Virus record (IMG/VR): IMGVR_UViG_3300031134_000001
Coordinates: 32,001-96,000 of that record
Length of the DNA stretch: 64,000 nucleotides
Direction: 5' to 3' (one strand)
Source: a virus
Lineage: Duplodnaviria; Caudoviricetes
Part shown: piece after piece, positions 1-64,000 of the stretch
Position numbering within the stretch: position 1 is the first letter of the stretch
Layout of the letters: every line of letters starts with the position of its first letter
Program-made: the position numbers and the translations under genes
The notes under the pieces: generated by a model
Told to the model about the DNA's origin: nothing
The model's database searches: none
What the model saw: the letters and a program-made list of their open reading frames with translations, nothing else

Positions 1-3000
1 ATCTGGTCTTCGTAACTACCGTCACGATCACCGTCCCCGTCAGAATCGAGCGTACTGCGCACTTTGCGTTTAGGCAGACGATCCATCAACACATCCCGAA
101 TCTCTTTCAGATACGAGACTTGTTCGGTTTGCAGTTCCACCGCTTTCTTGGTGATCTCAGCAGACGGGCCTTGACGGAATGGATTGCGACCGCGCAGGAC
201 GTCCATCGAACCACCAGCCAGATTCACAGCAGCCGACACGCCTTTCTTACCCAGCGCGTAACCATTCTTGATCAAGCTCGTACCAGCGTCGTTAACCAGC
301 TTACCGGCTTTCCACGCCAACTTACCTGCCGTACGAATTCCCGACATGGCAAAGTTAAAGAGCTTACCAATACCGCTACGGATTGGATTGCCGTTCTTGT
401 CGACCAGACCTTTGCGCAGATCGTCGTGCGTAAGCACTGTCTCTACGTTAGGACCATCGCCGATTAAGACCGGACCATCAATCTTACCTGGGCTCTTAAT
501 GACCTTACCCGAGGCCGCGGAGTAGTACACCCCAGCGCGCATCAACCGCGCCGTCATGACAGGGCTATCCAGACGGTCTTTGACAAACACGTCTTTGGCC
601 AAGTCGAGTAGTCCCCAGACTTTCTTACCGACCGAGAAGGCCATCTTAAAGACAGGCGGGATACCTTTGGTGACAACGCCCAACAAGCCCTTGCCGAGTC
701 CGTACGCGCCAGAAGCCACAGCGCCTAAGGCGTTGAGCGACTTCTTAACTGGACCGACCTTCTGCCAAGCCTGTTCGATTTCAGCAGCTTCAAGAACAGT
801 CTCTTCGCCCGCAGCGGTTTTACGCACCACATCGCCGCGGATATCTTTCAGCCGACGAATCGGCTTACCAGTTTCTTTGTCGAAGTAGACGTTACCTTCT
901 TGCAGCATCCGGCCATACAGTCGCGGCTTGCGTTCGTTACCAACGTAGATATCCACGAAGCCGCGCGCGCGGCGGTATTGACTACCGCCTACCAGACCAA
1001 TGCCGTCGGCAGCCAGACCAGCAGTACCTTTGATCGCACCCCAACCGAAACGCGCAGTACCACCCACTACCGTGTTGACAGCTTTTCCGCCGAAGCGGGC
1101 TGTGTTACCGATCATGCGGGCGCCGAAACCCACACTGCGGGCAGCGAATATCGCGCTACCTTTGACCACATCAACCAAACGCATGGCGCCGTTATTTACA
1201 GCACGCTTGGTCTTACGCACGATGCCGTCAGGTACACCACCTGTGGTGATAATACCGTCCTCCAAACGATCGCGGATACTTTCCAGAATCGTCTTGATTT
1301 CACCCAACGTGCCTTTGTGTTCTTCACCATCCAGACCACGCGACTCGTTACGTTGACGCATCTGTTCAGTCGCTTGTTGGATACGATCGTGGATGTTGCC
1401 AGCAGTCGAGCGAGCCCGGCCACTTAAGTCGGTGAACATCTGACCAGCTTGGCTGCGACGCTGACGCAGGTTCTCGCGGAACTCATCGCTGTTAACGTAG
1501 TCTTGCGCACGCTCTGCACTGCCACGTACTTGGTCCCAACGATTGCGCAGCATACCGCCCAACTCATTCATGCTAGGACGACCATCCCAAGCTTCTTGAG
1601 CGCGACGTTGTTGGTCGGTTAAGAACTCTTGCGCACCATCGATCTGTGGCTGATACTGCTGCCGGAGGCGGCCACCTTGTACTAAGGCTTGGCGCTGCAA
1701 ACGCTTAGCGCGGCGCTTGGCTTCTGCTGACAGCTCCTGCGCACGGCGCTTAGCCTCATCGATTTGGTCTTGATGCTGTTGTTTGAGGCGGCCACCTGAG
1801 ACCAACGCTTGACGCTTTAAGCGCCGAGCGTTACGTGCAGCAGACGATGCCAAATCACTCGCACCATCAATCGCCCGGTCAAACGCCGATGGACCACTTG
1901 CCCCGCCCATGTTGGCCAGATCGGCTTGCATGGCAGTTAAGATGTCTTTGATGTCCGACACCAAGGGTTTGCTGTTTTGCAGCTCAATCACAGCGATCAG
2001 CTTTTGCAGCTCATCAACCATGGTCGAACCGTTAGCGGTATCGTTCGCTGCCGGCGGACGTGGTAACTGTGGCGGCGTACCACGATTGCCACCACGCCAG
2101 ACTTGTGGCGTACGACGAACACCACCAATGCCTGGAGCGCCGTTGGCGTTGTACTGCTCGCCATCGAAGTAGCTGTAGACTTTCTCCATGTCGATCTGGG
2201 TCGACCCTGGCTTGATCAAGCCCATGTCTTCCAGCATATCGCGCGGATACACTTCGAGCAGCTGTTGGATTTCTTTCTTGCGGCTACCAGCTGAACGACC
2301 CACATCGCTAAAGCGGCTAGCGAACTGGTTGTTCAGTGAGAACTCCGAGGCTTTGTTCTTCTCGTTCAAAGCGCGGAACAGTTCAGCGAACTTCTCACCG
2401 TTTGCCGACTCATTGAAGTTTGACGCATTCTGATAGTTCGAGATGCGACCAGTCTCGTAGCCAGCGCGACCGCGCAGATTGTCCTTCATCAAGAGCTTGG
2501 TCAACTCAGCGCGTTGCTGTGGATTTAAAACACCTGCCGGATCAACCATCTCCATCAGGCTTTCTTGTTCCCGTTTCACGCCCTTCCTCGAATTTTCATC
2601 GAAGAGTTTGTTGAACACGGACTTACGAACGGCCTTGGTCGAAGAGAACGCACCGCGGCTATAGTCGTATTGGATCAGATCAACTGACGTGTCGCCCGTG
2701 CGAGCGATTTGTTGCTCTTGCACGATGCGCGCTAACAGACCTGGGATGACTTCCACAATCGTCTTGTGCGCTTGGTTACTGAACTGGGTCGGTGCGTAAA
2801 GATCAGCAACGCCCTTTTCCTTAACCTGGGTGTCTGTCGCATTAGCCCGACGGATCGTACCTTTGAACAAATCGATCAGTGGGTTGCCTGCCACGCCAGC
2901 AACTTTACTCAAGAAGCTCTTGAGGCCGTCTGGCATCCGGGAGTTGTCCAGGAAGTCTTTGGTGGACTGCTCGGCATCGGTGTATTGGTTGGACCAGTCG

Positions 3001-4199
3001 TTGGCGATCTGTGGGACGTTTGAACCGAAGTGTTGCAGACGGTTACCCGTACGACGCAAGGCTTTGGCTTTGTTGCCATTGTCGCCCATGATCTTCTTGC
3101 CGACTTTACTAGCGGCCAGACCACCCAACCATTTTGCAGCCACACCACCGACGGCGTTACCACCCATGCGGTAGCGATCCATCCCCATGTCTTCTGCCAT
3201 GTTGACGGTGTCGCCTGCCATCTCCATACCACTGATACCATCACGCACACCACCAGCGAATTTGCTGATGCTGCCAATGGCTTGCTCACGGAATGCTTTG
3301 CCCAAGTTCTGCATGAACTCAGTGCGAGCGCCGAAGACGGTATCCTGAATACCGCCCATGACCTTGTTACGCAACATGTCCTTGAACTTCTCGGACGCGG
3401 TCATCTTGATGAGATCAGGCAGCGAAGTGTTGTGCAAGATCCCCGAGAGCATCTCGGTGTTGCGTACGTTCTGACGACGGGTCTCGTTTAACGTATCGAC
3501 TGCCACGTAGTAGTGACGGGCTTGCAGTTCGAGCGACTTCTTGTGGAAGTTAAACTCGATCCGGCGTTGGTACGCAGCCATCGACACCACACTGCGACGG
3601 ATACCGTCGAGCTGGGCCAAGTTATCGTTATGTCGGTTGTTGCCAACCACATCACGGATCGTCTCACGCGCATCAGACTTGGCTTCTTGCCGAGCACCTT
3701 CTTTGGCGTTGTACTGGAACGTATCTGACAGCATGGCGGCAACAGCCATATCGTTCGCTGCATTGGCCCCGATACCGACCTGTGGTTGATCGCGATACTT
3801 GTCCGCGAAACCTTTGAGTACTTTCTCTGCAGATTTCGGCAGATACTTGCTACTCGACGGCATCATTTTGTCGATCATGCGACCGACATCTTTGAACATC
3901 GGTTTGGCCTCTTTTTGGCCTTCATTGTATAGCTCACGGACGGACGTTGCCGATTGATCAGCTAAATCAACCATGTCGCCGAACCCGCGTGGTAATGCTT
4001 TCTTCACGAATTCACGGAAGAACGACCCACTCTTTACTGTGTCCTTGGCGCCTTCCCATGCGCCAGCGCCGACACGTTCGACGGCTTCGCGTTTATTCTT
4101 AGGCGGTTTAACTTCCATACTGAATTCTTCAAAGTCAAATTCATTACCGAAGTCATATTCGTCAAGATTGAGGCGTTCTGTGTTTGATTTACTCGCCAT
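1..4199 (-). CDS. Tape measure / tail-associated protein, phiKZ gp181-like; N-terminal ~1400 aa, runs off the left edge
   Basis: ATG at 4199 gives MASKSNTERLNLDEYDFGNEFDFEEF. The frame reads sensibly at the window edge (DSDGDGDRDGSYEDQ); I spot-checked it rather than translating it fully. It is divergent from the vRNAP beta' gene, as in phiKZ gp181/gp180. The C-terminal lytic domain is not visible. Confidence 0.75.
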   Translation of the reverse strand, partial: MASKSNTERLNLDEYDFGNEFDFEEFSMEVKPPKNKREAVERVGAGAWEGAKDTVKSGSFFREFVKKALPRGFGDMVDLADQSATSVRELYNEGQKEAKPMFKDVGRMIDKMMPSSSKYLPKSAEKVLKGFADKYRDQPQVGIGANAANDMAVAAMLSDTFQYNAKEGARQEAKSDARETIRDVVGNNRHNDNLAQLDGIRRSVVSMAAYQRRIEFNFHKKSLELQARHYYVAVDTLNETRRQNVRNTEMLSGILHNTSLPDLIKMTASEKFKDMLRNKVMGGIQDTVFGARTEFMQNLGKAFREQAIGSISKFAGGVRDGISGMEMAGDTVNMAEDMGMDRYRMGGNAVGGVAAKWLGGLAASKVGKKIMGDNGNKAKALRRTGNRLQHFGSNVPQIANDWSNQYTDAEQSTKDFLDNSRMPDGLKSFLSKVAGVAGNPLIDLFKGTIRRANATDTQVKEKGVADLYAPTQFSNQAHKTIVEVIPGLLARIVQEQQIARTGDTSVDLIQYDYSRGAFSSTKAVRKSVFNKLFDENSRKGVKREQESLMEMVDPAGVLNPQQRAELTKLLMKDNLRGRAGYETGRISNYQNASNFNESANGEKFAELFRALNEKNKASEFSLNNQFASRFSDVGRSAGSRKKEIQQLLEVYPRDMLEDMGLIKPGSTQIDMEKVYSYFDGEQYNANGAPGIGGVRRTPQVWRGGNRGTPPQLPRPPAANDTANGSTMVDELQKLIAVIELQNSKPLVSDIKDILTAMQADLANMGGASGPSAFDRAIDGASDLASSAARNARRLKRQALVSGGRLKQQHQDQIDEAKRRAQELSAEAKRRAKRLQRQALVQGGRLRQQYQPQIDGAQEFLTDQQRRAQEAWDGRPSMNELGGMLRNRWDQVRGSAERAQDYVNSDEFRENLRQRRSQAGQMFTDLSGRARSTAGNIHDRIQQATEQMRQRNESRGLDGEEHKGTLGEIKTILESIRDRLEDGIITTGGVPDGIVRKTKRAVNNGAMRLVDVVKGSAIFAARSVGFGARMIGNTARFGGKAVNTVVGGTARFGWGAIKGTAGLAADGIGLVGGSQYRRARGFVDIYVGNERKPRLYGRMLQEGNVYFDKETGKPIRRLKDIRGDVVRKTAAGEETVLEAAEIEQAWQKVGPVKKSLNALGAVASGAYGLGKGLLGVVTKGIPPVFKMAFSVGKKVWGLLDLAKDVFVKDRLDSPVMTARLMRAGVYYSAASGKVIKSPGKIDGPVLIGDGPNVETVLTHDDLRKGLVDKNGNPIRSGIGKLFNFAMSGIRTAGKLAWKAGKLVNDAGTSLIKNGYALGKKGVSAAVNLAGGSMDVLRGRNPFRQGPSAEITKKAVELQTEQVSYLKEIRDVLMDRLPKRKVRSTLDSDGDGDRDGSYEDQ

Positions 4200-4275
4200 A
4201 ACGTCTTACTCCTAATTAGTATACTCGCCTCGTATCTCTTGAGGCTTCATAGTTTTAGCGCACTAAGGACTTAGC

Positions 4276-5895
4276 ATGCAAAAATCAATGCTGCCTTTCA
4301 ATGTATCGATTTTACATTTGACCCCCCCTAAGCTGGCGGGACTGGCACAAATTACGTCGTTGTCGATGTATGAAGGCATCACGAACAACTTCCACCCAGA
4401 TGGACTGTTCTCTACCAAAATCTTTGGCCGTGTGGGCGATGATGTCCGCGCGCGGCGTTATGCCTACATCGATATCAAAGTAGCGGTGTTCCATCCGATC
4501 ATCTACAACACGCTGGTCTCACTCAAGCGGTTGTATGGTGGCATCATGTCGGGTCACGAATACGCAGTGTGGAATCCCGAGAAGAAAGACTTCGACCGCT
4601 CGGACGCCATGGATGGTGAGACTGGTTACCATTTCTTTATGACGTATTGGGAACAGATCGACTTTGCCAAAACGTCTAGCGACAAACGCGACATCGCGAT
4701 TCGCTTAATCGAGAAATACAAGAAGCAAGCCTTAACCAGTAAGATCATCGTGATCCCTGCGGGCCTGCGTGATGTGGAAATCGGCGGGGATGGTCGGCCA
4801 CGTGAAGATGAGATCAATCCCATCTACCGCGAACTGTTAAGTACGGCCAACACCTTGTCCGACATCGCGATTCGCTCCACACCAGAACTGATCGACCGAG
4901 CCCGTTTCAAACTGCAAACCACGTTCGTTAAGATCTATGACCTGATCGAGCGTTTGATTTACGGTAAGAACAAACTGATTCAAGGTAAGTGGGCTAGCCG
5001 GCGCATTATGAACGGCACTGGTAACGTCATCACGGCCCTGCCGGTGGAAACCCAGTACCTGGGCGCAGCAGGCGCAGCAGGCTTTAACGACACGGCTATC
5101 GGCCTGTTCCAACTGATCAAAGGCTTGCTGCCGATCGCGCTGTACCAACTCAAGCATGGTTGGTTGCGTCAAGTCTTCCCAGACTACAGCTTGCCCGTTA
5201 ATCTGGTGAACAAGAAAACGTTGAAGGCCGAACCCGTATCGCTCAAGACCGAGTACTACGATCGCTTCCAAACCAATGAAGGGTTGGAGAAAGTCGTCAA
5301 CGCCTTCCGCGAAGAATCGCTACGCGACCAGCCGATGGAACTGGAAGGTCGTTACATGGGCCTGATTTATAAGGGACCAGACAACACCTTCAAGATCTTC
5401 AACGACATCGATGAGTTGCCTGCCAACCGTAGCCGCGCGCACGTCTATCCGCTCACGTTCTGTGAGCTGGTCTATTTGTCCGGTTATCGCATGTGGAATA
5501 AATATCCAGCGACAGTGACCCGTTACCCAGTGACCGGTGTGGGTTCGATTTACCCAACCAGTCTGTATGTGCGCACCACCACGGTGGCTGAGTGCCGCAA
5601 AGAACTGGGTCGTAACTGGGAACCGCTGGACGACTCCCACACTGCCTACGAGTTCCCGGTGCCTGGTCCGTACATGAAGTCGATGTCGCCACACCCAACC
5701 CGTCTGGCCAAACTGGACGCCGACTTCGACGGCGATATGATGAACTGCAACATCGTGTACTCCGATGAAGCGGTCGAAGAAGTCAACAACTATTTTGGTA
5801 AACGCCGAGCGTATGTCGGTACCAACGGTCAATTCATTTCCAGCACCGCGGTGCATACAGCAAAACTGGTGTTTCATAACCTCACAGGGGATTAG
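4276..5895 (+). CDS. Virion RNA polymerase beta' subunit, catalytic middle part (phiKZ gp180-like)
   Basis: RLAKLDADFDGD catalytic motif, GKWASRRI and RYPV (beta' motifs), 539 aa, synteny. Confidence 0.92.
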   Translation: MQKSMLPFNVSILHLTPPKLAGLAQITSLSMYEGITNNFHPDGLFSTKIFGRVGDDVRARRYAYIDIKVAVFHPIIYNTLVSLKRLYGGIMSGHEYAVWNPEKKDFDRSDAMDGETGYHFFMTYWEQIDFAKTSSDKRDIAIRLIEKYKKQALTSKIIVIPAGLRDVEIGGDGRPREDEINPIYRELLSTANTLSDIAIRSTPELIDRARFKLQTTFVKIYDLIERLIYGKNKLIQGKWASRRIMNGTGNVITALPVETQYLGAAGAAGFNDTAIGLFQLIKGLLPIALYQLKHGWLRQVFPDYSLPVNLVNKKTLKAEPVSLKTEYYDRFQTNEGLEKVVNAFREESLRDQPMELEGRYMGLIYKGPDNTFKIFNDIDELPANRSRAHVYPLTFCELVYLSGYRMWNKYPATVTRYPVTGVGSIYPTSLYVRTTTVAECRKELGRNWEPLDDSHTAYEFPVPGPYMKSMSPHPTRLAKLDADFDGDMMNCNIVYSDEAVEEVNNYFGKRRAYVGTNGQFISSTAVHTAKLVFHNLTGD

Positions 5896-5900
5896 TTCTC

Positions 5901-8900
5901 ATGTTGCTCGATTTTAATCTCTTTTATCGTAACTACGGTCTGCGTCGTGCTGACCAGCTGATGGCGCCGCGCTTTGGTCACTTGGAGAACTTCCAGCTGC
6001 CACGCCGTGCGATCTTCCATAGCGCCCACGGCAGTCCGAACCAATACGGTCCATCGGACAACGACGTTGCGCTGCAAGGCTTTTCAGCTGCGATCATGAA
6101 AGACGACAAGGTCATTCAGAAAGCGCAAGCACGCAACATCTGGGTGCACCACGTCTTGGCACTGGCGCCAGGTCAATTGGGTCAACCATCCAAGCTGGCA
6201 GTCCAACCAGTCCAAGTCATTCGTCAGTACCACCAACACTACCGCCGGTTCCGTAACGCGGTCGATGAAAAGCCGTTGGCTGATGTCAACAGCTTGATGG
6301 TGTACAACTACAACGTCCTGCCGCATCTGCTGCGCTATCCGCGTAACCAGTTCAACCAGTATCTGGAATGGTACAACATCGAACGCACGGTCTGGACCGA
6401 GATTGCCCGTCTGTCAGCCATTACCGATCGACCTCAGTTCGTGCTGTGCCATGTGCCGCAAGTGTTGCCCGCCCGGTCGATCTTGCAGCAGTACGATACG
6501 ATGGACCCGAAAAAGCCCACGTCCCGGATTGCGCAGATCCTTTACTCCAACGAGCATTTGTTCTTGGGTGAAGTGTGGAAGTGGTTTGGCGAGAACCGCA
6601 GTCAGTCGCTGCTGGGCTTGGTACCACGTAAGCACTTGAACCGTGTGAACTTGGTGTTCCTCGAATCCGGTCAATGGACCGTGATTAACCTGGGCGTGCT
6701 TGACTCGTGGCGACGGCCGCTGCCGGCGGAGAAGTTCGAGAACGAACAAGAGCGCTCGAATCTGATTGCGCCTAAGTCGTTCCAGAATCACATCCTGCGT
6801 TTCTTCATGTCCGTAACCCAGTTGCGTTCTGTCGCCCCGACGGAAGTTACTGACATGGACGGTCGTCAAGTTCTCGATGACGACGACAAGAAAGACTTGC
6901 AGAAGGAATTGGCCACGATCACCAAAGTCGATTCTGGTCCAGCCGTCATCAACCCAACTACGGGTGCTGCGACGATTGCGACCAACCAACTCAAGGCCCA
7001 GTTTAGTGGTGCGGCTGATGACAAGCCAGACGACACCGCTGACAGCGTGAAGGTGGATGCCAATCTCGACGCCTCGATCGATGCCGAATTGGCCGAGATG
7101 GAAAAGGTCTTGGCTGCGCCAGTGGCTGATAACGCAGGCGATGAACAAACGGCGACGGCCAAACGGGAAGCCTGGATTACCACACCACAAAGCGTGGATG
7201 CTGAAATCCCGCCACTCGTGCGTCCCAGTCACGAAGAAGCACTGCTCAAGATCGCCAAAGCCAATCTGGCCAACGGTTCGATTACTGCTGCCCAGTACCG
7301 CAACTATGAAAAGGTGGCAAACGCTTACAAGACCATGAAGTCGCCAGATGGTAAGATGACCCTTGGGGAATTCATCGACATCTCGCCTGACTCGCTCTTG
7401 ATCAAGGAATCCAAAGCGATTCCCGACATCTCGACCGTGCCTGACAAAACCATGCTCAAGTCCTCGCTCTTGGACTTTGACAAACGGTATACCCGTGAAA
7501 TCATGCAGCGTGACGTGGCCTCGATGGCAATGTGCTTTGCGCAAGCTGGTTATGGCGTGACGGAATACGACGTGGAAACCGTCGACAGTCTGATGGGGGC
7601 GTATAACGTCTACACGGTGCGTGTGTTGCCAACTGATGGCAGCGCCTCAACGGTGCGCTTTAAGTTGCCTGTGATCGATCCTGATGGCAGCTACATGGCC
7701 AACGGTGTGAAGTACAGCATGCGTAAGCAGCGTGGCGACATCCCGATCCGTAAGACTGCGCCTGACACAGTGTCCCTGACCAGTTACTACGGCAAAGCGT
7801 TTATCCGTCGTAGTGAAAAGAAGGTGAACAGTTACGCGCCGTGGCTGACCAACAACCTGATGGCCAAGATGCTCGACGATCTCGATCCGAGTATCACCAA
7901 CGGTCACCCAGGCGACATGTCAGACAACGAGGCGAAAGTCCCACGTCTGTATGCGATCATCGCGTCAGCGTTCAATAGCTTCACGTTGACCACGAGTGCG
8001 TTGTCAGGTGCCCAAGGCCATATCTCGTTTGAGATGTCGTTTGACCATACCAAGCGTGAAGCGTTGTATGGCAAAGAAGCGTTGGCCAAGTACGAACAGA
8101 ACGGCACGATCATCGCTGGTATCTCCACCATGAAGTCGCATTACTTCCTGATTGGTAAATCCGGCGCGTGTGCTCTTGTGGGTCCGTCGCTCACAGGCGA
8201 GCATGAAGTCAAGCAGTTCTCGTTTGAACAGCTGATCGGTTTGGATCGCGCTAAGGCGCCGGTCGATATCGCAGTCATGAAGATTGCTGGTGCGACGATG
8301 CCACTCGGTGTGATCTTGGCGTATGCCATTGGTCTGGACCCGATGCTTGCGTTACTCAAGTCGAAGATTCGCCGCGTGCCGGCGGGGACACGGTTGAACA
8401 TGGCGTTGAACGAAGCGTCGGTGGTATTTAACGATGAGTCGATTGTGTTTGACAAGAACGACCAACTCACCGGTTTGTTCCTGGGTGGCTTTAACGAATA
8501 CCATCGTCACATCCGTCGTTACAACGTGCATCTGTTTAACAGCAAAGAAGTCTACCTGAACGTGCTGGAAGCTGATGGTCTGGGCGTGCGCTACATCCGT
8601 GAGATGAACTTGTTCTACCAAATGTTCATCGACCCGATCACGCACGACATTTTGGTCGAAATGAAAATGCCGACTGACATGCGGGCACTGCTCGTGGTGG
8701 CTGGCACGATGCTGCTGACGGACGACCATCCAGACGAACTCGACGGCGCCTTCATGCGCTTGAAAGGTTACGAACGGATGGCTGGTGCAGTGTACTCCGA
8801 AATGGTACGCTCCATCCGTCAACACAACGGCAGTGCCGGCAAGTCCCGCTCAGCACTGAACATGGACCCGTTCGCGGTGTTCACGGCTATTCAGACTGAC

Positions 8901-10334
8901 CCTGCTAAGACTCAAGTGAACGAGATCAATCCGATCCAGAACTTGAAGGAACAGGAAGCGGTGACGTACAACGGCACGGGCGGTCGTAACAGTCGCACGA
9001 TGACCAAAGGCACCCGTACCTATCACCGCAACGACATGGGGTTAATCTCCACTGACACGGTCGATAGCTCGGACGTTGCGATCAACACCTCGACCTGCGC
9101 CAATCCCCAGTTCACATCCCTGCGCGGCCTAACGCGTCCTTACGAGGAGACGATGGGTAAAACGGCACTGCTTTCAACAGCTGTGTTGTTAGCACCGGGC
9201 ACCAGCAACGACGACATGAAGCGGGCTAACTTCATCGGCATTCAACACTCGCACACCGTCGCATGCGCAGGCTACCATCAGATGCCAGTGCGCACCGGTT
9301 ACGAGCAAGTCGTTGCACACCGCACAGGCGACATGTTTGCAGCCTCGGCTACCCAAGACGGTAAAGTCATCTCGGTGGCGCCTACCGGCATCATCGTGCA
9401 GTATGCTGATGGCACCCGTCAAGGTTACGAGATCGGTCGCCGGTTTGGTAACGCCGCTGGTCTGACGATCCCGCACGAGATCCGCGCCAACGTTAAGTTG
9501 AACGAGGAATTCAAACAGGGTCGTATCCTGATTTATAACACGGGCTTCTTTGAGACCGATATCTTAAATCCGGACAACGTGGTGTGGAAAGCGGGTATGT
9601 TGGTTAAGACCGTGTTGATGGAAGTACCAGAGACCCTGGAAGACTCCTCAGCCGTCTCAGCGCGCATCACGGACAAGCTCGTGACCAAGGTCTCGAAGTA
9701 CTCCGACGTCGTGGTAACGTTCGATCAAGCCATCTCTAAACTGGTCAAAGAAGGCCAAGCCGTCTCCAGCGAAGATATTTTATGCATAATTGAGGATGCT
9801 GTTACGAGTCAAGCAAATCTGTTTGATGAGAATTCTCTCAACACGCTCAAGCTGCTGAGTAACTACGCGCCACAGGCGAAAGTGAAAGGTGTCGTTGAGC
9901 GGGTGGAAGTGTACTACCACGGTGAGAAGGAAGACATGAGCGATTCTCTGCGGAGTATTGCCAATGCTTCTGACAAAGCCCTGGCTGAACGCTTTAAGTC
10001 CACCGGCCGGAAAGTGTTAACCGGTAGCGTGGATGAAGCCTTCCGCGTTGAGGGAGAACCTTTGCAGTTTGAACATCTCTGCGTTCGCATCTACATCACG
10101 TCAGACGTTGACATGGGTGAGGGTGACAAGGGCGTGTTCGCCAACCAAATGAAAACCGTCGTTGGTAAGAAAATGGTGGGCGAATATAAAACAGAGAAGG
10201 GCGACATCATCGACGCTGTCTTCGGTGCGCAAAGTATCGATAACCGGATCGTGCTCTCGCCATACGTCATCGGCATGTATAGCGTTCTTTTAGACCTAGC
10301 GGGTCAAGAAGCTCTCGCCGCGTACGAATCATAA
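5901..10334 (+). CDS. Virion RNA polymerase beta subunit, N-terminal large part (phiKZ gp178-like)
   Basis: 1477 aa; beta motifs NDDMKRANFIGIQHSH, GYEQVVA, GDKGVFANQMKTV and DAVFG; follows the gp180-like gene. Confidence 0.92.
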   Translation: MLLDFNLFYRNYGLRRADQLMAPRFGHLENFQLPRRAIFHSAHGSPNQYGPSDNDVALQGFSAAIMKDDKVIQKAQARNIWVHHVLALAPGQLGQPSKLAVQPVQVIRQYHQHYRRFRNAVDEKPLADVNSLMVYNYNVLPHLLRYPRNQFNQYLEWYNIERTVWTEIARLSAITDRPQFVLCHVPQVLPARSILQQYDTMDPKKPTSRIAQILYSNEHLFLGEVWKWFGENRSQSLLGLVPRKHLNRVNLVFLESGQWTVINLGVLDSWRRPLPAEKFENEQERSNLIAPKSFQNHILRFFMSVTQLRSVAPTEVTDMDGRQVLDDDDKKDLQKELATITKVDSGPAVINPTTGAATIATNQLKAQFSGAADDKPDDTADSVKVDANLDASIDAELAEMEKVLAAPVADNAGDEQTATAKREAWITTPQSVDAEIPPLVRPSHEEALLKIAKANLANGSITAAQYRNYEKVANAYKTMKSPDGKMTLGEFIDISPDSLLIKESKAIPDISTVPDKTMLKSSLLDFDKRYTREIMQRDVASMAMCFAQAGYGVTEYDVETVDSLMGAYNVYTVRVLPTDGSASTVRFKLPVIDPDGSYMANGVKYSMRKQRGDIPIRKTAPDTVSLTSYYGKAFIRRSEKKVNSYAPWLTNNLMAKMLDDLDPSITNGHPGDMSDNEAKVPRLYAIIASAFNSFTLTTSALSGAQGHISFEMSFDHTKREALYGKEALAKYEQNGTIIAGISTMKSHYFLIGKSGACALVGPSLTGEHEVKQFSFEQLIGLDRAKAPVDIAVMKIAGATMPLGVILAYAIGLDPMLALLKSKIRRVPAGTRLNMALNEASVVFNDESIVFDKNDQLTGLFLGGFNEYHRHIRRYNVHLFNSKEVYLNVLEADGLGVRYIREMNLFYQMFIDPITHDILVEMKMPTDMRALLVVAGTMLLTDDHPDELDGAFMRLKGYERMAGAVYSEMVRSIRQHNGSAGKSRSALNMDPFAVFTAIQTDPAKTQVNEINPIQNLKEQEAVTYNGTGGRNSRTMTKGTRTYHRNDMGLISTDTVDSSDVAINTSTCANPQFTSLRGLTRPYEETMGKTALLSTAVLLAPGTSNDDMKRANFIGIQHSHTVACAGYHQMPVRTGYEQVVAHRTGDMFAASATQDGKVISVAPTGIIVQYADGTRQGYEIGRRFGNAAGLTIPHEIRANVKLNEEFKQGRILIYNTGFFETDILNPDNVVWKAGMLVKTVLMEVPETLEDSSAVSARITDKLVTKVSKYSDVVVTFDQAISKLVKEGQAVSSEDILCIIEDAVTSQANLFDENSLNTLKLLSNYAPQAKVKGVVERVEVYYHGEKEDMSDSLRSIANASDKALAERFKSTGRKVLTGSVDEAFRVEGEPLQFEHLCVRIYITSDVDMGEGDKGVFANQMKTVVGKKMVGEYKTEKGDIIDAVFGAQSIDNRIVLSPYVIGMYSVLLDLAGQEALAAYES

Positions 10335-10336
10335 CC

Positions 10337-10379
10337 CACAGGACGGCTTACGCCGTCCTGTGATTCGTCTTCTTTTTTA
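10337..10379 (+). terminator. Intrinsic terminator
   Basis: CACAGGACGGC-TTAC-GCCGTCCTGTG 11-bp hairpin followed by a T-rich tract. Confidence 0.75.
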
Positions 10380-10396
10380 GTAACCAAAGGAACATA

Positions 10397-10594
10397 ATGA
10401 ACAATCTCTCATCTTTGCAAACCGTGCTGACAGTTGCCAATGCGGCTGAACTGACGGCAGCGATTGCGAAAGAGGTGCTGGGTAACGATGTGGCTGATTC
10501 GGTCGAAGGCAGCGAGCTGACCTCGGACGTCGTGCGCGATATCGCTGTGGCCCAAATCCAGCAAAACCTGTCCACCTACAACCGGAGCAAATAA
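10397..10594 (+). CDS. Small 65-aa protein, probably virion-associated
   Basis: AAAGGA SD; stop is directly followed by the ATG of the next gene; contains an SVE-G protease-type site. Confidence 0.7.
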   Translation: MNNLSSLQTVLTVANAAELTAAIAKEVLGNDVADSVEGSELTSDVVRDIAVAQIQQNLSTYNRSK

Positions 10595-12022
10595 ATGCTT
10601 AGCCCTAGCGCCATTTACAAAGCGATCGCCTTGACCGGTCAGTTCGATGCCGCCGGCATCATCCTGAAACCGCTGGGTGGTTCGCCACTGCATCACGTGG
10701 TCGAAGCGTGTGCGACTTTGCCTGAGATGGCATACAAGACCGAAGGCGGCACTGTCGAATTCGACTTCGGCGCGATCGAGCGCGCAGCCAATGCCAAAGA
10801 AGGTGTGTTCGATCGCTCGCGTCACGATTACGCCATGACCGACTTCGCCAACCTGGGCGCTGAGACGGTGCGTAAGTCGCTGTACGTGGCCCGCAACCTC
10901 GTGGCACCACGCATCAACAGCCTGCTCGAACTGGTGACCATGCGTCTGGCCAATGCCCCGGTGTCGGATCTGTCCAAACTGCGCATCAGCGAAGAAGAAG
11001 ACTGCCCAGCCATCTACGGCCCGAACCTGCGTCGCCTCGTCGACCAGTACGCCAACTACCACAACGGCGAACCTACGCTCTCGCTCAACGGTCCTGAACT
11101 GGGCACGGACGAAATCCTGAAGTACATGGAAACGGGCATTGCTTCGATCGACGACGAACTCATCACGTGGGCTGCAGCGCTGCCAGAAGCCACCCTGCAA
11201 GACACATACCGCAGTTTCTTCACGACGTTAAACGGTCGCGATAACCGCGGCTTCTTCGGTCGTATCGACAAGTCGGTCGTCAAGATGGTGATCGTGTATT
11301 GCATCGCCCGTCACCTGTTCGAAAACGACGTCCTGCTCGACGGCATCTCGCTGAGCCTGAAAGAATACCGCGCGGTCTTGACCGGCCTGATGGCACAAAG
11401 CGCGCACCTCTTGACCATCCAGATGGAAAAGAACGATGCGTCGATCAAGAACGGCAACATGGTGCGTTCGATCAACGGTGTCGAGATCCGTGTGTTCCCG
11501 CCAGTCTACCGCGAATGGCTCAAGAACGGCGGCAACACCGACGTGCTGTACGGCATGGCCACATCGGGTGAGCAGAAGTTCACCATCGATGCGATCAGCG
11601 AAAACGCCGACAAGTACGTCAAAGCCTGGAACAGCTACGCTTCGCTCATCACGGCGCGCGACAGCATGGCGCGGATGAACTTCCTGCGCGAACAGCTCAT
11701 CATGTCGTACGAGAGCATCATCAACGCACCGAACGAAGAAGGCATCCTGCCTAACCCGGCCGACGTGCGTGCTGAAATGGATTGCTTCCGCGACGTGCTG
11801 CGTGAAATGACCGTGAACGACGCCGACAACTTGCACCTCATGTGCTTGAAACTCGTGTGCCGTGCTTCGTTCTGCGAAACGCCTGCGGAAATGATCCTGA
11901 TCAAGATGGACGAAGAAGCCAAGAAGAATCCAAAGCTGTCCCCGCGTGAAGCTGGCGCCTTGGCTGTCATCTGGTACATCTCGGCCTGGGTCTCCTCGCT
12001 GATCATCATCGACAACGCGTAA
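10595..12022 (+). CDS. Virion head protein (phiKZ gp177 / SPN3US gp243-like)
   Basis: 475 aa, strong C-ending codon bias, lies between the vRNAP beta and beta'-C genes. Confidence 0.6.
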   Translation: MLSPSAIYKAIALTGQFDAAGIILKPLGGSPLHHVVEACATLPEMAYKTEGGTVEFDFGAIERAANAKEGVFDRSRHDYAMTDFANLGAETVRKSLYVARNLVAPRINSLLELVTMRLANAPVSDLSKLRISEEEDCPAIYGPNLRRLVDQYANYHNGEPTLSLNGPELGTDEILKYMETGIASIDDELITWAAALPEATLQDTYRSFFTTLNGRDNRGFFGRIDKSVVKMVIVYCIARHLFENDVLLDGISLSLKEYRAVLTGLMAQSAHLLTIQMEKNDASIKNGNMVRSINGVEIRVFPPVYREWLKNGGNTDVLYGMATSGEQKFTIDAISENADKYVKAWNSYASLITARDSMARMNFLREQLIMSYESIINAPNEEGILPNPADVRAEMDCFRDVLREMTVNDADNLHLMCLKLVCRASFCETPAEMILIKMDEEAKKNPKLSPREAGALAVIWYISAWVSSLIIIDNA

Positions 12023-12033
12023 GGACATCGGCC

Positions 12034-12750
12034 ATGGATTACAGTCACTACATCCACGATGCGGCGAAAGTACACAGTGCGCTCGCTGAATTGCCGAACG
12101 GTAGTTTGGTGGCCAAAAAGGCAATCAAGATCGTCGTCCCTACTCGGTTTGCTGAGCGGGGTTTGGCGTTCGTGGGTATCGAAACTAGCATCGTCGGTAT
12201 CTACGCCATCATTGTGGAAGACCAGTACTACGGCGTGTCCACCACCAATGCCATGATTCGCATCACGCCGTCTTCGACCAACAAGGTCACGTACGACGAA
12301 GATGAGTATTACGAGTTCTCGTTCGATCCAGGTGCAACGATCATCCCGTCGCTCGACTTGGTGAAGATCGATACCATCGTGTACAACATCTACGATGAGC
12401 TGTTAGGTAAAGGTCGGGTGCCTTGGTACATGTCGTACGAGCTGATGGGTGGCTTGTTTGACACGGCCAAGGATCACGCTGGTGCCAACGTGGGTCAACA
12501 ACAGGAGGTCGTCGAAATGATGGTCTCCTTGATCACACGCGATGAAAGCAACCGGGTAGAGTACTACCGCCGGGTTGTTGCGCAAGATCCGAAAAAGAGG
12601 CCAGCCTTCATCCCGCTACGTAGTGTGGCGTATGCCGCGACCAATACCTTGAACAAAGTCGCAGGTAGCTATGCGCGGGACGGGATGGTTTCAGCATTGG
12701 TCACACCAACTGAGCGGGTGGAGCGACTCGAATCACTCCTTCGAACTTAA
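12034..12750 (+). CDS. Virion RNA polymerase beta' C-terminal subunit (phiKZ gp176 / SPN3US gp244-like)
   Basis: C-terminus FIPLRSVAYAATNTLNKVAGSYARDGMVSAL...LESLL resembles the beta' C-terminal block; lies immediately before the protease. Confidence 0.7.
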   Translation: MDYSHYIHDAAKVHSALAELPNGSLVAKKAIKIVVPTRFAERGLAFVGIETSIVGIYAIIVEDQYYGVSTTNAMIRITPSSTNKVTYDEDEYYEFSFDPGATIIPSLDLVKIDTIVYNIYDELLGKGRVPWYMSYELMGGLFDTAKDHAGANVGQQQEVVEMMVSLITRDESNRVEYYRRVVAQDPKKRPAFIPLRSVAYAATNTLNKVAGSYARDGMVSALVTPTERVERLESLLRT

Positions 12751-12761
12751 TTGGAAAGACT

Positions 12762-13562
12762 ATGTTCGCCAATACCAACTCGGTCGTCTTTGCTTGCACC
12801 TCGCTTGAAGGTGTGAACAAAGTCGGCCTGCTGAAAAAGACACCGGAGGGTTATTACCCGATGGTGGTGGGGGCGTTAAACGTCTTCAACTCGGGCGGGC
12901 AGTTCTACCCAGCCAACAACGATGCACGTGCGCTGTTCGAACAATCCAGTTCGTTCATGCGCCGTGTGCAAGATGGTGCACTGCGTGGTGAGATGGGTCA
13001 CCCAAAGCCGGGACCGCGCAGTCTGGATCAAAACGAACAGCGCTTGCGCGATCAAGAGTTCGTTCGCCGTAACCTCTCGATCTACGAAGAACGGGTGTGT
13101 TGCCACCACATGAAGATTTGGCTGGACTTCGATTCAGTCAAAAACAAAGATGGTCAGCCAGTCATCGCCATCATGTCGCTGGTCAAGCCCAGCGGCGAAC
13201 TCGGCCACGTCTTGGAAAAGCAATTGGAAAACCCGCATGAGAATGTGTGTTTCTCGATCCGCTCGTTCACAGACAACAAAACCCGCTTCGGCATCGAAGA
13301 GCGCACGCTCAAAGAAATCGTGACGTTTGACTACGTTAACGAGCCAGGCATTTCCCACGCTAAGAAGTATCTCTCCCCGGCCTTGGAGAGCGGCTTTGAA
13401 ATGTCAATTAGCCGTGGTATGTTGGACAGCGCAATCATGATGAACCGTCCGGACAGTGTGTCGTCCGAGTCGATCATCGTTCGCCCTGACAACCTGTACA
13501 ATTCGATGAACTGGCCACTGCCAGGTCATAGTTCGAAACAGCTGCCTTCGCGCGGCTGGTAA
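12762..13562 (+). CDS. Prohead protease (phiKZ gp175 / T4 gp21-like)
   Basis: GEMGHP, FSIRS and TFDYVNEPG motifs. Confidence 0.92.
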   Translation: MFANTNSVVFACTSLEGVNKVGLLKKTPEGYYPMVVGALNVFNSGGQFYPANNDARALFEQSSSFMRRVQDGALRGEMGHPKPGPRSLDQNEQRLRDQEFVRRNLSIYEERVCCHHMKIWLDFDSVKNKDGQPVIAIMSLVKPSGELGHVLEKQLENPHENVCFSIRSFTDNKTRFGIEERTLKEIVTFDYVNEPGISHAKKYLSPALESGFEMSISRGMLDSAIMMNRPDSVSSESIIVRPDNLYNSMNWPLPGHSSKQLPSRGW

Positions 13563-13564
13563 TG

Positions 13565-13608
13565 ATAAGACCTCTCTGCCTTTCGGGGTGGAGGGGTCTT
13601 ATGCCGTA
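13565..13608 (+). terminator. Hairpin with TATGCCG tail
   Basis: ATAAGAC...GTCTTAT imperfect stem directly after the protease stop, then TATGCCG at 13600. Confidence 0.6.
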
Positions 13609-13617
13609 TGGTTCTAA

Positions 13618-13640
13618 ATCGTTTTAACGCTATATCACTT
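13618..13640 (+). promoter_or_regulatory. Early (vRNAP-type) promoter
   Basis: TTTTAACGC-TATATCAC-T (core 13631-13638). It matches five other copies in the window and the phiKZ early consensus TATATTAC. Confidence 0.75.
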
Positions 13641-13739
13641 TACTGTAATTAGTTGTCAATATGCAATCTAACGATATAAAAATAGCTGGTATCCACCTGC
13701 TATAGAGCCGAACCACCTCTTAACCAAAAGGAAAACGAA

Positions 13740-14243
13740 TTGGGCACTCCTATCAATCCACAGTGGGAACACGTGTTGCTGACCTTCAAAGGCAACGAAC
13801 ACAAATTCTCCGGCGTGGTTGCGCAAGCGACCAAAGACACCATCGACGTTGACATCGAACTGATCGACTTGGTTGCCTCTGCCAAGGAAGTTGCTCACGT
13901 TTCGAATGTGATCGATGTCGAAGACCTCGAAATCGTCACGCCAATCTTTTACAAGCACGAAGGCAAGTTCATCGTGCTGGCCGGTGCTGACAAAGTCATC
14001 GCCACCAAACAAGCAGCAAAGCCCAAAGCCGATGGTTCGCCGATCACGGTCAAGGGTCGCATGCTGTCTTCGGTTGCACTCAAAGGCGTTCGCGTCTTGA
14101 AAGCGCAACCACCCGCAGAGCAAGTACGTCCAGCGACACCGTTCAATCCACCGCGACTGAACACGCCGCATCGCGCTGGCGCCTACAACAGCGACAGCCA
14201 ACCCCGTACCTACGCCGGCAAACCAACGCCACGTAAGTACTGA
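13740..14243 (+). CDS. Hypothetical early protein
   Basis: TTG start after AAAGGA SD; 167 aa with a Pro-rich tail; only a weak ParB/Srx-like look (PIFYKHEGKFIVLAG). Confidence 0.7.
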   Translation: MGTPINPQWEHVLLTFKGNEHKFSGVVAQATKDTIDVDIELIDLVASAKEVAHVSNVIDVEDLEIVTPIFYKHEGKFIVLAGADKVIATKQAAKPKADGSPITVKGRMLSSVALKGVRVLKAQPPAEQVRPATPFNPPRLNTPHRAGAYNSDSQPRTYAGKPTPRKY

Positions 14244-14286
14244 TTCATTTCACCCGTAGTACATACCACCAAAAAAGGAAAACAGC

Positions 14287-14793
14287 ATGAGCACCGAAAA
14301 GATCGCAGAAGTCAAACTGAATCCGGCCGTCGAAGAAATGAAGGGCAAGATCTACGAAGCCATCACCGTGTCGAACACCGGTGACGTCGAAAAGACCGAG
14401 AACATCTACGAGAGCACCCTGCCCGACGACATCACGATCGACATGGTCAAGCGCGTCAACACGCACAACGAACTGTTCATCGCTGCCGCCTACGACGCCA
14501 TCGGTGACGCTGCTCGCGCCGCGGCCCTGGAACACGAAGGCATCAAGCAAGTCAACGCAACCATCGGCATGACCGGCCGCAACACCCTGCACGTGCAGTG
14601 GGACCGCGCCGTCGAACGCAACGCCGGCATCGCCGAAAAAGGCAAGGTCGCCCCGAAGAAAACCGTGTACGGCGCCATGTCCGGCAAACTGACCGTCGCC
14701 GGCACCGACACCGGCTCGGGCGAGCTGGGCAAAGTCGCACGTCGCCAAAAGCAAGCAGCACAAGACATGTTCGCGCCGGCCGTCACGGCCTAA
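14287..14793 (+). CDS. Hypothetical protein, probably highly expressed
   Basis: AAAGGA SD, extreme C/G-ending codon bias, 168 aa. Confidence 0.85.
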   Translation: MSTEKIAEVKLNPAVEEMKGKIYEAITVSNTGDVEKTENIYESTLPDDITIDMVKRVNTHNELFIAAAYDAIGDAARAAALEHEGIKQVNATIGMTGRNTLHVQWDRAVERNAGIAEKGKVAPKKTVYGAMSGKLTVAGTDTGSGELGKVARRQKQAAQDMFAPAVTA

Positions 14794-14801
14794 GCAGCAT
14801 C

Positions 14802-15200
14802 GACCTGGTAGTCCCTTGTAATGCATGAAAGCTCACCAGGCACACCCATGCGTTACAAGGAGGTCAAAAAGAAATCTACTGATGTCGACGTTTGCTCACA
14901 CCGGCGACTAGGTAGTCCTGCTCTGACACACCGCGGTAGTTATTCTCTCGCAATCCAACGCGAAGGTTATAAGTTACAATCTATCGCCAAGTGTGTTACG
15001 ACAGGATCGAGACTAGGACAGACCTAGTGCTCGGAGCACCGCAAATTCTTGAAACATTCCTCTTAGCTCTTAGCGGGGCAAACGGGGCGCATTGGTCCCC
15101 ATCGAGAATCTGTGGTGTTAGTAGTTCCATGACGGTGAGGCGTCATGGTTGTGGATAGCCGCACTGCCCTTCGGGGTGGTGCGGTTATTTATGACGTCTT
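14802..15200 (+). ncRNA. Candidate structured non-coding RNA
   Basis: No credible ORF; 14-bp stem 14814-14827/14847-14860 with a G-U pair; pseudoknot-compatible pairing; further nested helices; ends in a UUCG hairpin. Strand inferred. Confidence 0.45.
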
Positions 15201-15210
15201 TATTTTTTTG
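15156..15210 (+). terminator. UUCG-capped terminator with TATGACGTC
   Basis: TAGCCGCACTGCCC-TTCG-GGGTGGTGCGGTTA, then TATGACGTC and a T tract. Confidence 0.75.
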
Positions 15211-15322
15211 TTTGTTTCTAGGTGTATTGCCCCTAAGCCTCACCACGGCGTTTGTTTTTGCTCCACTCAAGAATCTACCGCGCAGTAGAAAGAATCGCTC
15301 CTAGAGGCTATACGTAGGTCCT

Positions 15323-15376
15323 GACGGCATAATACCCCCATCCATCTCCACAGCGGGGATGGATGGGATGTATGAC
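15323..15376 (-). terminator. Terminator of the tail tube transcript
   Basis: CCCATCCATCTCC/GGGGATGGATGGG stem just past the tube stop, with GACGGCATA (reverse of TATGCCGTC) at 15323. Confidence 0.65.
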
Positions 15377-15381
15377 TTCAA

Positions 15382-16272
15382 TTAGAAGTTGGTCTGACGC
15401 TGCGAGACAGCTTTGATGGAAGCATCGAAACCAGTTTCGACTGCCGATGCGACGTCTGCGCTGATCTTGTCGACCATGGCTTGTTTCATCATCGGGTTTG
15501 CACCCACGTAGTTCACGGCGTTCAGGATACGCTGCGCGAACGCATCGACGCCGGCGCCGACTTGTTGCAGAGCGGTGAACGACAGATCGACCGTGACGGT
15601 TTGCATGTCCTGGGTCTTGTCAGCCGAACCGACGATATCGCCGGTGCCTTCAGGGAACATGTTAAAGCACAGGAACGCTTGCTGGACTTTACGACCGAAT
15701 GCATCCGGTTCGATGTACAGCACGGTCATTGTGGTCTGGTCAGCCAGCAGGTCGGGCGACGCGCCGCCGGCAAATGCTGCTTGGAAGCTTGGCAGGGTAG
15801 CGACCGATGCGAACTTGGTGTCCGGGTCCATACCAGCGTAGAGCATCCAGGTTTCGATCAGGCGTTGGATCGGACGACCGTAACGCTCGATGTACGAGTG
15901 CTTGGGCATCGATTCAGCGCGCTTGATGTTCACCAGGTCGCGTTGCATTTGACCGGAACCACCGAATGCGTTTTGTGCGAATTCAGCGGTCAGGCCGCGG
16001 TTCAGACCGTCGATCGACAGCCACTGCGTCTCGATCAGAGCGCGCAGAACCTTGACGAACTTGTCGCCGTTGGGGAAGTACTGGAACAGCTTCGGAGCCT
16101 GGATCAGGATCGGGATGAGGTGACGACGTACGTGAGCTTGGTTGTTGACAAACGCAGCGTGGTCTGGAGCCCAGCCCATCTGACCGCCATAGGTCAGGTC
16201 GACCATGGGTGCGTTCGCACCCAGACCGAAGGCTGTGCCCGGTTGCATGATAGCACCATTGACGCGGGACAT
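15382..16272 (-). CDS. Tail tube protein (phiKZ gp30-like)
   Basis: 296 aa, directly downstream of the sheath gene, strong codon bias. Confidence 0.85.
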   Translation of the reverse strand: MSRVNGAIMQPGTAFGLGANAPMVDLTYGGQMGWAPDHAAFVNNQAHVRRHLIPILIQAPKLFQYFPNGDKFVKVLRALIETQWLSIDGLNRGLTAEFAQNAFGGSGQMQRDLVNIKRAESMPKHSYIERYGRPIQRLIETWMLYAGMDPDTKFASVATLPSFQAAFAGGASPDLLADQTTMTVLYIEPDAFGRKVQQAFLCFNMFPEGTGDIVGSADKTQDMQTVTVDLSFTALQQVGAGVDAFAQRILNAVNYVGANPMMKQAMVDKISADVASAVETGFDASIKAVSQRQTNF

Positions 16273-16341
16273 GTATATACCTTTTTGTAAAGGAACTAGA
16301 CAACCTTAGTCATCTAATTCCATTTGGGGAGGGCTGGAGAT

Positions 16342-18423
16342 TTAAGCTTGAGCCAGATCTTCAGCGCGGTACGACTCGATGGTCAGCGACTGGACAGTGC
16401 GCATCGGCGAGGCGCCGAGCTTGATCACGGTCGTCCAGCTGTAACCACGCAGGTCATCGTCCGCAGTGAAGTGCGTATCTGGGATGATGATGAAGCGGTT
16501 GTCGAACTTGCCATCGACTTCCGCCATGATCGCAGCGTTCACACGTTCGACGATCTGGTCTTTGGTCAGATCGCTACGGCCGGTGAAATCGCGGTGCACC
16601 TTGTCGCCGATACGCACGAGTTGTGCGCAAGCAAACGCGGTGATCGCGCTGTTCAACACCGAGGTGTCGTCTGGGTAGACGGTCTGGTGTGCTGGGAAGT
16701 ACATGGTGTCCATGGTGTACGGCTCAGGCCAGACCATGCTTGCTTCCCAGTCCTTGTAACGGGCGGTAGCAGGACGGAACACGACGTTCAGGTCGCGCAG
16801 CGTCGAGACGACGTTGTTCGGGTTGACGTCTGGCTTGTAGTTTGGAACCCACTTGCCGTTCGATGCACCCATGTACAGCGCCCACTTTTCAGCACGGTCG
16901 ATCGAAGCCGGAACAGCGGCGACGTAGTTGCTGTTGAGCAGGTAGCCCGAACCAGCGACAATACTGGCGCGCACCGTTGGGGTAGCGTAGTATTCCGATT
17001 CAGGGTAGTTCAGCAGATGCTGCGACAGCGAAATCGCCACCGAACGTTCTTGATCGTCCGTCAGCATTTGACCGCCGACAACGTGGGTGGCACCCATCAC
17101 GAACGTATCCTTACGGACCGCGATGAAGTTACCCATGACCATCTTGACCGACAGCGGGAAGCCGGAATCCCAGAAGATGTTCTCCGGGTTGTTCACAGCG
17201 TCTTGACGCTGGCTGTTCTTGTCGCCGTATTCCTGCAACTTGGCTTTGACCAGCGCCGAGAAGGCTTCGTCGGTCATCGTGCCGTCGTTACCACCTTGGG
17301 CAAACATCACGCCGTTCTCGTTCATGCGTACGCTGTTAGCAGCGCCGACGACGAGTTGGAAAGCGTGGTATGGCGCGCCGTAGGACGACACAGCGGTGAA
17401 CGGGTTCAGACGGTAGATCTCGTCTTCTTCACCGTTGATGTCGCTGAACATGTCCATGTGCGGGAACTCGACGGTGTGGATCATCGACAACACGGTCTTG
17501 ATGTTGTTGTCGTAGACCTTGACACGGTCGAAGTCACCGATGGTTGGCGAGAAGCCTGGGGTCGACGCGTCTTGGTAAGCCTTGACGAAGATGTCGCCCA
17601 GATACATTTGTGCCGACGTGTTACGGTCGCGCATGCCTGGCTTCAGGGTGAACGTGATCGCTGGCGCGCCCGAGAGGGTGCCGACGGTCGACGGACTGGT
17701 CAGGCGATCCGGACGCGATTTAACCGCGAGCTGGAACGGGTATGCTTTTTGATCGGTGATCAGGCGGGTGTCGACAGCAGCTTGCGACAGTTGGGTCAGT
17801 GCCCAGATCGCGATGCCTTTGTGGTTACCCCATTCGCCTTCCGAGCTGACCATGAAGTCCAGGATCGGGTAGCGGTCCGACTGTGTCGAATTGCTGGTGT
17901 CGGTTTGGTCACCCTTGGTGATTTGGCCGATACCGAATTGACGCATGCCGTCAACAACAGCGATGGGTTCAACAACCCATTTGCCCATGATGCCGTCGTG
18001 CTTGGCAGCCACCGGGATCTTTTGACCGTCGTTGATTTTGTACGAGCCATCGAGATTGCGCTCGAAGTCTTGCACTTGCGTTGGCAGCAAATCGAACGAC
18101 AGACGGAAAGCCGCCGGAGGTGCGATATCGCTTGGTGCCACGCGCTCGACGCAGGTCGAATTGCCGGCGCGGTTGAACACGTTGGCAAATGCGGTCGAGT
18201 GGTTGAAGTACGGGCTTGTTTCGTCGAACGTTTCCGCACCGAAGATGGCAGCACGGCTGGCACCCACAACGAGATAGTTCTTGCCGAGTTTACCCTTGCG
18301 GGCGAACACGAACGATTTTGGCAGGTGGGATGGCTGATCGAGTGGCTGGGGAGCCAGTGTCCGACCAGACACATCGTGGATGCCGCGATTATACGACATC
18401 GCTACGGCGTTTGGAATGTTCAT
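16342..18423 (-). CDS. Tail sheath protein (phiKZ gp29-like)
   Basis: 693 aa; WDSGF motif; C-terminal sheath-like RGYSWTTVIKL...MRTVQSLTIESYR; synteny. Confidence 0.9.
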   Translation of the reverse strand: MNIPNAVAMSYNRGIHDVSGRTLAPQPLDQPSHLPKSFVFARKGKLGKNYLVVGASRAAIFGAETFDETSPYFNHSTAFANVFNRAGNSTCVERVAPSDIAPPAAFRLSFDLLPTQVQDFERNLDGSYKINDGQKIPVAAKHDGIMGKWVVEPIAVVDGMRQFGIGQITKGDQTDTSNSTQSDRYPILDFMVSSEGEWGNHKGIAIWALTQLSQAAVDTRLITDQKAYPFQLAVKSRPDRLTSPSTVGTLSGAPAITFTLKPGMRDRNTSAQMYLGDIFVKAYQDASTPGFSPTIGDFDRVKVYDNNIKTVLSMIHTVEFPHMDMFSDINGEEDEIYRLNPFTAVSSYGAPYHAFQLVVGAANSVRMNENGVMFAQGGNDGTMTDEAFSALVKAKLQEYGDKNSQRQDAVNNPENIFWDSGFPLSVKMVMGNFIAVRKDTFVMGATHVVGGQMLTDDQERSVAISLSQHLLNYPESEYYATPTVRASIVAGSGYLLNSNYVAAVPASIDRAEKWALYMGASNGKWVPNYKPDVNPNNVVSTLRDLNVVFRPATARYKDWEASMVWPEPYTMDTMYFPAHQTVYPDDTSVLNSAITAFACAQLVRIGDKVHRDFTGRSDLTKDQIVERVNAAIMAEVDGKFDNRFIIIPDTHFTADDDLRGYSWTTVIKLGASPMRTVQSLTIESYRAEDLAQA

Positions 18424-18658
18424 TATGTCAGGTTCCTGTCGCTAATAATGAATGGTATGGTTTCGGTATTGTTTTGAAGTCGATGCCCAGCATCATAGTA
18501 ATCGTAAAAAAATACTGGCAGGATCGGCGTAAAGTCCTACCTGTAATGTTAAAACAACCTGAGCGGACTCGACATTGGTTTAACATAGAATGTCGGGCAT
18601 ATAGGGGAAGGTAATATTTTTATCCTTCTCTTTGTCAAGAAATTAAGGATGAACTAGA

Positions 18659-19627
18659 ATGACAATCTGCCACACAGCTTACAACACCACTGCCTGTGCT
18701 GGGCACCGGATGGCGCCCATTGTGGATGCAATCCAAGAAGCACAGGTGCGGGAGTTTCTCAGCCACGCTGACGGCGTGACGTATATCGATACATCCACGG
18801 GTGCATCGGGACAAATCAAAGCGTTCAAGCATGCGCTGTATATCCACAAGACCAACGTGCAAGATCAGCGCGGTAGCAACATCTCGGCGGAAGAGCCTAT
18901 CCTGGCCATGGACGTGCGGGCATGCGGTCGGTTCGATACCACCACGGGTCGGTTCAAAGTGACCAACTCGACGATGTACAAAAACCTGATCTACCGCGCG
19001 GCCTTGTCGTCGGTGTGGTTGACCAACGGCGCTGCGGCGTTCCGTAACATCACGCCAACAGCCACCGGTATTTTCGCCTCGTGGTTGGCTGAAGCCATTA
19101 GCTTCAAGTACGCACTGGACCCAAAAGCCAAGATCGACTTGATGATCGTGGCCGGCCTGTTCTACCAATCGAATCACATCGACGGCGTCGAGTTCGACAA
19201 AGGCAACGAAGCACGTTATCTGTCGGCCGTGTCCAACGCACTGAAAGTGAACGTCACGGAAGTGAACCGGATCTATCAGCAAACCCAAGCCATTGTCTCG
19301 ATCGAAGACTTCTGCTCCAAAGCCAAACAAGTACTGGGCAATGTGCGGCTGGAAAACCTGAACCATGGCGTGTTGATCGCCATGATGAGTTCGACCTGGT
19401 CGGGCGACAACGCACCAGAACTCGTGGCTGTGGCCATGGAGCATCCGCCAACCTGGATCTCGCTGGTGTACGAAGCGGCTACTAACATGGCGCTGCGCAA
19501 AGTTGGTTTGTCACGCATCGTCGAACGTCGTCAATACCTCGACGGGCTGGAGCGCTTGACCCAGATGCTCAGGACCCTGGCCCCGGAATCGACTGCGAAG
19601 ATCGAGAACGTTCCGTCGCTATACTGA
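18659..19627 (+). CDS. Virion structural protein (phiKZ gp28-like)
   Basis: 322 aa, divergent from the sheath gene, first of the gp28-27-26-25 run. Confidence 0.65.
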   Translation: MTICHTAYNTTACAGHRMAPIVDAIQEAQVREFLSHADGVTYIDTSTGASGQIKAFKHALYIHKTNVQDQRGSNISAEEPILAMDVRACGRFDTTTGRFKVTNSTMYKNLIYRAALSSVWLTNGAAAFRNITPTATGIFASWLAEAISFKYALDPKAKIDLMIVAGLFYQSNHIDGVEFDKGNEARYLSAVSNALKVNVTEVNRIYQQTQAIVSIEDFCSKAKQVLGNVRLENLNHGVLIAMMSSTWSGDNAPELVAVAMEHPPTWISLVYEAATNMALRKVGLSRIVERRQYLDGLERLTQMLRTLAPESTAKIENVPSLY

Positions 19628-19708
19628 AAGCAAAGCTAACCGCCATCTGGATCGAGCAATCGGTCTGGGTGGCGGTACCTTTTATTTCTTTTCTTTTTAA
19701 GGACAGCT

Positions 19709-22276
19709 ATGGCTGACTATCTGGTTAAACAAGCCATCCAAAACATCTGGTGCACGCCTGAGCAGGATCAACAGTCCAACTTCAAGTTGGGCAAGATCAC
19801 GCGCTATGGTGGTGTGTATACCAAGGTGGAAGTGATGTGGCGGGAATACGTCCTGCCTGTTCCGGGCGTTTTGTTTCACTGCTATCAAATCGGTAATATC
19901 GGTCCACACCATCTGGGACTGACTTCGCCACCAGCGCCGGGCTTCTGGATGCGGATGCCCGAAGTGTGCGAGAAAGAAGAAACCATCATCGACTTGTACA
20001 CAGTCAGTGGTCGGCAATCGCCGCGTGTGTTGGCCTGGTATACGATCACGGATGATCGGGCCTTGATCATCGCTGTACAAAAGCATCCCCGTGTGGACAT
20101 CAACTACGATACAGAAGCGTTGTATCTGCGGGTCTATCACAACGCGTACTACGGTTCGGTGCGGCGCGATGTAACGCGAGACTTCATCGAAGTGCGCGGT
20201 GGTATTCCCCGTAACGTCGATGAGATCCGCGCGATCCAGACCATGTACTTGAAAGCCAAAGAGCGTGGTGTTGCATACGCGTTCATCAACGGTTATTTGG
20301 TGGACCAACTCGACCTGTTGACAGTGCAGATTGATGACGTCATCGAGTACGTGTACGATGGTTCGATCTACGCGGTTGAAGACTTGATCATCGGTCAGCT
20401 GCCAGTGTTTGACAGCACGATGGATGCTAAACGCAAGTACCTGATCCACGCGCTGCAATCGATCAAGACCAACATCACGTACCATGACGATGTGGATGTG
20501 TTCCTGTTTAAGAAAGAACCACAGGGACGCTTTAAGGGCGTGTACTTCCACCGTAACCAAAAGGACGCTGTGCGGCAAGTTACGCATGCGGACTTTTCCA
20601 TTTCGATCCAGTATCTCGATGCGTTCTTGCATACGCTGCCAGATTGGGACAACACCAACGACTTGACCATCCGGTTACAGATGCGTCACTCGGGTTACCG
20701 TCGGCCTCTCTCAGGGGAAGCGAACCGCATCAAAGAACTGTACAAGTTGCCAGACGCTGAGATCGTTAAAGCCATGGTCGGTGTAGATGCTGTTGTGCCG
20801 GAGTGGCAAGCAGCCAATCTGGAAGCCTCGGCGTACGCCAAGATCATGCGGGCCAGTACGATGGAAGTTACCGCAGCGCTGGTGCAAGAAGCTTACGGTT
20901 ACAACGCCATGAGTCAAATCTTGGCACCCACGCCGCAGTTCGTTAAGAACGTCTCGACCGTGGGCGTGGTGGACATTCCACCGAACCTGCAATACCGCAG
21001 CACGGTGTACGAATACGACTTCGATGGCCATCTGTTGGGTTGGCATTTGCATACGCTGGGCGCTCGGTGGATCACCCGTAACCCAGCGGCACGCATGGTG
21101 CAGATCATGTCGGGCTACGGCGTTAAGCGTATCGACGAACGTTACGGCGCGCAGATCATGACGCTGGATAACAATCTGGATTACCGGGCGTATGTTTGCA
21201 CGATCGTCAATGGCTCACCCGACAACATCTGGCAGGACGTCACCGACTCGGGTTCGTACACCGTCTCAGGCGGTTCGATCCATTGGTTAACTTCGGCAAG
21301 CACCACGTACACCATGGTGCGCAGTAACCTGGATTTCCTGTGCTACGACTTAGCGCTGCCAGTACAAGCTGGTGTGCTGGCGTTTAGTTTGACGTCCGAG
21401 CAAGACCGCGGACTGGGTCACGTGAACACCGTTATGCAAGTGCAGATGGGTGAACTCGATGTCTGGTTAAACAAGAAGGCATTGGTGGAAGGTATCGACT
21501 ACATCGTGAACTTCCCGCGTGTGGTGATCATCAACAAGAAGTACATCGACCATAAGAAAGCGGCTCAAGACATCACCGTGCGTTTCTGCGGTCATGCCAA
21601 AGCGGACATGACTCGTGCTGTGCTGGGTGACCGTGGCTTCGTTAGTCATGGCGTACTGTCGAACAACAACAAGTTCGATATCCGTGATGACAAGGTGCTG
21701 CACATCTCCGTGGGCGGCGGCGTGTACGATCGGAGCGAACTGACGTTTGCGGAAGAACACAGCGGCGTGAATGTTGAAGGCGTACCCAACGGTTCGCCGT
21801 ATGTGGTGCGTGATGTCGTGGTGCCGATGCGTGGTACAACCAATGCGAAAACGTATGAGCTGCGTGATAAAGCTTTGGTGACCGATGAAAACGTCAGTGA
21901 CTATTTGACGCTCAAATTACCACCACCAACCTACGACAATCCAAGTGCAATCAAAGAGCGCTATCCAGTCTACAGTCCCTTCGTTTCGGCGTTGATTGAC
22001 GACTTGGCTAGTGGCGACTTTAGTGATGAGCGGATCTTCGAGCATTACAACGACGACATGCTCAAGTCGATGTGCGCTTACTACGAGCCGCTGCTGGCGT
22101 TTGAACCAACGCGGGCACCCAACGTCGTCGATACGCATTACGTGAGCGTGCAGCCCTATTACAAGGACGCGGTGACGAATCTGGGGTTGTTTGAATACCG
22201 CTTCCTTTCACGCGCCGTTTCACTTTACTTAAACAACGCAATTGAACTGTCACACTTCGTGACCGTTACGGCGTAA
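19709..22276 (+). CDS. Virion structural / baseplate-region protein (phiKZ gp27-like)
   Basis: 855 aa; N-terminus DYLVKQAIQNIWCTPEQD typical of this family; synteny. Confidence 0.75.
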   Translation: MADYLVKQAIQNIWCTPEQDQQSNFKLGKITRYGGVYTKVEVMWREYVLPVPGVLFHCYQIGNIGPHHLGLTSPPAPGFWMRMPEVCEKEETIIDLYTVSGRQSPRVLAWYTITDDRALIIAVQKHPRVDINYDTEALYLRVYHNAYYGSVRRDVTRDFIEVRGGIPRNVDEIRAIQTMYLKAKERGVAYAFINGYLVDQLDLLTVQIDDVIEYVYDGSIYAVEDLIIGQLPVFDSTMDAKRKYLIHALQSIKTNITYHDDVDVFLFKKEPQGRFKGVYFHRNQKDAVRQVTHADFSISIQYLDAFLHTLPDWDNTNDLTIRLQMRHSGYRRPLSGEANRIKELYKLPDAEIVKAMVGVDAVVPEWQAANLEASAYAKIMRASTMEVTAALVQEAYGYNAMSQILAPTPQFVKNVSTVGVVDIPPNLQYRSTVYEYDFDGHLLGWHLHTLGARWITRNPAARMVQIMSGYGVKRIDERYGAQIMTLDNNLDYRAYVCTIVNGSPDNIWQDVTDSGSYTVSGGSIHWLTSASTTYTMVRSNLDFLCYDLALPVQAGVLAFSLTSEQDRGLGHVNTVMQVQMGELDVWLNKKALVEGIDYIVNFPRVVIINKKYIDHKKAAQDITVRFCGHAKADMTRAVLGDRGFVSHGVLSNNNKFDIRDDKVLHISVGGGVYDRSELTFAEEHSGVNVEGVPNGSPYVVRDVVVPMRGTTNAKTYELRDKALVTDENVSDYLTLKLPPPTYDNPSAIKERYPVYSPFVSALIDDLASGDFSDERIFEHYNDDMLKSMCAYYEPLLAFEPTRAPNVVDTHYVSVQPYYKDAVTNLGLFEYRFLSRAVSLYLNNAIELSHFVTVTA

Positions 22277-22286
22277 CGGAGAAAAC

Positions 22287-24011
22287 ATGGCAACTAATAA
22301 CACGGTCGCGCTGAACGGCGCGGCCATTCCCGTCATGGCATTGAGCACAGTCGGTGTTGTAGGTACCGATGGTGTCGTGCCAGTGTACGATCCTGATGCA
22401 CGCTGGGCACAGTGGGCTTTGCATGAAGTCTACGTGGGCAAAGCTGGCGCCAAGCGCTACGTGCCGAAAGTGGGTGACTGGGTCGTCGACACGCCTGCCG
22501 CCAAGTTCTACGAGGTGACGGAAATCGACGTGACCACGCTCATCCCACGCATGAAGTCGATCCGGCCTTTGGTGCAAGACCAGGAGTTCAGCAACGCTGA
22601 CATGATCCTCGGTGTGGGTCCGGGCGGTATCTCCGATACGTTCCGCGCTTACCTGAACAAGAACGTGTTGCCGTACACCTTGACCATCGACGCCCGTCTA
22701 CACACGTACTCCTCGGAAGCGGAAAGCTTTACGGTGTTTCGTGGTACCGACATCGAAGGCACGGCCAAACCGATCAGCCAGATGTACAACCAATCGAGCG
22801 AATTGATTGGCACGGCTATCCCACTGACGCTGGCAGCGATCGATGGTAACAACCGTACAGTCAAGTCGTTCCCGATGTGCTACACGACTGAAGACATGCC
22901 TAACGGCGAGAAGGTCGTCTTGATCGTGTTTGCAGACGGCAGTCACCAAGTGTCTAAAGTCGAGCTGTTGATCGAGAACACGGAATTCGTTCCATCGGCT
23001 GACAACTCGCTCAAGCAGATCACCAACATCAGTCTGGAGTCGCCGTTCATTTCGCCGTCGGACCCGAACGTCTTGAGCTTCCCGCTGAACGTCATGATGA
23101 ATGGTCTGTCGCTCATGGGTGTGGTGCACTACAACGACGGCAGCAAACTGCGCCTGCCGGTGAACGATACCCGCTTCTCGCTGCGTGGTCTGGATAACTT
23201 CGTCTCCACCTACGCTGGCCAGAAGTTTGACCTGGTGCTGGACTACAAGCTGGCCCCTGAAGAAGTGACGGTGGGATTGCAGACCACACCAGCGCGGTCG
23301 GTCACGCGTCGTTACGAAGGCATCACCACCAACTTCGAAGGCATGTACTCGCCGAAGCTGTATGGCTTCCCAGTGTGGATCAACTCGGTGCGTGGTTACC
23401 GGATCGAATGGTGGCTCTACGACATGGAGCGTCGCCTGGCGCAACTGGTGACGCCGTTCGTGCAGTACAACGCCAATTCGCGTCCGTTCGACCCAACCGG
23501 CTACGGCTTTAAGCAATCGATCGGCGTGACGATCAACCTTAAGGATGTCAATCCATCGGGTCTGGCGTTGAACCACGTGCAAGCTGTCGACTTCGTTCTG
23601 CGTCAGCAAGGCACCGCGCGTACAACGAACTGGGCTGTTGGTTTCATCCCGAACCAAGAAGTGCTGTTCGGCGAAAACAACTTCGCTAAGATGACGCTCA
23701 TCGATCAGAACCAGATGCAGCTGGACATCACGTGCGGTGAGACTACCCAAGTTGGCTGGTTAGAACGCCTGTACCGCCTGGTGCATCCGTTGTCGGACCC
23801 AGGTCGTGAAAGCCGTGCACCAAACCCGACGCACTTCTCGGTGTGCACGCCTGAATGGGAAGTGGCTTACCCAATCGGTCAATGGAACAAAAAGCTTGTC
23901 TTGAATTACACGGTGCCAAACAACGGTACTTTGTTCATCAAGTTCTTCATCCGTACGGCTGAAACTGACATTCACCTGTCAGTCGCGGGTATTCCCGTGT
24001 ATAGCCAGTAA
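22287..24011 (+). CDS. Virion structural protein (phiKZ gp26-like)
   Basis: 574 aa; WALHEVYVG and RYVPKVGDWVVD; lies before the terminase. Confidence 0.75.
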   Translation: MATNNTVALNGAAIPVMALSTVGVVGTDGVVPVYDPDARWAQWALHEVYVGKAGAKRYVPKVGDWVVDTPAAKFYEVTEIDVTTLIPRMKSIRPLVQDQEFSNADMILGVGPGGISDTFRAYLNKNVLPYTLTIDARLHTYSSEAESFTVFRGTDIEGTAKPISQMYNQSSELIGTAIPLTLAAIDGNNRTVKSFPMCYTTEDMPNGEKVVLIVFADGSHQVSKVELLIENTEFVPSADNSLKQITNISLESPFISPSDPNVLSFPLNVMMNGLSLMGVVHYNDGSKLRLPVNDTRFSLRGLDNFVSTYAGQKFDLVLDYKLAPEEVTVGLQTTPARSVTRRYEGITTNFEGMYSPKLYGFPVWINSVRGYRIEWWLYDMERRLAQLVTPFVQYNANSRPFDPTGYGFKQSIGVTINLKDVNPSGLALNHVQAVDFVLRQQGTARTTNWAVGFIPNQEVLFGENNFAKMTLIDQNQMQLDITCGETTQVGWLERLYRLVHPLSDPGRESRAPNPTHFSVCTPEWEVAYPIGQWNKKLVLNYTVPNNGTLFIKFFIRTAETDIHLSVAGIPVYSQ

Positions 24012-24020
24012 GGCCAACAT

Positions 24021-24064
24021 CCCCACTACCATGCGGTGGTGGGGAGTTTCCCGGTCTATGACGT
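24021..24064 (+). terminator. Hairpin with GGTCTATGAC motif upstream of the terminase
   Basis: CCCCACTACC-ATGC-GGTGGTGGGG stem, then TATGACG at 24057. Confidence 0.55.
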
Positions 24065-24080
24065 TCTTCGAAAGTACATC

Positions 24081-26264
24081 ATGATTCTGTTTTTAGAAGA
24101 TTGGTTAAAGTATCCCAACGCTATACCGCACAAGAACACCCGCAATGAATCTTGGTTTTACATGGCCCAAGTCTACAAAGCCATGGGTGTTAAAAATCAC
24201 ATGTTCCTGCTAGCGTTGATCAATCCGCTGCTGCAATATGTCGATCCGCATTCCCCGAATTTAACGCAAGAACAAAAGGATATGGTCTTGGCCGAGTGCA
24301 AGATCAATCCTTGGTACTACTTCCGCGAAGTCGCGCGCATTCCAGCAGGTGTGGGTTTGCCAGACGAACCAGTCAAAGCCAACCGCGGTAACATCGCAGC
24401 ATGGTGGTGCTTCTTCAATCACATCACCATCACCATGATTCAACCCCGTCAGACGGGTAAGTCATACACCATCTACGAGCTCGACGTGTACTTGATGACT
24501 GTGCTGTGCCAAGGCACGAACATGAATCTGTTTACCAAAGACGAAAAGCTGCGTAAAGATGCGGTGGACATTATCAAGAAGATCTTTGACACGCTACCGG
24601 AGTATCTGGATTTACGCAACAAGCGCACCGATGCGAACAACACCGAAGAGATCACGGTCAATCTCTTGGAGAACAAACTGCGCACGTTCGTGCCACGTTC
24701 GTCGGAGAAAGATGCCAACAACGTGGGTCGTGGTTTCGGCTCGCCCGTTAACCACGTCGACGAAGCGGCGTTCTGCGGCAATGCCCACATCTCGATGCCA
24801 GCGCTGTTCTCGGCAGGTAACGCCAAACGTGACATGGCCAAGCGCTCCGGCGCGCCGTACTGCAACATCATCACCACAACGGCCGGTAAGCTCGATAGTG
24901 CAGAAGGTAAGTTCGTCTACGAGAACTACATCTTGGCTTCTATGCCAATGACTGAGCACATCTACGATCAGCAAAACGAAGAAGCCTTGGCTGATTTCGT
25001 CAAACGTAATGCTGGTGGTAATCTGCAAATCTCGATCATCATGAGTCACCGCCAACTCGGCTTGTCCGATGAATGGTTGTGGGAAGCGATGAATGAGACG
25101 AAGACGTTTGGTGATGCGGCTGACCGAGATTACTTCAACGTCTGGACCTCGGGTACGGAATCGCATCCATTGTCGCCTGCATTGCTCAAGCGTATCGTCG
25201 CATCGCAAAACGATGTGTTCTACGACCAGTACTTCCCGCACCAGAAATACTTCATTCGCTGGAATGTGAATGAGTGTAATCTGGAGAACTACATGCGGCA
25301 TTCTAAACTCATCCTCGGGGTCGACCCATCGTCTGCTAACAACAACGATGATATCGCACTTGTGTGGGTGGATGCGGCAACGCTCGATGTGGTGGCCAGT
25401 GCGACGGTAAACGAAACGAACATCCTGATGTTTGGTAACTGGATGGCGATGCACTTGGTGGAGAACAAGAACGTGACCTTGGTCATTGAATCGAAGTCTA
25501 CCGGTGAAGCGCTGCGTGACATGATGCTACAGATCCTGCCGTCGTTTGGTGAAGATCCTTACAAGCGCATGTTTAACACAATCGTGCAAGACAAAGACGA
25601 TTATCCAGAACGTTACGATGTGGTGCGTTTACCGATGAGTCGTCGGGACAACACCATGTACACGTTGAACAAGTCGGCCTTTGGTTTCGTAACTGCTGCT
25701 AGCGGCCGGTTTGCCCGTAGCGACCTGTACGGTAACACGCTGCAAGAAGCAGCCAAGCGCGGTGGCAACAAAGTGTACGACCGGCGTTTGATTAACCAGA
25801 TCACCAGTCTGGTCAAGAAGAACGAGCGGGTTGACCACCAAAACGGTAAGCACGATGACTTGGTGGTGGCGTGGTTGCTCTGTCATTGGTTCCTGTCCAA
25901 CGGCAAACACATGGCGGTCTATGGCATTCAGGACGTCATGACGCAAGTGGGCGACGAACGTGAAGTGACGTACGAAGAACACTTGGCCCTGCAAGCGCAA
26001 AAGCAACTGCGTGAACAGATCGATACGTTAGGGCAGGATCTGGAAGATTGTGCTGATCCGTATTTGGCTGAGAAGCTGGAACACCAGCTGCGATTCTTGG
26101 CACAGAACATCGTGTACCAGCCAGGCGACTTGACAAGTGTTGACCAGATGTTGGCCGACATCAAAGAGCGCAAGAAGAAACGCAGTCAAACTTCGTCGCT
26201 CAATCGTAGCGATGAAGCAGTGAACGATACCGACTTCTATCGGAAAATGATGGGCATGCGGTAA
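24081..26264 (+). CDS. terL: Terminase large subunit (phiKZ gp25-like)
   Basis: Walker A QPRQTGKS, Walker B HVDEAAF, TTT motif III, nuclease LGVDPS and HDDLVVAW. Start moved to ATG 24081 (MILFLEDW). Confidence 0.93.
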   Translation: MILFLEDWLKYPNAIPHKNTRNESWFYMAQVYKAMGVKNHMFLLALINPLLQYVDPHSPNLTQEQKDMVLAECKINPWYYFREVARIPAGVGLPDEPVKANRGNIAAWWCFFNHITITMIQPRQTGKSYTIYELDVYLMTVLCQGTNMNLFTKDEKLRKDAVDIIKKIFDTLPEYLDLRNKRTDANNTEEITVNLLENKLRTFVPRSSEKDANNVGRGFGSPVNHVDEAAFCGNAHISMPALFSAGNAKRDMAKRSGAPYCNIITTTAGKLDSAEGKFVYENYILASMPMTEHIYDQQNEEALADFVKRNAGGNLQISIIMSHRQLGLSDEWLWEAMNETKTFGDAADRDYFNVWTSGTESHPLSPALLKRIVASQNDVFYDQYFPHQKYFIRWNVNECNLENYMRHSKLILGVDPSSANNNDDIALVWVDAATLDVVASATVNETNILMFGNWMAMHLVENKNVTLVIESKSTGEALRDMMLQILPSFGEDPYKRMFNTIVQDKDDYPERYDVVRLPMSRRDNTMYTLNKSAFGFVTAASGRFARSDLYGNTLQEAAKRGGNKVYDRRLINQITSLVKKNERVDHQNGKHDDLVVAWLLCHWFLSNGKHMAVYGIQDVMTQVGDEREVTYEEHLALQAQKQLREQIDTLGQDLEDCADPYLAEKLEHQLRFLAQNIVYQPGDLTSVDQMLADIKERKKKRSQTSSLNRSDEAVNDTDFYRKMMGMR

Positions 26265-26276
26265 GTCTTTTTTGTA

Positions 26277-26337
26277 GTGACGGCATAGTTCCCCATGGCC
26301 CTTGCGGGCCACGGGGGCTATTGCAGTATGCCGTCAC
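26277..26337. terminator. Bidirectional hairpin closed by an 11-bp inverted repeat
   Basis: GTGACGGCATA ... TATGCCGTCAC flanking an inner GC stem at a convergent junction. Confidence 0.75.
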
Positions 26338-26731
26338 CCACAGCAGCGACGATCCGTGTTTCCAACAAATCTAAGTACGCATTGACTTGCCGAATCCGAA
26401 TCATCGAATCGAAGTTCCAGCGATGCACCAAAGACGGAATGTCGACATCAAGCTCACATGCTTTTCGCAATGGCTCTGGTGCGTCGTGCCCTACCACCGA
26501 AAAGACGTTGTAGCTATACAAGGTGCGGTTAGGCACATACCAGCGATTGTAACGCACGTGGTATTCTCGACGATGGCAGTAGATGGCAATTTCAAACCCG
26601 CGTACGGTAAAGCCCCGCAAATCTCCCAGCGCATTTTCTGGCCGTTTGATTTCCGTTACTGTATTCGTGCCACGTAAATACTCAAACAACATCAAACTTC
26701 CACTAGCAAAAAACTTCAAGAATTTCAGCAT
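26318..26731 (-). CDS. Hypothetical protein
   Basis: 137-aa ORF downstream of the 409-aa gene; AT-richer codon use. Confidence 0.6.
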   Translation of the reverse strand: MLKFLKFFASGSLMLFEYLRGTNTVTEIKRPENALGDLRGFTVRGFEIAIYCHRREYHVRYNRWYVPNRTLYSYNVFSVVGHDAPEPLRKACELDVDIPSLVHRWNFDSMIRIRQVNAYLDLLETRIVAAVGDGILQ

Positions 26732-26760
26732 GTCGCATCCCTAGTGAGAGGTGACGACTG

Positions 26761-27990
26761 CTATGTGTTGGCGTAATGCCTTTTGGCGAGACTGCGCAAC
26801 ACAATGTACAGAAGTACCCCTGTGCGGATAGGTGGTAAAAGGCTCACGTTGCGGGTGCCAGTTGCTTCCCTCACCATGTCTTCAGTCCGTCGGCGAATAT
26901 CCATCAGGATAGGATCGGTCGAACGGGCTGCTGTATACACACCACGTAACTTCGCCAACAGGGCAGGTAGGTCATGCGGGTTTTGTAGTGCGTCGGCATT
27001 GTGAGCCAAGTAATCGAAACAGTGCACCATGATTTCCTGGGTCAGGTCTTGCAGCTTGTGCGCTTGATGACCTTGGAAATGCTCCGACAACCATTCCAGT
27101 GTTCCCCGGAATAAGCTAGGCGGCATGGTTTGTACCATCCCTTCGATGACAGTCAACAGTTCTTCTCGCAGGAAGCTTGATTTGTCAGGAATGATGGACT
27201 GGATGTAGCGGGTGTAATTGGCCAAGCTCTTGGTTTTATCCTTGAGGATCTCTTTGCCATCGTGCTCGACAGTTTGCGATACTGCGATGATGCGTTTACC
27301 CGATGCGTTGATTTGGTAGTGCATACCAGCGATCAAGCGCAGCGTTTTGCGTAAGCGGGTTTGGATGTCGTTGACGATCTTTTCGATCTCACGGTCGTCA
27401 CCCATTTTTTGGAAGTGCTTAAAGCGTGGTGCTTTTTCGTCGAGGATGTCTTCTGCGCGTTTGCGCAAGTACGCTCCCCAACTGCCAGCTTGTTTCAGAT
27501 CGAACTTCATCGACAACGACGCATAGGTCGCTTCCGCCACCGACTTGTCGGCAGGGTAGATGAAGTGACGATACAGCCGGCTGGTTAAGAACTTGTACTG
27601 CATGACTAAGATGACCGAGATCATTGCGTCGCGCTTTAACCCATCGGGGATATTGGGCGCGTTCAAGATTACGTGGGTCAGCCAGATGCAAGACAGGTTC
27701 ATGGCGTCAGATGCCACTTGGTGATCCCGGTGCACTGTTGGAAGCTTGAACAACGCTTCTTGCAGTGTGTCTTCATCTGTGTGCAAAATCTCATCGAACC
27801 AGACCAGACGATCCGAATCGGTAAAGCGCACAATCTGAACACCGGTTAAGTGACCACCGAAGAACTTGACGTGTTCATCGTTCTTGGCCACAAACGCCAA
27901 AGCGTATGCGACGACTTTCTTGGCTAAGATTGAATCAACAATCACATCCGGGCATTGTTGCTCAAATACGTTACGTACAAGTAAACTCAT
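26761..27990 (-). CDS. Hypothetical protein, probably a conserved jumbo-phage gene
   Basis: AAAGGA SD before ATG 27990 (MSLLVRNVF); 409 aa, helical; function not recognised. Confidence 0.75.
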   Translation of the reverse strand: MSLLVRNVFEQQCPDVIVDSILAKKVVAYALAFVAKNDEHVKFFGGHLTGVQIVRFTDSDRLVWFDEILHTDEDTLQEALFKLPTVHRDHQVASDAMNLSCIWLTHVILNAPNIPDGLKRDAMISVILVMQYKFLTSRLYRHFIYPADKSVAEATYASLSMKFDLKQAGSWGAYLRKRAEDILDEKAPRFKHFQKMGDDREIEKIVNDIQTRLRKTLRLIAGMHYQINASGKRIIAVSQTVEHDGKEILKDKTKSLANYTRYIQSIIPDKSSFLREELLTVIEGMVQTMPPSLFRGTLEWLSEHFQGHQAHKLQDLTQEIMVHCFDYLAHNADALQNPHDLPALLAKLRGVYTAARSTDPILMDIRRRTEDMVREATGTRNVSLLPPIRTGVLLYIVLRSLAKRHYANT

Positions 27991-28043
27991 GGAAGTTTTT
28001 CCTTTGGGACAAGGTTCACAAGATGAGACTCCGTAAACCATGC

Positions 28044-28087
28044 TGACGGCATAAAGCCCCACCGAGTCACCCCGGCGAGGCTTTATT
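28044..28087 (-). terminator. Hairpin with TATGCCGTCA tail
   Basis: ATAAAGCC/GGCTTTAT outer stem; GACGGCATA on the + strand. Confidence 0.6.
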
Positions 28088-28104
28088 AGTCGATGGCGAA
28101 AAGA

Positions 28105-28797
28105 TTACTTCGCTTGACGGGCGGCGCGCGCTTTGACGTAGTCGCCGAAGTTGCGCACCACTTTACCGCCCAGGGCGATGACCATGGATTCCATGGCGAC
28201 CACGAGCTCTGGGCTGTTGGTGATGACGGTTGGGCTTTCCGAGTCCAGCACCTGATCAGGCACGACGTCGTCGATCAGGACGGTGACGTTTTCTGGGTTA
28301 TCGGACGTGGCCAGGATTTCCGTGACGTCCTTGACGGTGTCAGGCGTGACCTGGGTTTCGTCGATAGCGTACAGCGTTTCGAACGCGCTGTCGTCGGTTG
28401 GTGCAGTGTCGCTGATCGAATCAGCCAGGCTCGATGCCACGACCGAGTCGATGGCTTGCGATTCCAGCACGATGTTGCCGACTTCCGAGATGATCGCCGC
28501 TTCGACGGTCTCTTGGGTCTCGCCTTCAGCTGGCTTGAGGTTGCTGGTATCGACTTCGGCTTCGTCTTCAGCCGGCGGTGGCGTCTCGCCTTCGACTGGT
28601 GCTGGCGGCGTCTCGCCTTCAGCTGGGGCATTCTTGTCGTAGGTCTTGGCCAGGGCTTCGGAGTACACGTCAGCCAGTGGACCTTTCATGACAACGGTGG
28701 TGTCTTCGGTAGCTGGGTTGACAGCGTTGACATCGAAGTCTTCCATCGCCAGGTGGTGGCGGGAGCGGGTACCGAACAGATTGCGCATATGGGACAT
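28105..28797 (-). CDS. Acidic putative head protein with protease-type sites
   Basis: 230 aa; LAME, IVLE and VAME sites resemble A/S-x-E processing motifs; EGET repeated three times. Confidence 0.6.
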   Translation of the reverse strand: MSHMRNLFGTRSRHHLAMEDFDVNAVNPATEDTTVVMKGPLADVYSEALAKTYDKNAPAEGETPPAPVEGETPPPAEDEAEVDTSNLKPAEGETQETVEAAIISEVGNIVLESQAIDSVVASSLADSISDTAPTDDSAFETLYAIDETQVTPDTVKDVTEILATSDNPENVTVLIDDVVPDQVLDSESPTVITNSPELVVAMESMVIALGGKVVRNFGDYVKARAARQAK

Positions 28798-29271
28798 TGC
28801 AAGTTTCCTTCACGTGGGTAAAAAAGATCTGAGTTAACACACGCTAATTTGAAGCGATGCGTTTCACAGTATGGTTAAGCACAGAATGTGGGTCAAGGAA
28901 CGTTAGTTGTCTAAAAGACAACGCGCGCCCTTTACGTACATGTATTTCTGTTTTTTCAAGCGGCTACGCTTTAAGGTGGATGTATTCCAAATAATACCCT
29001 TGTCTTTGTTTTTATTCATTTATCTTTAGTGTTATTAGAGAAGCGCCCCTAAGGCGCGGATCGCTAGGCTACGCTGTAAATGTTTCCTCCGGTAAAAAAA
29101 TACAGTGAGGTACAAGATGTTTATGCATTGTAGCGAGTGGAACGAGCGGTCGGTAACGAACGGCGCGGTAGCAGAGTGAAGTTAGTAGGAAAACCAACTA
29201 CGTTTGGGGGAGAGGGGGGCAACTTACCCTAGGACCCGCATAGCGGGGCCTCTATCTAACAAGCAAAACTA

Positions 29272-29775
29272 ATGGGGGGTAAGGTGATTGAAAAGCTGTT
29301 GTTAAGTATGCCATACAAGTTCGTACAAATCGAGTACCAAGGGAAGAAGTTTTGGGGAATAGCGGCAAATCCCAGAACGATCCACCATATACAAGAGTTT
29401 CGTCGTTACGTAATCAACGCCAAGTTGTTTACGCTTAAGGAGCTACGACAAATTCAAATTGGTGCGGTCGCGCAAGATGAATCGGAAGACCTGCGTATGT
29501 GGATCTATCACGCGATTTGCGAACGTACTGATCTGGTGACCAAAGGACGTTGGCTCTTTTATTTCAACGACAACAGTGAGCTGGTCATCACAACGTACGC
29601 TGATCAAGAACTGGGCATCGCGCCAGTGATCGCAACGCCTACCAGTCATTCACTCAAGGAGTACGATGATTTGTTGGAAGTCGTGGCGCGTCAGAAAGAA
29701 GGCGTAGACATCAGTCTGCGAATTCGTGACTTACAATCCAAACGCGTCGACATCAACTGTAGTAAGCGTGGATAA
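29272..29775 (+). CDS. Hypothetical protein
   Basis: 167-aa ORF ending at a UUCG hairpin; start uncertain (a later ATG is possible). Confidence 0.65.
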   Translation: MGGKVIEKLLLSMPYKFVQIEYQGKKFWGIAANPRTIHHIQEFRRYVINAKLFTLKELRQIQIGAVAQDESEDLRMWIYHAICERTDLVTKGRWLFYFNDNSELVITTYADQELGIAPVIATPTSHSLKEYDDLLEVVARQKEGVDISLRIRDLQSKRVDINCSKRG

Positions 29776-29810
29776 AGCTAACCCACCTTCGGGTGGGCTT
29801 TATGCCGTCA
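29773..29810 (+). terminator. UUCG hairpin with TATGCCGTCA
   Basis: CCCACC-TTCG-GGTGGG, then CTT-TATGCCGTC at 29801. Confidence 0.7.
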
Positions 29811-29825
29811 AAACGAAATGTAATA

Positions 29826-29849
29826 GAAAATTTCAACTCTATATCACTT
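29826..29849 (+). promoter_or_regulatory. Early promoter
   Basis: GAAAATTTCAACTC-TATATCAC-T (core 29840-29847). Confidence 0.75.
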
Positions 29850-29874
29850 AGCCGAATACCTACAGGAGTCATTC

Positions 29875-30186
29875 ATGCAACTGGATAAATTGATACTAAA
29901 AGCTAACTCCATGTCCAAAGAAGATAGCTGCCATGGAAAAATCACTAACATCATTCTTCATCAACCAGATGAAGATACCATTGCCGAACTAAAGGCTCTC
30001 AAAAAAGGGCAGCACATCAACCACATTGAGTTGCGCGATAAAGAAAGTGATGGCTACGAGGATCTCACTTACCATCGCCACGTATTTGAAGTGGTAGGTG
30101 TGTTTGAAGATGAACGTCCTTACAAGAACGTTTTTATGTTAGTTCTGCTCAACTCGATGGGCAGCTTTCGCGCCGTGTCGGAGTAA
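29875..30186 (+). CDS. Hypothetical early protein
   Basis: AGGAG SD, 103 aa. Confidence 0.7.
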   Translation: MQLDKLILKANSMSKEDSCHGKITNIILHQPDEDTIAELKALKKGQHINHIELRDKESDGYEDLTYHRHVFEVVGVFEDERPYKNVFMLVLLNSMGSFRAVSE

Positions 30187-30199
30187 AAGGAATAAAGTA

Positions 30200-30550
30200 A
30201 TGGATTCCCAACAAGCTCTTCGCAGTCTTATCATTAACGCTATTGCATTACATCCCGCCCGTAGTGCAACTATGCAAGAAATCAACTCGACCCTTGGCTG
30301 GAATGTCATCACCCGCTACAAAACGGAGTATGCCATTCCAGCAGTAACTTCGCATGAAGTATTGAACTTGATGCTTGGACAGATGGTGCTTCAACGTAAG
30401 TTGAACATCGTTACCCGTGACGGCGTTAATTGTTACGCTATTGCAGAACGCGACTTCATCCCTCCAGATCACACCGCTGAGATTGAGGATCTGAAAGAAC
30501 GCGTCAAGGCTCTCGAAGACCTCGTTCGCAACCTCACCCAACCTACTTAA
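30200..30550 (+). CDS. Hypothetical protein, possible winged helix plus C-terminal coiled coil
   Basis: AAGGA SD; wHTH-like pattern; heptad tail EIEDLKERVKALEDLVRNL. Confidence 0.55.
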   Translation: MDSQQALRSLIINAIALHPARSATMQEINSTLGWNVITRYKTEYAIPAVTSHEVLNLMLGQMVLQRKLNIVTRDGVNCYAIAERDFIPPDHTAEIEDLKERVKALEDLVRNLTQPT

Positions 30551-30563
30551 CTAAAGGAGTGTC

Positions 30564-30914
30564 ATGAGTATCTTGTCGCAATTTAATCATCTACATTCCA
30601 TTTGCACTTCTGAAGACCTGGACAATCCGCCATTGGAAAATTTGTTCAACGCCTATTCGGTCCGTAACCTGCACGTTAATGACGTGCTCGCTACTGAACT
30701 TGATGATGTTTCGTCAGCAGTTGCTATCAGAACGAATGTGGGGATTATCATCCTTACAAATGAGTGGGAATCCAAGGATGTGTTTTGCCATCTCACAGAT
30801 AGCGTAGCTGCCGATCCAGAATGGCAAGCACTCGGTTTTGAAAAGTCGACGCTAATCGACACTGAGGAAAAGTGGACGTTTATCCTCAGTCAACAACGTT
30901 ACACCGGTCTATAA
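30564..30914 (+). CDS. Hypothetical early protein
   Basis: AAGGAG SD, 116 aa. Confidence 0.75.
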   Translation: MSILSQFNHLHSICTSEDLDNPPLENLFNAYSVRNLHVNDVLATELDDVSSAVAIRTNVGIIILTNEWESKDVFCHLTDSVAADPEWQALGFEKSTLIDTEEKWTFILSQQRYTGL

Positions 30915-30942
30915 CCCAACTAACAACACAAGGAGCACTACC

Positions 30943-31389
30943 ATGGCAACTGCAAAAGAACTGTTTGAAAAATTCCTCGATCAAGAAGCGGATAACAAAC
31001 TTTCCTACCATCTGCACACGCTGGAATGGCTAAAGAGAAAGCGCTCGAATGCTGAGGGTTCCCTTACCGTGTGTAAAATGGCGTTGGAGCAAAAGAAAGA
31101 AGAAACGCCACTGCCGCACCACATGAACGATTTCGAAGACGAGCTGGACGAAATCGATGCGCAAACAAAAATCAACGACGCCATGGACAAGGTGCTCGCC
31201 ATCGCCGAAGACGACGACGGCTTTATCATCACGAAGGGCGATTCGGAAAAGCCGTGGTACGAGCAAGAACCAGTTTACTGGACTCCGCACAAACCAACTG
31301 CCGACTGGGCCGTCACGTTCTTCAACGCCCATGCGATCATCACCGCACCAGAAGCCAAGCCTTTCAATCACGGCTGCTTCGTGGAGTAA
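30943..31389 (+). CDS. Hypothetical acidic early protein
   Basis: AC-rich leader with AAGGAG SD, 148 aa. Confidence 0.8.
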   Translation: MATAKELFEKFLDQEADNKLSYHLHTLEWLKRKRSNAEGSLTVCKMALEQKKEETPLPHHMNDFEDELDEIDAQTKINDAMDKVLAIAEDDDGFIITKGDSEKPWYEQEPVYWTPHKPTADWAVTFFNAHAIITAPEAKPFNHGCFVE

Positions 31390-31392
31390 TCG

Positions 31393-31836
31393 ATGCAGTT
31401 ATCCACCGTAAGTGAACGCAACCTTGACTTGGTTTTGGCTATAGCGCAAGGTAAGACATTACAAGCTGCCGGCGCCGAAGTGGGTATTAGCATCGAGCGA
31501 ACTCGGCAAATTGTGCGTAGCTTTTGCCGGGAGTACTTGCGTTACTCTCAATCCCAAGGTACGCCGGAAACGTTTTATCCAGGACCTGACATCGAAGGTG
31601 AACATTACTTCGGCGAGAGTCCCTACAACAATCACAAGCACAGCGACCCGACAACCAGCATGCGCAGCTTTAGACGGCTGTGGAATAAAGGTTTAGCTGT
31701 GTTAGATGTTGGAGCGTCGAATCCATGGCCCGGCCTTGACCGTCTCGAAGATTTGCGTTTAAATAGCGACTATTGGATACACCAAATTAAGTTGCTGCGT
31801 GAACGGCGTGCCTCATCTAAACACAAGGTAAAATAG
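31393..31836 (+). CDS. Sigma-70 region 4-like HTH protein
   Basis: GKTLQAAGAEVGISIERTRQIV resembles the sigma region 4.2 pattern TLxEIGxxxGVSRERVRQI. Confidence 0.6.
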   Translation: MQLSTVSERNLDLVLAIAQGKTLQAAGAEVGISIERTRQIVRSFCREYLRYSQSQGTPETFYPGPDIEGEHYFGESPYNNHKHSDPTTSMRSFRRLWNKGLAVLDVGASNPWPGLDRLEDLRLNSDYWIHQIKLLRERRASSKHKVK

Positions 31837-31837
31837 C

Positions 31838-32167
31838 ATGAAAATCGTAGATCTTGCCACATTTTTGGCCTATCCGGACGGTGTGGTATTTGCCGAGTAC
31901 GACCCTTGCATCATTGGGGAAATTGAAGTGCGTGGCGATGTCTGGATGTATGACAAACTAAGTAACTGCTGCTATCAGCGTTTTTCGCTGTTTGGTGCAG
32001 ATAACCCACCTTGCGGCCTGGGCACCGAAGGCGAGCTCGAAACCGACGTCTATTCTCGTACGGGGCCTGGGCTTAATGAAAAACAACTTTTCGCTGTCTT
32101 CGACAAGAAGGACATCAGCGTGATGATCAACCGTCTTCAGCGAGCATTGGACGAAGCAAAGGAGTAA
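31838..32167 (+). CDS. Hypothetical phage protein
   Basis: 109 aa, coupled to its neighbours. Confidence 0.75.
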   Translation: MKIVDLATFLAYPDGVVFAEYDPCIIGEIEVRGDVWMYDKLSNCCYQRFSLFGADNPPCGLGTEGELETDVYSRTGPGLNEKQLFAVFDKKDISVMINRLQRALDEAKE

Positions 32168-32168
32168 C

Positions 32169-32438
32169 ATGGACCAAACATCTAGCGATCTTCAATTCAC
32201 TAGCGTGTACTCCGGCAAGCTTCTGTCTGAAGTGCCATTTGATCACTTATGGGCGGACATGCCCGTCGTTGACGATGACGATGGTGCGGGTAAGATTGTT
32301 AACGTCATTAAGCGAGACCAGTACGGCATGCCGGTTAAAGCGGTGAAAATAACTTGCTTTGAACCCAAAGCCGAAGGCGTTGTTGAAATTACCTACACCG
32401 CCATCCATTCTGAATTAAAGTTCGTGAGGGTAAAGTAA
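32169..32438 (+). CDS. Hypothetical protein
   Basis: GGAG SD, 89 aa, TAATG overlap with the next gene. Confidence 0.7.
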   Translation: MDQTSSDLQFTSVYSGKLLSEVPFDHLWADMPVVDDDDGAGKIVNVIKRDQYGMPVKAVKITCFEPKAEGVVEITYTAIHSELKFVRVK

Positions 32439-32995
32439 TGGCCATCATCGGTATCATCGGCACAGCTGGCCGAGACAAAACCAAACCCATGACGCTAGCG
32501 TTGTGGAAGTGGATGCTCCAAGATGCGTACAGTCGGGTACCTGCGGGTAGTCACGTGGGTTCGGGCGGCGCAGCATGGGCTGACCATTTGGTTGTGTCCA
32601 TGTTCCTGTTTGGTTACACCGGCAACATCACGCTGCATCTGCCAGCGCCTTTCGTTGATGGTAAATACCAGGGCGAAGGATTCAAGAGCGCAGGCTCTGC
32701 CGCGAATTATTACCACGAGATGTTCGGTAAAGTTATCGGTCGCAATACGCTGGAACAAATCGGGGACGTCATCGCCATGCGTGCTAGCATGCCTGAACGT
32801 GTCCATATCACCGAAGAGCCCGCTTCAGCCAGTATCGGCGGGATGTTCGCCCGTAACGCCAAAGTCGCCCAGTTCGACGAACTACTCGCTTACACATTTG
32901 GCGAGGGTGACGTACCAGCTGATGGTGGCACCAAAGACACGTGGGACAAATGCCAAGGCAAGAAAACCCACATTTCCCTTCCCCTTCTTTACTGA
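32438..32995 (+). CDS. SLOG superfamily protein (YspA/DUF2493-like)
   Basis: IIGTAGR, SGGAAWAD, ARN and DGGTKDT motifs match the SLOG pattern (GxR, SGGAxGAD, RN, GGT). Confidence 0.75.
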   Translation: MAIIGIIGTAGRDKTKPMTLALWKWMLQDAYSRVPAGSHVGSGGAAWADHLVVSMFLFGYTGNITLHLPAPFVDGKYQGEGFKSAGSAANYYHEMFGKVIGRNTLEQIGDVIAMRASMPERVHITEEPASASIGGMFARNAKVAQFDELLAYTFGEGDVPADGGTKDTWDKCQGKKTHISLPLLY

Positions 32996-33004
32996 AAGCG
33001 CCCT

Positions 33005-33295
33005 ATGTCCGTTATCCTCCCAGTCATCAAACTCAAGGCAGATTCGATCGTCATCAAAATGGCAGTAGATGGCCGTGTTGTCACATACACGATGTTTAAT
33101 CCTGATCCCGAAACCATGGAGTGTCTGCGCGCAGCACAACTTGGTGACAAATTCAACGGCGTGATCATCGTTGATAAGCGTGACGATGGTGACGACGACA
33201 CGCACATCAACGAACGCATTCAGACATTCCTTGAACTGCATTTGCCCAGCATCAACAAGCGTCACACCCAAAGGGTGACATTCATCAACGGCTAA
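33005..33295 (+). CDS. Hypothetical protein
   Basis: 96-aa ORF in the early operon. Confidence 0.7.
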   Translation: MSVILPVIKLKADSIVIKMAVDGRVVTYTMFNPDPETMECLRAAQLGDKFNGVIIVDKRDDGDDDTHINERIQTFLELHLPSINKRHTQRVTFING

Positions 33296-33308
33296 GAAAG
33301 GATACAGC

Positions 33309-33542
33309 GTGAGTAACATTCAACCTAAATGGATTATATTCATTGTTCGCGATCAAGACGGATCAATGATTTATAACTCGGGAATCTCCGGCAGTGCGCA
33401 TCAGCGACGTACACGATTGCGCGCCCTTCTTCAGCGCCTTCGCCAAGGGCGCGATATTGTTGTATCTAAAAACGAATGGGTAAAAGGTCGCGGGCAGCGC
33501 ACTACCAAAATGATCTGGAGTAAAGAGCTGCCCGCAATCTAG
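33309..33542 (+). CDS. Hypothetical basic protein
   Basis: GTG start after AAAGGA, 77 aa. Confidence 0.6.
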   Translation: MSNIQPKWIIFIVRDQDGSMIYNSGISGSAHQRRTRLRALLQRLRQGRDIVVSKNEWVKGRGQRTTKMIWSKELPAI

Positions 33543-33562
33543 CCATTAGAAATGTGGCGCTA

Positions 33563-33586
33563 GAAAATCTCAAGGCTATATACCTA
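33563..33586 (+). promoter_or_regulatory. Early promoter variant heading the amphipathic-helix array
   Basis: GAAAATCTCAAGGC-TATATACC (33577-33584); shares CAAGGCTATAT with the copy at 40102. Confidence 0.55.
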
Positions 33587-33653
33587 GTGTGAATTGGAAA
33601 CGGTATCGATTAAACGAACCGTTTCTTACCCTAACTTACACTGGAGAATTACC

Positions 33654-34034
33654 ATGAACTTCATCAAATCGATCTGGAATAAAGTCAAGTCGTTCTTCGG
33701 TGGCATGTTCGCGTCGAAGAAAGTCACCGCAGCACCAGCTGCACCAGCCGTCAAAACCGAAGTGGCTCAAGCTGCTGAAGTCATCAACGCTGAAGAAGTC
33801 CAAGCTGAAGCCGATGCTAAAGCAGAAGCTGATGCTCGTATGGAAGCCCTGGCAATTGTATTCAACCGCGTTGCTGAACTGGCTCGCTTCCGTAACTACT
33901 CGCTTGAAGAAGCGCGTACCGCATTCTACGCTGACGACATGACCACCATGGTTCGTATCGAACGCGACATGAAAGCACGCAAGTACAAAGCACCAAAGAA
34001 AGTCAAAGCAGTTAAGCAAGTTGTTGCAGCATAA
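33654..34034 (+). CDS. Array protein 1, N-terminal amphipathic helix
   Basis: GGAG SD, ATG 33654; starts MNFIKSIWNKVKSFFGGMF and ends VVAA. Confidence 0.85.
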   Translation: MNFIKSIWNKVKSFFGGMFASKKVTAAPAAPAVKTEVAQAAEVINAEEVQAEADAKAEADARMEALAIVFNRVAELARFRNYSLEEARTAFYADDMTTMVRIERDMKARKYKAPKKVKAVKQVVAA

Positions 34035-34075
34035 TTCGTTCGTTCCCTATAACTAACAACACAAGGAGCATTACC

Positions 34076-34501
34076 ATGAAACAATTCTTCAACAACATCT
34101 GGTCGAATGTCAAAGACCTGTATGTCAAAGTGCGCAACTTCATCGCACGTCAGATCACGCCTTGCCTGCAATACGGCGACAAGCTGATCAACACCGTCAA
34201 AGCGCTTCGCACGCTTGGCAAAGAAGTGTCGTACATGGACTACGCTAAAGTGGTCCTGGGTTACACCGTGAACATCCTCACGTGCGTGACCTTCGGCGTC
34301 ATCCTGGCTGTGCTCGGTGCGTACGCTACGCTGGCACTGTCGTTCGTGGTTGGCGAATTTATCGCAACCGTGTTCGTGATCGTTGCCCGTACGCTGTTCG
34401 TCATGGACGTGTTCGAAGAAGTTGAAAGCCAGATGTTCTGCGCTAAGATTTCTGAAATTGCTGTCGCAGTGCGTGAACGCCGTGAAGCCGCGGCAGCTTA
34501 A
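34076..34501 (+). CDS. Array protein 2, amphipathic helix plus membrane segments
   Basis: Starts MKQFFNNIWSNVKDLY; hydrophobic stretch of about two TM segments; ends AAAA. Confidence 0.85.
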   Translation: MKQFFNNIWSNVKDLYVKVRNFIARQITPCLQYGDKLINTVKALRTLGKEVSYMDYAKVVLGYTVNILTCVTFGVILAVLGAYATLALSFVVGEFIATVFVIVARTLFVMDVFEEVESQMFCAKISEIAVAVRERREAAAA

Positions 34502-34527
34502 TTCATAACCAACAACAAGGATCTATC

Positions 34528-34992
34528 ATGAACTTCCTGCGCAACCTCTGGACCCGTATCAAATCGTTTTTCAGCAACCTGTTCGGCGGCAAGAAAGTCG
34601 AAGCTGAAGTCAAGGCTGAACCAGCTCCACTGACACCGGCTGCTAAGCGCTTCAACGCCGCTTACGAGAAAGCTGAGCAAATCGCTTTCAACCCTAAGTG
34701 GAGCAACGGCACTGGTTACTTCAACCATGCTGTTGAAGGTGAGCACGCACCAAAACTGGCTGTTGGTCAAATTGTTGCAAGCAAAGTCCCTGCCGCTGAC
34801 AACCGTCGTCTGATCATCGTCGGTACTGCAACTGGCAACGCCGTAATGTTTGAGCGTTACACCGACAGCGCTCAAACACTCGCAAGCAATGTGCCAGATG
34901 AGCTGCGCTCGTTCATCAGCAACCGCCTGTCGGCTGACGATGTAACGTTCCTGCTCAACGCTGGTAACGTACCAGTTAAAGCTGCAGCGTAA
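34528..34992 (+). CDS. Array protein 3, amphipathic helix plus globular domain
   Basis: Starts MNFLRNLWTRIKSFFSNLF; has RRLIIVGTATGNAVMFERY; ends KAAA. Confidence 0.85.
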   Translation: MNFLRNLWTRIKSFFSNLFGGKKVEAEVKAEPAPLTPAAKRFNAAYEKAEQIAFNPKWSNGTGYFNHAVEGEHAPKLAVGQIVASKVPAADNRRLIIVGTATGNAVMFERYTDSAQTLASNVPDELRSFISNRLSADDVTFLLNAGNVPVKAAA

Positions 34993-34997
34993 TACCG

Positions 34998-35023
34998 AAG
35001 AGGGGGATCGCCCCCTCTTTTAT
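34998..35023 (+). terminator. Intrinsic terminator
   Basis: AAGAGGGGG-ATCG-CCCCCTCTT hairpin. Confidence 0.65.
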
Positions 35024-35047
35024 AAACAACAATAACTAGGAGTTGTC

Positions 35048-35425
35048 ATGAATTTTCTGAAGAAATGTTTCAACCGCGTTGTCGGCTGGATGGCTTATCC
35101 GTTGGCCAAGTCGATGGACAAGATGGCGCAGCTCTTCGCGCCAGCACTGGTCGACCTGAAGTCGGACCGTAGTGTGAAGTGGACGTGGAAAGCTGTGGGT
35201 CAAGTGGTGATGGGCTTCTTGCTCTTGATCCTTACGTCTGTCGCGCTCTGCGTAACCTTTGTCGGCTCCATCGCCGGCATCACGTTGCTGCTTGCTCTGG
35301 TCCTGCCATCGCTCTTGGCTAACGTGATCGCCATCCTCGGCACGTTGTACATCGGTCACTGCGTGTACGAAGTCACCGAACCAATGCGTGCTGACGAAAT
35401 CGCTGTTGATTTCGAACTTAACTAA
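35048..35425 (+). CDS. Array protein 4, membrane protein
   Basis: Starts MNFLKKCFNRVVGWM; long hydrophobic region. Confidence 0.85.
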   Translation: MNFLKKCFNRVVGWMAYPLAKSMDKMAQLFAPALVDLKSDRSVKWTWKAVGQVVMGFLLLILTSVALCVTFVGSIAGITLLLALVLPSLLANVIAILGTLYIGHCVYEVTEPMRADEIAVDFELN

Positions 35426-35460
35426 TCCAATACCTGTTGTACCTTTAAAGGAGCATTACC

Positions 35461-35841
35461 ATGGAACGTATCAAAAACTTCTTCGTCGGCGTCGCCAAGT
35501 TCGCCTACGACTTCTTCATCCACCCAATCGTCAACCTGCGTCACCTGACGAAGATGGACAACACAACCAAAGCCCTCAGCATCATCGAAGCGGCTTCCCG
35601 TGTCATCGTCATGGCATCGTGGGTCGTCGCTGTGCCAGCCCTGCTGGTTACCCTGGCATGGACGTGGATCATCGGTACGCTGATCTGGGTCGCTGCAACC
35701 GTCGCTTTCATGATGGGTTCGATGGTTGCTATCGGCAAAATGGCTGGCGAATTTGATGCCGCTACTCCAGCTGCTGAAGTCAAAGCCGCCGACGCTGCTG
35801 AACCAGCAACTGAATCGACCATCATCCTCGCTACGGCCTAA
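35461..35841 (+). CDS. Array protein 5, membrane protein
   Basis: Starts MERIKNFFVGVAKFAYDFF; two TM-like segments; ends LATA. Confidence 0.85.
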   Translation: MERIKNFFVGVAKFAYDFFIHPIVNLRHLTKMDNTTKALSIIEAASRVIVMASWVVAVPALLVTLAWTWIIGTLIWVAATVAFMMGSMVAIGKMAGEFDAATPAAEVKAADAAEPATESTIILATA

Positions 35842-35844
35842 GCC

Positions 35845-36141
35845 ATGTGGGATTTTATCAAACGCCTCTTTAAATCCATCTACCGTCGTACGGTAGGTGG
35901 GTTGGTGCGGTTGGTAAAACACGCGGCGCAGGGTAAAGTGGATGGTCATGACAAAGTCGTGGTGTCGCGTTTCTTGCGACAGAGCGCGTACTTTGTGGTG
36001 CTGTTCTTCTTCCCAGCCCTGGGTGGTTTGCTTATGGCTTTGCGTATCATGGCGTTGGGTGATGTCTTTGGCATCATTAGCGACGTGTACGAAGATGTCG
36101 TTACCGCGTATTTAAAACAACCCGCACCTGCCCCCGCCTGA
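35845..36141 (+). CDS. Array protein 6, membrane-associated
   Basis: Starts MWDFIKRLFKSIY; hydrophobic AYFVVLFFFPALGGLLMAL; ends PAPA. Confidence 0.8.
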   Translation: MWDFIKRLFKSIYRRTVGGLVRLVKHAAQGKVDGHDKVVVSRFLRQSAYFVVLFFFPALGGLLMALRIMALGDVFGIISDVYEDVVTAYLKQPAPAPA

Positions 36142-36180
36142 TTCAGGTGGTGGGTAGATGCCCACCATTTGGAGAACAAC

Positions 36181-36480
36181 ATGCGTAAATTGCTCGCATT
36201 TGTAAAAGGCTTTTTCTTCACAGCGAAAGTCATTGTGTCGGCGATTGTGGCGCCAGTCGCGCAGCTGCTGAAAAGCACGTTGCAAAATAAGCCGTTGTCG
36301 GTCTTCCAGTTAGCGTTTGCTATCTGGCGTTTGTTCGTATGGACGATCTTCGTTCTGTGCGTTACGTCATCGGTGGGCGTCCCTGCCATCATCGCTTACC
36401 TGTTCTTAATCGACGTCATGGTCGTTTGCGTGCAGGTCGTGGCAATCACTGTCCTTAACTTGAAGGAGAAAGCAGTATGA
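36181..36480 (+). CDS. Array protein 7, membrane protein
   Basis: GGAG SD, ATG 36181; starts MRKLLAFVKGFFF; two or three hydrophobic segments. Confidence 0.8.
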   Translation: MRKLLAFVKGFFFTAKVIVSAIVAPVAQLLKSTLQNKPLSVFQLAFAIWRLFVWTIFVLCVTSSVGVPAIIAYLFLIDVMVVCVQVVAITVLNLKEKAV

Positions 36481-36845
36481 AAAAGTTTCTCGACACCTTA
36501 GCGGTGTTTGTTGGTAACCTGCTGGACTTGAACCCCAAGTCGTGGCTGGAATCCCAACGCCAAGCGCAGAAGATGCGCGAAGCAGCGCGTGCATGGGAAG
36601 CTGTCCCAGCGCCTTCGATCGTTCACAAAGACGGTCAAGAAGAAGTCGCCGCAGCGCCTGAGTCGCCATTTAGCTACCTGGGTCGCACCGCCCTGGTCGC
36701 GCTTGGCTTTGTTGGTCTGGCGTGGGTCGTAACCCAAGTGGTTACCGCGTTCATCTACGTCCTGCCTATCTTGGCAGGTCTGGCAACGCTGGCTTTGTTG
36801 ATGACCATGTTTGGTCCCAAGAAGCCTGACCCAATCCCAGCATGA
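36477..36845 (+). CDS. Array protein 8, C-terminal helical hairpin membrane protein
   Basis: Starts MKKFLDTLAVFVGNLL; two TM-like segments near the C-terminus; ends PIPA. Confidence 0.85.
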   Translation: MKKFLDTLAVFVGNLLDLNPKSWLESQRQAQKMREAARAWEAVPAPSIVHKDGQEEVAAAPESPFSYLGRTALVALGFVGLAWVVTQVVTAFIYVLPILAGLATLALLMTMFGPKKPDPIPA

Positions 36846-36907
36846 ACACCGCAGTAAAATCCATTTCATTTTCTAATCGCAGCAAAATCAAACATCGGAG
36901 ATCTACC

Positions 36908-37609
36908 ATGAAAAACGCACAACAAGCCCAACACGTCGCTAACGCCATCAAAACCGTCCGCGCCCAAATCGAAGCACTGCGCGAGCAGATCAAGTCGGCC
37001 ACCGGCGACGAACGCATCGCGCTGCAAGCCGAAGCCAACGCGCTGCTCGAATCGATCGGCGTGGAATCGTCGGTCGGTGTGCAGTCGGCCGACAACAGCA
37101 CCGCTGGTCACATCCTGGGTAACATCAACGCCGTTGTCGAGAAAGCTGGCAACATCACTGGCTTGCCAATCGAACCAGCTGAAATCGATGTGAAGATCAC
37201 CAACGCCGACGGCAGCAGCACCACCACCCACACCACGGTCGAGACCAAGAAAGCTGGCCTGTGGACCCGCTTCAAACTCTGGTGCGCAGAGAACAAGAAG
37301 AAAGTGATCTTCGGTGCTATCGGCCTGGCCGCCGGCGCTGCTGGTCTGTGGTTCTGGATCAATGGTAAAAATACTGTGAACGTTACATCCTCTGCAACGG
37401 ATGTGATCATCACTGCCGAACCTACCATCCAAACCGGCGAGGCTGACCCTTCGATCTTCGAACGTGTCGGTGCCTGGGTTGTCGGTGCTGCTGGCGCCGT
37501 CAAAGGCTATGCGGTCAACGCCTGGTCGTGGGTGAAGGGTCTGTTCAACCGTAACAACAACACGGAGGTCAACGTTGAAGTCCCAGTCCAAATGCCACTC
37601 GCTGCCTAA
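36908..37609 (+). CDS. Array protein 9, coiled coil plus TM plus amphipathic helices
   Basis: GGAG SD, ATG 36908; GLWTRFKLW, TM VIFGAIGLAAGAAGLWFWI, WSWVKGLF; ends PLAA. Confidence 0.85.
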   Translation: MKNAQQAQHVANAIKTVRAQIEALREQIKSATGDERIALQAEANALLESIGVESSVGVQSADNSTAGHILGNINAVVEKAGNITGLPIEPAEIDVKITNADGSSTTTHTTVETKKAGLWTRFKLWCAENKKKVIFGAIGLAAGAAGLWFWINGKNTVNVTSSATDVIITAEPTIQTGEADPSIFERVGAWVVGAAGAVKGYAVNAWSWVKGLFNRNNNTEVNVEVPVQMPLAA

Positions 37610-37706
37610 TGGCCGGCACTACCCTTCCGGTAAACAAGCACTTGTCTCGTTGGTGTTGGCCTTCGTGATCTTTGTGATCGCCAACATTTCCACCGGTCGG
37701 TTCTAA
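37575..37706 (+). CDS. Small overlapping 43-aa tail-anchored membrane peptide (not in the ORF track)
   Basis: GGAGG at 37564-37568, 6 nt before TTG 37575; encodes MKSQSKCHSLPNGRHYPSGKQALVSLVLAFVIFVIANISTGRF. Confidence 0.5.
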   Translation: MKSQSKCHSLPNGRHYPSGKQALVSLVLAFVIFVIANISTGRF

Positions 37707-37789
37707 AAGCATACACTCATGAGGAGCTCGGGGTAACCCGGCTCCTTGTGGGCGTATGTTGTTTCTTTTTTCTTTACAGGAGTTGCCTT

Positions 37790-38071
37790 ATGGTCGCTGC
37801 CCTCGTTGCAAGCCTGCTGTTGTTAGTGACAGCGGTTCGTCGTAAAGCTGCTGAGCCGGTCCAACCGATCGCCGCTAAGCCCGTACCTAAACCCAAGCCA
37901 GTAGCTATGCCAGTGATGCCACGTGCTGCGCGTACTGCGCCACCAGCGCTTAAGCGTGATCGTCGTCCAACGTTGAGTGTGGATGAATACCAGCAGCAGT
38001 ACGCCACCCCAGTATCATTCAAGGTGGAGCTTACGGGCTACAACTTACCTCCTGGAACACTGACTTACTAG
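37790..38071 (+). CDS. N-terminally anchored Pro-rich small protein
   Basis: AGGAG SD, ATG 37790; MVAALVASLLLLVTAV followed by RRK. Confidence 0.7.
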   Translation: MVAALVASLLLLVTAVRRKAAEPVQPIAAKPVPKPKPVAMPVMPRAARTAPPALKRDRRPTLSVDEYQQQYATPVSFKVELTGYNLPPGTLTY

Positions 38072-38144
38072 AAAAATATTGTAAGTCAGCAATACCATGT
38101 CCGACAATTTACCTATAACTCCATACCAACAGAAGGGATTCATC

Positions 38145-38942
38145 ATGAAACTTTTTTCGACCATGTCGCCAGCTGAGCAACAAGCAATCCAACGTTTTTA
38201 CAATGGTTTCCAGAACGCGCCGACCACCATCGCGTTTCGTAGCCAGTTCATCGAGCGTAAAGCCGATGGCAGCGTCGGGTTCATGCCAATCATCAGTGAC
38301 CCCGTCAAGCGGATCGTGATGAAGGAAGGTGATACGGCGCGCATGCACAATGTGCACCCGATCGAGACCAAACAACACCTCAACAGTCTTTTCCTGTTGA
38401 TCGGCACGCCTTACGGCACGCTCGTGGTGTACGGTCGTGAAAACGAGTACAAGATCAATGGCAAAAATGTGGTCCTCGGCCCGTTGCCACAGCTGCACCA
38501 CACGGCGCGCTTCTTAGGCGCTGCCCTGCGGTTCTTCGCTCGCACCAAGCGTGGCAAGACCACCACGGCGGAACTGGTGACCTGGATCTTCTCGGACAAC
38601 TTCGAACGTGACATGGAAGAGCAAGCGCAGCTCGACCACGTCACCGAACAAAAGACCGGCAACACCAATCTGCTGGGCGACGGCATGCCACCCCGTATTC
38701 GTCAGCAACACCCAACGCAGAAGAAAGCCTATGATGTGAGCAAACGGCGTGGACCTATCCAGCCTGTTGCCGACTTCCAAAACCCGAAGGAAGTCCAACC
38801 ACATCCGCTGGATATCATCCCGTGCCGTGCCAATGGTTTCAAAGGCACGCGCTACGCTAACCAGACGCCAGAACAGCGCGCTGAAGGCGCTGCGATGGTG
38901 GTACAGCCTGGCGTTCTTTCGGGTGTGCATCCAGCGGTGTAA
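38145..38942 (+). CDS. Hypothetical protein, possibly sharing a domain with 34528-34992
   Basis: ATG 38145; LFLLIGTPYGTLVVYGR resembles LIIVGTATGNAVMFER. Confidence 0.75.
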   Translation: MKLFSTMSPAEQQAIQRFYNGFQNAPTTIAFRSQFIERKADGSVGFMPIISDPVKRIVMKEGDTARMHNVHPIETKQHLNSLFLLIGTPYGTLVVYGRENEYKINGKNVVLGPLPQLHHTARFLGAALRFFARTKRGKTTTAELVTWIFSDNFERDMEEQAQLDHVTEQKTGNTNLLGDGMPPRIRQQHPTQKKAYDVSKRRGPIQPVADFQNPKEVQPHPLDIIPCRANGFKGTRYANQTPEQRAEGAAMVVQPGVLSGVHPAV

Positions 38943-38961
38943 CATCCACTAAGGAGTTATC

Positions 38962-39210
38962 ATGGCCAATCCACAGAAGCAAGCTCAGTTCAAAGCACGT
39001 CAAGATGTGTTGCGTGACGAAGTCAATCTGTTTCTTTCGCAAAACAAGCGCGAAGTCGCCATTCGACATTACCAAGACAAATGCGCTTGCACTCTCGATC
39101 GCGCTGTTCAGTACGTCGAATCGGTGGAACGGGAACGTCGCGCTGTGCGTCATGAAGACTTCTTAACGCGGGTTCGCACTCGTAGTTGGTATGGCCATGC
39201 AATTGCTTAA
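38962..39210 (+). CDS. Small protein with a ribosomal L7/L12 C-terminal-like helical motif
   Basis: AAGGAG SD; KREVAIRHYQDKCACTLDRAVQYVES resembles KIxAIKxYRExTGxxLxEAKxxVE. Confidence 0.45.
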   Translation: MANPQKQAQFKARQDVLRDEVNLFLSQNKREVAIRHYQDKCACTLDRAVQYVESVERERRAVRHEDFLTRVRTRSWYGHAIA

Positions 39211-39256
39211 ACGGCATAAGCCCGCTACCCTTCGGGGTAGCGGGTTGTATGACGTC
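39211..39256. terminator. Bidirectional UUCG terminator
   Basis: ACGGCATA-A-GCCCGCTACCC-TTCG-GGGTAGCGGGT-TG-TATGACGTC at a convergent junction. Confidence 0.8.
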
Positions 39257-39269
39257 TCTTTTTTTTTGG

Positions 39270-40082
39270 CTATCGACCAATACCGCTGATCAACGAGATG
39301 TATCGGGTCATGGATTCCGGGTCATTCATGAACGCGACCTTGGCCCAGGTTTCATCCAGGTATTCCCGGTACATCATTTCTGCATCGGAATAACCTTCGA
39401 CGATTTCCTTGAACTTACCGACTTGCACACCACCACGCAGTTCACCCATGTCGAGCTGGATGATGTACGAGTTGTAGATGAAGGACTTGACAGCCAACTC
39501 CACTAGGCGGGCAAAGGCCAGGTAGCTGCGGGCTTGGATGTTTGACAAGTTCTCATCGTTCTCCAGCGAGCAGCGTAAGTACATGTTCTGCGGTAAAATC
39601 ATGGCGTCTTGCACCATCACCACGTTCTCACCGATTAACTCCACACGCGCAGTACCGATGTTACCAGTGCGCAGTTGTGCTTCCATGACTTGGGATGCCA
39701 TGGACAACGCAGGACTACCACGCCCTGTGCCGTAGTTGCCACCATAGCCACTTTGTAGATTGGCCAGATAACCGTACGTGACATCGAACACGCTCAAGAT
39801 CGCGCGGCCGTTGGTCTTTGTTTTGGGAATCTGAAAGACGGTGACGTAACCGTTCTCAACTGTTTCTCGGGGAACGTCACTTAAGTCAATCCGCGTTTCC
39901 ACGCCATTGACCAAGTTACAGTCCACCAACACACGCGGTGCGAGCACCATGAAACGAATGCGTTCTTTGATGTCAGAAGGCAGATCGCGAAACTGTTGAT
40001 ACGGTTCTTGGAACACCACCTTCAGAATCTCGCGCGGAATGCGGAACATCACTTCATCCAGCGCTTTGGTAATGGGATTCAT
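39270..40082 (-). CDS. Conserved virion structural protein (phiKZ gp32-like)
   Basis: N-terminus MNPITKALDEVMFRIPREIL typical of this family; 270 aa. Confidence 0.6.
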   Translation of the reverse strand: MNPITKALDEVMFRIPREILKVVFQEPYQQFRDLPSDIKERIRFMVLAPRVLVDCNLVNGVETRIDLSDVPRETVENGYVTVFQIPKTKTNGRAILSVFDVTYGYLANLQSGYGGNYGTGRGSPALSMASQVMEAQLRTGNIGTARVELIGENVVMVQDAMILPQNMYLRCSLENDENLSNIQARSYLAFARLVELAVKSFIYNSYIIQLDMGELRGGVQVGKFKEIVEGYSDAEMMYREYLDETWAKVAFMNDPESMTRYISLISGIGR

Positions 40083-40093
40083 CTTGGCTCCTA

Positions 40094-40117
40094 AATAATT
40101 ACAAGGCTATATTACTA
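40094..40117 (+). promoter_or_regulatory. Early promoter
   Basis: AATAATTACAAGGC-TATATTAC-T (core 40108-40115), an exact phiKZ-type core. Confidence 0.75.
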
Positions 40118-40177
40118 CTCTGAGATGCGTAGCACATAGCATTCATCCTTTACAACCAACAACTACTAGGAGTATTC

Positions 40178-43144
40178 ATGAATCAATCGCGTAAGCCCCT
40201 TGTGCATCTTCTTTTCGTCGGCATCAAAACACCAGAATGGTGCAACGATTCTGAGAGCGGCATCAGTAAACTGCTCCATCTCATGAAATCGGAAGGCTCG
40301 GCCATCATCGCGCTCGGTGACGAAGAGATGACCGCCGTGGGTAACAACGCCGCTTTCTTGGCACTGAAACAGAAGGTTGAAGAATTGCGCTCGAAAGGCT
40401 ATAAAGCAGATCGCTGGGTGGTTGTTTCGAATAGTAACAACTTCAGGTTTATTGGCGACATGGATGGTCGCCCCATCGATTTCATTTACACGCACATTCA
40501 CCCTGGTGAAAATACGTATTTGTACGAAGATGATGAGCGGTCGCAGTATGGCAAACCACGGGCGCTGAATAACGTTTTAATGGCCATGCGTCAACAAAAC
40601 AAGCAAGCCGAGAAAAACAAACTATCGGGCCTTCTGCCAACGCTGTTGATCAAAAAACTGCTGGTCAGCATGGTGTACCATCTCAACGCTACGCCACCCG
40701 ATCGAAACAATGAGCGCGAGTTGCGCGAAATCATCGACTTTACTGAACGCCAGCTGACGCTTGGTAAGTTGTTCCCTAAGCCCGACCCTATTAACAACCA
40801 ACAACCACAAGGAACCACCATGGACAAAAACCATATCGTGCAACTGCTCAAGCTGACATGCCAGATGCTGAAGCCAGAAGAAGCGAATTCGTCGACGATC
40901 GACGGAGAAGTTGTGTGTCGTGACCTGACGTGGGTTAAAGAAAATGCAGAGACGACGCTGAAGGATATCGTACCACGGGCCACTCCGATCGTCATCGGTG
41001 AAACTCTGGTGGCACTGCAAACCATCGTCCCTCCGCACCCTCTGTATGCGGCAAAACTCACTGATGATCTCAAGCGTGTGATCAATGCGATGAAAGAGCC
41101 AGAAGCTGAAGCTAGCTCGCAGCCAGCGGATGATCAGAAAGCGCCGGTCGTTCACGTCGCGCCAATGGGTAAGCGTAAGCAAGTTGTCGAAACTTTGGCA
41201 CGCGCTATCGGCGCCATCGAAAACGGCGCCGACCTGAACGAGACCGAGAAGAAAGATCTGGTGGACGACCTCGCGTTTATCCATCGCAACTTCGACACGA
41301 TCATTCCCGAGCCCAAAGCACCGACACACCACAAGAACGTCAACCTGATTCTCGACGGCTTGAGCGATCAGAATTGGGGCAAAGATATCCAGGCGTTGTT
41401 CGACGAAATGAACAAACGTGGCGGGCGTACTTTCCAGTTCAACCAGTACGGTTTCGACACGAATCAGGACATTGCTTTCGCTGCTGAACTGGGTGACTAC
41501 CTCAAGGTTGTGCATCCCGACTCGACCTGGGTCGTCATCAAGGTTAACCCTGACGCGAAAAAGGAAGCCACGCTGGGTGATAAACCAAGCACCGTGATGA
41601 TGCAGCATTTCAAAAGCAAGGTGCTGGATCACAACGTCGCCTACTTGACCTTCACGGCGGGTATTAAATTTAGCACCATTAAGTCGTCCCTCTATCAGGT
41701 GCTGGAAAAGCATTTGCGCCGTATCGCTGGCGCGAACCAGACTGAAGAGAAAGCGCCAGAGTCCGCCACGCCAATGGCAGATGAAATCCTGAAAGCGCTA
41801 CGCAACCTGGACGTGATGCGTGAAGCGTTGATGCCTTTGTTGCCAAAGCCGTCTTCCGAACCATCGGAACTGCAAGAGTATTTGCAGGGTTGGCTGCGTG
41901 ATTTTAATGGCATGCCTCCAGGCCCTGGTGCGAACTTCCAGCGGTTTGGCCGTCTTCCACAAGGCTATGCCGATGACTGGCGCTTCAATGTCAATGGTCA
42001 TCCAGATCAACAAGGCTATGGTCCAGTCGGTGGTTGGCCAATGTCGCAACCACCTTCGTATGGACCAGGTCGCGATCCATCGCAAGAAGCTTGGCGTACA
42101 TCACGGGCACCATTCATGGATTACGCCCGTCGTCCGCAGGGTGGTTCTTTCACGGAAGAAGTGTTGAAATCATTTAAGGGTGTGGTCGCAGTGCACGTGT
42201 ATGGCACATCCGGTGAGATTGCTTTGAAGCGCTTTATGAATATTTTCCATCAAGCGCTTCCACATGCGATGCTGACTGTTGTTCAGCATCAAGACCGGCA
42301 AGAGATCTCGTTGTTGGATTTCATACAGGAAGAGGAAGCGAAAGCAAGGTTATCGACTGGTCGTAAGAGTATTTTCCATGCCACTTTTTTCCTCGCACAA
42401 AGTGATGTTGCTGCGCACCGACACCTGCAAGAATTTAAGTATCAGATGGCTATGCATCATATTCCCTGCCCATGCATCGGTGCGCATGTTGTTAACGCGC
42501 ATGCGTTGTTGAATGCGAGCGATTTTGGTTCGCAATTACTTCAGTTTATCCAAAACCCACAAAGCAACGCTGGTGTCAATAGCGATGTAAGCCATCTGTC
42601 GCCTCAGGGTCGTGACAACGTCGAAGCGATGAAGCATACTCTGGAGCGCAACGGGCTGGGACGCTATGCATCGCAACCACGCCTGTTCGACGCCTTCAAT
42701 CAGTTCGAGGGGGTGTTGGCCATTCATGCCGTCGGCAAGCACAATGCGCACCACATGCGTGCAGCGAACCTTGCCATCCAGATGTTGATTCCAAACGCAC
42801 ACGTGGAAGTGTTTGCGTATTCGCTCGACGATAACGATGGTGTCAACACGTGCGGGAAGCTGATGAAGAATGTGTCGAAACTGAAGCAGCATCAACTTCA
42901 CGTCGTGGTATCGGCGGCGCAACCAATGCCGCCTTTGCCAGCACCAGGTGTGTCAAGCAACTTGGGCTATATGCTGTATTCCGCATTGTCGACGACTTTC
43001 CGTCCGAGTAAAGGGGCCGTGACGATGTTGGCTGAAGGTGCAATCACCGGCATCACGGTGCAAGCGCTGCAAGAAGTATTTGTCAGCGTACTCTTCGGGC
43101 TCTTGGAATCGGAAGCGCTTCCTCAGCCGACGCGGCGTTTCTAA
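40178..43144 (+). CDS. Large modular early protein of unknown function
   Basis: 988 aa; AGGAG SD; internal in-frame SD and ATG at 40820; duplicated alpha/beta unit near the C-terminus. Confidence 0.85.
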   Translation: MNQSRKPLVHLLFVGIKTPEWCNDSESGISKLLHLMKSEGSAIIALGDEEMTAVGNNAAFLALKQKVEELRSKGYKADRWVVVSNSNNFRFIGDMDGRPIDFIYTHIHPGENTYLYEDDERSQYGKPRALNNVLMAMRQQNKQAEKNKLSGLLPTLLIKKLLVSMVYHLNATPPDRNNERELREIIDFTERQLTLGKLFPKPDPINNQQPQGTTMDKNHIVQLLKLTCQMLKPEEANSSTIDGEVVCRDLTWVKENAETTLKDIVPRATPIVIGETLVALQTIVPPHPLYAAKLTDDLKRVINAMKEPEAEASSQPADDQKAPVVHVAPMGKRKQVVETLARAIGAIENGADLNETEKKDLVDDLAFIHRNFDTIIPEPKAPTHHKNVNLILDGLSDQNWGKDIQALFDEMNKRGGRTFQFNQYGFDTNQDIAFAAELGDYLKVVHPDSTWVVIKVNPDAKKEATLGDKPSTVMMQHFKSKVLDHNVAYLTFTAGIKFSTIKSSLYQVLEKHLRRIAGANQTEEKAPESATPMADEILKALRNLDVMREALMPLLPKPSSEPSELQEYLQGWLRDFNGMPPGPGANFQRFGRLPQGYADDWRFNVNGHPDQQGYGPVGGWPMSQPPSYGPGRDPSQEAWRTSRAPFMDYARRPQGGSFTEEVLKSFKGVVAVHVYGTSGEIALKRFMNIFHQALPHAMLTVVQHQDRQEISLLDFIQEEEAKARLSTGRKSIFHATFFLAQSDVAAHRHLQEFKYQMAMHHIPCPCIGAHVVNAHALLNASDFGSQLLQFIQNPQSNAGVNSDVSHLSPQGRDNVEAMKHTLERNGLGRYASQPRLFDAFNQFEGVLAIHAVGKHNAHHMRAANLAIQMLIPNAHVEVFAYSLDDNDGVNTCGKLMKNVSKLKQHQLHVVVSAAQPMPPLPAPGVSSNLGYMLYSALSTTFRPSKGAVTMLAEGAITGITVQALQEVFVSVLFGLLESEALPQPTRRF

Positions 43145-43154
43145 GTAGTACCTG

Positions 43155-43192
43155 CCCAACCAGTGTAACTCTAGCTGGTTGGGTGTTTTTTT
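43155..43192 (+). terminator. Intrinsic terminator
   Basis: CCCAACCAG/CTGGTTGGG stem followed by a T run. Confidence 0.75.
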
Positions 43193-43265
43193 ACTCTGTT
43201 TCTCTTATTCAATGTCCAGAATAACGTTGAATGTTTTGCACTATAATTAACAAAAGGATCATGCA

Positions 43266-44309
43266 ATGAACGCTGTAACCAATTCTGCCCCTAAAGGCAA
43301 AGCCCGTCTGTATGCTTGCGGCGGGGCATCGATTAATATCGTGAGCGGCATTGGCGCGATGCAAATCAATCCTGATCTGCTCGCTGATCTGCTGATTACC
43401 CAAATCGACACCAGCCCATCGAACCTGACGACCCGCTCGACCAGCGTCGAGAACTACCTGATGACCATCGCAGGCAAGGTCGATGGCGGCGGCAAGAACC
43501 GCACCGAGAACGAAGCGCTGATTGAAGAACACGTCAAGCCGATTCTGAAGATGCATCCACCGGGCGACGTGAACATCGTGATCTCTACCGGCGGCGGTTC
43601 GTCCGGCTCGGTCATCGCCACCAAGCTGACCAACGAACTGCTGATCCGTGGCGAATGCGTGATCGTGCTGCTGATCGGCACGACCGGCTCGCGTATCGAA
43701 GCAAAGAACTCGATCGACACGCAGACCAACTACGAGCAGATCGCCAAAGCTCGCAATGCGCCAGCGGTCATGGTTTACATGCAAAACTCGCAGACGATGC
43801 CGCGTGAAAAGGTTAACGACCACATGCGCTCGACGATCATGTACCTGGCCATGTTGTTCTCGCGTCGCAACAGCGGTCTGGACTCGATGGACCTGCGCAA
43901 CTGGCTGTACTTCACTCGCCCAGAAGTGATCAAGGGTTTGACGCCACAGCTGTTCAGTCTGACGGTGCTGCTGCGCGAACATACGCCTGAAGGCGAAGCC
44001 AAGTTCGAAAAAGAACTCGACCAACTCGGCAACATCTTGTCGGTCGCTACCTTGGCCCGCATCGGCGGTCAAACGGAAATGCCGGAAGACTTCATGCCGG
44101 AGTACCATACCGAAGGTTTCGCTCCGGACATCAAGGACAGCAAAGTCTTTGATACCCAATCGGTGAACTTCGTGATCAGCGATGGTCTGGTACAAGGGTT
44201 CGTCACGGAACTGCGCAAGTTTGCCAAGCGCGAAAAACCGCAGATCAACACATCGACGCTGTTGGCAGACAGCGAAGATGATGACGACGCGCCTACGGTT
44301 AATTTCTGA
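43266..44309 (+). CDS. phuZ: Phage tubulin PhuZ
   Basis: YACGGASINI, DGGGKNR, STGGGSSGSV tubulin signature, T7-loop NSGLDSMDLRNW, acidic tail. Confidence 0.93.
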   Translation: MNAVTNSAPKGKARLYACGGASINIVSGIGAMQINPDLLADLLITQIDTSPSNLTTRSTSVENYLMTIAGKVDGGGKNRTENEALIEEHVKPILKMHPPGDVNIVISTGGGSSGSVIATKLTNELLIRGECVIVLLIGTTGSRIEAKNSIDTQTNYEQIAKARNAPAVMVYMQNSQTMPREKVNDHMRSTIMYLAMLFSRRNSGLDSMDLRNWLYFTRPEVIKGLTPQLFSLTVLLREHTPEGEAKFEKELDQLGNILSVATLARIGGQTEMPEDFMPEYHTEGFAPDIKDSKVFDTQSVNFVISDGLVQGFVTELRKFAKREKPQINTSTLLADSEDDDDAPTVNF

Positions 44310-44469
44310 TACCGACATGGATATAGCCATCATCGGCGGCGGTGGTGGATGGTTAGGAACCGCTCTTATAAGAGCACTCTGTGGCGGCTTGGGTCGGACA
44401 GTAGAGATCGTGAAGCTTTGTGACTGGGTAAACAAATGGTCGTTTACTCATCAACATGAAGTCATGTAC

Positions 44470-45030
44470 GGTCTATGCAATTATGAGAGCGGGGTTTACG
44501 GCGCGGGTTGCATAACCCCGTCACATCACGTTCAACAGCCCGAGCGGGCACTGGCACACAGTAAGGGTCTGTGTAAGCCTGTGATTGTCTCCGCCAACGG
44601 CCAAAGATAATGTGAACAAAATAAACCTCCGGTTATTAATAGCGCAAGTTTACGGGACTTGTAGCTAAACTTATCCCATTTAGATAAGTTTTCGAACCAT
44701 CCAAGCCTATCCGCTGCGCGCGGTATTAAGCGTCTGCCCGACGTTTGTCTGAGTCCGCAACATCGAAGACGCTTTCCTTTTACACCGCCAGCACATTGAT
44801 TCATGAATCAACAGTGTTGTGTTAGGTGATCTGCGGAGGTTGTCCTAGAACCGGATGATCGGACGTTAAACGAAGTAAACTTGGGGGCGGGACGAGCGAA
44901 GCTTTGCGAAGAGAATCACTCAGGCATGAGTGGGCGAAAATCTCTTTGCCAGCATTAGAACTCCCTTCCCCCCATTTCATCCCACTTACCTAACCGTTCT
45001 CTTCGGAGAATAATTAGGTAAGTGGATTCA
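44470..45030 (+). ncRNA. Candidate large structured non-coding RNA
   Basis: At least ten hairpins or nested helices, some with G-U pairs; no ORF with phage-like codon use; ends in a long UUCG hairpin. Boundaries are approximate. Confidence 0.5.
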
Positions 45031-45045
45031 TTTTTTTATGCCGCC
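44982..45045 (+). terminator. Long UUCG terminator
   Basis: CCACTTACCTAA..TTCTC-TTCG-GAGAA..TTAGGTAAGTGG, T7 tract, TATGCCG. Confidence 0.8.
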
Positions 45046-45147
45046 ACAGTGAAATATCACAGTAGGTAAAAACGCACTAGAAACGCTTCTAAGCGTTATT
45101 TTACTTGGCGGGTGTATTGTATACGTAACGCCGTCAAAAGGCCCCCA

Positions 45148-45624
45148 ATGGACCATAAACAACGATTGCAGCGATCTGTTTGGGTGCTCGACATCAACGA
45201 TTACATTTTGTACTTGGAAGACTGCCTTTACCGCATCTCACCCAAGTTTCCGTGGTTGTTAGATAGCCAGCCAATTGATCGTAATTGGACGTGGCAACAC
45301 ACAGATCGTTTTACTGTAGACAAGACCCAGCGAGATTACTTGATCGACTGGATCATCAAACACTTCTTGCGTGAAGTCTATCACTTCGATACCGGTAACG
45401 ATTGGAACGAAGACTTTCACGATGTTTTCAATGTCTTGTGTAGTGACTACGCCCTGCACGAATCCACCAAATACTACCTGAGTATCCCGCACGTCTACGG
45501 CGACATCTTTACTCCTCAGGTATTCCGACAATCTTGCTGGGTGTATATCGAAGCGGATATCGACCCACAACAACAAAAGATTCCAATCACACATGCCCTA
45601 CCCAAACCCATCACGCCAGCTTGA
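45148..45624 (+). CDS. Hypothetical protein
   Basis: ATG 45148 preferred over GTG 45112; aromatic-rich 158 aa. Confidence 0.7.
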   Translation: MDHKQRLQRSVWVLDINDYILYLEDCLYRISPKFPWLLDSQPIDRNWTWQHTDRFTVDKTQRDYLIDWIIKHFLREVYHFDTGNDWNEDFHDVFNVLCSDYALHESTKYYLSIPHVYGDIFTPQVFRQSCWVYIEADIDPQQQKIPITHALPKPITPA

Positions 45625-46549
45625 AGTCCATCATTCGTTTATCTCGGATGTGTTTGATGTTGCCCATTACATCCAGGGCGTGCTTGAACCTGTTCTGAAA
45701 GCGCCTGAAGCTGGTTTGTATTTGCCTGGTCAAGTCGATCCAGTGCTACGGGCTGATCGTGAGTATTGGTACCAAGAACCAATCTCGATCCAGCAGGCCA
45801 GCCGTTCGGTAGCAGTGCGTACGTTTGATGCGCCTTACAATCCGTCCCCGTATCACACGGGTCCTTTGGTGCAGCTGCACAACCAGCCATGGCAATACTA
45901 CCGTTACAACTACATCCGGGTAAACGACTTAGAACAAGTCATTACCTCGCCGTGGGATGTGGTGGAAATGCCGCACGGTTTTATCCCGCCTTACTTCAGT
46001 CCAACTGACGACATGTCCGGCACGGACGCATTGCCGATGCGGGTAGCATTAACGTCACACCTGGCGCACATGTGTTCACTGACGCCCGACGTGCCGTTTG
46101 CGGGCATCAAGCTCGCTAAGCTCATGCTCGACAATGAGATCGTTGCTACGCGCAGCTTTAACCCATCGCCCGGTAAGACCATCGAACAGCTGATCACGCC
46201 ATTCATTAGCGAGCACTACCTGCCGCCCGATTTGTCTGATTTAGACAAATACGAGCACATCCTCGAAGATGCTTGGTTCCGGCGCGCCATGAATAAGATT
46301 TGCGAAAGCATGGCTACCGTTCTGGCCCCCTTACGCAATGGCTTGTATGGCGACTCGTACCAGATGTTCACGGCGCAATACCAAGATGGCTTTACCATCC
46401 GCATTGATCAGCTGGGCGACTACCGCATCCACGAGTGGGAACGTATCGTGAACGATCCTGAATATCAACGTTGGTTGCGTGCCAAAGCCGATGGTAGCTG
46501 GTACCGCGTTCCCGTAGCTGATGCTTACGATTCTAAACTTCATCTCTAA
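45593..46549 (+). CDS. Hypothetical protein
   Basis: 318 aa; IDQLGDYRIHEWER motif; coupled operon. Confidence 0.8.
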   Translation: MPYPNPSRQLEVHHSFISDVFDVAHYIQGVLEPVLKAPEAGLYLPGQVDPVLRADREYWYQEPISIQQASRSVAVRTFDAPYNPSPYHTGPLVQLHNQPWQYYRYNYIRVNDLEQVITSPWDVVEMPHGFIPPYFSPTDDMSGTDALPMRVALTSHLAHMCSLTPDVPFAGIKLAKLMLDNEIVATRSFNPSPGKTIEQLITPFISEHYLPPDLSDLDKYEHILEDAWFRRAMNKICESMATVLAPLRNGLYGDSYQMFTAQYQDGFTIRIDQLGDYRIHEWERIVNDPEYQRWLRAKADGSWYRVPVADAYDSKLHL

Positions 46550-46551
46550 TC

Positions 46552-46935
46552 ATGACCATATCGCAGGAGTTGTTTAAGTTACCGTTTGATCCTGTCATGC
46601 AGTCTGTCGAGATGGGGATGGAGCCGCTATCAGCGTTGGCCAAGTACAACATCGTGATCCGCACCTTTATCGAGTACCTGCTGGAAGAACTGAGCGTGAA
46701 GATCTCGGACCAGTACGCGACGTCGCCGATTGATTTAGCCGTGGCGTATCTGAAACAGAACTACGTGGATGAGGAATACGCGCAGCGGTTTAGCCACCAC
46801 GTTCTCGACGCGCTCATGACGACCGTGATCGGTTACTTCCCGTCGATCTCACACCAGACGCTATCGGCTGCCCGGTACGTACTCGATCAAGATAACATCA
46901 CTTTGTTGGTTTACATGCAATACAAAAACCCATGA
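46552..46935 (+). CDS. Hypothetical protein
   Basis: 127 aa, coupled. Confidence 0.8.
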   Translation: MTISQELFKLPFDPVMQSVEMGMEPLSALAKYNIVIRTFIEYLLEELSVKISDQYATSPIDLAVAYLKQNYVDEEYAQRFSHHVLDALMTTVIGYFPSISHQTLSAARYVLDQDNITLLVYMQYKNP

Positions 46936-47324
46936 ACCAATTACTTATTGACACCGCAGGCGCGCTTGATCAGTTCAAGCGCTTGGAGCACACGTTTGAT
47001 TTCTATCCAGCCGGGTTTGTTGGCTTGATCTCAGACATGCTGAACTACCACATGAGCAATCCGGACAGCAGTGAAGATGCTGACCAAATGTTCATGGACA
47101 CGGTATTAGAAGCGTATTACACGTCAACCAAATACCAGGCCACATCTGCATCACCAGAAGACCCAGCCATTGAAAACTTAATTGCTTTGGCTTTACTCAT
47201 GATTAACCACACCACCATGCATTTCGTGCGGTATCATCGTAACACGCTGTCGCTGTGCGAAGTCGATTCGCAGTCCATCGAGCTGGGTTCGTCATTCGAA
47301 TACATTTTGTTGAAAAGAAAATAG
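46932..47324 (+). CDS. Hypothetical protein
   Basis: 130 aa, ATGA overlap. Confidence 0.75.
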   Translation: MNQLLIDTAGALDQFKRLEHTFDFYPAGFVGLISDMLNYHMSNPDSSEDADQMFMDTVLEAYYTSTKYQATSASPEDPAIENLIALALLMINHTTMHFVRYHRNTLSLCEVDSQSIELGSSFEYILLKRK

Positions 47325-47332
47325 GAGGTTGT

Positions 47333-47746
47333 GTGGCACTGGGCGAACAATACATCGTGAACTTTTCAGAAGCCATCGACCTCTTCCAAAAGCGGATGGC
47401 GGCCGATGATTTACCTACCATTGATTTAGATGTTGTGAAGTGGCGTGTGATGGAAATGTGGGAACAGAAATACCCACTGCGTCATTTGGAATTAGTTGTG
47501 GATGACATGCTCAGACACGACTGGTTGTATGCCAAAGAAGAGTTTGTTGATACTACTCCTATGCGAGCTCGTCAGAAAAAAATTCAGTTGAACCAATATC
47601 TGCGCACTTGCCTCATTGAACTTGGTGTTAATCTGCACGCCAAGCTTCGGGAGATGGGCATGCTTACTTCAGGCACCGAACGTTATCGCGTCACCCTACG
47701 GCCACTAGACAATGAAACTTACACCTTACGACAGACTGGGAGTTGA
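47333..47746 (+). CDS. Hypothetical protein (putative paralog set)
   Basis: AGGAGG SD before GTG 47333; LREMGMLTSGTERY motif. Confidence 0.75.
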   Translation: MALGEQYIVNFSEAIDLFQKRMAADDLPTIDLDVVKWRVMEMWEQKYPLRHLELVVDDMLRHDWLYAKEEFVDTTPMRARQKKIQLNQYLRTCLIELGVNLHAKLREMGMLTSGTERYRVTLRPLDNETYTLRQTGS

Positions 47747-48326
47747 GTATCCGCCTCCGTCAGTAGAAACGCCTTTGCAGATCAAGTACCCGGACTACTA
47801 CATTTTGAAGATTGACGACATCGTCGACGACTTCATCAAGCAGTGGGATTTCATCATCACCACCGAAATCATGGAGCATCCGATTGACTCGGATGTGGTG
47901 CTGCCTGAAGTGTACACCATCGGTCAAGATGGCACGCTGCACAAAACCGTGTACTTCGCCCAGCACGTATCCGAACGCGTCAAGCCTTGGCATCCAGACA
48001 TCAGCATTATTCTGGCAGCCACGATCGAGACCATCAAGGCCAAGAACGAAGCAGAAACAGACATGGATCTTGTCATGGGGTCGCTCTGGGTGGACGTAGC
48101 GTACATGGCCGATATTCATATTCGCTCGAACGTGGGTGAACTCCACGTGAACAGAGCCATCACCGGCGCACGGCGAGCTATCGCAAAGCTCTCTACCCAA
48201 TTCGGCAAGAAAATCTATCAACGACTCATCGAGTACGGCTTGTACAAACAAGGCTACTTCCCGTACCACTATGTCGGTTGGGAAGACGAATGCGCGATCG
48301 TTGCGCTCGATGACACACACAGGTGA
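47712..48326 (+). CDS. Hypothetical protein (putative paralog set)
   Basis: 204 aa; LIEYGLYKQGYFPY motif. Confidence 0.8.
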   Translation: MKLTPYDRLGVEYPPPSVETPLQIKYPDYYILKIDDIVDDFIKQWDFIITTEIMEHPIDSDVVLPEVYTIGQDGTLHKTVYFAQHVSERVKPWHPDISIILAATIETIKAKNEAETDMDLVMGSLWVDVAYMADIHIRSNVGELHVNRAITGARRAIAKLSTQFGKKIYQRLIEYGLYKQGYFPYHYVGWEDECAIVALDDTHR

Positions 48327-48329
48327 ACT

Positions 48330-48692
48330 ATGGTAATAACCGATCAAATAACCATCTTAGATACGATGGAACTTGTGGTCGATTTCGAGCAGAAGTTAGG
48401 CTACGAACTCACGCCTGAAGATCGTCTGGAAATCTTTCATCAGATTTTCCTGATGATCAATCAGCACAGTGCGTTGGACCTGGACGACAAGGACGTTTTG
48501 GACTACGACTCGCTTGTGTTCGCCAATTATCTGAACGTGGACCACGCTGCTGTTGATCGGATTGCCTACAACCTGATGGTGAAGGTGTGGCACCTTTGTC
48601 ATCAGCGTGGCTTTTATATCAATGGCGAATTGCGCTACATGCCCTTTGCCATGCATGGCTGGGACTTGTCGGTTCGCTATTACCAGAACTAA
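48330..48692 (+). CDS. Hypothetical protein (putative paralog set)
   Basis: 120 aa; CHQRGFYINGELRY motif. Confidence 0.8.
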   Translation: MVITDQITILDTMELVVDFEQKLGYELTPEDRLEIFHQIFLMINQHSALDLDDKDVLDYDSLVFANYLNVDHAAVDRIAYNLMVKVWHLCHQRGFYINGELRYMPFAMHGWDLSVRYYQN

Positions 48693-48707
48693 CAGAGGAG
48701 TCCGGTA

Positions 48708-49124
48708 ATGAATTTAGATGTCGGCGGTACGTATAGCTTTGCAGTGTACCCAGTAGCTGTGTTGGGTACCAATTTCAAGAACGTGTTGGTGTTGTCGATC
48801 TTAAGCGCTGCCACGGCGCAAGCGCTGGGTGAAGACATCTTCGCTCGCCACGCGTTGATCTCGCCATCCCTGCCAGATACGACGCAAAAGAAAGATCCCA
48901 GCAAATACAAGTACGTGCAGATCAAACTGCCATCAGGTGCTGAGCAAATCATCGCCATGGAATGGATCAACACGGCCACGATCCAATCGGTGAACTTGGG
49001 TCGCCATACTGTCATCATCGACAACAGTCCAAGCAGCGAACGGCAAAAGATCCTGGACGCATTGGCTGCCAACGGTATCAACGTGTCGGAGATCGATTTC
49101 CAGTCGGCTACGATGCAGGCGTAA
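48708..49124 (+). CDS. Conserved chimallivirus hypothetical protein upstream of the DNA polymerase
   Basis: GAGGAG SD; TYSFAVYPVAVLG N-terminal motif; 138 aa. Confidence 0.75.
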   Translation: MNLDVGGTYSFAVYPVAVLGTNFKNVLVLSILSAATAQALGEDIFARHALISPSLPDTTQKKDPSKYKYVQIKLPSGAEQIIAMEWINTATIQSVNLGRHTVIIDNSPSSERQKILDALAANGINVSEIDFQSATMQA

Positions 49125-49154
49125 TCGTTTTTTATCCGCGATACGTATAAAGTG

Positions 49155-49478
49155 CAAGAGAGGGACTCACACATCCTCGACGCAAATCGCCGGGACCTGG
49201 CCTAGCGGTTTGTTACACTCTGTTTGCGACGGAGTGGTGTGTTGTGCGGCGCTGCCGAGAAACATGGAGGTGTGGCGTAAGGTGACGCGAAGTGGCGGAG
49301 ACGTAAAGCCATTAAGTTGTTGATCTTGCTTTTACCTTTTTGGGCAATTGATCCGATGGATGTGGCGTGTAGTCTTGCCATTAGCATTTCCTTGATATCG
49401 GCAGCGCTGTGCTTTCTTTTGTGGCTAGGTAAGCGCAAAGGGACTTTTTGAAGTTGTGAATCCCCTCTTGAGCGAGGG
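49155..49478 (+). ncRNA. Structured RNA closed by a 5'-3' long-range helix and containing a small ORF
   Basis: 49155-49171 pairs with 49455-49470 (15 bp); 49244-49258 pairs with 49398-49412 (15 bp, 3 G-U); hairpin 49216-49236. Confidence 0.55.
49356..49451 (+). CDS. Candidate 31-aa single-TM peptide (type I toxin-like)
   Basis: MDVACSLAISISLISAALCFLLWLGKRKGTF; no clear SD; the frame is open back to 49281. Confidence 0.35.
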   Translation: MDVACSLAISISLISAALCFLLWLGKRKGTF

Positions 49479-49485
49479 CGTTTTG

Positions 49486-49528
49486 GCGATCGGGTACCTT
49501 CGGGTGCTCGATCGTTCTTTTTGCCGCC
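49486..49528 (+). terminator. UUCG terminator
   Basis: GCGATCGGGTACC-TTCG-GGTGCTCGATCGT followed by TCTTTTT. Confidence 0.8.
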
Positions 49529-49597
49529 TGTTTATTTTTTTGGTCATTTTTGATCACCAGTTCTAATGATGTAGTTCGTAGCCATCAGGATGTCAAC

Positions 49598-51742
49598 ATG
49601 TCTCGTAATAGTCCGTTCATTTCCAAACCAGATGAGTATATCCGGGATATCAATCCGGTGAAACACATGGTGCACCAACAAGCAACCCACCTGTCGATCA
49701 TGGGTGGTATCTCGTACGAAGAAGCTTGTGAGTTTGTAAAGCATCAACTCGGACCCCAAGGTGAATTTCCCTTGCAAGATCCGAATGCCATTTTCCTAGA
49801 GCGTGATTTCGACTCAGGTGACCGGGAAGAATCTTCCATTCCCATGTCGAAGTATATCGGCGAGATCTTACAACAAGAACAGATCTACGCCCCCACGTTC
49901 ACGACGTACCACAATCCCAAGGTACGCCTGTCACCGCTGTCGAAGTTCCAAGACGATAACGTCAAGAGCCGCGGTAAAGCCAAGAAGGCAATGTTCGTAG
50001 CAGAACAAGAAGAAGGTAAGTCAAGCTTTAACTATCAGTTCTACAAAGGCTCGCAGACCACAGAGAAGTTGGCTAACAACGCCGTCTCTGGCGCCATGGT
50101 CAGTGAGTACAATCCGCTGCACAACAAGACCGGCCACAGTTCCTTAACGTCTTCGTGTCGTCAGACGTCGGCGTATGGTAACGCCAACAACGAACGGTTC
50201 CTGGCCAGCAACCGCCATTACTGGTCGTATGACACAGCACGCCAGAACATCGTCTCGATCGTCGCCCATACGGACATGGCTGCGGTTGAACGGGTAATGA
50301 CGCAGTACAATCTGCACTACCCAACGCAGGACGAAACATATCAAGTCGTGTGCCGTTCAGCCAAGCTGTACTGGAACTCGGCCAATGCTTACCAGAAGAT
50401 CCGGCAACTGATCGATCGCTTGACACCACTGCAGCGTGCTGCGTTTGTCTACACTGGCGATATGTATCAGCTGAAAGAATTTAACGAACCGTTCGTTCGC
50501 GAATTCATGTCGCGGTTAATCCACAAAGTTGATATTGCGGACCCGACACCAGAAGCCACAATTAAGAAGTGGCCAGAAGACTTCCTGAACTTGGCTAAAC
50601 AGCTGCAGCCTGAAATCACCAAAGGTAAGTCGCTTAACGAGATCATCAAGAACGATCCTCACGGCTATGGACTGGTTGCTGCGCAAGTAGAATACATCGC
50701 GCAGACGCTCTGGTCTTACTCGGACATGATCCGTGTGTTTTGGGCTACAGACAACCTACCTGCTTCGATCGCCATGTTCCCTAGTTCGCTGCGCCGTGTG
50801 GTGCTCGTGTCAGATACGGACTCGACGATCTTTACCACGCAAGACTGGATCATCTGGTATTGCAAACAGGTCAAGTTCGATGCCACGTACGATGCGATTA
50901 CTGCCAGCATGATTTTCTTGGCATCGCAATCGATCGTGCACATTCTGGCCAAGATGTCGGTTAACGTGGGCATTGGTCGCGACCATGCGTTCACGATTGA
51001 GATGAAGAACGAGTATAAGTTCGACGTCTTTGCATTGACGCAGCTGGGCAAGCACTACTATGCTCAGATCAGCTGTCAAGAAGGTAATATCAAGAAACAG
51101 TTGGAGAAAGAGATCAAGGGCGTTCACTTGAAGTCTTCCAACGCGCCGAAACAGATTGTCAAACAAGCCGAACAAATGATGCTCTCCATCATGGACGACA
51201 TCATGACTCGCGGTACGATCAAAGCGCACAAGTATCTGAAAGAGGTCGCTGACCTTGAACGCTCGATTGTTGAATCGATCCGTAAGGGTGAGTTTAAGTT
51301 CCTGAAGCTAAGCACCGTTAAGGATGCTGCGGCTTACAAGAATGGTGCTGAGACGTCCACGTACAAGCAGTACGGCATGTGGAACGGTGTGTTCGGTAAC
51401 AAGTACGGTCCGATCGCTCCGCCGCCTTACAAGGCCATCTACATCAGCTTGGGGCTCGATAGCAAAACCAAGACCAACAACTGGTTAGAACAAATGCCTG
51501 ACCAAGATGTCGCTGGTAACATGCGTCGCTGGTTGGGAGAAAACGCCCGTGACAAGATTCCTTCCTTGCAGTTACCGCTTGTGATCGTATCGTCCAAAGG
51601 TATTCCGGACGAAATCATGGCAGCAATCGATGTACGCAAGATTGTGCAGAAAGCCTCTGCAATGTTTTACCTTATCTTAGAAACACTCGGCTTTTACTTC
51701 AATCACGATGACTTGAGCCAATTGGCCATGGACTACTACTGA
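49598..51742 (+). CDS. Family B DNA polymerase subunit (phiKZ gp50-like; split polymerase)
   Basis: KLANNAVSG (motif B-like), VSDTDSTIF (motif C), EIKGVHLKSS. No exonuclease motifs or motif A recognised. Start set to ATG 49598. Confidence 0.85.
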   Translation: MSRNSPFISKPDEYIRDINPVKHMVHQQATHLSIMGGISYEEACEFVKHQLGPQGEFPLQDPNAIFLERDFDSGDREESSIPMSKYIGEILQQEQIYAPTFTTYHNPKVRLSPLSKFQDDNVKSRGKAKKAMFVAEQEEGKSSFNYQFYKGSQTTEKLANNAVSGAMVSEYNPLHNKTGHSSLTSSCRQTSAYGNANNERFLASNRHYWSYDTARQNIVSIVAHTDMAAVERVMTQYNLHYPTQDETYQVVCRSAKLYWNSANAYQKIRQLIDRLTPLQRAAFVYTGDMYQLKEFNEPFVREFMSRLIHKVDIADPTPEATIKKWPEDFLNLAKQLQPEITKGKSLNEIIKNDPHGYGLVAAQVEYIAQTLWSYSDMIRVFWATDNLPASIAMFPSSLRRVVLVSDTDSTIFTTQDWIIWYCKQVKFDATYDAITASMIFLASQSIVHILAKMSVNVGIGRDHAFTIEMKNEYKFDVFALTQLGKHYYAQISCQEGNIKKQLEKEIKGVHLKSSNAPKQIVKQAEQMMLSIMDDIMTRGTIKAHKYLKEVADLERSIVESIRKGEFKFLKLSTVKDAAAYKNGAETSTYKQYGMWNGVFGNKYGPIAPPPYKAIYISLGLDSKTKTNNWLEQMPDQDVAGNMRRWLGENARDKIPSLQLPLVIVSSKGIPDEIMAAIDVRKIVQKASAMFYLILETLGFYFNHDDLSQLAMDYY

Positions 51743-51780
51743 CGGCATACTCCCTCTCCCGCGCAAGCAGGAGAGGGAGA
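51741..51780. terminator. Hairpin at a convergent junction with GACGGCATA
   Basis: CTCCCTCTCC/GGAGAGGGAG 10-bp stem preceded by GACGGCATA. Confidence 0.7.
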
Positions 51781-51796
51781 TGTCATCGTGAGATGA

Positions 51797-53080
51797 TTAC
51801 GCTTTTTGGAAGTTGTTCGTTGCCATTTCGTAGAACGACAAGAAGAACTTGTTGTGACGCGCAGCGGCGCCAAACAGCTTGGCCGTTGGCTGGGTCGACC
51901 AGTTGGCGTAAGCCGAGCACAGACCCATCAGTTGCTTGCCGAAGGCGATGCCGTCCTTGTTGTCTTCCTTGATACGGCCGAGCATGCCGTCGCAGGCTTT
52001 CTGGATTTTCTCCATCTGCGCTTCCAGCGCCTTGAGCTGATCGTTCTTGAAGGCCAGCAGCTGCTCGATAAACACCAGACGCTCTTTGACGTATTGGAGC
52101 AGCATTTCAGGCGTGGTATCGTTCTTCATGACGCGACCTTTGCTGGTGGCGAAGTCGGTCTTTTGATCGACATCGAAACGCACCTTCGACAGACCAGCGA
52201 CCTTGGTTTCGACGTTGTTGGTTGCCAGCGCCCAGTTTGCACTATAGTGCTTGGCCGTGACGGTCATGTTACCCAGCGTGTCGGTTTTCCAGAAGTCGCC
52301 GTTCTTCGGTTCGAGTTTCAGGCGCTTCATGTAGCTGTTGAACGTGGTACCCAGTTTGTCGATGACGCTGGTTACGTCAGCCATTTCCACGCCGTCATAG
52401 GTCGTGAATACGCGTTCCAGGTCACTACCGATTGGACCCATCAGTTCGTGCTGGGCTTTGGATGCTTCGATGACGTAGGTGCAGAACTCTTCAGCATCGC
52501 GACCAGCTTTGTTGAAGAAGTCGACCCACGACGAACCGCCGTAGTTGAAGATGTCGGTGATCACGCTGGTCATTTCAGCGCCGCTGTTGGCGGTGTAGCC
52601 CTTCATGCCTTCCAGGCGAGTGACCAGGTCTTGGGCGTGCTTCTTGTTTTGTTCCAGGGTCGAGAAGTACGTGGTGAACCAGTGCTTGATGCCGACCCAC
52701 ATGTTCTTGATCGCGGTGATGATGGCATTCCAGAGCGACTTCAAGGCGCTGGCGATCCCTTCGACGCTGATCGTATCGTCCTCGCCAGTAGGCATCGAGA
52801 TGACATCTTCAGCGGATTCGTCGGTACCAGCGACAGCCATCTCGCCCACAGCGTTAACGAGTTCTTGTTCGACTTGGCCGACTTCAGGCGTTTCATCGAC
52901 GACCAGCATGGTGTCGTTGGCCACGTCAGCCACTTCAGCGACACGGTCCAGATCAGCAGCAGCAGCGTCAGCGGCAATACCAGCTTCGCTAACTGAGTCG
53001 ATCAGAATCGCATCTTCTTCGACGGACAGGGTTGGGGACGATACGGCTGGAGCTGGCCGCGCTTTCAGATGACGTTGCAT
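51797..53080 (-). CDS. Processed internal head protein (phiKZ inner-head paralog type)
   Basis: Acidic ~105-aa propeptide ending ISVE, then an amphipathic helix GIASALKSLWNAIITAIKNMW. Confidence 0.75.
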   Translation of the reverse strand: MQRHLKARPAPAVSSPTLSVEEDAILIDSVSEAGIAADAAAADLDRVAEVADVANDTMLVVDETPEVGQVEQELVNAVGEMAVAGTDESAEDVISMPTGEDDTISVEGIASALKSLWNAIITAIKNMWVGIKHWFTTYFSTLEQNKKHAQDLVTRLEGMKGYTANSGAEMTSVITDIFNYGGSSWVDFFNKAGRDAEEFCTYVIEASKAQHELMGPIGSDLERVFTTYDGVEMADVTSVIDKLGTTFNSYMKRLKLEPKNGDFWKTDTLGNMTVTAKHYSANWALATNNVETKVAGLSKVRFDVDQKTDFATSKGRVMKNDTTPEMLLQYVKERLVFIEQLLAFKNDQLKALEAQMEKIQKACDGMLGRIKEDNKDGIAFGKQLMGLCSAYANWSTQPTAKLFGAAARHNKFFLSFYEMATNNFQKA

Positions 53081-53105
53081 TTTTAAACCTTTTGTTTAAG
53101 AGAAG

Positions 53106-54209
53106 TTACAATGAAATCAAGATCTCATCGATCATATCCATTGCGGATTGGTACAGTTCTTTGGGGAGCGCTGAATCTAATACACGTTGCGACTTTAACC
53201 GCTTCAAGGTAACGGCGATATCCGCCAACCCTGTTTGGTCTTGCACACGTTCGATCTTCTTGGCCAGACGAATCAAAAACAACAACATCGGTAACCGCGC
53301 TAAGATTACAGACCATAGAATTTGACGTGTTGGTACAACGTCTGGTACAAACATCACCGAGCGCATGTCTTTGTGTGATGCCGAAGGAATCGCGGCCAAC
53401 AACGCCGGGACTGGGTAGTGCACTTTATCGAGCATACCGAGCAGCCGTTTGTAGACAACGTCCACTTGCGGGTGATGGCTAGGTGTATGCAATGCTTCAC
53501 GGGTAGGCGTGTTGTCGACCGGAGCATCACGATCTAACGCATCGATTCGATTGAACAACGCATAATCGAGATAACTCTCTAGCATGTTGGGCAGCACGTA
53601 CATGTGCACGAACTGCTGGACGTTGCGCTGCGTGTAGTCTGGATTGGCGTTTTGTTTACGCTGCTCGGCATAACGAAATGCGCGGTACTGCACGGCGAGT
53701 AAACTCACGTTCACAGCCACTACAGCCAAACCCACTTCACGACTCATGTAGCGCCCGTTGGGCACCTGCAAATTGAGATTGGTGAAAGGATGGCGTAGCA
53801 CACGCACTGGTGTCGCGTCTTGCCACTGCGCTTCGACTTTGTCTATGTTAAAGCTCTCATCGAAACCGATGATCACTTCTTGCACGCTCTTACTAAAGAA
53901 CACACCACGGAACAACTTGCCTGCGCCAAACGGTGTAGTTAGTTGAAACGCATTGGCCGTTTGCAAAGCACTGATACTTACGTTACTGTAATACCGATCG
54001 CTGTTTAAGCTAAGCGGTATGTTGATGGACTGGAGAAGCTGCACAAGCAGGTGGTCTGGTGCAACGCTGTAACTCGCGTGCCGGTAATGCGATAACATGG
54101 CAACCAGGTTTCTCTTGAGTCCATCTTGTACGGTCTTCCATTCCGGAAGCTTTACGACACCGTACTCTTTCTTAGGGTCGACGTCAATGAGGCTATACAT
54201 GGATGGCAT
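53106..54209 (-). CDS. Conserved protein divergent from chmA, probably virion-associated
   Basis: 367 aa; occupies the conserved position upstream of chimallin. Confidence 0.65.
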   Translation of the reverse strand: MPSMYSLIDVDPKKEYGVVKLPEWKTVQDGLKRNLVAMLSHYRHASYSVAPDHLLVQLLQSINIPLSLNSDRYYSNVSISALQTANAFQLTTPFGAGKLFRGVFFSKSVQEVIIGFDESFNIDKVEAQWQDATPVRVLRHPFTNLNLQVPNGRYMSREVGLAVVAVNVSLLAVQYRAFRYAEQRKQNANPDYTQRNVQQFVHMYVLPNMLESYLDYALFNRIDALDRDAPVDNTPTREALHTPSHHPQVDVVYKRLLGMLDKVHYPVPALLAAIPSASHKDMRSVMFVPDVVPTRQILWSVILARLPMLLFLIRLAKKIERVQDQTGLADIAVTLKRLKSQRVLDSALPKELYQSAMDMIDEILISL

Positions 54210-54462
54210 TCACCACAGAAGAGGGAGGAAGGGGATGACATACGATTGCATTCACCTAGTACCAAGTTAGAAAAATACCCGCACTAAGTATCTGTTGAAC
54301 CATTAAGTCGTGATGAGAAAAGCATAAAGGAAAGCACATGAACAAGTAAAAAAATATGTTCTCACCCCCATGGTATAGTGAAAGCGAAAAAGCTTTGCAC
54401 ATTGATTGTGATATGCTCTGTCTTCGGCATTACATGCCATTAAGTAAAACGATCTGGCGCTA

Positions 54463-54486
54463 AATCATTTTAGCACTATATCACTA
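54463..54486 (+). promoter_or_regulatory. Early promoter of chimallin
   Basis: AAATCATTTTAGCAC-TATATCAC-T (core 54477-54484). Confidence 0.8.
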
Positions 54487-54572
54487 AATTGATCTAACTA
54501 GCGATAGTGATGATCAACAGTTTGTTTGCGCAAACAAATTAAACACATCTTTACCACAAAAAGGAAAACAGT

Positions 54573-56594
54573 ATGAAGACCGGTAGCCAAAATACTCCGA
54601 ACGCAAACAGCGCTCAAGGCTCCACGCAAATGGGTGAAGCATTCGCTCAAGCGGCCCCGCAACAAAACCAAGCCAACTACCAGACCCAGCCACCAGCAGC
54701 AGCACCAGTCGGCGGCGCACCACGTGCCGGCGGCATCAGCGCACTGTTCAGCCGTGGTCGTATCGGCGGCACGCCACAAAACGGCGGCCGTGATGTCGCG
54801 GAACTGACCAAGAAGCTCCAGGACTACTACGACAGCCAGAAGACCACCGAACTGAACGGCGTGAACATCCGCATCGTGCCGGCCACCCGTGGCTCGATCA
54901 TCGGCGCCGCTGACAACCTCAGCAACGCCATCGGCCTGATCATGTTCGTCGTCGAAGGTTCGGACAACCGTGCAGCATTCCACACGCTGCTGATCGCTTC
55001 GGACATGTCGCCATCGGCGCCTACCCGTACCAACGACATGTACCAGTTCGCGCAAGAACAGGTCGTCGCACCACGCACCACCGCCACCCTGGCCGATGAT
55101 GCGCTGAACAAAGTCGTGCATCTGCGCGTCGGTCAGCTGATGCCACAAGCAAAGCTGTTCTCGGCCGACTGGTCGACGGTGCCAACCAACTTCAAGATCA
55201 ACGATCCGGTCGCTATCGCAACGCTGTTCCTGAACGCGCTGCGCGCATGCTGGACCGAACTGGAAGTCAAGACCCCTGGCTTCAAGTACGACAGCCTGTC
55301 GATGGTCGCCGGCGACGGCATCCTGGTCAACTCGGTGCACTTCAACCAAGACCAGGTCAACCCACCAGTCGAAGCATTCGATCCAGCCGGCCTGCCGATT
55401 CGCGGCGAAGTCGTTGCAGCGTTCCGTTCGGAACAACCGCGTATCGTCAACCAGCGTGACCAGACCGAAAACACGGCCGGCATCATGGACCTGGGCACCA
55501 CCCTGGCCTCGATCAGCCTGAACATCGATCCGGTGCCAGCGCGTGCCAACCGCTACATGCCGCAACAAGCGCAAGCTGATGCGACGCAGGAATACAGCGC
55601 TGAAGTGACCATCACCGGTTTCGACATGCGTCTGCCGCCAGACCTGGGCAACGTGCTGCTGCAACTGTCGACCATCCTGGCTGTGCTGAACTCGCAAGAA
55701 CGTCCATGGCTGCGCAACTTCCTGCCACGCCACCTGCAAATGAACGGCGCGAGCCCAACCCGCAACGACAACTTCCGTCCGCGCGACCTGGGCGCCCTGA
55801 ACTACGACTACGGCCTGAAAACCCAACGTCCAGATGGTTCGGGTGTCATGGAAGTTCTGCCATTCCCAACGGCGAACCAGAACGACTTCGGCATCGACAA
55901 CTACTACCTGCTGGTCAACGCCATCATCCAGTCGGCACCAGCGCTGTCGATCGACTGCCCGCTGGCCGGCGCCGAGACCTGGTATCTGCGCATCTTCGCT
56001 GAAGCTAGCGATGTGCCAGAAGCGTTCAACGCCATCGTCAACGCAATGGATTCCATCACGGACAACCGCTTCAGCCAGATCTTCTTCGCGGCCAATTCGA
56101 GCCGTCAGATCGTCCTGAACCGCGCCGAGCGTATCCTGAACGGTTACTTCACCGATTCGGACGGTCGCATTCACGACCTGCGCGTTGCGCAAGACCTGCT
56201 GTACCTGATGAACGCCAAAGGCCACGAAGACCCAGAAATCGGTCGTAAGTACGCCGCAACGTTCAACGGCAGCAGCGATGCACAACTGGCGGCCCGTGCC
56301 AAGCTGATCGAATCGGCTGTGCACAACGTGACCTACACCGGTATCTCGATCCACAAGACCTTCCACCCAGACTTCCTGCGTGCGATGGACGAATCGATCA
56401 CTGCTACCGGCCTGCGTCCACGTATCGACATCGCCCAGCAAGACAACCGCATGCAAATGCGTACGCCATACGGCCTGGCGTCGGCCGGCGCCCTGAACAC
56501 GGGCTTCGTTTCGACGATGTTCCAACAGGGTCCAGCCTACGGCAACAACGCTGCGTCGGGTTACCGCGGCATGGCGCACACGCGCACGTACTAA
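54573..56594 (+). CDS. chmA: Chimallin, major nuclear shell protein
   Basis: 673 aa; Q/P/A-rich N-tail then GGISALFSR, like the 201phi2-1 gp105 N-terminus; early promoter; extreme codon bias; directly upstream of the gp55-like RNAP subunit. Confidence 0.9.
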   Translation: MKTGSQNTPNANSAQGSTQMGEAFAQAAPQQNQANYQTQPPAAAPVGGAPRAGGISALFSRGRIGGTPQNGGRDVAELTKKLQDYYDSQKTTELNGVNIRIVPATRGSIIGAADNLSNAIGLIMFVVEGSDNRAAFHTLLIASDMSPSAPTRTNDMYQFAQEQVVAPRTTATLADDALNKVVHLRVGQLMPQAKLFSADWSTVPTNFKINDPVAIATLFLNALRACWTELEVKTPGFKYDSLSMVAGDGILVNSVHFNQDQVNPPVEAFDPAGLPIRGEVVAAFRSEQPRIVNQRDQTENTAGIMDLGTTLASISLNIDPVPARANRYMPQQAQADATQEYSAEVTITGFDMRLPPDLGNVLLQLSTILAVLNSQERPWLRNFLPRHLQMNGASPTRNDNFRPRDLGALNYDYGLKTQRPDGSGVMEVLPFPTANQNDFGIDNYYLLVNAIIQSAPALSIDCPLAGAETWYLRIFAEASDVPEAFNAIVNAMDSITDNRFSQIFFAANSSRQIVLNRAERILNGYFTDSDGRIHDLRVAQDLLYLMNAKGHEDPEIGRKYAATFNGSSDAQLAARAKLIESAVHNVTYTGISIHKTFHPDFLRAMDESITATGLRPRIDIAQQDNRMQMRTPYGLASAGALNTGFVSTMFQQGPAYGNNAASGYRGMAHTRTY

Positions 56595-56618
56595 TCTGGT
56601 CGTGACTCGTTAAGAGAG

Positions 56619-56652
56619 AAAGTGGAGCCCCGCAAGGGCTTCACTTTTTTTT
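56619..56652 (+). terminator. Intrinsic terminator
   Basis: AAAGTGGAGCCC-CGCAA-GGGCTTCACTTT plus T tract. Confidence 0.8.
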
Positions 56653-56710
56653 CTTTACTACGAGAAGAAAAGTAGCAGTAGTTTATTGTTCCCTTCCAGA
56701 GGAGTGTATC

Positions 56711-58285
56711 ATCGGTACTTATCTGCGACTTGTAAGTCACGACGACTTGTGGAAATCACAGTCGCGCACTGATCCGATTATCATCAACGAGTTTCAGGAG
56801 TGTTCTGATACCGCGATCAAGGCGTTTAAAGAGAAGATCTTTACTCGCTACCAACCTAACGATGTTCTGACCAATACGCCACGTTGTGAATGCAACCAAA
56901 CGAAAGGGAAGAAGTACTTAGGCGTTGTATGTGATAACTGTAACAAACCCGTATTGAACATCCGGGAGCAAAAGCTGGAATCGTTGGTGTGGCTCAAGCA
57001 GCCTGCCGGCGTGGAGCGGTTGATCAACCCGACGACGTGGACGATTCTGTCGAACCATTTCAAGAAGGGACGGTTCAACGTTATCCATTACTTAACTGAC
57101 ACCAAGTACCCGGTGCCGGATAAGCCCCCGAAGATCTTCGCCCAGGTACAAGCGCTGAACATTACTCGTGGCTACAACTACTTTGTCAGGAACTTCTTTG
57201 ACACGGTGGATGCTTCAGGTAACGTCATTGGGCCAGGCATCATCGCGAAGCTGCTGACCATCAGCGACTTCCGCAAGAAAAAGCAAGACAACCAACACGA
57301 GGTCCATCACATTCTCCGGTTCTTGGAAATGAATCGTGATAAGATCTTTTCAACACGGTTGGCACTACCGAACAAAACATTGCTGGTCGTTGAAGATACC
57401 GACATGGCTGTGTACGTGGATTCGAATGTACCGATTGCGATCGACGCGATCGAGTCGTTGATCGGGCTGGATGATCCGCTGAATAACTACACGCCGGCAA
57501 TGCGTCAGAACCGCGTGATTCGTGCTATTGCGAATCTGGCGACGTACTACCAAGAGTTCAACAAGAAGTCGTTCTCCTCCAAGGAAGGCATTTCGCGTAA
57601 GCACTTGGCCGCAACACGCTGCGACTGGTCGTTCCGGGCCGTCATCAGTTCGCTCACCGCTGACCACCACTTGCAGGAAATGCATCTGCCGTGGGGATTG
57701 GGCATTGGCTTGCTACGTCTGCACCTGGCGCGTAAGCTCAAAGACCGTGGATGGTTGCCCAATGAAATCTGGCGCTTCTTAAGCCGGTACGCAACGGAGT
57801 ACAATCCGTTGATTGATGAGCTGTTTAAAGAACTCATCGCAGAATCCACCCATCAGCTGCAAGGCCCGATGGGCATCGACCGTACGACCGGTTTGCGCAA
57901 GACAGGTCTGCCAAGCATCTTCCAACGCAATCCATCGCTTGGCTTGGGCTCGATGCAGTTGTTCTACATCACCCGTATCAAACCTGATCCGCAAGATCAG
58001 ACGATCAGCTTCTCCATCCTGACCGTACGCGGCTTTAACGCCGACTACGACGGAGATGAGATGAACGGCACGTTGTTGATCGACGATTACATGGCAGGCC
58101 GTTTCGAAGCCATGGCGCCGTACCGCAGTGCAATGAGTACGTCTACGCCGCGTCAGCTCTCGGGGAACTTCTCGAAGACCAAACCGTGGTTGTCTACCGC
58201 AGCAAACTTCATCGAAGCGGCACCAAATATTCCGCCCGATCCAGAAGTCATGAAGCGGATGATGACTATCCCAGAAGCGGCGTAA
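56711..58285 (+). CDS. Non-virion RNA polymerase beta' N-terminal subunit (phiKZ gp55-like)
   Basis: Zn finger CECxxxKGKKYLGVVCDNC; RCDWSFRAVI, QRNPSL and FNADYDGDEM. The start is proposed at ATC 56711 (the track gives TTG 56747). Confidence 0.92.
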   Translation: MGTYLRLVSHDDLWKSQSRTDPIIINEFQECSDTAIKAFKEKIFTRYQPNDVLTNTPRCECNQTKGKKYLGVVCDNCNKPVLNIREQKLESLVWLKQPAGVERLINPTTWTILSNHFKKGRFNVIHYLTDTKYPVPDKPPKIFAQVQALNITRGYNYFVRNFFDTVDASGNVIGPGIIAKLLTISDFRKKKQDNQHEVHHILRFLEMNRDKIFSTRLALPNKTLLVVEDTDMAVYVDSNVPIAIDAIESLIGLDDPLNNYTPAMRQNRVIRAIANLATYYQEFNKKSFSSKEGISRKHLAATRCDWSFRAVISSLTADHHLQEMHLPWGLGIGLLRLHLARKLKDRGWLPNEIWRFLSRYATEYNPLIDELFKELIAESTHQLQGPMGIDRTTGLRKTGLPSIFQRNPSLGLGSMQLFYITRIKPDPQDQTISFSILTVRGFNADYDGDEMNGTLLIDDYMAGRFEAMAPYRSAMSTSTPRQLSGNFSKTKPWLSTAANFIEAAPNIPPDPEVMKRMMTIPEAA

Positions 58286-58313
58286 TCAATAACCAACAAA
58301 AAGGAGCAACACT

Positions 58314-58493
58314 ATGTCAACACAGGCATTTGATTTTGCCTACGATCCAGCCGATGAAGCCATCGCGGCAGATCTGCGTGAGTTGCATCAATGGCCCATC
58401 CCAGTTCCGGGTTACAAGTTTACCGATGAACATGGCGGCAACGGAGTGATCTGTGAAATTCACGAATCGGACGCTGAATCGAAGGAGCAGTAA
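58314..58493 (+). CDS. Small acidic 59-aa protein (below the track cut-off)
   Basis: AC-rich leader, AAGGAG SD, ATG 58314, TAATG overlap with the next gene. Confidence 0.7.
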   Translation: MSTQAFDFAYDPADEAIAADLRELHQWPIPVPGYKFTDEHGGNGVICEIHESDAESKEQ

Positions 58494-59122
58494 TGGCTAC
58501 CGCGTTTTATGGTGGTGAAGCAGAACTCAATCTGTTTACCGCAGGCGAGCCACACCCGTCCATGTTGCAGTACGCACGTGAACAGGCACAAGTCATCGGC
58601 GGTTACATCCAGCGCACCGGTCACCAGTTTGCACAAGGTGTGGTGGATGCCTACCAATCGTTCTACAGCGATGAAGCAATTCACCGCGCCCGCATCGGGA
58701 TCTCCCGTGTGAAGAGTTACTTCCAAGAAGACCGGATTGCTCTGCTGTCCTCGATCTACGAGATTCAGCAAGCCTCTCCGGTGATGCAGCGTTACATCTT
58801 GGCCGAACCTACTATCGCAAAGATGGTCGACCAAGGACGCTGTGAAGGCTATGGTTATCCGAATCCTTTCCCTGAGCAATACGGTGAGGACAACTATAAC
58901 TACCGCCGCGCTACCAACGGTCTGGTGCAGTTCCAGCCTGAAACCGAAGACCAGCCAGATGGTGGCTGGAAGGTGGTGATTCACATTGAAGACCTCATGG
59001 AAGGCGACCGAGAACTGATCTTACCTGAGCAAGTGGCCATTGGTCACACTTGGGCATCGATCCGTTATTCGTTGGCCAACTCCATGTACGACCCAACGTC
59101 GAAGTCTGGCGAGATGTTGTAA
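58493..59122 (+). CDS. Conserved hypothetical protein of the chimallin block
   Basis: 209 aa; MQRYILAEP, YNYRRATNG and DPTS motifs. Confidence 0.8.
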   Translation: MATAFYGGEAELNLFTAGEPHPSMLQYAREQAQVIGGYIQRTGHQFAQGVVDAYQSFYSDEAIHRARIGISRVKSYFQEDRIALLSSIYEIQQASPVMQRYILAEPTIAKMVDQGRCEGYGYPNPFPEQYGEDNYNYRRATNGLVQFQPETEDQPDGGWKVVIHIEDLMEGDRELILPEQVAIGHTWASIRYSLANSMYDPTSKSGEML

Positions 59123-59123
59123 C

Positions 59124-59170
59124 ATAGTGCCCACTGCCCATTACGGGCGGTGGGCATTGTGATGTTATGA
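59124..59170 (+). terminator. Hairpin terminator
   Basis: GTGCCCACTGCCC-ATTAC-GGGCGGTGGGCAT. Confidence 0.7.
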
Positions 59171-59204
59171 ATCTTTTTTTGTTTGTTTCTAGCCAGGAGC
59201 ACGT

Positions 59205-59621
59205 ATGGAACCCATCAAACCAATCGCCACCTTGTCACCTAAAGGTTACGTCAAATCCATCGTGGAGAAGACGGATCGTATCGTGGCGCACTTCTTTGCG
59301 TCTGACTCCAGCCAAGATTACATCTACGCTGGCACCATCGCCAACTGTTCTATCTTGCTGCAAGAATGCGGCAATGACATCCTCCAGTTCCGCGAACGCT
59401 TAGGCGCTACGCTGCAAACGTACATGGCGCGCTTATACGACAGTGTGACGGTGGATGTGTGGGACGATACCGAAACCAACTTCACCAGCCGCATCAACGT
59501 CAAGTTCTCGATCGAAGTCACCCAAGGTGGAGAGCGTTACGATGTGGCCAATTTGCTGACACTCATCGATGGCAAATTTGAAAAAATTACGAAGCTTAAT
59601 AATACAGGCAACGTCGACTAA
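59205..59621 (+). CDS. Conserved hypothetical protein
   Basis: AGGAG SD, 138 aa. Confidence 0.8.
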   Translation: MEPIKPIATLSPKGYVKSIVEKTDRIVAHFFASDSSQDYIYAGTIANCSILLQECGNDILQFRERLGATLQTYMARLYDSVTVDVWDDTETNFTSRINVKFSIEVTQGGERYDVANLLTLIDGKFEKITKLNNTGNVD

Positions 59622-59639
59622 TTATAAAGGAACCAAACC

Positions 59640-60230
59640 ATGTCGCAACAAGAACCTACTGATTTCATTACCCAAAGCCTGAACGATTTGTTAGAAGACC
59701 TGGAACAGAACTTGGTCAACGACAAGTCCGGCCAACGCGTGATTGCCGAAAGCTTCTTCGTGGGCGTGTTCTTGCCGATGTTCGCTGGCGACGCTAACCC
59801 ACAACACAAAGCCACACCTGAAATGTGGTTCAATGTCGCGCATAGCGCGTTCAATGAAGTGACCGTGGTGTCCGACGGCGGTGGGTTCTTGTTCGATGTA
59901 CCGGCCTTGGCCAGTCAAGATGCCATCAAGCCACTGGACGGCACCGGTAAGGACGCCAACATGCAGACCGTGACCGACATGATCACGACAGCGCGTTTGT
60001 ATGCGCAGCGTGGCCCGAACGTCATGCAGGGCATCATCGCCAACGAGATGGACAAACGCTCGTTCCTGTTTAAAGATGCGCAGATGAGCGCGGATCATAT
60101 CCGCCGCTGGAACGAAATCTTCGCGCGTTACGACCGTCCGCTTTTGCCAGTGACTGGCGCAGTTGCAACCAACACGACCAACCATGCCTACGACCCAGCC
60201 CGAGACAGCACTGACTTTGAACCGCTTTAA
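59640..60230 (+). CDS. Conserved hypothetical protein
   Basis: AAAGGA SD; FFVGVFLPMF and FDVPAL; 196 aa. Confidence 0.8.
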   Translation: MSQQEPTDFITQSLNDLLEDLEQNLVNDKSGQRVIAESFFVGVFLPMFAGDANPQHKATPEMWFNVAHSAFNEVTVVSDGGGFLFDVPALASQDAIKPLDGTGKDANMQTVTDMITTARLYAQRGPNVMQGIIANEMDKRSFLFKDAQMSADHIRRWNEIFARYDRPLLPVTGAVATNTTNHAYDPARDSTDFEPL

Positions 60231-61431
60231 GACTGGCGGGTTTTACTACGCCGTCATCAGTGACATTCATTTAGGTCACAACCGTAATAGCGCAGCGCGC
60301 ATTGTCGAGAACTTGTTCCAAGCGTTCCCTGACAATGCCGAGACTGCCAGCCTGGACGCGATCTTTATCCCAGGCGATATCTTCGACAACCTGCTCATGT
60401 TTAACGACGAAGACATCGATGCGATTATGCATTGGAGTAATAGTCTGCTGCACATGTGCAAACGTCACGGCATTATTCTGCGCATTGTGGAAGGTACGCC
60501 ACTGCATGACCGTACCCAGTCCAAGTACTTCATGCGGGAAAACGAGATCGGTCGTATCGGTGCGGACATGAAGTACATCGACAAGATCGATATCGAGTAC
60601 ATCGCTCGGTTGGATATTCATGTGTTGTATATCCCTGACGAAGTACCAGGCGGCTCTGCTGCTGCGCTGCAAACGGTGAAAGACCTGATGCGTGCGCGCG
60701 GCATTGAGCAAGTGGATATCGCCATGGTGCACGGCTTGTTCCGGTTCCAGATCGATTTCGTCGATTCGTCCATCACCCATGACGAACACGAGTATCTTCG
60801 TTTGGTCAAGCACAACATCAGCGTGGGACATGACCATAACCACAAGAGCTTTGTGAAGGATGGTCATGGGGTTTATGTGCAAGGTTCGTTCGATCGTTTA
60901 GCGCACGGCCATGAGACGCCCAAAGGGCACATGCGCTTTAAGTGGCAGCCCGACGGAACCTGGGAGATTCGCTTTATCGAGAACGTTAATGCGATGAAGT
61001 TTGTCACGCTTAATTGCACTGGCAAGACGCTCGAAGAGACGTTTGCCTTTGTGCAGGCGTCGGTGCAGGCTTTGCCGGATAACTCCCACGTACGGATCTT
61101 GGCCGAAAGTAACCATCCTGTATTTACCAGTATGGAAGTGTTGATTCGCATGGCGCCGTTGCTGAACTGGAAGAAAGATCCAGTGCGGGACAAAGAGAAG
61201 GCGTTAGCGCCACTCGCCGAAGTCGACACCAAGTACATTCCGACTAACATCATGCCCGACAACCTTGCAGGATTAGTCTTGGAGCGAATCGCTAGCGAGG
61301 GAGCTTCGGGGGAAATCATGGATGCGGCATTGGAAATCTTGGAAGAATTATTCCCATCATGCAAGAAACCACAGTCACCTATGCTAACACAGCAGATGGA
61401 AGAGCCCAGGGATTTTTCCCCTTATCAATAG
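60217..61431 (+). CDS. SbcD/Mre11-like metallophosphoesterase nuclease
   Basis: SDIHLGH, PGDIFD, EGTPLHD, MVHG, GHDH and QGSFDRLAHGHE. Start uncertain (TTG 60217 proposed). Confidence 0.88.
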   Translation: MNRFKTGGFYYAVISDIHLGHNRNSAARIVENLFQAFPDNAETASLDAIFIPGDIFDNLLMFNDEDIDAIMHWSNSLLHMCKRHGIILRIVEGTPLHDRTQSKYFMRENEIGRIGADMKYIDKIDIEYIARLDIHVLYIPDEVPGGSAAALQTVKDLMRARGIEQVDIAMVHGLFRFQIDFVDSSITHDEHEYLRLVKHNISVGHDHNHKSFVKDGHGVYVQGSFDRLAHGHETPKGHMRFKWQPDGTWEIRFIENVNAMKFVTLNCTGKTLEETFAFVQASVQALPDNSHVRILAESNHPVFTSMEVLIRMAPLLNWKKDPVRDKEKALAPLAEVDTKYIPTNIMPDNLAGLVLERIASEGASGEIMDAALEILEELFPSCKKPQSPMLTQQMEEPRDFSPYQ

Positions 61432-62222
61432 CGACTTCGCTCGCAATCGAATCGGCGGTCGGGATACATCCTGACCTGCCTCGCCCGGACGTTATGCCCA
61501 TTAAGCAATACCGGGGCGTCTGGATCAACATGCGCACGCTGTACCGTAACATTGTTGGCGCTATGTCCAAAGAGATCGCAGCGTCGATCTCCGCTGTCGA
61601 GATCGCCCAAATCCTGGATGAAGAAATGCGGGTCATTCCCGACTTTCTTGGCGAATACGCTGGCGCACCTGTCAACGTCACGTATTACTTCAACAACTTA
61701 AATGAGGTTGAACGCAAGCACCCAGAAGCCGATGTGCGGAAAGACACGACCGACCGCATGCGACACTTCACCCGCGTCATGGGCGATGTGATGAAAGTCA
61801 TGCTGGCTGAACGTTCAGATCGGTTTATCGTCGTCAACGATCGCTTGCCAGGTGAAGCAGTTAAGACGTTGATTATTACGCACATTGCCTATGATCTGCT
61901 GGCAGAGAAGAACTTTGGTGGTTTGGTGTTACTGGAAAGTCACACCGGACGTATCAAACCTAAGCCCTTGTGGTACTCCAAGTATTATCAAGGGCGCGAC
62001 TTGGCAATGATTCCTTTCACCGAGGAACTCTTACAAGTATTTGGCGACACGGAAACGTTCCATCCTCTGGATAAGAAACTCCGTGAAGCCATCATTGAAG
62101 TGGCAGCAAAACGTGGATGGCATGCTTCGACATCGAGGGAGCGTATTGTCGAGGGCATCAAAGAGCTGCCCAACCCAGCACATCTTCTCAAGATGAAAAA
62201 GATCTTCAAAGTCCTCATCTAA
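61359..62222 (+). CDS. Conserved protein, possible nuclease-like fold
   Basis: 287 aa; WINMRTLYRN, ITHIAYDLL and LLESHTG; between the SbcD-like and ChmC-like genes. Confidence 0.65.
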   Translation: MQETTVTYANTADGRAQGFFPLSIATSLAIESAVGIHPDLPRPDVMPIKQYRGVWINMRTLYRNIVGAMSKEIAASISAVEIAQILDEEMRVIPDFLGEYAGAPVNVTYYFNNLNEVERKHPEADVRKDTTDRMRHFTRVMGDVMKVMLAERSDRFIVVNDRLPGEAVKTLIITHIAYDLLAEKNFGGLVLLESHTGRIKPKPLWYSKYYQGRDLAMIPFTEELLQVFGDTETFHPLDKKLREAIIEVAAKRGWHASTSRERIVEGIKELPNPAHLLKMKKIFKVLI

Positions 62223-62290
62223 CTGTGGAAAAATATCCAACGGTACTATTGGATGTACTCCGCAAACATATCTTTTCAGGATAGCAAAAA

Positions 62291-63082
62291 ATGGCATATA
62301 ACAACCAGGAAAAAGACAAACGCCCAAAGGCTCCCTTCGACCTTTTCGCGCTGACACTGTGGGCACCTTCCACAGCCCAAGGCAAGTCCGCCATGTTCAT
62401 GATGGACGTGAGCCTGGACGGCAAGGTCAACTTCACCGTGCGTACGGGTGACCCGGCCGACAAAGAAAAGCAAAAGGATGGCGACGTCATCCGCATGCGC
62501 ATGAATCTGGTCGACTACGAGAAAGTCGTCAACGTCTTCGGCGACGTGATCCGTTCCAAAGGTCCGATGAAAGTCGCGGCCGTGGCCCTGGACTACTACC
62601 GCTGGGACAAAGAAAGCAAACAACGCGTGCGCATGGATGCGCCGCGCGACGGCAACAAGCTGTTCATCAACAAAGACGCCGACGGCACCGTGTCGCTCTC
62701 GCTCGTGCAATACAACCGCACGAACATCGAGTTCGGCTTCATCCCGCGCAATCCTGAACTGGTGTTCGCGCATTCCGACGGCAACAAGTGGACCGACGGC
62801 GAGATGTCGCTCTCGGGCGCCCGTGCTTACCACAAAGTCATGGCGGAACTGCACTCGCGCGTGGCCGCATCGACGATCCGTCAACACCAGATCCCAGACC
62901 AGTTCCAACCACCGTACGTGGCGCCACAAGCTGCTGGCGGCGGTCAAGGCGGTGGCTACAAGTCGGGCAATGGCGGCGGTGGCGGCGGTGGTTACAACAA
63001 GCCGCAGCAAAGCAACAACGGCGGCGGTCAACGCGCTGTGGTCGTCGCTGAAGACGACATGGACGACGATATCCCGTATTGA
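62291..63082 (+). CDS. chmC: ChmC-like nucleic-acid-binding protein (Whirly-type fold, Gly-rich tail)
   Basis: 263 aa; beta-rich core; G/N/Q-rich disordered tail; immediately upstream of the gp68-like gene, as recalled for ChmC homologues. Confidence 0.65.
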   Translation: MAYNNQEKDKRPKAPFDLFALTLWAPSTAQGKSAMFMMDVSLDGKVNFTVRTGDPADKEKQKDGDVIRMRMNLVDYEKVVNVFGDVIRSKGPMKVAAVALDYYRWDKESKQRVRMDAPRDGNKLFINKDADGTVSLSLVQYNRTNIEFGFIPRNPELVFAHSDGNKWTDGEMSLSGARAYHKVMAELHSRVAASTIRQHQIPDQFQPPYVAPQAAGGGQGGGYKSGNGGGGGGGYNKPQQSNNGGGQRAVVVAEDDMDDDIPY

Positions 63083-63113
63083 TCGTCTATCTCACTTAAG
63101 TGAGGTAATCTAA

Positions 63114-63152
63114 TAGGTCCACGCAGCTTACGGGCTGCGTGGTCTATGCCTT
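63114..63152 (+). terminator. Hairpin with GGTCTATGCC
   Basis: CCACGCAGC-TTACGG-GCTGCGTGG, then TCTATGCC. Confidence 0.7.
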
Positions 63153-63174
63153 CGTAACGAGATAAAGCCGATTG

Positions 63175-63200
63175 AAAATAATTTCACGACTATATCACTA
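63175..63200 (+). promoter_or_regulatory. Early promoter
   Basis: GAAAATAATTTCACGAC-TATATCAC-T (core 63191-63198). Confidence 0.8.
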
Positions 63201-63245
63201 CGATGAGTAGTATCTGTAATACAACGTCAACAAAAAGGAGAAGAC

Positions 63246-64000
63246 GTGAGATTTAGGAAAGTGTTATCGGTTTCCGACAAAGTATCGAACGTTGTTATTG
63301 ACCATGCTGGCCAGGAACTGGCGTGGGATGTGAAGATCTTGGAGCGCGGTAACAAAAACGCGAACCGTAACAAAGACCCAGCAGCTGAAGAAGTAGCACC
63401 TGCTGATCCGTTCGAGCAACTCAACGACTTCCTCAAAGAGCGCTCGGTGCAGCAGCAAAACGAGTTGTTTGAAGTCTATACGCACATTCACGGCATCTTG
63501 CAGCCGCATGGGCATCATGACATTCAGGACTTGCGTCGCAAGATCCCTGGGCTACTCAAACGCATCTTTACGATCGTTCCGCCAGATGAAGTGGCGCGTT
63601 GGGTGCATCATACGCCGACGATTCTGTTCCCTGCCAACATCCGCGTGTTTCAAACGCTGAAAGAATCAGCAGAGCGTGGCGAGAACTTCGGTCTGTCCAA
63701 ACGGCCGGTGGACGCAACGTATCTGGAAAAGGATTACTGGGGCTTGGTGGTGTTGGTGTTGATCTGCCGGATGTTGGTACCAATCTGGGGTCGCTTCCTG
63801 GGCAACATCGATTCGACAGTGAACAACCACTACAAGGAAATCTACGCCCTGCGCTTGGCAACCAAGACCGCGTTGGTGGATACCGATGGCTATAAACGCC
63901 TGGAGAATTACATCAACATCTACCTGACCCCGGACAAGTTCAAGAACTCGGCCATGGAAGGTAGCGTTGCCAAGGAAGATGCGCCGATCCAAACCATGGC
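63246..64000 (+). CDS. nvRNAP sigma-like subunit (phiKZ gp68-like), truncated at the right edge
   Basis: AAGGAG SD before GTG 63246; open frame MRFRKVLSV...TYLEKDYWGLVVL...VPIWGRF; early promoter; synteny. Confidence 0.75.
   Translation, partial: MRFRKVLSVSDKVSNVVIDHAGQELAWDVKILERGNKNANRNKDPAAEEVAPADPFEQLNDFLKERSVQQQNELFEVYTHIHGILQPHGHHDIQDLRRKIPGLLKRIFTIVPPDEVARWVHHTPTILFPANIRVFQTLKESAERGENFGLSKRPVDATYLEKDYWGLVVLVLICRMLVPIWGRFLGNIDSTVNNHYKEIYALRLATKTALVDTDGYKRLENYINIYLTPDKFKNSAMEGSVAKEDAPIQTM

Follow-up and report, generated by a model that had tools for sequence, protein, structure and literature searches.

A modular structured RNA at the end of an apparently early transcription unit in a clade of phiKZ-like jumbo phages

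Background

The tRNA cluster of bacteriophage T4 yields two stable RNAs, C and D (species 1 and 2), which are co-transcribed with tRNAs and whose function is unknown; the cluster also contains the GIY-YIG gene segB. To our knowledge, what is known of RNA in nucleus-forming jumbo phages comes solely from short candidates derived from UTRs of phiKZ and 201phi2-1. The phiKZ candidates, derived from 5'UTRs and 3'UTRs, were obtained by ONT-cappable-seq and Grad-seq; most 3'UTRs of this phage are shorter than 100 nt, and its conserved terminator motif, BCCYCCCCHWWDGGGRRGGBYTTATKYYGT, has been mapped experimentally at 61 terminators (PMC10914365). [quoted passage not shown] Early promoters of phiKZ consist of an extended -10 box and an upstream T-rich tract (PMC8244752), and its late start motif is TATG (PMC4666361). 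GOLLD and ROOL are large ornate RNAs found in phages and prophages, and GOLLD combines a variable 5' region with linker-embedded tRNAs (bioRxiv 10.1101/2024.12.08.627333).

The locus described here was analysed in a window of 64,000 nucleotides (positions 32,001 to 96,000 of the IMG/VR record IMGVR_UViG_3300031134_000001), to which all coordinates refer unless stated otherwise. The virus record is 271 kb long and has direct terminal repeats, and its tail sheath, tail tube, S80 prohead protease and other genes group the phage with the phiKZ-like jumbo phages, though all cultured phages are distant (tail tube identity at most 44%). The longest gene-free stretch of this genome (14794-15381) separates a small gene of an apparently early unit from the convergent tail tube gene. 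We find that the approximately 400 bases behind the small gene encode a real, selected and heavily folded RNA. Same-clade contigs reached via tail tube homologues served as relatives for comparison.

Results and discussion

Genomic setting and transcription unit

Two small genes on the + strand of the ORF list precede the stretch, encoding proteins of 167 aa (13740-14243) and 168 aa (14287-14793). The 168-aa protein matches phrog_9746 (function unknown) and has no match in Pfam. Its AlphaFold model (pLDDT 88) resembles, by Foldseek, uncharacterised proteins of many phiKZ-like phages with E-values down to 2e-10, including those of Eowyn, PhiEaH1, KTN4, Psa21, Noxifer and Phabio, and finds no match in the PDB at E <= 0.001. 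The protein falls in a family that is widespread in jumbo phages and uncharacterised. A likeness of the predicted fold to ssRNA-phage coat proteins came from weak rows with TM of 0.14-0.19 and is not meaningful, and a pilin-like fold was discarded since the VIA-align matches (Z at most 5.7) are unspecific. From the Pfam, Foldseek/PDB and VIA-align results on the predicted structure there is thus no hint that this protein might bind the RNA encoded behind it. The ordinary tRNAs of the phage are located away from this locus: a + strand cluster of eight or more tRNA or tRNA-like genes with T arms lies at genome positions 190900-192400 (window coordinates of about 158900-160400, beyond the window).

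An exact match to the decamer CTATATCACT is found 11 times in the 271-kb genome, only ever on the + strand and each time behind an A/T-rich tract in a gap ahead of + strand genes; the sites are 13630, 29839, 54476 and 63190 of the window and seven more in the genome. The copy at 13630-13639 directly follows the terminator of the protease gene and heads the unit of the 167-aa and 168-aa genes. The same decamer heads the homologous unit in L001, L002, L049, L051-L053 and L062, that is, in every relative whose locus reaches that far. Based on its likeness to the phiKZ motif, we regard CTATATCACT as a candidate early (virion RNA polymerase) promoter of the phage clade. A preliminary description of this DNA had placed the stretch behind an 'early island', and the early-type promoter motif at the head of the two-gene unit agrees with that placement. 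The gene-free stretches of the relatives contain no CTATATCACT, the interval 14794-15150 contains neither CTATATCACT nor a phiKZ-type late TATG start motif, and a terminator scan of 13630-15148 detected no + strand terminator. As there is no internal promoter motif, the stretch is read as the 3' tail of the transcript of the 168-aa gene. Judged by motif, it therefore resembles the 3'UTR-derived phage ncRNAs in having no start of its own and in being co-transcribed.

The terminator scan places a phiKZ-type intrinsic terminator at 15148-15217 (+ strand, z -9.3), consisting of a hairpin (15148-15196) with a UUCG loop (15170-15173), the sequence TTATGACGTC (15189-15198) and a T-run (15199-15217). 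The phiKZ type is defined by a G+C-rich stem-loop followed by TTATKYYGT, and here the hairpin is followed by TTATGACGT (15189-15197), as in phiKZ; the opposite tail tube gene ends likewise (TTATGCCGT). In comparison with the phiKZ terminators, however, the stem is unusually long (22 bp), and the class accounts for only the last 50-70 nt of the stretch. Hairpins followed by TTATG(A/C)CGTC recur genome-wide on both strands (more than 15 other hairpins), and besides these terminator hairpins the stretch has no paralogues in the genome. The terminator at 15148-15217 makes 14794-15200 part of a predicted + strand transcript that ends there. The terminator of the convergent tail tube gene (15321-15368; hairpin 15337-15368 followed by ATTATGCCGTCA) lies on the - strand, and hence antisense read-through into the stretch is not expected.

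The spacer between the convergent terminators (15214-15320) contains a small hairpin followed by GTTTGTTT, AAGAATCTAC and CGCTCCTAG, in that order, and these blocks are conserved even in distant relatives, including those without similarity to the middle RNA domain described below. We also note that in L062 and L063 a 404-nt insertion splits the terminator motif precisely at the junction of TATG and ACGTC (window 15193/15194; located at L062:3892-4883 and L063:3892-4883, - strand). This moron-like cassette carries a small gene in + sense, called as 111-136 aa and with weak matches to phrog_4910 and phrog_7801, and brings a phiKZ-type terminator of its own.

Fold of the stretch and searches for known families

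A folding energy no better than that of dinucleotide shuffles had been set beforehand as a possible refutation of a structured RNA. The + strand of 14794-15215 folds clearly better than its shuffles, with an MFE of -168 kcal/mol as against -128 +/- 6.4 kcal/mol (z -6.2, 0/100 shuffles as good), and the - strand reaches z -3.1 in the shuffle test. Folded singly, the sub-domains give z-scores ranging from -3.9 to -9.3, and only the linker at 14867-14911 is unstructured. The helices listed in the preliminary description were all recovered at their stated coordinates, namely TCCTG (14916-14920) with CAGGA (15002-15006), TGACACAC (14924-14931) with GTGTGTTA (14991-14998), the hairpins ACTAGG/CCTAGT and GTGCT/AGCAC, the hairpin CCATGACG/CGTCATGG and the UUCG-capped terminator hairpin. 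The G-U pairs in conserved helices, the T-run and the sense of the tRNA-like genes of the relatives, which is the same as that of the RNA, are evidence for the + strand.

Rfam 15 gave 0 matches at the gathering score over the whole window and, for 14700-15450 at E <= 10, only three chance-level matches of 12-16 bits; searches of 10 related loci together with the window at gathering and permissive thresholds found nothing for the window. The families covered include tRNA, tmRNA, RNase P, SRP, 6S, GOLLD, ROOL, ribozymes and riboswitches. ARAGORN identified no tRNA or tmRNA in the window or the relatives, and blastn of the stretch against cultured phages had no match. The earlier remark that hallmarks of tRNA, tmRNA, RNase P and SRP are missing is borne out by the Rfam and ARAGORN results. 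As far as sequence and covariance-model searches can tell, the stretch apart from its 3' terminator matches no described RNA family.

Conserved modules of the RNA

Module A is a long hairpin (14802-14865, + strand, z -4.2) that begins 9 nt past the stop codon of the 168-aa gene, with a predicted 14-bp stem (14814-14827/14847-14860) and the invariant nonamer ACCAGGCAC (14835-14843) in its apical loop. A long tiered hairpin starts a few bases after the stop codon in 8/8 close relatives, and the loop is identical in all of them, with surrounding stems that differ in sequence. For the first 8 pairs of the stem, counted outward from the loop, 92% of the cells are canonical as against 28-44% in shifted registers, and positions 4-8 show 3-5 pair types each among the aligned relatives. 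The change A14855G in L062 converts a U-A pair of this stem to U-G. The preliminary description had further mentioned a pseudoknot. The pairing proposed for this loop (CCTGGT/ACCAGG) is possible in the window, L001 and L047; the other relatives give no support, and in most of them its 5' partner pairs into an outer stem instead. As the loop is invariant, the pseudoknot is beyond the support of covariation. A reading of loop A as a sigma-54 promoter was judged a chance likeness, the spacing being off by one, and the matches listed from a scan of IMG/VR with the loop-A motif were unspecific and were excluded from the analysis. Module A is followed by an A-rich, unstructured linker (14866-14911; z +0.25 for 14867-14911), in which AAAAAGAAATC forms a conserved block among the relatives (alignment A3).

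Module B (15036-15119, + strand, z -3.9) has a covarying closing helix, P1 (15041-15051/15103-15113), and an inner GGGG/CCCC hairpin, P2 (15084-15087/15097-15100), which is GGGG/CCYC in relatives. Its invariant single strands are GAAACAUUCC and UUGGUCCYCAUC; GAAACAUUCC and UGGUCCYCAUC are kept in 7 sequences. In an alignment of 6 relatives (A2), 10 of the 11 pairs of P1 vary on both sides, 92% of the cells pair, a share that falls to 46-55% once the partner strand is moved by 1-3 columns, and the covariation score is reached by 0/500 shuffles. Nine G-U cells in B would be A-C mismatches on the opposite strand, which argues for the + strand. Searched with a covariance model of B (R1), each genome that has the module shows a single copy, invariably at this locus; neither the close relatives L047 and L049 nor more distant relatives nor bacterial genomes gave a B. 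Scanning IMG/VR with the B motif retrieved only two known relatives and chance coding matches, and among 185,579 species genomes there were 9 matches as against about 17 expected by chance (an estimate). These 9 are chance matches, because R1 scores them at 13-18 bits in comparison with 68-80 bits for true members and none has P1. A likeness of the strands of B to the HDV or hairpin ribozyme was likewise judged to be chance, as their order is wrong and Rfam gives no match.

Module C is the hairpin CCATGACG/CGTCATGG (15127-15148, + strand, z -3.9). The base of its stem, CCATGNN/NNCATGG, is kept in L001, L050 and L055, where the hairpin shows two compensatory swaps (A-U to U-A and C-G to U-A) and apical insertions of 30-40 nt. 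Over the modules as a whole, the covariation evidence comes from 8 homologues, of which two are near-identical.

Middle domain and selection at the strain level

The middle domain (14912-15034, + strand) is lineage-specific and consists of a nested long hairpin (14915-15007), which includes the nested helices noted in the preliminary description, and a further hairpin (15008-15033), with z -4.9 for 14912-15008 and z -4.5 for 15008-15034. This domain is similar only to the 97%-identical strains L062 and L063 and to no other relative, and the middle 200 nt of the stretch are confined to this strain lineage; the domain can therefore be tested by population data only. Between the window and L062, 8 of 406 RNA positions have changed (2.0%), as against 106 of 1537 third codon positions in the five flanking genes (6.9%), a 3.5-fold lower divergence in the RNA (binomial p 5e-6). 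Six of the eight changes fall in the first 322 nt and all of these are compatible with the predicted fold. Five of them are substitutions in the middle domain, three being in one hairpin loop, one a G-U to G-C change and one in a bulge. The other two (15116 and 15118), together with a one-base deletion, are at the outer base of domain B and were left out of the fold scoring; in the outer extension helix of B, one of them improves a pair and the other disrupts one. The low divergence and the fold-compatible changes show purifying selection that respects the fold across the stretch, its lineage-specific part included.

Related loci and the variable slot

All relatives with a tail tube identity of 53-83% keep 525-1321 nt without a conserved gene between the homologue of the 168-aa gene and the tube gene, and a long gene-free stretch is kept at the same spot in eight related phage contigs. 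Those of L001 and L002 also fold beyond their shuffles (z -8.8 and z -4.2). Similarity to the window is limited to four blocks, viz., A with the linker, B, C with the terminator, and the spacer behind the terminator. The Burkholderia phage FLC9 has only 73 nt after its tail tube gene, which suggests that the slot is clade-specific.

The relatives contain further elements in the slot. Another hairpin is common to L001 and L055, and an extra module, CUUGGUYGGGG...CCUGUGAGUCGCUGUYGCGAC, is present at about positions 130-200 of the gene-free stretches of L002, L047, L049, L050 and L054. This extra module has covarying small hairpins, contains UUGGU like B, and is absent from the window and L001. 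The tRNA-like genes of L047 and L055 have acceptor, D and T arms with GGTTCGAATCC. These genes (L047:5071-5237(-) and L055:6638-6806(-)) and that of L001 (L001:6046-6177(-)) carry an insert of 75-100 bases that separates the D arm from the anticodon arm. We also note a tRNA-Sec-like element with the loop CUGCAAA in L047 (5249-5349(-)) and L002 (approximately 5267-5379(-)). ARAGORN misses all tRNA-like elements of the relatives, and their Rfam scores are 36.4 bits for L001 (tRNA) and about 25 bits for the others (tRNA-Sec model, gathering score 47). A cassette of Hcp, Rap1a (immunity) and Tae4 (T6SS amidase effector) lies between the RNA terminator and the tail tube gene in L047 (3589-4930), in L055/L056 (4103-6168) and in the contig of P0008; an I-TevI-like GIY-YIG gene is present in L055/L056, and L051 has a GIY-YIG gene at 4124-4519.

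The preliminary description had taken the stretch for a structured ncRNA of about 400 nt. That it is non-coding, on the + strand, strongly structured, ended by a terminator and under selection for its structure is upheld. Its being a single discrete unit is not, as the internal promoter motif is absent, only about half of the stretch (A, B, C and the terminator) is conserved beyond the strain level, two close relatives, L047 and L049, lack module B, and modules are shuffled among the relatives. The stretch behaves as an array of independent RNA modules and not as one fixed 400-nt fold. This mosaicism of the locus argues against one integrated fold and for a slot of independently folding RNA units in one early transcript.

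Proposed role of the RNA and alternative explanations

Based on these observations, we hypothesize that in this phiKZ-like phage of the nucleus-forming type the stretch forms a long, structured and non-coding 3' tail to an early unit, and that it is cut off the mRNA to give one or more stable trans-acting RNAs, a proposal to which we assign about an even chance. The virion RNA polymerase would start at the putative CTATATCACT promoter (13630), read the 167-aa and 168-aa genes, continue through the following 400 nt or so, which present no stop signal, and end at the phiKZ-type terminator. The tail would then fold as independent modules, that is, A, the lineage-specific middle domain, B and C. 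With its invariant 9-nt loop ACCAGGCAC displayed behind the stop codon, hairpin A looks like a sequence-specific docking site, and domain B may form a helix-closed pocket with invariant single strands. Cleavage near hairpin A or in the A-rich linker, as with the 3'UTR-derived RNAs of PAK_P3 (PMC10914365), would release one or more stable RNAs that act in trans early in infection, perhaps with the unvarying loop of hairpin A and single strands of B as contacts for a host or phage factor. We infer that synthesis is early and that the tail is processed and acts in trans, as well as whatever partner it may bind; the promoter is assigned from its motif. The same slot in relatives would deliver other stable RNAs, including tRNA-like ones. 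The absence of B from L047 and L049 and the lineage-unique middle 200 nt imply that no single module except A is indispensable.

The main rival of this proposal is a purely cis-acting 3'UTR, in which the hairpins protect the early mRNA from 3' exonucleases and insulate it from the convergent tail tube gene, with no RNA acting in trans; we consider this possible, though on the unlikely side. The missing internal promoter motif and the position between convergent genes that each have their own terminator would suit such a 3'UTR, and so would the gain and loss of modules among relatives, which is expected if any stable hairpin suffices. Generic protection, however, needs no invariant sequences, and the loop ACCAGGCAC in 8/8 relatives and the strands GAAACAUUCC and UGGUCCYCAUC in 7 sequences are kept over a wide divergence; these single strands, as conserved sequences, appear to speak against it. 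It also sits uneasily with the length of most phiKZ 3'UTRs, below 100 nt (PMC10914365), and with the 22-bp terminator hairpin, which alone would already be protective. We regard as improbable an integrated large 'ornate' RNA of the GOLLD/ROOL kind, with a conserved 5' element and a 3' domain around a variable, tRNA-capable linker, that folds or multimerises as a whole. Its layout would correspond to A, a variable linker and B/C, and the tRNA-like genes in the linker of L047 and L055 have parallels in GOLLD (bioRxiv 10.1101/2024.12.08.627333). Against it, there is no Rfam match to GOLLD, ROOL or another family, the supported helices are all local with no conserved long-range pairing found, L047 and L049 are without the 3' domain B, and the RNA, at about 400 nt, is shorter than GOLLD and ROOL.

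A further alternative denies the RNA any function. Remnants of decayed genes, or scars of mobile elements in an insertion hotspot, might fold by chance; the hotspot is apparent in the Hcp-Rap1a-Tae4, GIY-YIG and 404-nt small-gene cassettes of relatives, and the middle domain has no homologue beyond the strain level. Such leftovers are nevertheless hard to reconcile with the compensatory changes in A, B and C, with a divergence 3.5-fold below that of third codon positions and with sub-domains that fold far beyond their shuffles. This reading is already disfavoured and, in our estimate, quite improbable. The preliminary description saw no credible ORF, and we concur, the short ORFs having neither start signals nor conservation. 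The longest frame, of 68 aa (14821-15027), starts with ATG and is intact in strain L062, but it has no Shine-Dalgarno sequence or other ribosome-binding site, no PHROG matches it, the 14-bp stem of module A buries its start codon, and it is absent from L001 and all other relatives, in whose records gene callers annotated no gene in the stretch. We therefore rejected it as a gene, and consider it very improbable indeed that this or another short ORF encodes a small protein.

Returning to the proposal of a processed 3' tail, the locus presents a 400-nt RNA that closes what appears to be an early operon and whose structure is clearly under selection, and the invariant single strands in two of its modules look like binding sites. 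In this one genomic slot, relatives interchange homing endonucleases and T6SS-type cassettes as well as RNA modules and tRNA-like genes. Should the RNA act in trans, it would contribute to host takeover or counter-defence early and independently of protein; should its action be confined to cis, the 3'UTR would still be unusually elaborate. In either case, this RNA family can be searched for and tested with the covariance model and the homologous loci listed. A bolder version, which we offer as speculation with little chance of being right, is that the tail belongs to a novel class of host-takeover factors in one jumbo-phage clade, modular, made of RNA only and active early, in which a fixed 5' docking hairpin (the ACCAGGCAC loop) is combined with swap-in RNA cassettes, such as the tRNA-like genes with 75-100-nt inserts in relatives, and in which B and module M1 of the relatives might hold tRNA 3'-CCA ends or another host RNA via their invariant UUGGU strands in the first minutes of infection.

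Comparison with known systems

The stable RNAs C and D of phage T4 share with this locus the association with a GIY-YIG gene, which is likewise present at the tail-RNA locus in L051 and L055. The window, however, has no tRNA or tRNA-like element and no sequence relation to these RNAs; tRNA genes or tRNA-like ends in the same transcript, as in T4, are absent from the stretch in the window and occur only in the relatives L001, L047 and L055. In layout, the tail RNA is closest to GOLLD and ROOL, with which it has in common a large phage RNA composed of a conserved and a variable part, and tRNAs by or in the variable linker (here only in L047 and L055). It differs from them in having no covariance-model match, in being shorter and in its conserved 3' domain, which is missing in some close relatives; with homologues too few for long-range pairs, only the local helices of A, B (P1 and P2) and C are supported. 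In kind, the tail RNA is closest to the UTR-derived ncRNAs of phages (PMC10914365, PMC11512511). The RNAs of phiKZ, PAK_P3 and 201phi2-1 have been seen as transcripts of 70-210 nt, whereas that of the window is predicted from sequence, is about 400 nt long and modular, and has no sequence or Rfam relation to them. Like them, it is phage-encoded and structured, and its 3' end is at a terminator composed of a hairpin and TTAT.

What the first reader, a model, noticed from the sequence alone, without database searches (positions are those of the whole stretch)
33654..37609. Early array of nine small genes, eight starting with an amphipathic helix
The N-termini are MNFIKSIWNKVKSFF, MKQFFNNIWSNVKDLY, MNFLRNLWTRIKSFF, MNFLKKCFNRVVGWM, MERIKNFFVGVAKF, MWDFIKRLFKSIY, MRKLLAFVKGFF and MKKFLDTLAVFV. 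The ninth gene has internal GLWTRFKLW and WSWVKGLF. The downstream bodies look unrelated, and seven have TM-like segments. A shared membrane-targeting helix appears to be grafted onto varied cargo behind one early-type promoter. The hypothesis is a membrane-remodelling module for the early infection vesicle or nucleus transition, superinfection exclusion, or countering membrane-based defences. I know of no description of such a module.
Basis: partly seen in the sequence, partly recalled or inferred. Interest (0 to 1): 0.8.

Follow-up and report, generated by a model that had tools for sequence, protein, structure and literature searches.

The report
Early phage operon with membrane-anchor helices
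A nucleus-forming jumbo phage carries a conserved operon of nine small genes, six of which begin with the same amphipathic helix (close to the MinD membrane anchor and to tape-measure repeats); most also have membrane hairpins and alanine tails, so they look like an undescribed set of short-lived early membrane proteins of unknown function.

Summary
The nine co-directional genes are real. They lie in a complete 271-kb Chimalliviridae genome from a phyllosphere metagenome. Syntenic arrays occur in at least four metagenomic relatives, with gene gain, loss and reordering.

Leave-one-family-out profiles support a shared N-terminal motif for six genes (g1-g6). Support is weak for g7 and absent for g8. 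g9 has two conserved internal copies. The motif is two 11-residue amphipathic units rich in Trp, Phe and Lys. Its core KVKSFFG differs at one residue from KIKSFFG in the proven B. subtilis MinD membrane anchor. A profile of the module also finds tape-measure repeat units.

The "grafted" reading holds for g1 and g3: helix, disordered linker, soluble domain, and g3-body homologues that lack the helix. It does not hold for g2 and g4, which are full-length paralogues.

The array sits behind a promoter of the class that also precedes chimallin. Vibrio phage vB_pir03, a distant chimallivirus, has an analogous array behind the same promoter class.

Seven of nine proteins end in Ala and four end in Ala-Ala, a ClpXP-type degron. 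Another first-reader note on this same stretch had seen this too.

The biological role (EPI vesicle, exclusion, counter-defence) is untested. No paper or family library I searched describes the module.

The parts
33552..33590 (+). Promoter of the chimallin class (core CTATATACC at 33576-33584), probably read by the virion RNA polymerase
   Evidence: PWM built from 12 CTATATCAC sites scores 27.3 here. All genome hits at this level lie upstream of + strand genes, chimallin among them. The element is nearly invariant in L002, L003 and L059 although synonymous sites are saturated.
33597..33625 (+). Conserved 5'-UTR hairpin between promoter and g1
   Evidence: The stem GAAACGG/CCGTTTC is kept in L002 and L059 with a different loop. 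Function unknown.
33654..34034 (+). g1, 126 aa: N-terminal helix module, Ala/Pro/Glu-rich linker, about 55-aa helical domain, ends VVAA
   Evidence: The helix is nearly invariant among homologues that are 43-68% identical overall, and the linker is hypervariable. Residues 8-18 are the best PF05017 hit in the genome.
34076..34501 (+). g2, 141 aa: duplicated helix motif, transmembrane hairpin, ends AAAA
   Evidence: Full-length paralogue of g4 and of the extra member in L002.
34528..34992 (+). g3, 154 aa: helix module, disordered linker, soluble domain of unknown fold, ends KAAA
   Evidence: AlphaFold: helix 3-19, residues 20-29 with pLDDT below 50 and no secondary structure from 20 to 36, body 37-146 with pLDDT 74-90. 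Helix-less homologues P0005-P0007, AgentSmith gp39 and FLC1-1B gp107. No fold match.
35002..35026 (+). GC hairpin followed by TTTTATAA, terminator- or attenuator-like, between g3 and g4
   Evidence: Kept with compensatory stem changes upstream of the g4 orthologue in L002.
35048..35425 (+). g4, 125 aa: helix motif, transmembrane hairpin, acidic tail
   Evidence: AlphaFold on nine paralogues gives three helices, 2-38, 47-83 and 88-124, mean pLDDT 70.
35461..35841 (+). g5, 126 aa: helix motif, transmembrane hairpin, Ala/Glu/Pro tail ending ATA
   Evidence: Helix 16/17 identical to the L002 orthologue against 45% for the rest of the protein.
35845..36141 (+). g6, 98 aa: helix motif (highest hydrophobic moment in the genome), transmembrane hairpin, ends PAPAPA
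   Evidence: left-out E = 6e-5.
36181..36480 (+). g7, 99 aa: cationic hydrophobic N-terminus plus transmembrane segments; weak motif member
   Evidence: rank 2, E about 1. Discrimination factor D = 1.68.
36477..36845 (+). g8, 122 aa: uncharged amphipathic N-terminus, C-terminal transmembrane hairpin, ends PIPA; not a motif member by sequence
36908..37609 (+). g9, 233 aa (frame open from 36842): N-terminal long helix, Thr-rich linker, motif copy next to one transmembrane segment, second motif copy near the C-terminus, ends PLAA
   Evidence: The C-terminal motif resembles an 84-aa protein in the vB_pir03 array.

Best explanation
The array is one conserved, probably early transcription unit of a lineage of nucleus-forming jumbo phages. 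It encodes small proteins that act at the cytoplasmic face of a membrane.

Six of them (seven if weak g7 is counted) start with a portable module of about 22 residues: two 11-residue amphipathic units with hydrophobic positions F3/I4/I7/W8/V11/F14/F15/M18/F19 flanked by Lys/Arg. I read this as an in-plane membrane-binding helix.

In g1 and g3 the helix tethers a soluble domain to the membrane through a flexible Ala/Pro/Glu linker. In g2, g4, g5 and g6 it precedes a transmembrane hairpin, so both ends would face the cytoplasm. g9 places a motif copy beside its transmembrane segment.

The Ala or Ala-Ala C-termini most likely make the proteins short-lived substrates of host ClpXP or FtsH, which would give a pulse of activity early in infection.

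Shown here: genes, motif, conservation, modularity, promoter class, helix chemistry. Inferred: membrane binding, early timing, proteolytic turnover. The target process is unknown.
For: - Motif: it is confined to this array in the genome and recovered by leave-one-out among gene N-termini.
- Selection acts on the protein. Helix dN/dS is 0.22 against 0.32 for the rest, with similar dS of 1.05 and 1.27. In the g1 family the helix is nearly invariant while the linker is hypervariable.
- Chemistry: hydrophobic moment 0.55-0.69 in seven of the eight N-termini (g7 0.38). Discrimination factor D is above 1.34 for g1, g3, g4, g6 and g7. There are 4-5 aromatics per 18 residues.
- Known anchors: the core KVKSFFG compares with KIKSFFG of the B. 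subtilis MinD anchor, which alone takes GFP to the membrane (PMC13537761). N-terminal helices of this kind anchor SepF and MinE (PMC8178401, PMC5473585).
- A profile of the 40-residue module finds it on other cargo (P0014), after a transmembrane segment (P0019), in tape-measure repeat units (P0013, P0017, P0022) and in acidic repeat proteins. g1 shares 11 of 21 residues with a P0017 unit.
- Structure: g3 is helix, disordered linker, folded body. g4 is a long helix plus a hairpin.
- Promoter: the class is shared with the chimallin gene, which is followed by an RNA polymerase subunit gene. vB_pir03 shows the same arrangement. Long conserved motifs of this kind are the virion-polymerase early promoters of phiKZ-like phages (PMC5312081).
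- RNA: contigs of a phyllosphere metatranscriptome lie only on 33602-37649 and beyond 40134 within the 33000-40200 stretch laid.
- C-termini: Ala ends 7 of 9 array proteins against 32 of 288 others (p = 1e-5). With tail composition allowed for, p = 3e-4. The feature is kept in L002 (6/10), L064 (7/10) and L063 (4/5). Ala-Ala-COO- is the key ClpXP determinant (PMC7652416).
Against: - No experiment shows membrane binding, timing or turnover.
- The near-invariance of polar helix residues (N9, K10, K12) is more than lipid binding usually demands and could mean a protein partner.
- g8 and g7 fit poorly.
- The promoter class is called early only by analogy. The RNA contigs are thin (about 3x), come from relatives and could be DNA carry-over.
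- The motif was not found in phiKZ or FLC9. A coarse search also found nothing in SA002 and RAY. The module is therefore dispensable for the family's core biology.
- Ala-rich tails partly reflect local composition.
- The host is unknown, so its proteases are assumed.
Confidence: 0.5

Rival explanations
1. The shared N-terminus is a docking peptide for one common protein partner, of the host or the phage, and not a lipid anchor. The array would be a set of adaptors that bring different cargo to that partner.
For: Polar as well as hydrophobic helix positions are nearly invariant across g1 homologues that are 43-68% identical overall. First-reader notes on the same genome report other arrays with shared terminal peptides (unchecked).
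Against: The helix is strongly amphipathic, cationic and aromatic. It resembles a proven lipid anchor. Most carriers are themselves membrane proteins. The same motif occurs in unrelated bacterial repeat proteins and tape measures, which argues for a generic physical property.
Confidence: 0.15
2. The array is simply a tandemly duplicated, fast-diverging family of small membrane proteins. The N-terminal likeness is residual homology without a shared targeting role.
For: g2, g4 and the extra L002 member are full-length paralogues, and g1 and g3 share 40 residues. Copy number and gene order change between lineages. Jumbo phages often carry paralogue arrays (scan notes; unchecked).
Against: The helix is under stronger constraint than the bodies. 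The g3 body exists without the helix in other phages. The module sits on an unrelated coiled-coil cargo in P0014. g5-g9 show no body homology to each other.
Confidence: 0.15
3. The proteins are membrane-active lysis, lysis-timing or superinfection-exclusion factors (holin-, antiholin- or Imm-like).
For: They are small proteins with transmembrane hairpins. There are faint PHROG holin hits for g2 and g9 (E about 0.02). In vB_pir03 the analogous array follows a gene with a weak cell-wall-hydrolase hit (E = 0.009, below the Pfam cut-off).
Against: The promoter class is shared with chimallin, not with structural genes. No endolysin lies nearby in this window. Nine to ten members, two of them soluble, is unlike any known lysis cassette. 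The holin hits are not significant.
Confidence: 0.1
4. The proteins are virion-borne ejection proteins derived from tape-measure repeats. They would be delivered with the DNA to breach or shape the membrane at entry.
For: Sequence likeness to tape-measure repeat units.
Against: The promoter class is that of chimallin, not that expected for virion genes. The proteins are small, carry degron-like tails, and sit in a non-structural block. Only two repeat units are present.
Confidence: 0.05

Closest known systems
[quoted passage not shown]
   Same: A short cationic, aromatic amphipathic helix. The core K-[IV]-K-S-F-F-G is shared with g1 and g3 (6 of 8 residues identical in NKVKSFFG against AKIKSFFG). 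In MinD this peptide alone takes GFP to the membrane.
   Different: Here it is N-terminal, about twice as long (two 11-mers), and sits on small phage proteins rather than a ParA-type ATPase. Common descent is not shown; the likeness may be convergent.
Pfam TMP repeat PF05017 (11-residue WXXh units of phage tape measure proteins)
   Same: 11-residue periodicity and the pattern W-x-x-[IV]-K-x-F-F. The module profile hits tape measures at E 1e-6 to 8e-4. g1 residues 8-18 are the genome's best PF05017 match. Ten of the 16 records found with a short tblastn query are annotated as tape measure proteins.
   Different: The score is 12.8 bits, below the 15-bit cut-off. Only two units are present, at the N-terminus of small non-structural proteins.
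N-terminal membrane-targeting helices of SepF, MinE and MreB
   Same: An N-terminal amphipathic helix tethers a soluble domain to the cytoplasmic face of the membrane through a flexible linker (PMC8178401, PMC5473585).
   Different: No sequence relation was tested. Those are single cell-division proteins, not a co-expressed phage array.
Tandem arrays of small early paralogues in jumbo phages (for example phrog_4148 arrays; scan notes)
   Same: Head-to-tail small genes in non-structural, probably early regions, with fast turnover of copies.
   Different: Those are soluble helical bundles of a single family. Here what is shared is a terminal module on membrane and soluble bodies.
ssrA-type C-terminal degron (Ala-Ala-COO-; PMC7652416)
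   Same: g1, g2, g3 and g9 end in Ala-Ala, kept in orthologues while the preceding residues vary.
   Different: The tails are genome-encoded, not added by tmRNA. The upstream SspB/ClpX-enhancing residues are absent, and degradation is untested.

Membership tests
Pfam PF05017 TMP repeat | Score at or above the curated 15-bit cut-off | tested here: not met
   Best hit is g1 residues 8-18 at 12.8 bits, E = 0.14. No PF05017 hit in the hmmscan of the nine proteins.
Pfam PF05017 TMP repeat | Many tandem units inside a long tail tape measure protein | tested here: not met
   Two units at the N-terminus of proteins of 98-154 aa. No PhageMin_Tail domain was found anywhere in the genome.
MinD-type membrane-targeting sequence | A short amphipathic helix sufficient for membrane binding | not testable with these tools
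   Chemistry and core sequence agree. Binding needs GFP-fusion or liposome assays.
MinD-type membrane-targeting sequence | Located at the C-terminus of a MinD/ParA ATPase | tested here: not met
   The helix is N-terminal and no ATPase domain is present.
Holins | Match to a holin family, next to an endolysin, late expression | tested here: not met
   Only faint PHROG hits at E about 0.02. No lysin in the flanks. The promoter is of the chimallin class.
ClpXP C-terminal Ala-Ala degron | Free C-terminal Ala-Ala | tested here: met
   Four of nine proteins (g1, g2, g3, g9) against 8 of 288 others, conserved in relatives.
ClpXP C-terminal Ala-Ala degron | ClpXP-dependent degradation | not testable with these tools
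   Needs half-life measurements in clpX+ and clpX- hosts.
Early (virion-polymerase) transcription unit of Chimalliviridae | Long conserved promoter motif shared with known early genes | tested here: met
   PWM score 27.3. The same class precedes the chimallin gene, which is followed by an RNA polymerase subunit gene. It is conserved in relatives, and vB_pir03 shows the same arrangement.
Early (virion-polymerase) transcription unit of Chimalliviridae | Transcripts present in the first minutes of infection | not testable with these tools
   Only metatranscriptome contigs confined to 33602-37649, with no time information.

The most novel reading that the evidence does not exclude
A clade of nucleus-forming phages has turned a tape-measure-type amphipathic 11-mer repeat into a portable N-terminal membrane address. 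It uses this address, together with built-in Ala-Ala degrons, to deliver a transient set of early proteins to the membrane that encloses the injected genome (the EPI vesicle). There the proteins would help open or remodel the vesicle during hand-over of the DNA to the chimallin shell.
Probability: 0.1. Interest if true: 0.85.

Novelty: new variant of a known kind. Interest (0 to 1): 0.55.

Why it matters
Reviews of nucleus-forming phages name no phage-encoded membrane proteins made early in infection. They state that the channels and factors acting at the early infection vesicle are unidentified (PMC12908238; PMC13282480).

A conserved operon of the chimallin promoter class, encoding seven proteins with predicted transmembrane segments and two soluble proteins with a predicted membrane anchor, gives concrete candidates to test. 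One carrier, Vibrio phage vB_pir03, is cultured.

The module also shows how a short membrane-binding peptide can be shared among unrelated cargo inside a virus. It links tape-measure repeats to MinD-like anchors. The helix could serve as a compact membrane tag.

If the array only encodes accessory host-interaction proteins, it is still a clean example of a lineage-specific multigene family with a defined terminal address and degron.

Tried and rejected
- Pfam and PHROGs on all nine proteins: nothing significant.
- megablast of the region, and tblastn of g1 and g9 against 50,697 phage records: no match.
- Foldseek of the g3 model against PDB and AlphaFold clusters, and a PDB sequence profile: only one unnamed helix-less homologue. 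The ESM Atlas gave nothing usable.
- Leave-one-out profiles against the full six-frame translation did not recover the left-out members. Significance holds only when the search space is gene N-termini.
- The genome search with the 20-residue profile found nothing in phiKZ, FLC9, SA002 or RAY, but its first-look filter is coarse. Local scans of all called N-termini in phiKZ and FLC9 also found no member.
- Around the g3-body homologue of Ralstonia phage FLC1-1B there is no such array.
- Nucleotide-level conservation (a translation-start or RNA element) is rejected as the cause of the N-terminal likeness, because synonymous divergence in the helix codons is near saturation, like the rest.
- Classical signal peptide: rejected, because there is no hydrophobic core.
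- Flanking genes gave no functional clue.
- No complex prediction was run, because no binding pair is claimed.


Full report
**Setting**

The window is bases 32001-96000 of a complete 271,026-bp virus record with direct terminal repeats.
- It encodes chimallin (54573-56594, phrog_4795), PhuZ, split multisubunit RNA polymerases, a phiKZ-type tail sheath and a terminase. It is therefore a member of the Chimalliviridae.
- The nearest cultured phages are distant: Burkholderia phage FLC9 at 42% and Ralstonia phages at 40% identity in the tail sheath.
- The DNA was assembled from a phyllosphere metagenome. Near-identical or related sequence occurs in straw, food, dairy and wastewater metagenomes. 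The host is unknown.

**The genes**

Nine + strand ORFs lie at 33654-37609 with good ribosome-binding sites.
- A home-made codon-usage gene caller (297 genes in the genome) picks the same nine. It starts g9 at 36908, as do the orthologues.
- Kyte-Doolittle windows give hydrophobic hairpins in g2, g4, g5, g6, g7 and g8, one segment in g9, and none in g1 and g3.
- No Pfam or PHROG family matches.

**Is the shared N-terminus more than chance?**
- The eight N-termini have higher hydrophobic moments than the other 288 genes (p = 5e-7). They have 4-5 aromatic residues in the first 18, against a mean of 1.5.
- A profile of the motif has no other hit in the genome above about 11 bits, but its training members match by construction.
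- In leave-one-family-out tests against the whole six-frame translation, the omitted members were not significant.
- Against the first 30 residues of all called genes, each omitted family among g1-g6 was the best untrained hit. This held with two lineages (E 0.006-0.044) and with five lineages (E 6e-5 to 0.18).
- g7 was second at E about 1, and g8 was never found.
- The recurrent next-best gene lies outside the window (genome 23649-24173, N-terminus MFKLWQRVKG). It has the same promoter class.
- So six proteins share a sequence motif. g7 and g8 share only a hydrophobic or amphipathic character.
- The two internal copies in g9 are its most conserved parts in three lineages.

**Anatomy of the module**

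In g1 and g3 the hydrophobic residues repeat with a period of 11 (F3/F14, I4/F15, I7/M18, W8/F19). The module is therefore two 11-mers followed by Lys-Lys.
- With the Fauchere-Pliska scale the 18-residue moments are 0.55-0.69 for seven of the eight N-termini.
- The HeliQuest-type factor D exceeds 1.34 for g1, g3, g4, g6 and g7. The thresholds are quoted from memory.
- AlphaFold2 on seven g3 homologues gives a helix at 3-19, no secondary structure from 20 to 36 (pLDDT below 50 for 20-29), and a folded body at 37-146 with pLDDT 74-90.
- AlphaFold2 on nine g2/g4 paralogues gives a long N-terminal helix (2-38) and a helical hairpin (47-83 and 88-124) at pLDDT about 70.

**Modularity and paralogy**
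- Homologues of the g3 body in metagenomes (P0005-P0007), in Bacillus phage AgentSmith, in Ralstonia phage FLC1-1B and others start directly with the body. In this lineage, therefore, the helix and linker were added.
- In the g1 family the first 22 residues are nearly invariant among proteins that are 43-68% identical. The linker varies in both length and sequence.
- Profile-profile comparison shows that g1 and g3 share only their first 40 residues (97.7%). g2 is a full-length paralogue of the extra L002 member (95%) and of g4 (76%). The other pairs align, if at all, only N-terminus to N-terminus.

**Conservation**

Syntenic arrays exist in L003/L004 (about 84% identity), L002 (about 66%, ten genes), L059/L060 (order g1-g3-extra-g2-g4), L063, and L064, a 272-kb contig with ten genes. 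All lie next to the DUF7484 gene wherever the contig reaches that far.
- Against L002, dS is about 1.05 in the helix codons and 1.27 elsewhere.
- dN/dS is 0.22 in the helix and 0.32 elsewhere. Selection therefore acts on the peptide, not on the DNA.

**Relatives of the module elsewhere**

A profile of the 40-residue g1/g3 module was searched against 1.84 billion proteins and gave 16 hits at E up to 0.001:
- further g1 and g3 homologues;
- the module on a different coiled-coil cargo (P0014);
- the motif after a transmembrane segment (P0019);
- tape measure proteins with tandem units of the same pattern (P0013 with Pfam TMP repeat; P0022 with PhageMin_Tail; P0017);
- acidic repeat proteins with FFxxLFGSKK units.

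Further links to tape measures and to MinD:
- g1 shares 11 of 21 residues with one P0017 unit.
- The best PF05017 match in the whole genome is g1 residues 8-18, but it is below the cut-off.
- A 25-residue tblastn query found 16 phage records at individually non-significant E-values. Ten of them are annotated as tape measure proteins.
- The core KVKSFFG differs by one residue from KIKSFFG in the B. subtilis MinD anchor KGMMAKIKSFFG. That peptide alone attaches GFP to the membrane (PMC13537761).

**A second lineage**

Vibrio phage vB_pir03 encodes a chimallin. It has, at about 147.5-150 kb, an array of small genes.
- One starts MQFLRNLWKAIKSFF, 45% identical to g3 over 40 residues.
- One carries NFFRDLWTKFIGLF.
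- An 84-aa protein repeats the motif three times and matches the g9 C-terminal motif.
- A transmembrane member ends in WAAA.

With a profile not trained on vB_pir03, that N-terminus is the best six-frame hit in its genome.

**Transcription**

A 39-nt motif (CTAnAA, TTTCA, then CTATATCACTA) occurs about 18 times, always upstream of + strand genes.
- One site precedes chimallin, which is followed by an RNA polymerase subunit gene. One site lies at 33552-33590.
- The element and the 5'-UTR hairpin after it are almost invariant in relatives.
- vB_pir03 has about 30 sites of TTTCA-N11-TCTCTATAT[TA]AC. Two precede chimallin and one precedes its array.
- Long conserved motifs of this kind are the virion-polymerase early promoters of phiKZ-like phages (PMC5312081). 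The non-virion polymerase is made of early gene products (PMC12931631).
- The genome's 27 copies of 'hairpin plus TATGCCGT' fit the phiKZ terminator motif ending TTATKYYGT (PMC10914365). None lies inside the array.
- A conserved hairpin plus TTTTATAA follows g3.
- In a phyllosphere metatranscriptome, short contigs 90-98% identical lie only on 33602-37649 and beyond 40134 (after the next promoter) within the 33000-40200 stretch laid. This is suggestive, but thin and without timing.

**C-termini**

I noticed the Ala endings before reading the other first-reader note on them (e1-5335866).
- Seven of nine proteins end in Ala and four in Ala-Ala, against 32 and 8 of 288 other genes.
- With the Ala content of the tails allowed for, p is about 3e-4.
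- The feature holds in L002, L064 and L063 while the preceding residues change.
- Ala-Ala-COO- is the main ClpXP determinant of the ssrA tag and of related natural degrons (PMC7652416).
- With a cytoplasmic N-terminus and a hairpin, these tails would face the cytoplasm.

**Reading**

The best-supported account is a conserved, probably early operon of membrane-associated small proteins that share a portable amphipathic anchor and often a degron-like tail. What they do at the membrane is open. None of the searched reviews or primary papers on the early infection vesicle names phage-encoded membrane proteins. The module is lineage-specific: it was not found in phiKZ or FLC9. It is therefore an accessory, not a core, function.

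Noticed in passing
window + strand 13600, 26327, 29801; - strand 15331, 26287, 28053, 39218, 51749 (27 copies genome-wide): A GC-rich hairpin followed by TATGCCGT. It fits the conserved phiKZ intrinsic-terminator motif ending TTATKYYGT (PMC10914365), so this terminator type is shared with a very distant chimallivirus.
   Followed up: partly
window sites ending at 13644, 29853, 33590, 40121, 54490 and 63204: A 39-nt promoter class (CTAnAA, TTTCA, then CTATATCACTA), about 18 copies in the genome, all on the + strand upstream of genes and including chimallin. Vibrio phage vB_pir03 has about 30 sites with the related core CTATAT[TA]AC.
   Followed up: partly
outside the window, genome 23649-24173 (window -8351..-7827): A 174-aa gene starting MFKLWQRVKG is repeatedly the next-best hit of the helix profile (E 0.04-0.12 among 297 N-termini). 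It has the same promoter class, so it may be a further helix-bearing early protein.
   Followed up: no
window 33597-33625: A conserved hairpin in the 5'-UTR of the array. The stem is kept and the loop varies in L002 and L059.
   Followed up: no
L006 and vB_pir03 genome 147702-149993, 259255, 260824: Six vB_pir03 proteins share a second N-terminal peptide, MKT[KL]L, placed ahead of the amphipathic motif. This is another shared terminal module.
   Followed up: no
outside the window, genome 11066-11128 (- strand): Two adjacent weak TMP-repeat (PF05017) hits in a 461-aa open frame (18.2 bits together). This may belong to the phage's own tape measure or another virion protein.
   Followed up: no
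window 37790-38071, 38145-38942, 38962-39210: Three further + strand genes follow the array without a promoter of their own and before the convergent terminator at 39218. The first has an N-terminal transmembrane segment. The metatranscriptome contigs did not cover 38061-39988.
   Followed up: partly
P0015, P0016, P0018, P0020 (profile hits, not in the window): Long acidic, disordered proteins carry 3-10 copies of FFxxLFG[SG]KK or SIWQKIKQF units. One is fused to an HlyD-type efflux adaptor. This may be a widespread, undescribed multivalent membrane-binding repeat.
   Followed up: no

What the first reader, a model, noticed from the sequence alone, without database searches (positions are those of the whole stretch)
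33654..37609. The same array carries ssrA-like, Ala-ending C-termini (possible built-in degrons)
The C-termini are KQVVAA, REAAAA, PVKAAA, DFELN, IILATA, PAPAPA, KEKAV, DPIPA and QMPLAA. Seven of nine end in Ala, four in AA, and one in the exact LAA of the tmRNA tag. Nonpolar AA/LAA ends are established signals for ClpXP, FtsH and Tsp. These proteins may be programmed to be short-lived, or may act as decoys that saturate host proteases (inference). The nearby early ORFs ending HAIA (39210) and HPAV (38942) fit loosely.
Basis: partly seen in the sequence, partly recalled or inferred. Interest (0 to 1): 0.75.

Follow-up and report, generated by a model that had tools for sequence, protein, structure and literature searches.

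The report
Conserved alanine ends on jumbo-phage proteins
In an uncultured nucleus-forming jumbo phage and its relatives, a block of small, mostly membrane-targeted proteins almost all end in alanine; this ending is kept by selection and looks like a built-in "degrade me" or docking tag, but nobody has yet shown what reads it.

Summary
The window is part of a complete 271-kb chimallivirus from a phyllosphere metagenome. Nine tandem + strand genes (33654-37609) end VVAA, AAAA, KAAA, FELN, LATA, PAPA, EKAV, PIPA and PLAA. Seven of nine end in Ala, against 31 of 268 (11.6%) other genes (Fisher p=1.6e-5). It is the only such cluster in the genome (permutation P=0.002).

- The bias is position-specific: Ala is 60-78% at -1, 50-70% at -2 and about 10-20% further in. 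It is not a DNA motif, because the Ala codons differ.
- It recurs in six further lineages: 39 of 55 array proteins (71%) against 8 of 68 flanking genes.
- The last gene (g9) founds a family of 24 members at 50% identity or less. In it, 21 end in Ala and 3 in Val, with the consensus E-x-V-P-A(-A)(-A)-COOH.
- A downstream soluble protein (38145-38942) keeps the same kind of end.

The ending is therefore selected. The degron reading is only partly supported. Ala-Ala ends fit ClpX C-motif 1, but the exact LAA is not conserved, about half of the Ala ends are Pro-Ala or Thr-Ala, and proteolysis is untested. The decoy idea has no support. This scan has noted similar Ala-Ala tails on other mobile elements.

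The parts
33654..34034 (+). g1: 126 aa. N-terminal cationic amphipathic helix, no TM segment, Lys-rich tail ending VVAA.
   Evidence: Orthologues end AVAA, AVAA, KRAA, KKAA and AVAV. Ala codons differ between lineages.
34076..34501 (+). g2: 141 aa. Amphipathic N-helix plus a TM hairpin, ends AAAA.
   Evidence: Orthologues end VAAA, PVAA, AAGV, AAAI, FAAA and PVAA.
34528..34992 (+). g3: 154 aa. Amphipathic N-helix, disordered linker, a roughly 110-aa globular domain of unknown fold, and a disordered 8-residue tail ending KAAA.
   Evidence: AF2 model (tail 147-154 has pLDDT below 50). No fold match. Orthologues end KAAA, AKAA and AKAA. Distant homologues of the domain lack both the N-helix and the Ala-Ala end.
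34997..35020 (+). Terminator-like GC hairpin plus T-run after g3.
35048..35425 (+). g4: 125 aa. Amphipathic N-helix plus TM segments and an acidic tail ending FELN. This is the exception in this phage.
   Evidence: Relatives end VEFN, EIEV, EMEA, EAQA and EVQA, so Ala is present in three lineages.
35461..35841 (+). g5: 126 aa. Amphipathic N-helix plus TM hairpin, ends LATA.
   Evidence: Relatives end AAAA, AKTA, PAAA and PAAA.
35845..36141 (+). g6: 98 aa. Amphipathic N-helix plus one hydrophobic hairpin-like segment, ends PAPA.
   Evidence: Relatives end TAPA, TAAT, TTPA, NAYA and NSYA.
36181..36480 (+). g7: 99 aa TM protein ending EKAV. Its last codons overlap the ribosome-binding site and ATGA start of g8.
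   Evidence: Lineages F and G end EKLA and EKTA.
36477..36845 (+). g8: 122 aa. N-helix plus TM hairpin and a 9-residue tail ending PIPA.
   Evidence: Relatives end QPAT, PVTA, PVVS, PAAA, PVIQ and NLAS, so this end is variable.
36908..37609 (+). g9: 233 aa. N-terminal helical hairpin, one TM helix, a second amphipathic helix, and a roughly 19-residue disordered tail ending MPLAA. Founder of a 24-member family with the C-terminal motif E-x-V-P-A(A)(A).
37790..38071 (+). g10: 93 aa with an N-terminal TM segment. It does not end in Ala; the conserved end is P-x-Y.
38145..38942 (+). g11: 265-aa soluble protein with a long variable C-terminal half, ending HPAV.
   Evidence: Orthologues end YPAA, DPKA, SVPA, HANA and QLPV despite tails of different length. 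No Pfam or PHROG hit.

Best explanation
The last one to three residues of these proteins form a selected C-terminal tag: a small nonpolar end, usually Ala and often Ala-Ala or Pro-Ala. The tag sits on a short disordered tail. It is shared by a co-located cohort of small proteins in a clade of nucleus-forming jumbo phages. Most of these proteins also carry a cationic amphipathic N-terminal helix and a TM hairpin.

The most likely reader is the host machinery that evolved to recognise ssrA-like nonpolar C-termini. That means ClpXP for the Ala-Ala ends of the soluble or peripheral members (g1, g3, g9, g2), and membrane-bound FtsH for the membrane-embedded ones. On this reading the cohort is made short-lived and is cleared after its window of action.

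Shown: the ends exist, they are enriched, the bias is position-specific, and they are conserved at the amino-acid level.
For: **Enrichment and clustering**
-.

**Position-specific Ala gradient**
- Seen in three lineages.

**Recurrence across lineages**
- 39 of 55 array proteins end in Ala across seven lineages, against 8 of 68 flanking genes. Four of those 8 are g11.
- Gains of terminal Ala occur in g4 and g7, which argues for a pull towards Ala rather than plain inheritance.

**Amino-acid-level conservation**
- Ala codons turn over synonymously while the residue stays.
- Overall third-position divergence is 51%, against 34% and 25% at positions 1 and 2.

**The g9 family**
- 21 of 24 members end in Ala, although Ala is only 13% of the preceding tail.

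**Tails look accessible**
- The g3 and g9 tails are low-pLDDT and look disordered.

**Non-Ala ends are mostly small residues**
- Most are Val, Thr or Ser (KAV, AAV, PAV, AAT, PAT, VVS, LAS).
- AAV-type ends are known slower ssrA variants for ClpXP (PMC9382460).

**Known readers of such ends**
- Terminal Ala-Ala is the critical ClpXP determinant (PMC10862746).
- The ssrA tag is also read by ClpAP, Lon, FtsH and Prc (PMC9382460).
- The phage encodes no ClpP or S41 protease of its own, so a proteolytic reader would be the host's.
Against: - There is no experimental or expression-timing evidence, and the host is unknown.
- Only about half of the Ala ends are Ala-Ala. Pro-Ala, Thr-Ala and Gln-Ala ends are not established degrons.
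- The conserved Val-Pro-Ala of the g9 family, with an upstream Glu, suggests a more specific recognition.
- Upstream residues rarely match the favourable pattern (Leu at -3). Some carry Pro or polar residues that PMC10862746 found unfavourable.
- The LAA end is not conserved.
- Individual orthologues lose the Ala end (AAGV, AAAI, TAAT, PVIQ), so it is not essential for each protein.
- The topology of g9's C-terminus is unresolved.
- A look-alike C-terminus can be functionally irrelevant, as with PdeH (PMC12974527).
Confidence: 0.4

Rival explanations
1. The tag is a non-proteolytic docking or sorting signal. A common phage or host partner binds the free Ala carboxy-terminus, with V-P-A as the core. 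This could assemble or sort the cohort at a membrane compartment, or hand it to one of the phage's own classic-clade AAA ATPases.
For: - The g9 family keeps a defined E-x-V-P-A motif rather than generic Ala-Ala.
- The same Pro-Ala type end appears on unrelated proteins g6, g8 and g11.
- The phage encodes three AAA ATPases of unknown role whose nearest solved relatives are Rpt4 and p97-type unfoldases, although only at E about 1e-6.
- An earlier scan note on a megaphage reached the same 'unknown common reader' idea (e1-5380292, unchecked).
Against: - No candidate partner has been identified and no co-variation was tested.
- The ends are degenerate (AA, PA, TA, AV), which fits a permissive protease pore better than a specific binding pocket.
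- Individual orthologues lose the end.
Confidence: 0.25
2. The proteins act as decoys or competitive inhibitors. Abundant membrane-bound proteins with ssrA-like ends would saturate FtsH or ClpXP and so protect other phage proteins, in the manner of lambda CIII or SpoVM. Both of those are small amphipathic-helix inhibitors of FtsH (from my own knowledge).
For: - The strongly amphipathic cationic N-helices (muH 0.40-0.59, 89th-99th percentile of this phage's N-termini) combined with nonpolar C-ends are both features relevant to FtsH.
- There are many copies in one operon-like block.
Against: - This is purely analogical, with no homology to CIII or SpoVM.
- The bodies of the proteins are conserved and diverse (a globular domain in g3, a coiled coil in g9). 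That suggests each has its own function rather than serving as bulk substrate.
Confidence: 0.1
3. The ends have no function. They would reflect shared ancestry of paralogues, Ala-rich low-complexity tails, or mutational bias.
For: - The array proteins are Ala-rich, with 20.6% Ala in the last 20 residues.
- g1 and g3, and g2 and g4, are detectable paralogues.
- The intergenic regions share AACAACAAGGAG, which suggests tandem duplication.
Against: - With 20% Ala, 7 of 9 has a binomial probability of about 3e-4.
- Ala is confined to positions -1 to -3.
- The g9 family tail is only 13% Ala, yet 88% of members end in Ala.
- The end survives indels and complete tail replacement and synonymous codon turnover.
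- Flanking genes in the same genomes show 12%.
Confidence: 0.1
4. Selection acts on translation termination or coupling. An Ala codon before the stop would improve termination or re-initiation in a tightly packed operon.
For: - Spacing is tight and two overlaps or near-overlaps exist (g5/g6 are 3 nt apart; g7/g8 share ATGA).
- Most stops are the strong TAA-T.
Against: - Other tightly packed small-gene blocks in the same phage (29272-33542) have 0 of 11 Ala ends.
- The bias extends to positions -2 and -3 and includes a conserved Pro.
- g9 and g11 are followed by long gaps.
- As far as I know, no effect of terminal Ala on termination has been reported.
Confidence: 0.05

Closest known systems
ssrA (tmRNA) tag and natural ClpX C-motif-1 degrons (…LAA-COOH; the LVA and AAV variants)
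   Same: - A free C-terminal Ala-Ala, or a small nonpolar end, on an unstructured tail.
- Four of nine proteins here end in Ala-Ala, and g1, g3 and g9 keep it across lineages.
- AAV-like ends also occur.
   Different: - The ends are genome-encoded rather than added by tmRNA.
- Upstream residues rarely match the favourable pattern.
- LAA itself is not conserved.
- Half of the Ala ends are Pro-Ala or Thr-Ala.
- No SspB-binding part is present.
- Degradation is untested.
Phage and mobile-element proteins with built-in C-terminal ClpX or FtsH signals (MuA, Mu repressor variants and lambda CII, from my own knowledge)
   Same: A mobile element delegates the lifetime of its own regulators to host AAA+ proteases through its C-termini.
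   Different: - Those are single regulators with individually mapped signals.
- Here a whole block of about 10 unrelated or distantly related small membrane proteins shares the end.
- None has any known function.
Tsp/Prc tail-specific protease substrates (nonpolar C-termini)
   Same: By my hand count of the ends listed, the last residue is Ala, Val, Thr or Ser in about 50 of 55 array proteins. That preference class fits Tsp as I recall it from Keiler and Sauer 1996.
   Different: - Tsp is periplasmic.
- g1, g3 and g11 have no signal peptide or TM segment.
- The TM hairpins predict cytoplasmic C-termini.
Encoded Ala-Ala or Val-Ala tails noted by this scan on clostridial conjugative elements and other phages (e1-3805056, e1-2478401, e1-4780491, e1-5349350; unchecked AI notes)
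   Same: An operon-wide C-terminal Ala-Ala or Val-Ala end on otherwise unrelated mobile-element proteins.
   Different: - The hosts and elements differ.
- Here the cohort is membrane-targeted.
- A Pro-Ala variant is prominent.

Membership tests
ClpX C-motif-1 (ssrA-like) degron | Free C-terminal Ala-Ala. | tested here: met
   - Met for g1, g2, g3 and g9. Kept in most orthologues.
- Not met for g4-g8, which end LN, TA, PA, AV and PA.
ClpX C-motif-1 (ssrA-like) degron | Favourable upstream residues: Leu at -3; no Pro, Gly, His or short polar residue at -3; a hydrophobic or aromatic residue at -5 (PMC10862746). | tested here: not met
   - Only g9 of this phage has Leu at -3. Its relatives have Gln, Ala, Val or Gly there.
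- g1 reads Q-V-V-A-A and g2 reads E-A-A-A-A.
ClpX C-motif-1 (ssrA-like) degron | The tag lies on an unstructured, accessible tail of at least 5 residues. | tested here: inconclusive
   The AF2 tails of g3 (147-154) and g9 (215-233) have pLDDT below 50. This is consistent with disorder, but the alignments were shallow.
ClpX C-motif-1 (ssrA-like) degron | ClpXP-dependent degradation that is abolished by Ala-Ala to Asp-Asp. | not testable with these tools
   Needs experiments.
FtsH substrates with nonpolar C-terminal tails | Membrane proximity, plus a cytoplasmic nonpolar C-tail long enough for initiation (about 20 residues, from my own knowledge). | tested here: inconclusive
   - Amphipathic N-helices and TM hairpins are present.
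- Tail lengths after the last TM segment range from 7 (g7) and 9 (g8) to more than 30 residues (g2, g5).
- Topology is inferred from the positive-inside rule only.
Tsp/Prc substrates | C-terminus in the periplasm. | tested here: not met
   - g1, g3 and g11 have no TM segment or signal peptide.
- Hairpin topology predicts cytoplasmic ends for g2, g4, g5 and g8.
- g9 is unresolved.
tmRNA-added tag | The tag is added co-translationally from tmRNA and is not encoded in the gene. | tested here: not met
   - The ends are encoded by ordinary codons before TAA or TGA.
- The phage has no tmRNA gene.
Chimalliviridae (genome context) | Chimallin shell protein, PhuZ tubulin and split multisubunit RNA polymerase. 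| tested here: met
   phrog_4795, phrog_4733, phrog_3148 and phrog_2986.

The most novel reading that the evidence does not exclude
A clade of nucleus-forming jumbo phages labels a whole cohort of proteins with a two-part address. One part is a cationic amphipathic N-helix for a membrane, possibly the early infection vesicle. The other is a free Ala carboxy-terminus with a V-P-A or A-A core. A single dedicated reader would recognise this end. This would be a previously unknown phage protein-tagging system.
Probability: 0.15. Interest if true: 0.85.

Novelty: new variant of a known kind. Interest (0 to 1): 0.62.

Why it matters
- The early, membrane-associated phase of chimallivirus infection is poorly understood, and none of these proteins has an assigned family.
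- A selected common C-terminal tag gives a concrete experimental handle. The options are tail swaps, Ala-to-Asp mutants, protease mutants and peptide pull-downs.
- Those experiments would show how the phage times or sorts a cohort of small membrane proteins.
- The same theme has now turned up repeatedly in this scan on unrelated mobile elements, which hints at a general strategy.

Tried and rejected
**Searches that found nothing**
- Nucleotide and protein searches of GenBank phages with the array, the 988-aa neighbour and a g9 relative.
- The nearest GenBank phages are Burkholderia FLC9 and Ralstonia RP12, at 42% identity in the tail sheath. Neither has such an array at the syntenic spot.
- Pfam and PHROG scans of all array proteins gave nothing above noise.
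- IMG/VR with g9 found nothing. With the DUF7484 neighbour it found one contig that ends before the array.
- A metagenome pattern scan with g3 found nothing.

**Structure**
- Fold search with the g3 model found no informative match. The only hit was an unnamed homologue.
- The g9 AF2 model did not resolve whether the second hydrophobic helix spans the membrane.

**Explanations tested and rejected**
- A DNA-level motif at the gene ends. Rejected because the Ala codons vary.
- A phage-encoded ClpP or S41 tail-specific protease. Neither is present.

**Sequencing runs**
- Contigs of four public runs were laid on 33600-39300.
- A phyllosphere metatranscriptome holds short contigs, 85-99% alike, over several array genes. 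An RNA library can contain DNA, and contigs show no level or ends, so this is no evidence of expression.
- The parts without cover say nothing.

**Not attempted**
- No complex prediction was run, because there is no defined partner.


Full report
**Context**

The window is bases 32001-96000 of a complete 271,026-bp virus record with direct terminal repeats. It encodes split RNA polymerase beta subunits, a chimallin-type nuclear shell protein, PhuZ tubulin, a tail sheath and a terminase. It is therefore a nucleus-forming jumbo phage of the Chimalliviridae.

Nothing close exists among GenBank phages. The best tail-sheath identity is 42%, to Burkholderia phage FLC9. The DNA comes from a phyllosphere metagenome, and partial relatives occur in straw, food-production, dairy and wastewater metagenomes. 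The host is unknown, and the phage GC content is 52.5%.

**The observation**

- **Gene models.** Nine + strand genes lie between 33654 and 37609. The sites GGAG-N7-8-ATG fix the starts at 33654, 34076, 34528, 35048, 35461, 35845, 36181, 36477 and 36908. The last start is supported by relatives and by a gene call in L003.
- **Background.** I called 277 genes in the whole genome with a simple codon-model ORF picker. C-termini depend only on stop codons. The rest of the genome ends in Ala in 31 of 268 cases and in Ala-Ala in 8 of 268. Fisher p is 1.6e-5 for Ala and 2e-4 for Ala-Ala.
- **Clustering.** The array is the only cluster of this kind. The maximum is 7 in any run of 9 genes, with permutation P=0.002.
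- **Local controls.** Other proteins with TM-like segments end in Ala in 2 of 28 cases. The neighbouring block of small genes (29272-33542) has none.
- **Position.** The Ala excess is confined to the last positions. At -1 it is 0.78, 0.70 and 0.60 in three lineages. At -2 it is 0.56, 0.70 and 0.50. At -3 it is 0.44, 0.20 and 0.40. Deeper positions sit at roughly 0.1-0.2.
- **Codons.** All four Ala codons are used, so this is not a nucleotide motif.

**What the proteins are**

- None matches Pfam or PHROGs.
- g1-g8 start with a cationic, strongly amphipathic helix of the type M-N/E-F-I/L-K-x-I/L-W/F. Its hydrophobic moment is 0.40-0.59, in the 89th-99th percentile of this phage's N-termini.
- g2 and g4-g8 add one to three hydrophobic segments, mostly tight hairpins. 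g1 and g3 have none.
- g3 models as helix, disordered linker, globular domain and disordered 8-residue tail. The domain has no informative fold match. Distant homologues of the g3 domain elsewhere lack both the N-helix and the Ala-Ala end.
- g9 has no such N-helix. It has a confident helical hairpin, a TM helix, a second amphipathic helix and a roughly 19-residue low-confidence tail.
- Paralogy is detectable only for g1 with g3 (E=2e-7) and for g2 with g4 (E=0.002). The tails themselves are not alignable.

**Relatives**

Protein searches and exact-sequence look-ups recovered syntenic arrays in six further lineages:

| Lineage | Loci | Relation to the window phage |
|---|---|---|
| B | L002, L003 | near twin |
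| C | L007, L008, L011-13 | related |
| D | L004 | related |
| E | L014 | fragment |
| F | L017, L018 | related |
| G | L019 | related |
| H | L020 | distant |

In every case the array sits between the terminase region and the DUF7484 and PhuZ genes.

Terminal Ala by lineage:

| Lineage | Array proteins ending in Ala |
|---|---|
| W (this phage) | 7 of 9 |
| C | 7 of 10 |
| D | 6 of 10 |
| E | 1 of 2 |
| F | 8 of 9 |
| G | 6 of 8 |
| H | 4 of 7 |
| Total | 39 of 55 (71%) |

The other genes of the same loci end in Ala in 8 of 68 cases (12%), and four of those eight are g11. These counts are not phylogenetically independent. However, the state is dynamic:

- g4 ends in Asn or Val in three lineages and in Ala in three.
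- g7 ends in Val in four lineages and in Ala in two, even though its last codons overlap the next gene's ribosome-binding site.
- g8 and g6 flip as well.

A high equilibrium frequency together with turnover argues for a continuing pull towards Ala.

g1, g3 and g9 keep Ala-Ala in nearly all lineages while the residues before it change:

| Protein | Ends across lineages |
|---|---|
| g1 | QVVAA, QAVAA, AAVAA, AKRAA, AKKAA |
| g3 | VKAAA, PAKAA, SAKAA |

Their Ala codons differ between lineages. Between W and D, the codon positions differ by 34%, 25% and 51%. The genes are therefore under purifying selection, and silent sites are close to saturation. Right-justified identity between lineages is 62% at -1 and 47% at -2, against 33% at -3 to -8. 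The Fisher p for the last two positions together against -3 to -8 is 0.0017, with non-independent pairs.

**The g9 family**

A profile search of 1.84 billion representatives found 24 clusters at 50% identity or less.

- Twenty-one members end in Ala and three in Val.
- Position -2 is Ala in 14 and Pro in 7. Position -4 is Pro in 11.
- The preceding 22 residues are only 13% Ala.
- The consensus is E-x-V-P-A, extended by zero to two Ala or by Val.
- Two distant members that I looked up lie in the same synteny, after an array of N-helix proteins.
- This is the strongest single piece of evidence that the carboxy-terminus is functional. It also shows that the conserved core is Pro-Ala rather than Leu-Ala-Ala.

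**Extension beyond the stated coordinates**

- The soluble protein at 38145-38942 ends PAV here. Its orthologues end PAA, PKA, VPA, ANA and LPV, despite tails of very different length. It belongs to the same pattern.
- The small TM protein at 37790-38071 instead keeps a P-x-Y end.
- The 'HAIA' end at 39210 is not conserved.

**Interpretation**

That the end is selected seems well supported; I put it at about 0.8. What reads it is inferred.

Points for a host tail-specific proteolysis reader:
- Ala-Ala-COOH is the key ClpXP determinant. It occurs in 91% of the top 100 pentapeptide tags, and it is necessary but not sufficient (PMC10862746).
- The ssrA tag is also read by ClpAP, Lon, FtsH and Prc, and AAV-type ends are slower variants (PMC9382460).
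- Two modelled tails look disordered.
- The TM hairpins, together with positive charges, predict cytoplasmic C-termini.
- The phage has no ClpP or S41 protease.

Points against:
- LAA is not conserved.
- Upstream residues are mostly unfavourable.
- Half of the Ala ends are Pro-Ala, Thr-Ala or Gln-Ala.
- The g9 motif looks specific.
- Orthologues can lose the end.
- A look-alike end need not be the degron, as the PdeH case shows (PMC12974527).

I therefore rate the degron mechanism at 0.4 and a non-proteolytic common reader at 0.25. The latter includes the phage's three classic-clade AAA ATPases as untested candidates. I rate a protease decoy at 0.1, no function at 0.1 and translation effects at 0.05.

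**Novelty**

- Built-in C-terminal protease signals on single phage proteins are known (from my own knowledge: MuA, lambda CII).
- I found no paper on an array-wide Ala end in jumbo phages.
- Earlier notes of this scan report similar Ala-Ala or Val-Ala tails on other mobile elements and a cysteine-alanine tail family in a megaphage. These are unchecked leads and not independent support.
- I class the finding as a new variant of a known kind.

Noticed in passing
L015:2464-6453 (homologue P0006 of the g3 domain): Distant homologues of the g3 globular domain lack the N-helix and the Ala-Ala end. One lies directly after a ThiF/E1-like gene and a Prok-JAB-like gene, an arrangement reminiscent of ubiquitin-like conjugation operons.
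   Followed up: partly
genome 171138-172697, 172791-174227 and 181014-182102 (window 139138-150102, outside the window): The phage encodes three AAA (PF00004) ATPases. Two are tandem paralogues (phrog_2376). The nearest solved relatives of the one that was searched (172791-174227) are proteasomal Rpt4 and p97-type unfoldases, at weak E-values. Their role is unknown.
   Followed up: partly
window 37790-38071: A small protein with an N-terminal TM segment. Its orthologues keep a different C-terminal end, P-x-Y (TLTY, SPY, TPY, PQY).
   Followed up: partly
window 34035-34075, 34502-34527, 35020-35047, 35426-35460 and the same spots in L002, L004, L007, L011: Intergenic spacers of the array share a CAA-rich leader (AACAACAAGGAG) before the start codon. 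This fits tandem duplication of whole units, or a shared translation-initiation region.
   Followed up: no
L007 against L011; L004:10512-10904; L017:8119-8511: Array content varies between close lineages. g3 is present in one variant of lineage C and absent in another. An extra paralogue (gx) exists in lineages C, D and F but not in this phage.
   Followed up: partly
window 40178-43144: A 988-aa protein next to PhuZ has no PHROG match and no match in GenBank phages. Genes at the corresponding position in relatives' loci (orthology not checked) vary in length (775, 895 and 824 aa).
   Followed up: no
whole genome: Outside the array, 8 of 268 proteins end in Ala-Ala. About 3 are expected from the position-wise Ala frequencies. 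Several have Ala/Pro-rich ends, such as AKAAA (window 93238-94671) and TQAAAA (window 125409-125837).
   Followed up: no
window 35839-35847 and 36477-36480: g5 stops only 3 nt before the g6 start and in the same frame (TAA GCC ATG). g7 and g8 overlap by ATGA. Both suggest translational coupling.
   Followed up: no
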